From a virus, in the IMG/VR virus record IMGVR_UViG_3300046059_000013: a stretch of 21,588 nucleotides of DNA. One strand, 5' to 3'. This document shows, one piece after another, positions 1 through 21,588 of the stretch. Numbering within the stretch: position 1 is the stretch's first letter; each line of letters starts with the position of its first letter. The notes beneath the pieces were generated by a model that was given only the letters and a program-made list of their open reading frames with translations, searched no databases and had not been told where the DNA came from. Position numbers and translations under genes: made by a program.

Positions 1-117
1 ATGCGAAAACTTCGGACGGTGAGTAACGTTGATTGACAAGAAAGCAAAGCTGGAAGCCTATTTGGAGAAAGCTCACGCTGAGAGTAGTTTTGACCCCGTT
101 ACCGGGAAGTAGAATAA

Positions 118-300
118 ATGGTTGACTTCGTAGACGTTGCTAGCGTTGTCTTGTTCGCCTCTATTATTCTCTTTCTACCCACCCTCGTCTTAACTATGAC
201 CGTTAATGTGTTCAACAATTGGCTATTTCCTTTCCTTGTCATTTCGTCGCTGTTGCTGTTAGTCTTTCTCTTGTTTTGGCCCGAAGTTTCTGGAGAGTGA
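118..300 (+). CDS. small membrane protein (2 predicted TM helices)
   Basis: 60 aa, two long hydrophobic runs; 4 nt from next ORF. Confidence 0.65.
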   Translation: MVDFVDVASVVLFASIILFLPTLVLTMTVNVFNNWLFPFLVISSLLLLVFLLFWPEVSGE

Positions 301-304
301 AAAC

Positions 305-709
<405 letters not shown>

Positions 710-711
710 CA

Positions 712-912
712 ATGGGTGACGAACTGTCAGGTGCCGAGTTGGAAATTATTGAGTATGCAGCCGAGGAAGCAAAAGCGAAAATGGACGCTATTGACACGAA
801 CAGGACTAGGGGCAGAATGGCGAGGATGTTCACTCAAAAAGTAACGCCGGAGCGGATTCTGCGCCTCGTTGACGAAGTGCGTCGGCGACGCGAAGAGGAT
901 GACTATGACTGA
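712..912 (+). CDS. single-repeat paralog of the Ead/Ea22-like family
   Basis: ATG 712; LSGAELEIIEYAAEEA...VTPERILRLVDEVRRRR aligns with both repeats of the upstream ORF. Confidence 0.75.
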   Translation: MGDELSGAELEIIEYAAEEAKAKMDAIDTNRTRGRMARMFTQKVTPERILRLVDEVRRRREEDDYD

Positions 913-1096
913 AGATTTGACCGCCAAGCAACTGGAAAACGTTGAACGCGCGGCAGAGAAAGCTCGAAGAACCACGAGATTCCCGGACTTTATTCACCGA
1001 TTATCGTTGGCAAATTTGCCCGTGACGATTTCGAGAAAAGAAGCGAAAAGACGAGCCGAAATAGTGGTTGAAGAAGAAGATGAAGAAGAGCGATGA
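905..1096 (+). CDS. divergent paralog (N-terminal half of the same repeat)
   Basis: MTEDLTAKQLENVERAAEKA; overlaps both neighbours. Confidence 0.6.
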   Translation: MTEDLTAKQLENVERAAEKARRTTRFPDFIHRLSLANLPVTISRKEAKRRAEIVVEEEDEEER

Positions 1097-1437
1097 CAAC
1101 AAGTAGCCTCCAAAGTGCCACCTGGCGCTGGCTGAACGCCAAACTGCGCAACATCGTGCAGGACGCCCCCTGCAAGTGCGGGCACCCCTTCCACGAACAC
1201 CACGTTGTGTATTGGACTGACGGCGGGATGCGGGCGATGGAGTGCGAGCACTACGGTACTAACACGTGGGGCGGATTGAAGCCCACAAAGGAGACAATAG
1301 AGTTGGACCGTTCCACGCGCAAGGGGTGGCTCGAAACCGAGTGGGAAGAGCATTGTGCAAGGTTTTCGTTCGCCAAGCCCTGGCACAAGCTCGCCTATTG
1401 GTTGTGGGAGCGCACTCACGCGCGCCAATACCAGTAA
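1093..1437 (+). CDS. hypothetical Cys/His metal-binding protein
   Basis: ATGA overlap; CKCGHPFHEH motif with later Cys/His. Confidence 0.75.
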   Translation: MTTSSLQSATWRWLNAKLRNIVQDAPCKCGHPFHEHHVVYWTDGGMRAMECEHYGTNTWGGLKPTKETIELDRSTRKGWLETEWEEHCARFSFAKPWHKLAYWLWERTHARQYQ

Positions 1438-1477
1438 TAGAAAAATTGAAAACCTGGAAGCCCGTTCCCCACTCCTG

Positions 1478-1795
1478 ATGAGCAGCGACATCGACTGGGA
1501 AGCACGCTACCAAGCCCTGCACAACGACGCAAGCGAACTACTACGACACCTCGACAAGAACACCAAGAACCACAAAGAAAACTTTGACTTCTACGCAGAG
1601 CGCGCGAAGGAAGCGCAAAGCGACCTCTGTTCACGACACGCGAACAAGACGGAAGAACTCTACGGCAGGTACATCGTTTTCAGCACTACGGCCACAACTC
1701 TTGCCCGCATCCTCGAGCGCGACCACCCATCCCACGACCTCCTCAAAGAACAACACGACGAAGACAAGGAAGAAAATATTGAGCAAACTCAGTAA
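1478..1795 (+). CDS. hypothetical helical protein
   Basis: ATG 1478 (MSSDIDWEARY); protein-like composition, acidic tail. Confidence 0.65.
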   Translation: MSSDIDWEARYQALHNDASELLRHLDKNTKNHKENFDFYAERAKEAQSDLCSRHANKTEELYGRYIVFSTTATTLARILERDHPSHDLLKEQHDEDKEENIEQTQ

Positions 1796-1837
1796 AGCCA
1801 ACACGACCAACCCACCCACCCCTTTGCCCTTCCCCGC

Positions 1838-2373
1838 CTCAACCTTGGCTGCGGCAACGACATACGCCCGGATGGCTCAACGTGGACAAGCACGAGCCCG
1901 AAAACGTCGCCAACATCGACCCCATGGGCATGGAAGAATACAGGTACATGGTTCAGAGGCCCAAGGCGTTCCTCCAACACGACGTGGACAACGGGCTCAA
2001 CGCGCTCGGAAACCGCAACTTCTCGCTCATCCTCCTCGACAACTCGCTCGAGCACTTCGACACCCCGCCCGACGAAGTGCTGCGAGACGTGCACGCGCTC
2101 GCCAACAAGCACGCGGAAGTCGTTGTTCGCGTCCCGCACCGGGACAGCCCCGATGCGTGCCAGGTCAACCATCGCTGGTTGTTCGACGAGCACAGCCTCA
2201 AACCGTTGACTCGTGAGACGAACGGCCTAGACAGCGGCGCCTTGTTTCATGTTAAAGATGTGCGGGTGAAGCATCGGCACCCGTTCGCCTGGCACCAGCG
2301 CGAGCACCTGGACCGCGAAGTCATGGCATGGGGGAAGCAAGGCGTTGAATGGCGATTGGAGGCATTACCGTGA
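1838..2373 (+). pseudogene. class I SAM-dependent methyltransferase-like gene, frameshifted near 1867
   Basis: LNLGCGNDIR (from 1838) lies in a different frame from PGWLNVD...SLEHF..EVLRDVHAL...VRVPH; one extra C in the run at 1867 joins them; no clear start codon. Confidence 0.7.
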
Positions 2374-2570
2374 GCAAGCTGGCGAGCGTTGTCGCGTCCT
2401 GGTCTGGTCCAATTTTCCTGGCTTGCGTGTTCGCGCTTGGCTGGCTGGCTGGAGCAGGAACAATCGTAGGCCCTCAGGGAGAGCCCCACTTCTTGCCTCC
2501 AATCGTTTTTGGTATTCTCTCGTTGTCGGTGTTCCTGGTTTCCATGTCAGGGTTGGTCAACTTTGAGTAG
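2370..2570 (+). CDS. small membrane protein (2 TM)
   Basis: GTGA overlap with upstream stop; two hydrophobic segments. Confidence 0.65.
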   Translation: MSKLASVVASWSGPIFLACVFALGWLAGAGTIVGPQGEPHFLPPIVFGILSLSVFLVSMSGLVNFE

Positions 2571-2624
2571 TGGAATCGTAGTCTTCAGCGGTGCGGAAAA
2601 GCAGAACCTCGGGAAGCTGGAAGC

Positions 2625-2953
2625 GTGACTTTCTTCGACTCCCTGGTTGTCTTCCTCCTAGGCGGTGCGCTCGGAGTTATCTTGAACGGTTTCTTCATGG
2701 AACTTAACGAGGTTCAACCCCTGTTGGAGGAGTTGTTCGAGACGAGGAAGGACCTTGTGCAAAAGGCGCCGCCGGTCACGTGCGAGTGCGAGGAGTGCGG
2801 CAAGGACCTCGTGAAAATTTTTGAGGAGGTGCCGGTCCGCGAGTTTCGTAGCACCTTGAAGAGGGTGCCCGACCTTGTCTGGGTTCACAGGGACACGGGA
2901 GGAAGTCGTGCGGGTTTGAGGCAACGTGCAAGCGCGAAGGAGGAAGCGAATAG
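2625..2953 (+). CDS. membrane-anchored CxxC protein, probably frameshifted near 2898
   Basis: N-terminal TM, CECEEC; WVHRDTG continues plausibly as RKSCGFEATCK..* (TAG 2951-2953) in another frame. Confidence 0.5.
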
Positions 2954-3216
2954 TGCAAGAGTTGTTCACAGTCAAGTGCGTGGATTGCTTTCACGAGACG
3001 ATTGTTAGCAAGAGTGAGTGGGAAACTTTCATGAAGACGCCCGGCGGGAAGACGGAGTGCGCCGCGTGCGGTTCCTCGAACGTTGCGTACGAGGGCACGA
3101 TGCGGTATGCTCGGCTTGAGTTGTTCGAGCGACTGGTCGAACTGGGCCGAGAGCTTGTCACCTCGTTGCCATGTTTCAGGCCCGACGTCGAGGAGGGGCT
3201 GGAGGGAGAGGAGTAA
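2953..3216 (+). CDS. zinc-ribbon protein
   Basis: GGAGG then GTG 2953; CVDC...CAACGSSNV. Confidence 0.75.
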   Translation: MQELFTVKCVDCFHETIVSKSEWETFMKTPGGKTECAACGSSNVAYEGTMRYARLELFERLVELGRELVTSLPCFRPDVEEGLEGEE

Positions 3217-3513
3217 CCTAGGGCTGGCGGGCGTCGAGGACAGACTCGGCAAGAAATGCCCGGGTGCGGGGTTGAACCGTTTCCGGGCTTGCGTCATAAG
3301 CGAGACGCAGGCAACGACGGGTCACGAGGAAACCGCGGCGGCCTGGCCTCGTCGTTGCCAAGAGGCTTAACCCGGTTGAGTGTTTTGGATGGTTGGCTCA
3401 CCGCGCAAGACGGAGCGAGACTGGAAAACGTTTGCTCAAACCGTTTTCAACCGGGTTTCAACCGCCTCCCAACAACCTTATCAAACTGGAAGCCGTTGCC
3501 CTGCCCCAGCATC

Positions 3514-3767
3514 ATGCCGGAAACCCGCACGACGCCCACCTATCCCAAGGAGCCCAACAACGAAAACGCCAACGTCAACGCCAACCCCTTCCCCGGCAAG
3601 CTGCAAGTCGAAATCACCAACGAGCACATCCAAAGGGCGTCCCGGCCGGTGTCCGTGTCAAGGTCTCGGGTCCTCGCCAGCTCAGCGATCACGAGGTCAA
3701 GGAACTGAAAGAAGTGGGGAGCCATCACAAGGACGCGCTCGAAAAACTGGAAGAACTAAGAGGGTAA
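3514..3767 (+). CDS. hypothetical protein, apparent frameshift near 3630
   Basis: MPETRTT..LQVEITNEHI joins PKGVPAGVRVKVSG..LEELRG* with one added base; ends 3 nt before next ATG. Confidence 0.5.
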
Positions 3768-3770
3768 AGA

Positions 3771-4040
3771 ATGCCTAGCCTTTGCCGGTTCCAAATCCCG
3801 TTTACTGGAAAGTGCGGCGAGCACGGCACACTCAAAGCCGTGCGCCCCTGGAAAGAGATAGTGTACCCTGAAAGTGCGGAACCGCCCGTCGAAGCCGTCG
3901 AGGACGGACTTTGCGAATACCATTTATCGCTCGACTGCGCGGTGTGCGGCGCACAAGCCACCAAATTGTGCGACTATACTAGGGGGTTGGTGTGTGGGAT
4001 GCCCCTGTGCGACGAGCACGACAGATGCCCAACCCACTAA
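3771..4040 (+). CDS. Cys-rich zinc-finger protein (B-box-like C-terminus)
   Basis: CAVCGAQATKLCD...CGMPLCDEH plus an N-terminal C..C..LCEYH set. Confidence 0.75.
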   Translation: MPSLCRFQIPFTGKCGEHGTLKAVRPWKEIVYPESAEPPVEAVEDGLCEYHLSLDCAVCGAQATKLCDYTRGLVCGMPLCDEHDRCPTH

Positions 4041-4108
4041 AGTGCATCTTTTGCGGCAAGCGCATCAAGGTTAAAGTCACGATAATAGAAGAAGAAGGAG
4101 GAGATAAG

Positions 4109-4684
4109 ATGGAGTACAGCCACGAAGACGACATCGAACACCTACAAGACATCGCCGAAGCCACAGACAACGACGAGCACACCCGACACCTCAACAGAAT
4201 CGCGCACAGACTCAACGTTCTCCAAGACTTCAAACAATCACACCAGAAAGCCCAAAGCGTCCTCGGCCACCCAGGAACAGACGCACTAGAAGAAATCACA
4301 GGAAAACAAGAAGCCACACTAGCGAACATCGCCGACTACCACCTGAAGCTTCTCCGCCAAACCCAATGGCTCAGCAACCGCCGACGCATCTTCATCGAGA
4401 AGCTCCACGACCGCATCGTCAAACCCCACCTCTTCAACGAAGAGCCTGAGGAAACCGCCAGGCAGGTGATGGACGAGCACGCGGAAGCCCGAACCCTGCT
4501 CCGAGAGCATCACCCCGAGCCCTGGAAGAACGTGCTCGACTGGATGAGCGAGGCCCTGCTCTGCCTGGACGACCTGGGCGCCTGCAACAACCCGGACTGC
4601 GAGGAGTGCCCCCGCGTCCTGCCCCGCGGAATCACGCTCTACAACCAAATCACCATCGACCAGGAGGCACCCCTGGATGCCTAA
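4109..4684 (+). CDS. hypothetical protein with C-terminal CNNPDCEEC motif
   Basis: GGAGGAG before ATG 4109 (alternative in-frame ATG 4025). Confidence 0.75.
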   Translation: MEYSHEDDIEHLQDIAEATDNDEHTRHLNRIAHRLNVLQDFKQSHQKAQSVLGHPGTDALEEITGKQEATLANIADYHLKLLRQTQWLSNRRRIFIEKLHDRIVKPHLFNEEPEETARQVMDEHAEARTLLREHHPEPWKNVLDWMSEALLCLDDLGACNNPDCEECPRVLPRGITLYNQITIDQEAPLDA

Positions 4685-4929
4685 GCATTCCCAGCACTAC
4701 GAGCACGTAAACTACCCCACCCTACTCGCTCACGTCGCTCGCTCCTTGAGGCCGGAGGCTCCGCCTCGAATATGCTGAGGAGGAGGTGAATTGGGAGGAC
4801 GTCGACGTGCACCCCTACACGGAAATCCTTGCAGCCATCGCAAAGAAGAGGAGAGAACACGTGCTCAGCGAGGTTGAGCCTTTGCCGGTGACGGTGGACG
4901 AGGATGTGGAGCCGCGCGTGGAGAAGTGA
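4677..4929 (+). pseudogene. hypothetical ORF broken by about two frameshifts
   Basis: MPKHSQHYEH.. overlaps upstream stop; protein-like LRLEYAEEEVNWEDVDVHPY..VEK* is in another frame. Confidence 0.4.
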
Positions 4930-7050
4930 ACAAGGTCAACGGTAGCCAAGGGGGCTTCCCCTCGCCCCGCTTTCGTAAGGTTTTTGTGCTTGGGGCTTGT
5001 TGGGGGGAGTGGCGCCGGGCCCAGGCACCGACTTTCCACGCTCCACACGCTTCGCGTCTGTACCGTTGGGCTCGGCGCCACCCCCACCACGTTCACAAAG
5101 TTGTCAACACGGTTTGTGGTGAAACAACGCGCAATAAAACCCGAAACCCGAAAACCACGCGCCGCCAGTGACACGCTTCACTTCTTCGCGGGGTGCGGGG
5201 TGCGGGGTGGGGTTGAGGGCAACACGAGGCCCCACGAATAGTTTAGAGCAATTAACAGCGCGGTTAAAAGCAATTTAAGAGCACACGCGCGGCCCCTGGC
5301 AACAAGGGGAAGGGGGACGTGAAACACAGAAAAAGGGAATTGGGGGCCCTCCCGGTTTTGTTGTGTGTATATGTGCTCTTATGTTTATCTTCTTTTGGGG
5401 TTTGGCTTGGTGCTCTATTTTCGGTTTTGTTTGTGTGTTGTGTTTTTGGTTAGAGGGGTTGTGTCCGCGTTGGGTTTGTGTTAGGGGGGTTGTGTGGGTT
5501 TTGTGTTAGTGTTTTGTTGTGGTCTTTGTTGTTGGTAAATGTGTGGTGGTGTTTCCCGGTTAGAGGTTTGCGCGTGGGGTTCTGGTTAGCGCCAAGCCGT
5601 GCAACCCGCAAGGATGGGCGCGTTGGGGCTTCTTGCGGGTTCGCGGCCGTTTTCACCGGTTTGTGGGGTGCTACCCCTACCCCTGGGGGCGGAGATGGGC
5701 GGTGAAAGTGGGTGTGAGTTTTTGCAAGGTTGTCGAGTTTTTGTTAGAAGGGCTCTAGCGGGTGTGGTGGGGGCGATGGGGCGTGTAAAGTGTTTGCATC
5801 ATGGTAGTGTTGTGAAGTTCGATGCGTCAAACCGTTGCGAGTTTGGTCGAAGTGGTTTGAGGTGGGGTCGAATCACGCCTTGAAGCGCCAATCCCCACCC
5901 GCGCTGGGGCCTCTAACCCCGTATTGGCGTTAGAAGCCTCAACGCGGGAAGACGTGGGCGCGTTGGTGGTCTCATGGGGTGGGGTCGGTGAAAGCACGCC
6001 ACGCAAAAACGAGTAATGGGCGGTAGAAGGCTTCTAGCGCCCAGTTTTTACTTTCAATCAACCCTGCGAAGATTATAAGGCATATCAGCTATCTAGGTTG
6101 TCTCGAAGCGGGCGCCCTCACGGGCCCCGCACCGGTCCGGGGGCCAGCCATCCCGGGCCCGCGGCCCCGCCCACGCGCGGGGCCCAAAACGCCACGAGCC
6201 ACCGGCGCGGGCGATGAGCGCCCGCGCGCCCCGTCGCGATGACCCACGGGCCCACCGCCCCCGCCACGCGCGAGGGCCGGGCCCGCTAGGACGCGAGCGG
6301 CACCACAGGCGCGCGCGCGGTGACGCCCGACACGGTCCCAGATCGCCGTCTCTGGAGAGGCCTGACGCCCTGGCGCACGCCCCCCGAGCGCGGGGGCCGC
6401 GCCCGCCCAGCGCAACGCGCGACACCCCGCTCCACCGTCGCCATCATGCCGACCCCAGGGAGACGCGAGGCCCGATCTAGCGTCCGAGCCCCGCCACGCA
6501 CCCGCCATGAGGGCCACCGGCTAGCGACAGGGATCGCATCCGTCACAGGCCACTGGAGGGCATGGGATCGCGCGAGCACGGGACTGGAGGCCCCCGAGCG
6601 GGGACCCCCACGGGCGCGGCCGAACAGGCCGCGACGCGACGATCCGCGACGCCCGCCCACGCGCGCGCGCATGTAATAAGGCACGCGCGCGGGGAGCATC
6701 GCCCAATGCCCGACCCAAACGCCCGGCGCCGAAGCCGCGCCACCCCCCGCCGATTTTAAGGCGGCAAGAGCATGAAAACGTAACTGCCAGAGAAGAGGGA
6801 TCAAACCCAAGGAGGGACTTAAAAACCCTCCGGCGGTGCAAGACCTGGACCAGCGAACAGTTGGACCAGGCATGAAACAAATCATAGCTCTCTCGAACAG
6901 AGAGACGCCTCCCCGAACCGTGGGGCCGAAACCGCTCGGAACCAAACCGAACGAAACCGGCCCCACCTCCTATTTAAACCCGCGCGGGCACCCCCCGCGC
7001 AGGGAATCAGGAGAAACGTTTCAATTTGAGAGAGAAAGAGAGGGAACGCC
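4930..7050. other. long non-coding control region (origin, genome end or early promoter region)
   Basis: only low-complexity shadow ORFs; G/T-rich ~5350-6000, very GC-rich ~6100-6750, A/C-rich ~6770-7050; repeated GTTAGA(A)G and CTAGCG motifs. Confidence 0.65.
6066..6080 (+). promoter_or_regulatory. possible archaeal BRE-TATA element
   Basis: GCGAAGATTATAAGG; other AT islands in GC-rich context at ~6753 (ATTTTAAG), ~6818 (CTTAAAAA), 6971 (TATTTAAA). Confidence 0.3.
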
Positions 7051-7395
7051 ATGAACATTAGCAAGCTACGAGAAAAATACCCCGACCCCGTAACGCTCAC
7101 GCACGCCCAACAACAAAACAAGAACAGGGACGAAACCTTCCACGAAACCTGCAACCGCGAAAACCTCTACTGCATAGCTGGAACCCTAACCAGCCTCCCA
7201 TTCCCCAGCATTGGCCTCGTCACCGCAACCATCATGAGCGAGGCCAACCAAGACCAAAACAGAGCCCGCGAACACGCAAAACGCATCCTAGAACAAAACG
7301 ACCAGGGCCACTTCGAAGAAGCGTGGAACACGCTGAGAAGCGCGCTGAACCCCGAGGACGAACCCAGCAACCACCAAGGAGATGAACAAGCATGA
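7051..7395 (+). CDS. hypothetical protein
   Basis: purine-rich RBS, ATGA overlap with next gene. Confidence 0.75.
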   Translation: MNISKLREKYPDPVTLTHAQQQNKNRDETFHETCNRENLYCIAGTLTSLPFPSIGLVTATIMSEANQDQNRAREHAKRILEQNDQGHFEEAWNTLRSALNPEDEPSNHQGDEQA

Positions 7396-7661
7396 CCCGA
7401 ATTGAAACCATCGAAAAGCACAAACACGAGTTCGATGTCAACAACGTTCTCCAAGTCGCCCGCAAAGTCGCGCGCGACGAGGACGGGAACAGCACGGAGT
7501 TCATCGCGCTGACGCGCGGGTACATCGACGCACAGGGCTCGCGGCGGTACAAGACGAACCTGACCCTGCCGCCGGACGCCGAGCTGCTCGCGTTCCTGGA
7601 GGACAAGATTGGCCGGGTTTGCCGCATCGAAGATGAGAAGCAAGAGGTTGAAGACTCATGA
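7392..7661 (+). CDS. small conserved protein, possible PC4-like nucleic-acid-binding fold
   Basis: NNVLQVARK...EFIALTRGY...RYKTNLTLP: several beta strands then a helix; recalled similarity to an uncharacterised archaeal family (unverified). Confidence 0.7.
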   Translation: MTRIETIEKHKHEFDVNNVLQVARKVARDEDGNSTEFIALTRGYIDAQGSRRYKTNLTLPPDAELLAFLEDKIGRVCRIEDEKQEVEDS

Positions 7662-7891
7662 CAACGCCGGATTTGGCGAGCATGGCAAGGACTCTAGTGC
7701 GCCGTGACTTGACAACGGGAACCGGCATCTGGAAGCCCCCGAACTCGAGCCGCGTCATCGTGCACATTCTCCCGGGCAACCTGGACGAGGCGGATCGTGT
7801 GGCGGCTCGGAACGGGTACGAGAGGGTGGATGACGAGTTGGACCGGCGAACGTTCAAGCCCATGAACGAGAACGCGGTGGAGGATTCTTGA
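7658..7891 (+). CDS. hypothetical protein
   Basis: ATGA overlap, GAGG RBS. Confidence 0.7.
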   Translation: MTTPDLASMARTLVRRDLTTGTGIWKPPNSSRVIVHILPGNLDEADRVAARNGYERVDDELDRRTFKPMNENAVEDS

Positions 7892-8254
7892 TGAAGTGGA
7901 ATGATGAAATGTCGTTGGATCGGTTTTGCGTGTGTTTGGTGTATGAGAGGCCGGGCGGAGGTTTGGGTGTGACTTCGCCGGAGGGGGTTTGCGATGCGAG
8001 TGGTGTGGCGTGGGCGAAGGCCAGGCACCGGCAGGAGCGGGTTCGACCCTAGAGTGGTCGGTGTTGTACGGGAGCGGGCTTCTAGCGGGGCGTGTTAGAG
8101 GCGTTGTGGGCCTGTGGTTTGGGCTCAAGAGAGCGGTGTTGTTTTATGTGGGTTCCAGTTCAAAAGAACAAGGCTTTCAAGGTTGATACGAATGGATGCG
8201 AAAACCACAAGAGCACTACTCGAAACCAAACTAAAGGAAAGGAGCAGAAACAAA

Positions 8255-8490
8255 ATGAACACCACGAACAAGAACAAGAACAAGAACAAGACTACGCCCG
8301 CAAGCACGACCACGAAAACCCCCGCAGGAGTGCGCACGTGACCCTGACCATCACCACGATCACGAACGGGCGCAACCTGGACGGCCCCCAACTCCGCAAG
8401 GACGTGCCCGAGTTCACCGCGCGCGAGCGCCTGGCCCTGCGAACCCAGTTCAAGCGCGCCGCCAACGCCGAAACCCCGAACCCAAAGTAA
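8255..8490 (+). CDS. hypothetical protein with (NK)n tract, probable frameshift near 8320
   Basis: AAGGAG then ATG 8255; protein-like AHVTLTITT..ERLALRTQFKRA is in another frame. Confidence 0.45.
8266..8289 (+). repeat. (GAACAA)4 tandem repeat
   Basis: read directly. Confidence 0.9.
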
Positions 8491-8575
8491 GGTAACAAGC
8501 CACATCGCGCCCAAAATCGAAGACGAAACCCTGTAAGGTAACCCGTGACCAAGACACAAGAAGAGGACTACAACC

Positions 8576-8977
8576 ATGAACAATTATCCAACGTGCAACG
8601 AACGAATCAACGACGCCTGGCAAACCCGCCGAACAGACCTGGAGAACATTCTTGACGGAGACATCGACCGCGCTCCCGTTGAGAGTCTCGAGGACTATGG
8701 GCTTGCCTTCGACTACGTGCCCAGCAGCCGCGAAGAGAACCGTGCGGGGTATTGGAGATACCAGTTCAGCACCGGCGGCCCCCAAGAAGAACTACGCTGG
8801 TACACCGACCCGAGCGGGGAGATCGTGGACGCCGGGTTCTGGCTCCTCGATTGGTTCGATGGAGCCAGCATGAATGTTAGTGAAGATGAGGTGGTGGAGC
8901 GTGTGCTTGACCGGTTCCGCTGCATGGGCGTTGTGAGCCCGGAAAAGGCGCGGGACGAGGCGAAGTCGTTACTATGA
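8576..8977 (+). CDS. phage-type hypothetical protein (xGGP motif)
   Basis: GAGGA RBS; GYWRYQFSTGGPQEELR...DWFDGA. Confidence 0.85.
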   Translation: MNNYPTCNERINDAWQTRRTDLENILDGDIDRAPVESLEDYGLAFDYVPSSREENRAGYWRYQFSTGGPQEELRWYTDPSGEIVDAGFWLLDWFDGASMNVSEDEVVERVLDRFRCMGVVSPEKARDEAKSLL

Positions 8978-9031
8978 ACCGCTACAGGCAAGGAAACGTG
9001 AACCGATGCAACGTTGCGAGGAGTAAAATCC

Positions 9032-9425
9032 ATGAGTAGCAAGAGAACCAAGATCGAAGACTATTCTCTCTCGACGAGGCGAAGAAGCGCGATTGTGAAC
9101 ACCGACTTTTTCCGGGACCCTATTGGTTGCGCCGTGCGGACCACGGAAGCCATTCAAGAGGAGGCAAACGTGAGCGCTGCGCCCGAGTCGATTCTCGTGG
9201 CTGAACTCGTGGACCGTTGCGACGCCGCACGCGGCGACGCCATGAAAGCCGTGCGTCGGGCTGTGATGGATGGGTTCCAGGTTCGCACGCCTGAAGGATT
9301 GACGGTGCCGGATTCGGCGCAAACCTAGCAAGAGGGGAGTGATTGTGTTGGAACGTTGGATTCGAGTCGACGCGAGTAAGGAGTTGCACTTATGCGAAGT
9401 TATCAAGGACGAGGTGACGCCTTGA
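9032..9425 (+). CDS. hypothetical protein; stops at 9328 as written, probably continues to 9425 via frameshift
   Basis: GAGGAG RBS; removing one C near 9308 gives LTVRIRRKPSKRGVIVLERW..EVTP*, coupled (TGATG) to next gene. Confidence 0.55.
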
Positions 9426-9598
9426 TGCGACAGAGTCGTCGGGCTAACGCTGTGTTGGCGCTGGCCAGGTACTTGCTTGGGCGAGCGCTTGAGGAGTCCA
9501 AGCAGGGCAACGAGGAAGCGGCCGTGAAGATAGTGAATGGGTACGAGGCGGACGTAGAGCCCATTATCGACCAGGTACGCGACAAGAAGAGGAGGTAG
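9425..9598 (+). CDS. small hypothetical protein
   Basis: GAGGTGA RBS, TGATG start. Confidence 0.6.
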   Translation: MRQSRRANAVLALARYLLGRALEESKQGNEEAAVKIVNGYEADVEPIIDQVRDKKRR

Positions 9599-9604
9599 TG
9601 AATC

Positions 9605-9925
9605 ATGACAACATCGAGAACGCTGAGCGAAAAGTACAACGTGAGCTACGAGCGACTGCCCGAGCACATGCAGGCTGGTGCTCGCAGGTACATCGAGCAG
9701 GGCATTCCCCCGGGAGGGTTCCTGGAAGCGGTCTTGGCGAATGACCTTGTCGGTGCGTTTGCTAGGGCAGATGAGGTGAATCGGGGCGCGATGCGGGCTT
9801 GGACGCTGTGGCTGTACAACGACATTCCAAGCAGCGCCTGGGGAGACCCTAGCATGGTTGACGAGTGGATGGAGCAGGGCGGCCTCGAAGGTCGTAATGT
9901 TGAGAAGGGGAGTGGTGGGTCGTGA
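9605..9925 (+). CDS. conserved phage hypothetical protein
   Basis: GGAGGT RBS; LPEHMQ..RYIEQGIPPGGFLEAVLANDL..A..RAD..N motif recalled from viral metagenome proteins. Confidence 0.85.
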   Translation: MTTSRTLSEKYNVSYERLPEHMQAGARRYIEQGIPPGGFLEAVLANDLVGAFARADEVNRGAMRAWTLWLYNDIPSSAWGDPSMVDEWMEQGGLEGRNVEKGSGGS

Positions 9926-10068
9926 AGATTTCGCCGCACTTGGACCAGACGCAGGGTCGGCGCGAGTGCGCGGAGTGCGGCAACCCTATCCTCAAGGACG
10001 AGGATGATGGTGGTGCAGACGCGTGCTGGGCTTGCCAAGACGATGATGATGGTGGGGGAGGTGGGTAG
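9922..10068 (+). CDS. 48-aa zinc-finger micro-protein
   Basis: GTGA overlap; CAECGNP...CWAC; below ORF-track cutoff. Confidence 0.65.
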   Translation: MKISPHLDQTQGRRECAECGNPILKDEDDGGADACWACQDDDDGGGGG

Positions 10069-10069
10069 C

Positions 10070-10489
10070 GTGCGGCGGTGGTGGATTGTTCCCGTTTTGT
10101 GCGTGGTGGTAGGGTTGGCGGGGTGTGCCACGGAGACGACCGTTGACGGGGAGGATGTGGTGCGGGGTACGCTTGCGTTGGAGGCGTGGGAGAACCGGGA
10201 TTATGAAACGTACACGGTGGGCTTGTACACGATGCTTGACGAGGAGGTGCGGGACAAGCTTGTGTGGGAGATGCAGTCACGGAGCGCGGAGGAGCCGGGC
10301 ATGTTGGATGGGAATGTGATGGAGTATTATTGCACGGGGGAGGGGTTTGAGGTGTTCTTTGCGTTCCAGGAGAGGGAGATGGTGCGGGCTGTGTGGTTCC
10401 CGTGTAATTCGGGGGACCATTCGATCAGCGTGTTCGTGGGGGAGGGTGGGGAGGCGTGGTTTGACCCGGTTCGGCGGGAGCCTCGTTGA
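10070..10489 (+). CDS. putative lipoprotein
   Basis: GGAGGT RBS; MRRWWIVPVLCVVVG-LAGC lipobox; acidic mature part. Confidence 0.7.
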   Translation: MRRWWIVPVLCVVVGLAGCATETTVDGEDVVRGTLALEAWENRDYETYTVGLYTMLDEEVRDKLVWEMQSRSAEEPGMLDGNVMEYYCTGEGFEVFFAFQEREMVRAVWFPCNSGDHSISVFVGEGGEAWFDPVRREPR

Positions 10490-10560
10490 CGGTGGTGCGA
10501 AGTGTTGAAGTGGGAGTGCAAAATTGAGGGTTTGACATGCTTGTTAAGAGCGCTGGAGAC

Positions 10561-10695
10561 ATGGTTGCGGTGGTTTGTCCTGTGTGCTATGGTGACCGCG
10601 TTACGGAACCCGGGTGCTACAAGTGCAACGGGGGCGTCGTCGAGGCGGAGCTAGCGCGACCCGTCGAAATCGACGAAGAAACGGGGAACGACTGA
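10561..10695 (+). CDS. 44-aa CxxCxG zinc-finger micro-protein
   Basis: MVAVVCPVCYG...CYKCNGG. Confidence 0.6.
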   Translation: MVAVVCPVCYGDRVTEPGCYKCNGGVVEAELARPVEIDEETGND

Positions 10696-10726
10696 ACGAC
10701 CAAGGAATAGGCAAGGAGGATTAAGA

Positions 10727-10960
10727 ATGGATTCAACGCACAGAGTGAACGTGTACTCAGACGACGAGCCAGGTGACGATAGGCGCAAGTACGAGGTTGT
10801 AGTCAAGGCGAGCGACAAAGGAACCGGCTGGGTCAAGCTCAGAGTGAAGGACTGGTACTCGAAGGAGGAGCTGCTGGACACGGGAACCATTCCTGTTGGC
10901 CATGCGAAGCGGATTCACAAGGCTCTGGGTGAGGCCATCAACAACGCGGGGAGGTTCTAA
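10727..10960 (+). CDS. hypothetical protein
   Basis: AAGGAGG RBS. Confidence 0.8.
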   Translation: MDSTHRVNVYSDDEPGDDRRKYEVVVKASDKGTGWVKLRVKDWYSKEELLDTGTIPVGHAKRIHKALGEAINNAGRF

Positions 10961-10995
10961 TCTTGAGCGTTGACGAGGCGGTTGCGGTTCTTGTA

Positions 10996-11220
10996 ATGGT
11001 GGACCCGGAGCGGGAGCTTGAGTCTAGCGTTGAGGTGTACCGGGAAAGCGAGACACAGGACCAGGAGCCTCACCCGGTCGAGCTTGCCAAGCACTTGCGC
11101 AACGGGATTGAAAGTGATTTCCCGGACCGTTGCCTGTAGGGCGTGCTTGTGAACGAGGAGGCAAAGGATCTGCAAGCGGAAGCGTTGAGGGAGGAAATGG
11201 AGAGTTGGGTAGAACGATGA
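10996..11220 (+). pseudogene. hypothetical ORF interrupted by in-frame TAG at 11137
   Basis: MVDPERELES..FPDRCL*GVLVNEEAKDLQAEALREEMESWVER*; final TGA overlaps next ATG. Confidence 0.45.
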
Positions 11221-11585
11221 GTAGTGATGCGGAGTTCCCGATGCACGAGAGGCTGGAGGAGAGCAAGAGAGAAGCGGAAGCCATCGAGCGGTTCGTGAGG
11301 TGGCTTCGCGAGGAGACGGACCTCGTGCTCGCGATTCGGAACTGGAAGCTCAACAGCATCACGGGCAGATTCGAGCGGGACCCCATCCAAGGCCCGCCCG
11401 ACGACGAGCGGGACCAGCTTCGACCCGGCGAGGCGTGGAGCGCCGACCACAAGCTGGTGGAGACCCCGGCGAGCCCGAGCGAGATTATCGCCCGGTACCT
11501 CGGCATCGGCCCGGGCGAGTTCCACGCGGAGAAGAGGCAACTGCTCGAACAACTGCGACAGAAGAGAGCGGAAGAGGAGGTTTGA
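11217..11585 (+). CDS. hypothetical protein
   Basis: ATG 11217 (MSSDAEFPMHERL); IIARYLGI motif. Confidence 0.75.
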   Translation: MSSDAEFPMHERLEESKREAEAIERFVRWLREETDLVLAIRNWKLNSITGRFERDPIQGPPDDERDQLRPGEAWSADHKLVETPASPSEIIARYLGIGPGEFHAEKRQLLEQLRQKRAEEEV

Positions 11586-11669
11586 GAACATGTCGAACGA
11601 GCAACGTCTCGACACGGAGAACGCTGCGAAGAACGCCAAGAAGAGAGAAGAAAAAGGAAGAGTGTAACC

Positions 11670-12113
11670 ATGAGCGACGACAACTATGCGTACGAGTATG
11701 AGGGAAATAGCGATGCAAACTTGGACCGCGTGTTCGGTGAAGGCGTGGAGGTGCTCTGGAACGGGGAAGGCGTAACCGAGCACCCCAAGCACGTGGATCG
11801 GAACGCGGCTGGATTGTTCGAGTGCCTGGACGTGAATCGGGACGTGCTCGGCGCGGTTGACAGCACGGTCAAGCACGGGGAGCCCACGGACCTCCGGGAG
11901 GCGGCTGTTCGGGCGGAGCAAATGCGGCGGTTGTTCCAGGCGAGCCTAGAGATGCAGCAGGCGCTCGAAGCCATGATTCGGGAGTTCGGTTGCCGCGACC
12001 CTGATTGTGCAACGTGTGGCCAGGCCAGGGACGCGCTCCCGGACCTTGATGTGGATGCCGATGTCTTGTTTCCGTGGCTCATGGGAGAGCAGTTCCGCGA
12101 GTGGAGCCTATGA
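11670..12113 (+). CDS. hypothetical acidic protein with CRDPDCATC motif
   Basis: ORF with purine-rich RBS. Confidence 0.8.
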   Translation: MSDDNYAYEYEGNSDANLDRVFGEGVEVLWNGEGVTEHPKHVDRNAAGLFECLDVNRDVLGAVDSTVKHGEPTDLREAAVRAEQMRRLFQASLEMQQALEAMIREFGCRDPDCATCGQARDALPDLDVDADVLFPWLMGEQFREWSL

Positions 12114-12158
12114 TTCCGCGACCACGTGAGGAAGAGGAGGAGGAAGAGGGAGAGAATC

Positions 12159-12518
12159 ATGGTTGTTCCTGATGACGTTCAAGGAAAGCCGGTGCACACC
12201 GGCACGGGCGTTGTGCATCGTCTCGGCGCGAGCGGGATGGCGCAGCGGTGCCGTCACGATTATCGGGAGCGTTTCGGGCGCTACCAACCGCTAACCGGTG
12301 ACCTGGTGGAGAGACTGTTGCGGGTGGACGTGTTGCCGGAGCGGTGTGCCCGTTGCTTCCCGGATGCGGTGGAGCGGTTCGTGGTGCCTGTGAGCGTGCA
12401 GGATTTGGCCGTGTTGCCGAAGGCGCACGCGGTGAACCTGGTCGTGGACGAGCTGGGACTCGCGGAGCGGGATGCGGAGAACATTGTGGACAAGCACTTT
12501 GAGGTCAACAAACCTTAG
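12159..12518 (+). CDS. hypothetical His/Cys metal-binding protein
   Basis: VVH...C...CARCFP. Confidence 0.7.
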   Translation: MVVPDDVQGKPVHTGTGVVHRLGASGMAQRCRHDYRERFGRYQPLTGDLVERLLRVDVLPERCARCFPDAVERFVVPVSVQDLAVLPKAHAVNLVVDELGLAERDAENIVDKHFEVNKP

Positions 12519-12536
12519 CCGAAGACGAGCAAACCG

Positions 12537-12758
12537 GTGCGGCCCTTTTTCACCGACCTTAGCACGAGGCCGGCTCACGTTGAAGTGGTGCGCTTGGTTG
12601 GTGCACACCAGGTGCGGCAAATTGTTATCGAGAAGATTGAGGAGCGCACGTTGGAGAGCACCATGGAAGGTGAGTCGTTTCTGTTCGAGGATGCGCTTGG
12701 TGATGTGGCGGAGAGCGTGGAAATCTTGGACATGGCTAATGAGAGTCAACTGGACTGA
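12537..12758 (+). CDS. hypothetical acidic protein
   Basis: protein-like composition; start uncertain. Confidence 0.5.
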   Translation: MRPFFTDLSTRPAHVEVVRLVGAHQVRQIVIEKIEERTLESTMEGESFLFEDALGDVAESVEILDMANESQLD

Positions 12759-12804
12759 CTTGGTGTAGTGAGTCAACTAGGTTGACTTACTGTAGTGATT
12801 CAAC
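12743..12804. promoter_or_regulatory. 27-bp tandem repeat with internal dyad (operator-like)
   Basis: GAGTCAACTGGACTGACTTGGTGTAGT / GAGTCAACTAGGTTGACTTACTGTAGT / GATTCAAC; copy 2 contains perfect AGTCAAC-N3-GTTGACT. Confidence 0.7.
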
Positions 12805-12874
12805 ATTGGTCGAACCGTGGAGCTTCGGCGTGTAGGCCTGTTGGGACTGCACGCCCGGCCCCATGGTTCGGGGG

Positions 12875-12910
12875 GCCCGGCGCCGTGAAGCGGCGTCGGG
12901 CTTTTACTTT
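12875..12910 (+). terminator. intrinsic terminator-like hairpin
   Basis: GCCCGGCGCCG-TGAAG-CGGCGTCGGGC (11 bp, one G-U) followed by TTTTACTTT. Confidence 0.7.
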
Positions 12911-12968
12911 CACGACCCTGCAAAGGGTTGAAGCGTTACGGCAAGGTTTCTACCATGGAGGAAAGAAG

Positions 12969-13364
12969 ATGACAACGCAAGAAAAGACTACGGAAGCAAG
13001 CGACGCGAGCAAGGCGCCGACAACCAGCATCGAAGACCGCATCCGCGCACTCCTCCACGAAGACGTGGAGGACCTCTGCGCCGGGCGCAACGCCAAGGAA
13101 AAGGCATGGCGCTGGTGGCTGCTGCGAGAACTGCGAAAGCTGCTTGAAACAGCCGAGGACGAGGCCAGCGATTGGGTGTTCAAGCGATGCAAGCCGGGCA
13201 AGGTCATCGAGCTGCCGAATGGCCAGCACGTGAAGTATAACCACATCGAGTCTTCGTACCTGGACTATTCCGAGGCGAAGGAGCGTCTGGGGGAGGAGTG
13301 GAAGGAGTGCTGGGCGGACAGCGAGTACAATCGACTGCAAGAGGTAAGCGGTGAGGACTCGTGA
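12969..13364 (+). CDS. hypothetical phage protein
   Basis: GGAGG then ATG 12969; C-terminal LD...KE.L.E.W..C...SEY.RL pattern. Confidence 0.8.
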   Translation: MTTQEKTTEASDASKAPTTSIEDRIRALLHEDVEDLCAGRNAKEKAWRWWLLRELRKLLETAEDEASDWVFKRCKPGKVIELPNGQHVKYNHIESSYLDYSEAKERLGEEWKECWADSEYNRLQEVSGEDS

Positions 13365-13396
13365 ACGACCAAAAAGCACAAAGCCTCTAGAACACC

Positions 13397-13570
13397 ATGC
13401 GCGCTCTCACCAACAGCCTAAGCAAAGGGATGACCGTCATCCAGAACCTGCTAGAGCAGGACGAGGTTGACCTTCCCGCGCACGCAGAGGAAGAGTTTGA
13501 AACCTGGCTGGACGAAAGCAGGAACCAATTAGAATGCATGAGGACGACGCTAAACGAGGGCGAGGAATAG
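13397..13570 (+). CDS. small hypothetical protein
   Basis: 57 aa filling the gap before the helicase; an upstream in-frame GTG at 13361 is cut off by a TAG. Confidence 0.55.
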   Translation: MRALTNSLSKGMTVIQNLLEQDEVDLPAHAEEEFETWLDESRNQLECMRTTLNEGEE

Positions 13571-13574
13571 CACG

Positions 13575-16271
13575 ATGAAGGGAGCGAACATTCACAGCGT
13601 GCGCGACGACAAGCTCGATTGGGAGCCCACCAGCGAGCAAGACCACATTTTTCGCGCTATCGCGGACACGACGGACCACGTGTTCGTGCAAGCAAGAGCT
13701 GGTACTGGGAAGAGCACTACAGCCGCCGAAGCCATGCAACGCCTTCCAGGCAGCAACCGCGTGATGTACACCGCGTACAACCGGCACATTCGCGACGAGT
13801 TTGAGGACACCACGCAACCCCCATATGCGCCTAATGACGTGGATGTGAAGACCCTGCACCAGCACGGGCTCGGCGCCGTGTACTGGAAGCACGGGGACGA
13901 GGTCGAAGTGGACGACGAGAACGAAAAGCCGTGGGAGGTGCTTGGCAGCTTCTTCAAAGAGCGCGTGCTCAAGCGCAAGTTCGGCGTCATGAAAACCGCC
14001 GTCAAGCGATGCAAAAGCGACCTGGCCCAAGACAAGGAAGAGGTCGAGGAGGTGCTCTGGCGGTACAACCTTGCCATGGACCTTGACCCGCACGACGGAG
14101 AGGTCGTCGAGGAGATGCCTAACATCCTCGACATGATGGCAGACATGGAGACGTGGGTCACCTTCTCCGACATGGTGTGGCTCCCCGTTCGACACGACTA
14201 TTCGCTAAAGAACTACGACACCGTCTTCGTGGACGAGATGCAGGATCTCTCCCGTTGCCAACGGGAGCTAGTCATGTCTACCGTGCGTAGCGGGCGTATC
14301 ATCGGCCTAGGTGACCCACACCAATGCATCCCTGAAGGTGAGGAGGTTCTGACACCAGATGGATACGTCCCTATCGAGAGCCTCTCCGAGGGCGACAAGG
14401 TAGTTACTGCGTCTGGCAAATCAGAAACGGTACCTATGCCGGTTAACCATGTTGCCAGTAGGGAAGTCCGTGAAGACGAAACCGTCTACGAGTTCAAGAC
14501 CGAAAGTGGGCACTCGTTCCGATGCACTAGCAACCACCAACTATTCGCGCGCCTGAAGCGTGGGTCTGAATCCTACGAAGGTGACTATCACTTCACCTAC
14601 GTCATGAGCGATGGCGGGGGCAACTATAGAATCGGTATAAGCGAGCACCCCGCCCACAGGCTCGGTATCGAGGATGGCGCCGAGTGGATGCAGTTGGTTG
14701 ATGCCAGTAAGTCGAAGCTGGGTGCGATGGAGGCCGAGGACGTACTCTCTTGCCGGTATGGTATCCCACAGCTACCCTTCAAATCTCGCGGCAAGATGGA
14801 CCAGGGCCGAATAGATAGAGTGTTCGATAGACTTGACACGGAATCCGGCTATCGGAAACTCTGCCAAGACCTCGGGCTGGAGCCAAACACCTGGAATCTG
14901 CACAGAGAAGGTGGTGGTAGTAACCGGGTTAAGGTGCATATCAATATGAAGGCTGGCCACCCAGAATACGGTGACCACCTCAGTAAACGAGTACGTGCGG
15001 AAACCAGCATCCCAGAAGCTATTGAAGTCCTCGAAAACATCGACGAAATCCATAGCGGAGCAGCGAGGAGGGGTGGTCGGCGATTCCGAAAGCAGAGTAA
15101 GCACTACCAGAAGATTAAGAAGATAGCCAAGAAGTGCGTAATGGCACTTCGGGAAGCAGGAATCAACGCAATCCTTGAGGAGTCAGCAGCGTTAGCCACT
15201 TGGAGGGAGGGTAGAAGTCAAAAGGTGAAGAAGCTCAACGCAACCAAAGTCGTACCAGGCATGTTCGTTCCTGTGCATGATGATGGTAAGGTCCAATATG
15301 AGAAGGTTGAAGAGAGGCATGTAGTTGAAGAAACAGGGACCGTATATGATTTAGAGGTAGACCTCAACCACAATTACTTCGTGGGTGGGGTGTGCGTGAG
15401 TAACTCGATATACCAATGGCGAGGCGCTGACTCCCAATCTATGAGCAACTTCAAGGACCTGCTTAAAACTAGCCAAAGGGATGTCACGGACCTTTCCCTC
15501 ACGACCACGTTCCGTTGCCCGCGCCGGGTTGTCAAGCTCGCTAGAACCATCGTGCCCGACTACGACGCCTGGAACCAGGCGGGCGAGGGCGTTGTGGACG
15601 AGATGGGCCGCATGATGCTTCCCGAGAACGCCAGGCCCGGGGACTTGGTGTTGAGTCGCAGGAACGCGCCGCTCACCGGGCTCGCGTACGACCTCATCAT
15701 GGACGAGCAACCCGCCGTGGTGCAGGGCCGCTCGCTGCAAAGCGGCCTGGAGCGCATCGTTGAGCGCGCCGTGCCCGTGCAGGGCGGGCGCAACAACATG
15801 GGCGTGAGCGTGGGCGAGATGCTGGACGGGATGCGAGCCTGGCGCAAGAAGCGCGTGCGCAAGCTGGAGAACCGGGGCAAGGAGAGCGCTGTGCAGGCTC
15901 TCATGGACCGTACGCGGTGCGTGAGCACGCTCGCCAGCAAGCTGGACGATGGGAGCACGGCGCAGGATGTGGTGAACGTGATTGACCGCATCTATGGGGA
16001 CGTGGTGGACAGCGACGGTGGGTTCGACCGGGATCGCGTGATCGTGTTGTCGACGGTTCACTCTGCGAAGGGGGCGGAGGCGGGGCACGTGTACCTTGCT
16101 GATACTGCGTGGTTTGACGAGTTGAGCAGTGGCGCGATGAGTCCGAGTGTGCTGCCGGAGGAGGAGCAGAACATCTTGTACGTTGCTGTCACGCGCGCGA
16201 TGGAGCGGTTGACGTTCCTGGGGGGTCCGCCCAGCGTGCTTCGGGAGCCCTATGAGGAGGTTGCCGAGTGA
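13575..16271 (+). CDS. UvrD/Rep-like superfamily 1 helicase, intein-containing
   Basis: ARAGTGKST (I), AYNRHI (Ia), KTLH, VFVDEMQD (II), GDPHQ/SIYQWRGA (III), TFRCP (IV), STVHSAKGAE (V), YVAVTRA (VI). Confidence 0.95.
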   Translation: MKGANIHSVRDDKLDWEPTSEQDHIFRAIADTTDHVFVQARAGTGKSTTAAEAMQRLPGSNRVMYTAYNRHIRDEFEDTTQPPYAPNDVDVKTLHQHGLGAVYWKHGDEVEVDDENEKPWEVLGSFFKERVLKRKFGVMKTAVKRCKSDLAQDKEEVEEVLWRYNLAMDLDPHDGEVVEEMPNILDMMADMETWVTFSDMVWLPVRHDYSLKNYDTVFVDEMQDLSRCQRELVMSTVRSGRIIGLGDPHQCIPEGEEVLTPDGYVPIESLSEGDKVVTASGKSETVPMPVNHVASREVREDETVYEFKTESGHSFRCTSNHQLFARLKRGSESYEGDYHFTYVMSDGGGNYRIGISEHPAHRLGIEDGAEWMQLVDASKSKLGAMEAEDVLSCRYGIPQLPFKSRGKMDQGRIDRVFDRLDTESGYRKLCQDLGLEPNTWNLHREGGGSNRVKVHINMKAGHPEYGDHLSKRVRAETSIPEAIEVLENIDEIHSGAARRGGRRFRKQSKHYQKIKKIAKKCVMALREAGINAILEESAALATWREGRSQKVKKLNATKVVPGMFVPVHDDGKVQYEKVEERHVVEETGTVYDLEVDLNHNYFVGGVCVSNSIYQWRGADSQSMSNFKDLLKTSQRDVTDLSLTTTFRCPRRVVKLARTIVPDYDAWNQAGEGVVDEMGRMMLPENARPGDLVLSRRNAPLTGLAYDLIMDEQPAVVQGRSLQSGLERIVERAVPVQGGRNNMGVSVGEMLDGMRAWRKKRVRKLENRGKESAVQALMDRTRCVSTLASKLDDGSTAQDVVNVIDRIYGDVVDSDGGFDRDRVIVLSTVHSAKGAEAGHVYLADTAWFDELSSGAMSPSVLPEEEQNILYVAVTRAMERLTFLGGPPSVLREPYEEVAE
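14325..15404 (+). mobile_element. 360-aa intein in helicase motif III
   Basis: starts CIPEGEEVLTPDG, block B CTSNHQL, block F VYDLEV..NHNYFV, ends VSN before +1 Ser; removal restores GDPHQSIYQWRGA. Confidence 0.95.
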
Positions 16272-16495
16272 TGGGGTACGAGCGTATGGTGTTGGAGTGT
16301 GGTGGTACGGAGGTGGAGGTGTTTGTTGGCCGGGTGTATCGGGTGCGGACGAGGACGGTGAATGATGAGGTGAGGTTTGAGGCTCGCTTGATGGGGTTGG
16401 GGTTTTCGGATATGGGGAATCCTTTATTAGAGTTCAGTAATGGGGTTAGGTTGGCGTGTCCTGAGAATAGTTGGATTGAAGAGGTGGAATCATGA
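16268..16495 (+). CDS. hypothetical beta-rich protein
   Basis: overlaps both neighbours. Confidence 0.65.
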   Translation: MMGYERMVLECGGTEVEVFVGRVYRVRTRTVNDEVRFEARLMGLGFSDMGNPLLEFSNGVRLACPENSWIEEVES

Positions 16496-16668
16496 GCGAG
16501 AACGACGCACCGCGAAGCACCAAGGGTAAGTGGAAGAAGAGGATGCACTTGATCTGGAATCAAATGCACCATGACTTTGAAATCCTAAACGGGGAGAAGA
16601 CAGACGACATAATGGCTGATTGGCCCCCCGTGCTCGGTGCAGAAGAAGAGGAGGAGAATCATGGCTAA
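16492..16668 (+). CDS. 58-aa hypothetical protein
   Basis: GAGGTG RBS, ATGA overlap, stop overlaps next start. Confidence 0.6.
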   Translation: MSENDAPRSTKGKWKKRMHLIWNQMHHDFEILNGEKTDDIMADWPPVLGAEEEEENHG

Positions 16669-16909
16669 GACGCAAGTCTACGTTGCCGTCGCGTACAACC
16701 CGCAGGACCTTACGAAGGCGGAACTGATTCACAGCGTGCAGAACCCGGAAGTGCCCGTTTTGTTCACGAGCGTGGACAAGGCCAAGGAGGAAGTGTCCAA
16801 GTTGATGGAGGGGCACCCGAGTATTGAGTGGGCGGTGATTCCTCTCACGGAGGTGCCGGAAAGTGTGGCGCAACAGGCGGTGGCGCAAGGGAAACCGGTA
16901 GGCGACTAG
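16661..16909 (+). CDS. hypothetical protein
   Basis: GAGGAG RBS, ATG 16661 (MAKTQVYVAV). Confidence 0.8.
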   Translation: MAKTQVYVAVAYNPQDLTKAELIHSVQNPEVPVLFTSVDKAKEEVSKLMEGHPSIEWAVIPLTEVPESVAQQAVAQGKPVGD

Positions 16910-16952
16910 GAGTCCGAGGGTTTGATAAGTTTGAACGTTGTGGGGTTGAGGC

Positions 16953-17210
16953 GTGCCCGAGCGCTCCTCGAAACCGGACAACCTCCCCGACGAACCCAAC
17001 GAGGAGACACCCCGATGCTCCTCCTGCGACAAGATGACGCGCTGGACGGTTGACTGGAACAACAAGCACGTGCAAGTGTCCTGCGATTGCGGAATGGAAC
17101 GCACGCGGTGGGAGGACATCGAGGACTACGACCGCACGATTCGCCTCTGCAAGCTCACGCAAAAATGGGAGCGCTTCTTGAAGGCACACAAGATTTGGAG
17201 CGACTACTAA
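16953..17210 (+). CDS. zinc-ribbon protein
   Basis: CSSC...CDCG. Confidence 0.7.
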   Translation: MPERSSKPDNLPDEPNEETPRCSSCDKMTRWTVDWNNKHVQVSCDCGMERTRWEDIEDYDRTIRLCKLTQKWERFLKAHKIWSDY

Positions 17211-17222
17211 GGTGAAATAGTC

Positions 17223-17492
17223 ATGAGTGATTTGACGGTTTACACGTTCGAGGACGAGGAAGGAAACCCGGTTATCAACCAGCACGAACTAGCTAGTGGT
17301 GACGACATGGTGACCGAACCCCTTCGCCTGTTCAATTTTGACGACGCCGAGGAATTCGCACGGCGCAACGGGCTCGCTATCGTCCGCCACGAGTACCGGG
17401 AAGTCAAAGAGGAGCACAGCGAGAACTACCTTGACGCTTCCAATCCTCGCTCCCAGCTAGAGCGGGACACGTGGCTCCGCATTAAGGAGTAG
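17223..17492 (+). CDS. hypothetical acidic protein
   Basis: AGGTGA RBS. Confidence 0.8.
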   Translation: MSDLTVYTFEDEEGNPVINQHELASGDDMVTEPLRLFNFDDAEEFARRNGLAIVRHEYREVKEEHSENYLDASNPRSQLERDTWLRIKE

Positions 17493-17496
17493 GCTT

Positions 17497-19248
17497 ATGC
17501 CTGTCCGCGTCACGGTTAAAGAGAACCAGTTCCAGGTGCACTTGCCTGAGGACCTCGTGCGCGAGCATGATCTGCAACGGGTGCTCCGGGACACGGTTTC
17601 GGGGATTGGAAGGTCGCGGTCCACCGGGGTCGGCATCTTGCAAGCTCAGCGATTAGAGGACTTTGAGGATGCGTGCAGGGAGCGGGGCGTGAGCGTGGAG
17701 TGGGGTGATGAGGCTGGGCGTTTGCGCGGGAAGGCCGTGGAAGCGCTTGACAAGGCCAACGAGAGCGAGGCTGAAAGCGAGGGTGGGGGTGGGTGGTCAA
17801 CGGGGGAGCGCACCGGGAACAAGCTTGGCCGATGCCGCGAGGAACTGTTCACATGGCAACGGGAAGCCGTCAACCAAGCAAAACGCATGGCGGAGAAACC
17901 CTGGAGCCAGGGAGTCCTCCTCGGCGCGTCCATGGGCCTTGGCAAAAGCGTGATGAGCATCCGGTTCCTGGTGGAGCGCTCCTCGTTCCCCGTGCTGTGC
18001 ATCGCCCCCGCCTCCGTGAAACGCCATTGGCGGGAGGAGTGGCTTGCGTGGACCGCGCTCCCCGAGGACGACGTGGCCGTGCTCGACGGGATGAACCCGA
18101 GCATGGACCCGCGCTTGGACGACAAGCTCGTCGTCATCGCGAACTACGCGATTCTCGGGCCACGAAGGGAGAGCCTGGGGGAGTGGGTGCAGGGTGGAGC
18201 GTTGGTGGTGGATGAGTTGCACAAGGTGCGCAACGGGGACAGCCAGCGCGGCAGGCACGTGAACCAGCTCTCGGGCAGGGTGGGCATGGTGCTTGGCCTC
18301 ACGGGCACGCCCATGTTGAACCATCCTAAGGAGCTTCGGCACCCGCTCAAGGTGCTCGGCGCGTTGCAGGGGTTTGGCAGCGGTCAAGGGTTCAACGAGA
18401 TGTTCACGCCTGTGGAGATGCGGCAGCGTCGTGACGGGCGCACGTACCCGGTGTACCATGCGCAGAACCTTGACTTGCTTTCGAGCGTGTTGCGGGCGAC
18501 GTGCCTTGTGCGTGTGCGGAGGGAGGAGGTGCTTGAGGATTTGCCTTCGGTGCAGCGGGATGCGTGGCGTGTGCCGTTGACGAATCGAGCGGATTATGAT
18601 GCTGCGATGAATGATTGGGAGGCGTGGTGCGACGGGGGCGAGGCGGCAAGCACCGCTGAGGCGATTCAACAGCTCTCAGCGGCCCGACGATTAGTGGGGC
18701 AGGGGAAGGTGCCGTTCGTGGTTGACGCCGCTGAAACGGCCTTACAGAACGATGAGCAAGTGGTGGTGTTCGGCCACCACCGCAAAGACGACAACGACGT
18801 GGTCCCCCGCGTCGCTGACAAGCTCGACAACAAGTGGGGTGCCTCGTTGGTCACCGGCGACATGACCACCACGCAACGAGAGAACCAGGTGGAAGCGTTC
18901 GAGCACGGGGACAACAACGTGCTCGTCGCCACCATGGGCGCCGCCGGACAAGGCGTCGAACTGACCGAAGCCACGACCATGGTGTTCGCTGAGCTTGATT
19001 ACCGACCCTTGATTCATGCACAATGCGAAAGCCGGAGTTTCGCTCGGCTTTCGAACCTTCACGGCTTGAAGAGTATTTACATCCTCGCTGAGGACAGCGT
19101 TGACGAGGACTTCTGGGCTATGCTCGACCGGAAGCAAGAGCTTTTCGACCGCGTCATCGAAGGAGAGGACGATGGAGGGTTCCGTGTTGATGACACGGTC
19201 ACCGCGAGCGACGTGATTCGTAAAGTACGACAACGGAGAAATGATTGA
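17497..19248 (+). CDS. SNF2-family (HARP/SMARCAL1-like) SF2 ATPase
   Basis: WQREAV, SMGLGKS (I), APASV..W..E (Ia), VVDELH (II), LTGTP..N (III), VVVFGHH (IV), AAGQGVEL (V), QCESRSFAR (divergent VI). Confidence 0.92.
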   Translation: MPVRVTVKENQFQVHLPEDLVREHDLQRVLRDTVSGIGRSRSTGVGILQAQRLEDFEDACRERGVSVEWGDEAGRLRGKAVEALDKANESEAESEGGGGWSTGERTGNKLGRCREELFTWQREAVNQAKRMAEKPWSQGVLLGASMGLGKSVMSIRFLVERSSFPVLCIAPASVKRHWREEWLAWTALPEDDVAVLDGMNPSMDPRLDDKLVVIANYAILGPRRESLGEWVQGGALVVDELHKVRNGDSQRGRHVNQLSGRVGMVLGLTGTPMLNHPKELRHPLKVLGALQGFGSGQGFNEMFTPVEMRQRRDGRTYPVYHAQNLDLLSSVLRATCLVRVRREEVLEDLPSVQRDAWRVPLTNRADYDAAMNDWEAWCDGGEAASTAEAIQQLSAARRLVGQGKVPFVVDAAETALQNDEQVVVFGHHRKDDNDVVPRVADKLDNKWGASLVTGDMTTTQRENQVEAFEHGDNNVLVATMGAAGQGVELTEATTMVFAELDYRPLIHAQCESRSFARLSNLHGLKSIYILAEDSVDEDFWAMLDRKQELFDRVIEGEDDGGFRVDDTVTASDVIRKVRQRRND

Positions 19249-19633
19249 CATGTCAACGAACTGGAGCGACTACGACGACTGCGACTACGCCAACTGCAAC
19301 GCTCGCCAAGGCGAGCCCTGCACAACCAACGCCGGGAACGTGCGAAACGAAGCGCACGCCAACCGAGACATGCTCAAGCACGCTATCGACCTGGAGGCCG
19401 ACCGCGAGACGTATTTCGCGTACTCCAAAGTGCGAGAGCGCCTCCGCGGCGAAGTGAGCGTGCGCGTTTCGGACGAGGCCACGCGCATCCTTGAAGGGGG
19501 CCTGCTCGCGCTTGTGGACGAATGCGCGGCTATTGCGGAGGAGCTGGCGGAGAAGCGGGACAAGAAAACGATGCAGGGCGAGGAGGCGCTGGACGCGCTG
19601 GCTCGTTATCGTCTTGAGCAGTTGGATGCTTGA
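19241..19633 (+). CDS. zinc-finger (C3H) / histone-fold fusion protein
   Basis: C14-C19-A..GEPC27...H39..R, then SKVRERLR...RVSDEA-(long helix)-KKTMQGEE with the same spacing as HMf RVSDDA...RKTIKAED. Confidence 0.8.
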   Translation: MIDMSTNWSDYDDCDYANCNARQGEPCTTNAGNVRNEAHANRDMLKHAIDLEADRETYFAYSKVRERLRGEVSVRVSDEATRILEGGLLALVDECAAIAEELAEKRDKKTMQGEEALDALARYRLEQLDA

Positions 19634-19690
19634 CAATTCTCGGGTAGAAAGCCCGGGGTCGGTTAAGAAGTTTGAATGGTGATTCCGAAT

Positions 19691-19840
19691 ATGGCTTCAG
19701 ATAAGGCTCTGACATGGGTGCTCGTCGCGCTAGCCGCCCTCCGCGCGGGTGCAGGCATAGAGGTTGTAGCCCAAGTTGTTGCGTTTGTCGTTGTTGTGGG
19801 CGCACCGATTGTCTTGTTCCTCTACGCGCTAGGCAGTTAA
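19691..19840 (+). CDS. 49-aa membrane micro-protein
   Basis: GGTGA RBS; MASDKALTWVLVALAAL...VVAFVVVVGAPIVLFLYALGS. Confidence 0.55.
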   Translation: MASDKALTWVLVALAALRAGAGIEVVAQVVAFVVVVGAPIVLFLYALGS

Positions 19841-19870
19841 CCAGCGTCAGCAAGCAGGGGGGTAGCTAGG

Positions 19871-20377
19871 GTGGCTGGTCCCGACCCTCGGAAGCTTGTT
19901 GACGGGGACCCGCTCCCGGATGAGGAGAAGCTCGTGTGGTGGGTTGTCAAAGAGGGGAACATGCGCCGAATCGTGGCGGAGGAGGTTGTTGCTTTGTTTT
20001 CCGTGGATGGGGAGGAGGACAACGCGATTCGGGATGCGGATGTGCCCACGAAGCGGGCTCGTTCCATCTTGTACGACCTGCAAGAGGAGGGGGTGGTGAA
20101 GATGAGCACGGTCACCAAGAAGGAGGAGGTGGTCGGGTTCATGGAGCATCACCATGTTATCTTGTCGCTTCGGAACTTTCGTCGGTGGCGGGAGGAGCAC
20201 GAGTTCAAGCGCTGTCCGTCGTGCGGCGTTTTGAAGGTGCTCACGGACTTTGCGTCAGGGACAGGGCAAGGTAGGGGCGAGGCGTATAGGTGCCTTGAGT
20301 GCCTTCCTAGCGTTGTACAGGGCAAATCAGGGGGAGAGCACGAAGAAGGAAGCGAGCGTGGGGGAGGTGGAGGGTGA
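19871..20377 (+). CDS. putative DNA-binding protein: winged-helix-like region plus C4 zinc finger
   Basis: KRARSILYDLQEEGVV; KRCPSCGVLK..DF...YRCLEC. Confidence 0.7.
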   Translation: MAGPDPRKLVDGDPLPDEEKLVWWVVKEGNMRRIVAEEVVALFSVDGEEDNAIRDADVPTKRARSILYDLQEEGVVKMSTVTKKEEVVGFMEHHHVILSLRNFRRWREEHEFKRCPSCGVLKVLTDFASGTGQGRGEAYRCLECLPSVVQGKSGGEHEEGSERGGGGG

Positions 20378-20607
20378 TGGACTACAACAAGCGGTCCGTT
20401 GGCGACCATTTGCTCGACCACATCGAGGCGGGGCACTACATGATGCGCGCGGATGCGCTGGACTCGAGCACGAGCGTTTACTTCTCTTGCTTTGACCGGG
20501 AGTGGGTGGCGAATGTGTTTGACCAGGAGGGGGAGCTTGTGTTGGAGGAGGGCTGGTTTGAAACGTTGGAGGAAGCGGCGGACTGGGCCGAGGAAAGGTA
20601 TGCCTAA
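20374..20607 (+). CDS. hypothetical acidic protein
   Basis: GTGA overlap; FETLEEAADWAE motif. Confidence 0.75.
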   Translation: MMDYNKRSVGDHLLDHIEAGHYMMRADALDSSTSVYFSCFDREWVANVFDQEGELVLEEGWFETLEEAADWAEERYA

Positions 20608-20638
20608 CGAGCCGCGCATCCCGTTGAGGGCGGTTGTG

Positions 20639-21343
20639 CTAGTCGCTTGGCTCTTCCTCGTCCTTGTCAGCTTCCTCCTCGTTCTCTTCAGCTAGTTCGG
20701 TCTCGCTGGTTTGCGGGACACCGGCCTGGTCGATGACCTTGCCGTGGGTTTCCACGACGTTGTCGTTGACGACGTGGTCCATGAAGTCGTCCACGTTGTC
20801 CTCGTCCTCGGTCTTGTGAACGTGCTCGACGCGCGCGTCTTTGATGGGCTCGTCAGCGCCTGGTACGAGGCCGAGCTTCTGGAGGGCCTCTTTTTTCTCG
20901 CCCTCGGTTTTGCGGACCTCTTGGGCGAGTTTGAGGAATTGGTGGATGTTGTCGAGTTCGTCGCCTGCGGCGGCGTCTTGGGTTTTTTCCCATAGGAGTT
21001 CGCTGAGTTGGGAGAGGCGGCGGGCGGTGTTGAGTTCGGCGTTGACCTTGATGATGCCTCGTTTGAAGTATTCCTTGGGGACTTTGGAGCGGGCTACGGC
21101 GGGGACGACGTATTCTTCCATGATTTTGTAGAGGTAGCCGTTGGCGAAGTCGAGGTCGTAGGTGGAGCGGATGCGGTCTTCGAGTTGGGAGACGGGTTCT
21201 CGGTGTTCTTCGGGTTCGAGGGTGTGGTGGACGAGGCGGGCGAAGATTTCTTCGCTGTCGTTGTGGCGGTGTACCATGGTTTTGCCGTCGTCGATGCGGG
21301 CGAGGGCTCCTTTGATTTCGTCGTCGTCCGGGGAGGCGGGCAT
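20639..21343 (-). CDS. acidic helical protein, possible terminase small subunit
   Basis: only convincing minus-strand gene; helical core, LQKLGL then VEHVH, acidic tail; function call is weak. Confidence 0.7.
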   Translation of the reverse strand: MPASPDDDEIKGALARIDDGKTMVHRHNDSEEIFARLVHHTLEPEEHREPVSQLEDRIRSTYDLDFANGYLYKIMEEYVVPAVARSKVPKEYFKRGIIKVNAELNTARRLSQLSELLWEKTQDAAAGDELDNIHQFLKLAQEVRKTEGEKKEALQKLGLVPGADEPIKDARVEHVHKTEDEDNVDDFMDHVVNDNVVETHGKVIDQAGVPQTSETELAEENEEEADKDEEEPSD

Positions 21344-21588
21344 CGTGGTGTGTTGGTTCGTTGGGGGCTTGAAAGGTGGTGGTTACCTCCTCCCCTCTCG
21401 GGTGTGGGGGGGGGAGTGAGGTTGTATTCTCTATCGCCTCCCCTCTCCTCTGCGTGGAGAGGGGTTGTTCGGGGTGGTTTCAATTGGTGGGGGGTTTGGG
21501 GCTTTCACGCCAATTATAGCCATTAACGCCGTTTTAGGGTGTGTGGTTGGGGTGTTTGGTGGTTTTGGGGGTTTAGTAGTGTTGGTGG

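What the first reader, a model, noticed from the sequence alone, without database searches (positions are those of the whole stretch)
17497..19633. Viral SNF2 ATPase coupled to a zinc-finger/histone-fold protein: candidate minimal viral chromatin system
Seen: the SNF2 stop (19246-48) overlaps the start of a 130-aa ORF. Its residues ~58-123 align without gaps to archaeal HMf histones from RVS to K/RKT (33-residue spacing, so alpha2 is full length). The R-D clamp is K-E, the position of HMf His49 is Lys, and alpha1 has an SKV motif like that I recall in bacterial histones, so it is probably non-nucleosomal. A C-x4-C-x7-C-x11-H finger is fused N-terminally. Established: SNF2 ATPases translocate on dsDNA and remodel protein-DNA complexes. 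Inference: the finger targets the histone (or a hybrid with host histone) to specific DNA and the ATPase loads, moves or evicts it; alternatively it is a dominant-negative histone mimic.
Basis: partly seen in the sequence, partly recalled or inferred. Interest (0 to 1): 0.9.

Follow-up and report, generated by a model that had tools for sequence, protein, structure and literature searches.

The report
Zinc-finger histone-fold protein in a halovirus
A virus from a salt-loving host carries a small gene with no detectable relatives that joins a phage-type zinc finger to a full-length histone fold; it is probably a dimeric DNA-binding protein, and nothing beyond gene order links it to the neighbouring SNF2 motor as a "chromatin system".

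Summary
ORF 19241-19633 (130 aa, or 127 aa from ATG 19250) follows the SNF2 gene directly. It carries C14-x4-C19-x7-C27-x11-H39, and residues 57-125 align without gaps to archaeal histones.

The histone fold is supported by several tests:
- NCBIfam archaea_histone gives E=9e-4.
- My HMM of 90 archaeal histones gives 14.7 bits. None of 4,997 shuffles reaches that, and the next best window ORF scores 2.5 bits.
- The nearest ESM Atlas clusters, by features and by structure, are histone families.
- A homodimer prediction scores 0.53 against 0.03 for the best control, with handshake contacts.

Against it, Pfam gives no histone hit, single-sequence AlphaFold models were uninformative, and the protein has no relative among 1.84 billion representatives.

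The finger matches Pfam Phage_zn_bind_8 just under threshold.

The "chromatin system" reading is not supported. No histone fold lies in the five SNF2-relative contexts I could scan, and none is annotated in two more. Twelve IMG/VR viral histones are stand-alone, and only one has an SNF2 gene within 8 kb. The SNF2 is the common phage replication-module type.

Tailed-virus histones and zinc-finger histone fusions are already published. This is a new variant: a full-length, acidic fold with a different finger. Earlier scan notes on this genome did not cover this gene.

The parts
17497..19248 (+). SNF2-family ATPase (P0002, 583 aa), phage replication-module type
   Evidence: Pfam SNF2-rel_dom 9.5e-22 and Helicase_C 9.1e-10, both above cut-off. 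PHROG phrog_62 'DNA helicase' 4.6e-68. Nearest relatives are at most 35% identical.
19241..19633 (+). Zinc-finger plus histone-fold protein (P0001, 130 aa; alternative start ATG 19250 gives 127 aa)
   Evidence: Translation. Codon-position GC and pI match the neighbouring genes. No homologue in any collection searched.
19235..19238 (+). GGAG, a possible ribosome-binding motif: 2 nt before ATG 19241 and 11 nt before ATG 19250
   Evidence: Read from the sequence. Its function is not tested.
19280..19357 (+). Zinc finger, residues C14 to H39 (C-x4-C-x7-C-x11-H)
   Evidence: Motif read directly. Pfam PF24623 Phage_zn_bind_8 E=1.7e-4, 21.6 bits against a cut-off of 24, residues 14-45 on profile positions 14-44 of 57.
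19409..19615 (+). Histone-fold domain, residues 57-125. The first AF2 model gives alpha1 about 58-74, L1 75-78, alpha2 79-107, L2 108-110 and alpha3 from 111.
   Evidence: Gapless alignment to 14 archaeal histones. Custom HMM 14.7 bits, with 0 of 4,997 shuffles reaching it. NCBIfam NF043032 E=9e-4. ESM Atlas TM 0.73-0.81 to histone clusters. Handshake homodimer prediction 0.53 against 0.03 for the best control.

Best explanation
ORF 19241-19633 is a real, expressed-type gene for a two-domain protein. The N-terminal 45 or so residues form one CCCH zinc site of the phage 'Phage_zn_bind_8' kind. Residues 57-125 form a full-length histone fold of the archaeal (HMf / NF-Y) type.

The fold most likely makes a handshake homodimer that presents two zinc fingers. 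This dimer would bind and bend DNA through the retained L1/L2 contact residues (R75, K109, T110) and a basic alpha1, while the finger adds site preference. It probably stops at the dimer and does not build nucleosome-like stacks, because the four-helix-bundle positions are changed (His to K105, Leu to D118) and alpha3 is acidic.

It sits in the replication and recombination gene run of a halophile tailed virus. That run holds an intein-bearing UvrD-like helicase, the SNF2 translocase and a weak endonuclease-VII-like protein. So its likeliest job is to organise or mark DNA for that module, or to regulate it, as an NF-Y-like 'histone dimer plus sequence reader' in one chain.

Shown: the gene, the finger motif, the statistical likeness to histones, and the predicted dimer geometry. 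Inferred: zinc binding, DNA binding, staying dimeric, and the role.
For: The gene is real: codon-position GC and acidity match the neighbours.

Histone fold:
- NCBIfam archaea_histone E=9e-4 over residues 62-112.
- HMM of 90 archaeal histones gives 14.7 bits, E=1.3e-6 for one test, aligned 74-116 to model 19-61 without gaps.
- Zero of 4,997 shuffles reach that score (best 13.1). The next best of 286 window ORFs scores 2.5 bits. hhalign gives P=3.2e-4.
- An HMM of the C-terminal halves of 8 haloarchaeal doublet histones gives 13.7 bits.
- In the ESM Atlas the nearest clusters by features (0.87-0.90) mostly carry histone Pfam families. The Atlas model matches archaeal histone clusters at TM 0.73-0.81 over about residues 55-125.

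Dimer: score 0.53 against 0.03 for the best control, runs agreeing in at least 87% of contacts, partner pLDDT at least 74. This mark was reached by 21 of 30 solved homomers and 0 of 23 solved monomers. Contacts are L1 (75-77) with L2 (110-112), alpha2 crossing at 88/91, and alpha3 (113-117) on the partner's alpha2 (80-84). These are the handshake positions that the HMfB alignment predicts. Histone dimers are solved, so this pass may reflect likeness only.

DNA contact: the RV of L1 and the KT of the L2 'RKT' motif are kept. PMC13260811 calls these a universal histone signature. Nine of the 13 basic residues in residues 51-130 lie in 63-75 or 105-109 (sequence).

Finger: PF24623 E=1.7e-4.

Module: UvrD-like helicase with intein, SNF2, and phrog_1035 endonuclease VII at E=0.0022.
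Against: - Pfam reports no histone family for P0001 even at E up to 10.
- phmmer finds no histone in the PDB.
- phmmer finds none among 1.84 billion representatives at E up to 0.001.
- The NCBIfam score (19.6 bits) is far below its curated cut-off of 50. The finger score is below Pfam's cut-off.
- AlphaFold2 without an alignment gave pLDDT 49.6 for the whole protein. For the domain alone it gave a two-helix hairpin with alpha1 and alpha2 fused (pLDDT 77). Fold searches with these models found only generic helical proteins.
- The ESM Atlas search and the ESMFold2 dimer rest on related language models, so they are not independent of each other.
- The domain is acidic overall (pI 4.7). That fits a halophile but leaves DNA binding unproven.
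- No experiment or homologue supports any function.
Confidence: 0.55

Rival explanations
1. Accessory DNA-binding subunit of the neighbouring SNF2 translocase. The histone-fold dimer binds the motor and anchors it on duplex or branched DNA. MHF1/2 does this for FANCM, and CHRAC-15/17 does it for ISWI. It would be a partner of the ATPase, not its substrate.
For: - The two genes abut or overlap and share a strand.
- Two of seven SNF2 relatives carry a small zinc module (DUF6011). In P0007 it is fused at the N-terminus, and in L121 it is encoded immediately downstream with a 4-nt overlap. So this SNF2 clade recurrently teams with small zinc-binding pieces at the same position.
- FANCM-MHF is an established case of a histone-fold complex serving an SF2 motor (PMC4573851, PMC13479805). 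CHRAC-ISWI is from my own knowledge.
Against: - DUF6011 (C-x2-C ... C) is a different finger from C-x4-C-x7-C-x11-H.
- None of the SNF2 relatives examined has a histone fold nearby: five were scanned with the HMM and two read from annotation.
- Tight packing and 4-nt overlaps are general in this gene run.
- No binding prediction was run for this pair, because the single job went to the homodimer.
Confidence: 0.15
2. The finger targets a viral histone to specific DNA, and the SNF2 ATPase loads, slides or evicts it. This would be a minimal virus-encoded chromatin and remodeller pair.
For: - Adjacency.
- SNF2 enzymes remodel protein-DNA complexes (established).
- Liu et al. 2025 (PMC13681535) report a positive association between histones and SNF2-domain proteins in viral genomes.
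Against: - The published association was significant only in Megaviricetes (PMC13681535).
- Only 1 of 12 IMG/VR tailed-virus contigs with HMf-like histones has an SNF2-like ORF within 8 kb, and that one lies on the other strand.
- The SNF2 belongs to the common phage 'DNA helicase' family phrog_62. Its only named eukaryotic relatives in the top list are ZRANB3 annealing helicases, not nucleosome remodellers.
- The tetramer-interface residues are not kept.
- The pair has no conserved counterpart, because P0001 has no relatives.
Confidence: 0.1
3. Histone mimic aimed at the host. The viral fold docks onto host histones or histone-binding factors and disturbs host chromatin or transcription during infection.
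For: - Like haloarchaeal histones it is acidic (pI 4.7 against 4.3-5.0 for 8 doublets).
- It scores against the C-terminal half of those doublets about as well as against HMf-type singlets (13.7 against 14.7 bits).
Against: - Haloarchaeal histones of this class are doublets whose halves pair within one chain (PMC13260811), which leaves no free handshake partner.
- The viral domain is predicted to pair with itself.
- The host is not settled. The helicase's nearest isolates are Salinibacter phages.
- At most about 30-40% identity to any histone tested (29% to the first row of alignment A1; best local matches 18 of 48 and 16 of 41 residues), and no histone reached E 0.001 in the exhaustive search. 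So this is not a recent capture.
Confidence: 0.07
4. Not a histone fold. It would be a helical dimerisation or coiled-coil domain whose likeness to histones is chance plus composition.
For: - No Pfam histone hit.
- No histone among PDB or 1.84 billion sequences by phmmer.
- AlphaFold2 on the domain alone gives a helical hairpin at pLDDT 77, which matches coiled coils.
- One shuffle in 4,997 reached 13.1 bits, so the tail for this composition is fatter than HMMER's E-value implies.
Against: - Three separately built profiles hit the same register.
- Zero of 4,997 shuffles reach the observed score.
- The conserved residues fall on the invariant histone columns R, S, A, L, A, A, K, T.
- All ten nearest Atlas structures align over about residues 51-129, and nine of them are histone families.
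- The predicted dimer contacts are those of a handshake, not of a parallel coiled coil.
Confidence: 0.13

Closest known systems
HMf-type archaeal histones and the 'HMf-like viral histone-fold proteins' of Caudoviricetes (Liu et al. 2025, PMC13681535)
   Same: Full-length alpha2 in the same register. The L1 R-V-S and L2 K-T residues are kept. A handshake homodimer is predicted. It is encoded by a tailed virus.
   Different: - At most about 30-40% identity to any histone tested.
- Below every curated family cut-off.
- Acidic.
- Clamp is K/E, not R/D. The tetramer His is K105.
- It carries an N-terminal zinc finger. The 12 IMG/VR viral examples I fetched are stand-alone proteins of 66-88 aa from low-GC contigs.
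- The published viral cases were predicted to infect Methanobacteriota, not halophiles.
ZZ histones of bacteria (Schwab et al. 2024, PMC11390915)
   Same: The same architecture in outline: an N-terminal zinc-binding domain fused to a C-terminal histone fold.
   Different: - ZZ histones have a ZZ domain with two zinc sites (C4 and C2H2). They also have an alpha3-truncated, bacterial-dimer-type fold, and occur mainly in Proteobacteria.
- This protein has one CCCH site of a phage family, a 29-residue alpha2 and a long alpha3.
[quoted passage not shown]
   Same: Histone-fold proteins of tailed viruses with an extra domain.
   Different: Those have an N-terminal alpha3-truncated fold, lack the RxTxxxxD motif, and tetramerise through a C-terminal helix. 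Here the fold is C-terminal and full length, keeps KxTxxxxE, and the extra domain is a zinc finger.
NF-Y (NF-YB/NF-YC histone-fold dimer plus the NF-YA sequence reader); from my own knowledge
   Same: It works the same way: a non-nucleosomal histone-fold dimer supplies non-specific DNA contacts and bending, and a separate element supplies sequence choice.
   Different: NF-Y is a eukaryotic heterotrimer, and its reader is a helix and not a zinc finger. No homology beyond the fold family is claimed, and nothing here was tested.
MHF1/2 with FANCM (PMC4573851, PMC13479805) and CHRAC-15/17 with ISWI (own knowledge)
   Same: Histone-fold dimers that serve SF2/SNF2 DNA motors as DNA-binding accessory subunits. 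Here the genes for a histone fold and an SNF2 motor are adjacent.
   Different: No evidence that P0001 binds the SNF2. The pairing is not seen in any relative examined.

Membership tests
Histone fold (Pfam CBFD_NFYB_HMF PF00808 / NCBIfam archaea_histone NF043032) | Profile match at or above the curated cut-off | tested here: inconclusive
   Pfam gives no hit even at E up to 10. NCBIfam NF043032 gives E=9e-4 but 19.6 bits against a cut-off of 50. My own HMM of 90 histones gives 14.7 bits with 0 of 4,997 shuffles reaching it. The match is statistically real but below the curated thresholds.
Histone fold | alpha1-L1-alpha2-L2-alpha3 with a long central helix | tested here: met
   The ESM Atlas model matches histone clusters at TM 0.73-0.81 over about residues 55-125. 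AF2 on the whole protein gives helices 55-74, 79-107 and 111-129, at low confidence. Caveat: AF2 on the domain alone fused alpha1 and alpha2.
Histone fold | Handshake dimer with L1-L2 pairing and crossed alpha2 helices | tested here: met
   Homodimer score 0.53 against 0.03 for the best control, a mark reached by 21 of 30 solved homomers and 0 of 23 solved monomers. Runs agree in at least 87% of contacts and pLDDT is at least 74. Contacts are 75-77 with 110-112, 88/91 with 88/91, and 113-117 with 80-84. This is a prediction only and may reflect likeness to solved histone dimers.
Histone fold | L1 'RV' arginine, L2 'RKTV' motif and R-D clamp (PMC13260811) | tested here: inconclusive
   R75-V76-S77 is present. 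L2 reads K108-K109-T110-M111. The clamp pair is K108/E115 at the right 7-residue spacing, which is a conservative change at both positions.
Nucleosomal (hypernucleosome-forming) archaeal histones | Dimer-dimer four-helix-bundle residues (HMfB L46, H49, L62) | tested here: not met
   The alignment gives L102, K105 and D118 (with HMfB numbering from my typed probe that retrieved real histones). Tetramers and larger oligomers were not modelled.
[quoted passage not shown] | alpha3 of 3-4 residues and alpha2 shorter by 4-5 residues | tested here: not met
   alpha2 is 79-107 (29 residues), gapless against HMf-type histones. alpha3 residues up to 124 take part in the predicted interface.
ZZ histones | ZZ-type domain with a C4 and a C2H2 zinc site | tested here: not met
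   Residues 1-50 hold only three Cys and one His as candidate ligands (C14, C19, C27, H39), plus H47. The only Pfam hit is Phage_zn_bind_8.
Phage_zn_bind_8 (PF24623) | Profile match at or above the gathering score, with the metal ligands in place | tested here: inconclusive
   E=1.7e-4, 21.6 bits against a cut-off of 24, residues 14-45 on profile positions 14-44 of 57. Four ligand candidates are present. Zinc binding was not tested.
SNF2 family ATPase (the neighbouring gene) | SNF2-related N-lobe plus helicase C-lobe above the Pfam cut-offs | tested here: met
   PF00176 77.9 bits (cut-off 24.9) and PF00271 39.2 bits (cut-off 23.5). phrog_62 4.6e-68.
SNF2 plus histone 'viral chromatin system' | The gene pair is conserved across relatives | tested here: not met
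   P0001 has no relatives to test. No histone-fold ORF was found in the five SNF2-relative contexts scanned with the HMM (L001, L002, L120, L121, L148/L149). A further context with no DNA held shows none by annotation. Only 1 of 12 viral histone loci has an SNF2 within 8 kb.
SNF2 plus histone 'viral chromatin system' | Physical or functional interaction of the two proteins | not tested

The most novel reading that the evidence does not exclude
A site-directed histone in an archaeal virus. The zinc finger would place a full-length histone-fold dimer at chosen sites on viral or host DNA. The co-transcribed SNF2 translocase would either use that dimer as its DNA anchor or move it. This would be a two-gene, virus-encoded chromatin module with no known counterpart in prokaryotic viruses.
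Probability: 0.12. Interest if true: 0.8.

Novelty: new variant of a known kind. Interest (0 to 1): 0.5.

Why it matters
Histone-fold proteins of tailed viruses were described only in 2024-2025. The archaeal-like ones were assigned to viruses of methanogens, and the known zinc-finger fusion (the ZZ histone) is bacterial with a truncated fold.

This would be the first case I can find of three things together: a full-length archaeal-type fold, a phage-type zinc finger fused to it, and a virus from a hypersaline setting.

If the dimer binds DNA at multimolar salt, it would be a compact model for two questions: how a histone fold gains site preference, and how acidic histones contact DNA. It also shows that language-model and directed-profile searches find histone folds that Pfam and exhaustive phmmer miss.

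Its weight is limited because it is a single sequence with no relatives and no functional data.

Tried and rejected
Searches for relatives of P0001 that found nothing:
- tblastn and blastn against 50,697 phage records: no match.
- The 5.8-billion-protein word search: only the protein itself.
- IMG/VR scans with P0001 and with SNF2: no relative.
- Exhaustive phmmer of residues 44-130: itself plus two long repetitive proteins, which I took as low-complexity matches.
- Exact look-up of P0003: not on record.

Structure models that led nowhere:
- AF2 of the whole protein (pLDDT 49.6) and its Foldseek PDB search: nothing at E up to 0.001.
- AF2 of residues 52-130 gave a hairpin, and VIA-align found only generic helical proteins with Z below 8. 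Both are uninformative for a fold that is stable only as a dimer.

Other dead ends:
- Sequencing runs: none was listed, and no RNA holder was listed.
- No whole genome is held for the window.
- Rfam and ARAGORN on the window: nothing.

Host:
- The window's helicase and one other protein hit only bacteriophages, with Salinibacter phages best at 33%. So I did not take 'archaeal virus' as given. The IS605-end-like element shared with most sampled doublet-histone genomes tips it towards haloarchaea.
- The GC-rich stretch 5950-7050 against 151 of those genomes gave only 27-55-nt matches, which I judged to be noise.

Considered and rejected:
- That the DUF6011 finger of SNF2 relatives is the same finger as here. 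The motifs differ.

Slips:
I re-ran it by reference.
Only the real loci it retrieved were used afterwards.
Full report
**What is there**

The window is 58% GC and nearly all its genes lie on the + strand. The predicted proteins are acidic, with pI 4.2-5.7 for 13 of 15 checked.

SNF2 (P0002, 17497-19248) ends in a TGA at 19246-19248. The next ORF begins at ATG 19241, an 8-nt overlap, and runs to 19633 (P0001, 130 aa). A second in-frame ATG at 19250 gives the 127-aa form held in the public protein collection. With that start the genes do not overlap and are 1 nt apart. A GGAG at 19235-19238 suits the second ATG better by spacing.

The frame is coding. GC at codon positions 1/2/3 is 0.66/0.40/0.78, against 0.67/0.42/0.76 for SNF2. 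The pI is 4.6, while the antisense ORF has pI 11.8.

**The finger**

The only Pfam hit of the protein is PF24623 Phage_zn_bind_8, 'putative DNA-binding phage zinc finger'. It gives E=1.7e-4 and 21.6 bits against a gathering score of 24, with residues 14-45 on profile positions 14-44 of 57. I treat it as a probable, diverged member. Zinc binding is inferred.

**Evidence against a histone fold, or silent on it**

- Pfam gives no histone family even at E up to 10.
- phmmer finds no histone in the PDB.
- An exhaustive phmmer of residues 44-130 against 1.84 billion representatives finds only the protein itself and two long repetitive proteins.
- AlphaFold2 without an alignment is poor for the whole protein (pLDDT 49.6). 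Its helices at 55-74, 79-107 and 111-129 do fit the fold.
- For the domain alone AlphaFold2 draws a two-helix hairpin. Fold searches with these models return only generic helical proteins.
- A histone-fold monomer is not a stable unit, so I read these results as uninformative and not as contrary.

**Evidence for a histone fold**

- I fetched real archaeal histone genes and built an HMM from 90 distinct singlets. It scores P0001 at 14.7 bits, E=1.3e-6 for a single test. Residues 74-116 align to model positions 19-61 without a gap.
- None of 4,997 shuffles of the domain reaches that score; the best is 13.1.
- Of 286 window ORFs of 50 aa or more, only this one scores (14.5 bits); the next best is 2.5. 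hhalign gives P=3.2e-4.
- NCBIfam's independently built archaea_histone model gives E=9e-4 over residues 62-112, which includes alpha1.
- An HMM of the C-terminal halves of eight haloarchaeal doublet histones gives 13.7 bits in the same register.
- MAFFT aligns residues 57-125 to 14 histones with no gap. R75, S77, A80, L84, A99, A103, K109 and T110 lie in invariant columns.
- In the ESM Atlas the nearest clusters by features (0.87-0.90) mostly carry histone Pfam families. The Atlas's own model matches archaeal histone clusters at TM 0.73-0.81 over about residues 55-125.
- Two copies of residues 50-130 are predicted to bind, with a score of 0.53 against 0.03 for the best control. That mark was reached by 21 of 30 solved homomers and 0 of 23 solved monomers. 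Runs agree in at least 87% of contacts and pLDDT is at least 74.
- The contacts are L1 (75-77) with L2 (110-112), alpha2 crossing at 88/91, and alpha3 (113-117) on the partner's alpha2 (80-84). These are the handshake positions that the HMfB alignment predicts.
- Histone dimers are solved structures, so this pass shows likeness and not binding. It also shares a model lineage with the Atlas search.

Taken together I put the histone fold at about 0.85.

**What kind of histone fold**

alpha2 is full length (29 residues) and alpha3 is long. [quoted passage not shown] 2024 (PMC11390915).

The 'universal signature' of PMC13260811 is partly kept:
- The L1 'RV' motif is R75-V76.
- The L2 'RKTV' motif reads K108-K109-T110-M111.
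- The R-D clamp is K108/E115 at the correct spacing.

The HMfB tetramer positions L46/H49/L62 correspond to L102/K105/D118. From sequence alone I therefore expect a dimer and not a hypernucleosome.

Basic residues cluster in alpha1/L1 (K63, R65, R67, R69, R75) and at the end of alpha2 and L2 (K105, R106, K108, K109). The rest of the domain is acidic. This suits a halophilic DNA-binding face, but DNA binding remains inferred.

**The SNF2 link**

The SNF2 is a solid family member. It belongs to the widespread phage 'DNA helicase' family phrog_62. Its nearest relatives are at most 35% identical, and the only named eukaryotes in the top list are ZRANB3 annealing helicases. PDB matches are generic SNF2 motors.

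I examined seven relatives in their contigs. None has a relative of P0001. The five whose DNA I could scan hold no ORF matching the histone HMM.

Two relatives carry a different small zinc module, DUF6011. In P0007 it is fused to the N-terminus of the SNF2. In L121 it is encoded immediately downstream with a 4-nt overlap. This is a hint that the clade recruits small zinc-binding partners at this position. It is not evidence for a histone partnership.

In the other direction, 12 IMG/VR contigs with HMf-like histones all encode stand-alone proteins of 66-88 aa. Only one has an SNF2-like ORF within 8 kb, and it is on the other strand.

Liu et al. 2025 found a histone-SNF2 association that was significant only in Megaviricetes (PMC13681535).

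In this window short overlaps between consecutive genes are common, for example 16268/16271 and 16492/16495. So the pair is co-transcribed at most. The 'system' remains an untested idea.

**Host**

No genome is held for the window. Earlier notes of this scan call the 91-kb contig a tailed haloarchaeal virus.

From the window alone the picture is mixed:
- The helicase's nearest isolates are Salinibacter phages at 33%, and the other hits are bacteriophages.
- Window 4701-4783 is an element of about 60-80 nt with a sharp 3' boundary. It recurs at 78-95% identity, often several times per genome, in 323 of 401 sampled genomes of the class that carries acidic doublet histones. I take that class to be Halobacteria (PMC13260811).
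- The element is not a tRNA. It looks like an IS200/IS605 right end or omega-RNA tail, as earlier notes describe elsewhere in this genome.

I take a haloarchaeal host as likely but not shown. If it is right, host histones are doublets that pair within one chain. That argues against a viral-host hybrid dimer.

**Comparison with what is known, and verdict**

- Histone-fold proteins in Caudoviricetes, including HMf-like ones and fusions such as KOW, are published (PMC13681535).
- A zinc-finger histone fusion, the ZZ histone, is published for bacteria (PMC11390915).
- New here: the combination of a full-length, acidic, archaeal-type fold with a phage-type CCCH finger; the hypersaline setting; and the complete lack of sequence relatives.
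- This is a new variant of a known kind, of moderate interest.
- The most likely mechanism is a handshake dimer with two fingers that binds and bends DNA in the replication and recombination module.
- The accessory-subunit and remodeller-substrate readings remain open at low odds.

Noticed in passing
window 4701-4783: An intergenic element of about 60-80 nt, including the palindrome GAGGCCGGAGGCTCCGCCTC, with a sharp 3' end at ...GCTGA. It recurs at 78-95% identity, often in several copies, in 323 of 401 sampled genomes of the doublet-histone class (presumably Halobacteria). It is not a tRNA and has no Rfam family. It looks like an IS200/IS605 right end or omega-RNA tail and serves as a host clue.
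   Followed up: partly
window 6001-7000: A GC spike to 0.70 against about 0.58 elsewhere. It has no plausible acidic + strand ORF, no tRNA and no Rfam match, and only 27-55-nt matches in 8 of 151 sampled genomes. Unexplained.
   Followed up: partly
window 13575-16271: A UvrD-like SF1 helicase interrupted by an intein (Intein_splicing and Hint hits, residues about 249-610). The exteins are closest to Salinibacter and Pseudomonas phage helicases at 30-33% identity.
   Followed up: partly
L120 10001-12916 (P0007 residues about 100-140) and L121 8400-8609: Relatives of the SNF2 carry the small cysteine module DUF6011 (C-x2-C ... C). In one it is fused to the N-terminus, and in the other it is a 69-aa gene overlapping the SNF2 stop by 4 nt. 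This suggests a recurrent SNF2 plus zinc-module partnership of unknown function.
   Followed up: partly
window 19871-20377: A 168-aa protein two genes downstream has C-x2-C ... C-x2-C and a weak match to phrog_1035 endonuclease VII (E=0.0022, residues 87-144). This would fit a recombination module.
   Followed up: no
L125 7499-7756 and 7768-7983: An IMG/VR viral contig (30% GC) carries two adjacent HMf-like histone genes (E 1e-29 and 2e-31), a tandem pair that could form a heterodimer.
   Followed up: no
L130 3501-4868 (-) and 7885-8097 (+): This is the only one of 12 viral histone loci with an SNF2-like ORF nearby (E 7e-23). The ORF lies about 3 kb away on the opposite strand.
   Followed up: no
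window 8576-8977: A 133-aa protein of PHROG phrog_36747 (E 7e-11) whose only isolate relatives are large Vibrio phages at 32-39% identity. This is an odd relative for a halophile virus.
   Followed up: no
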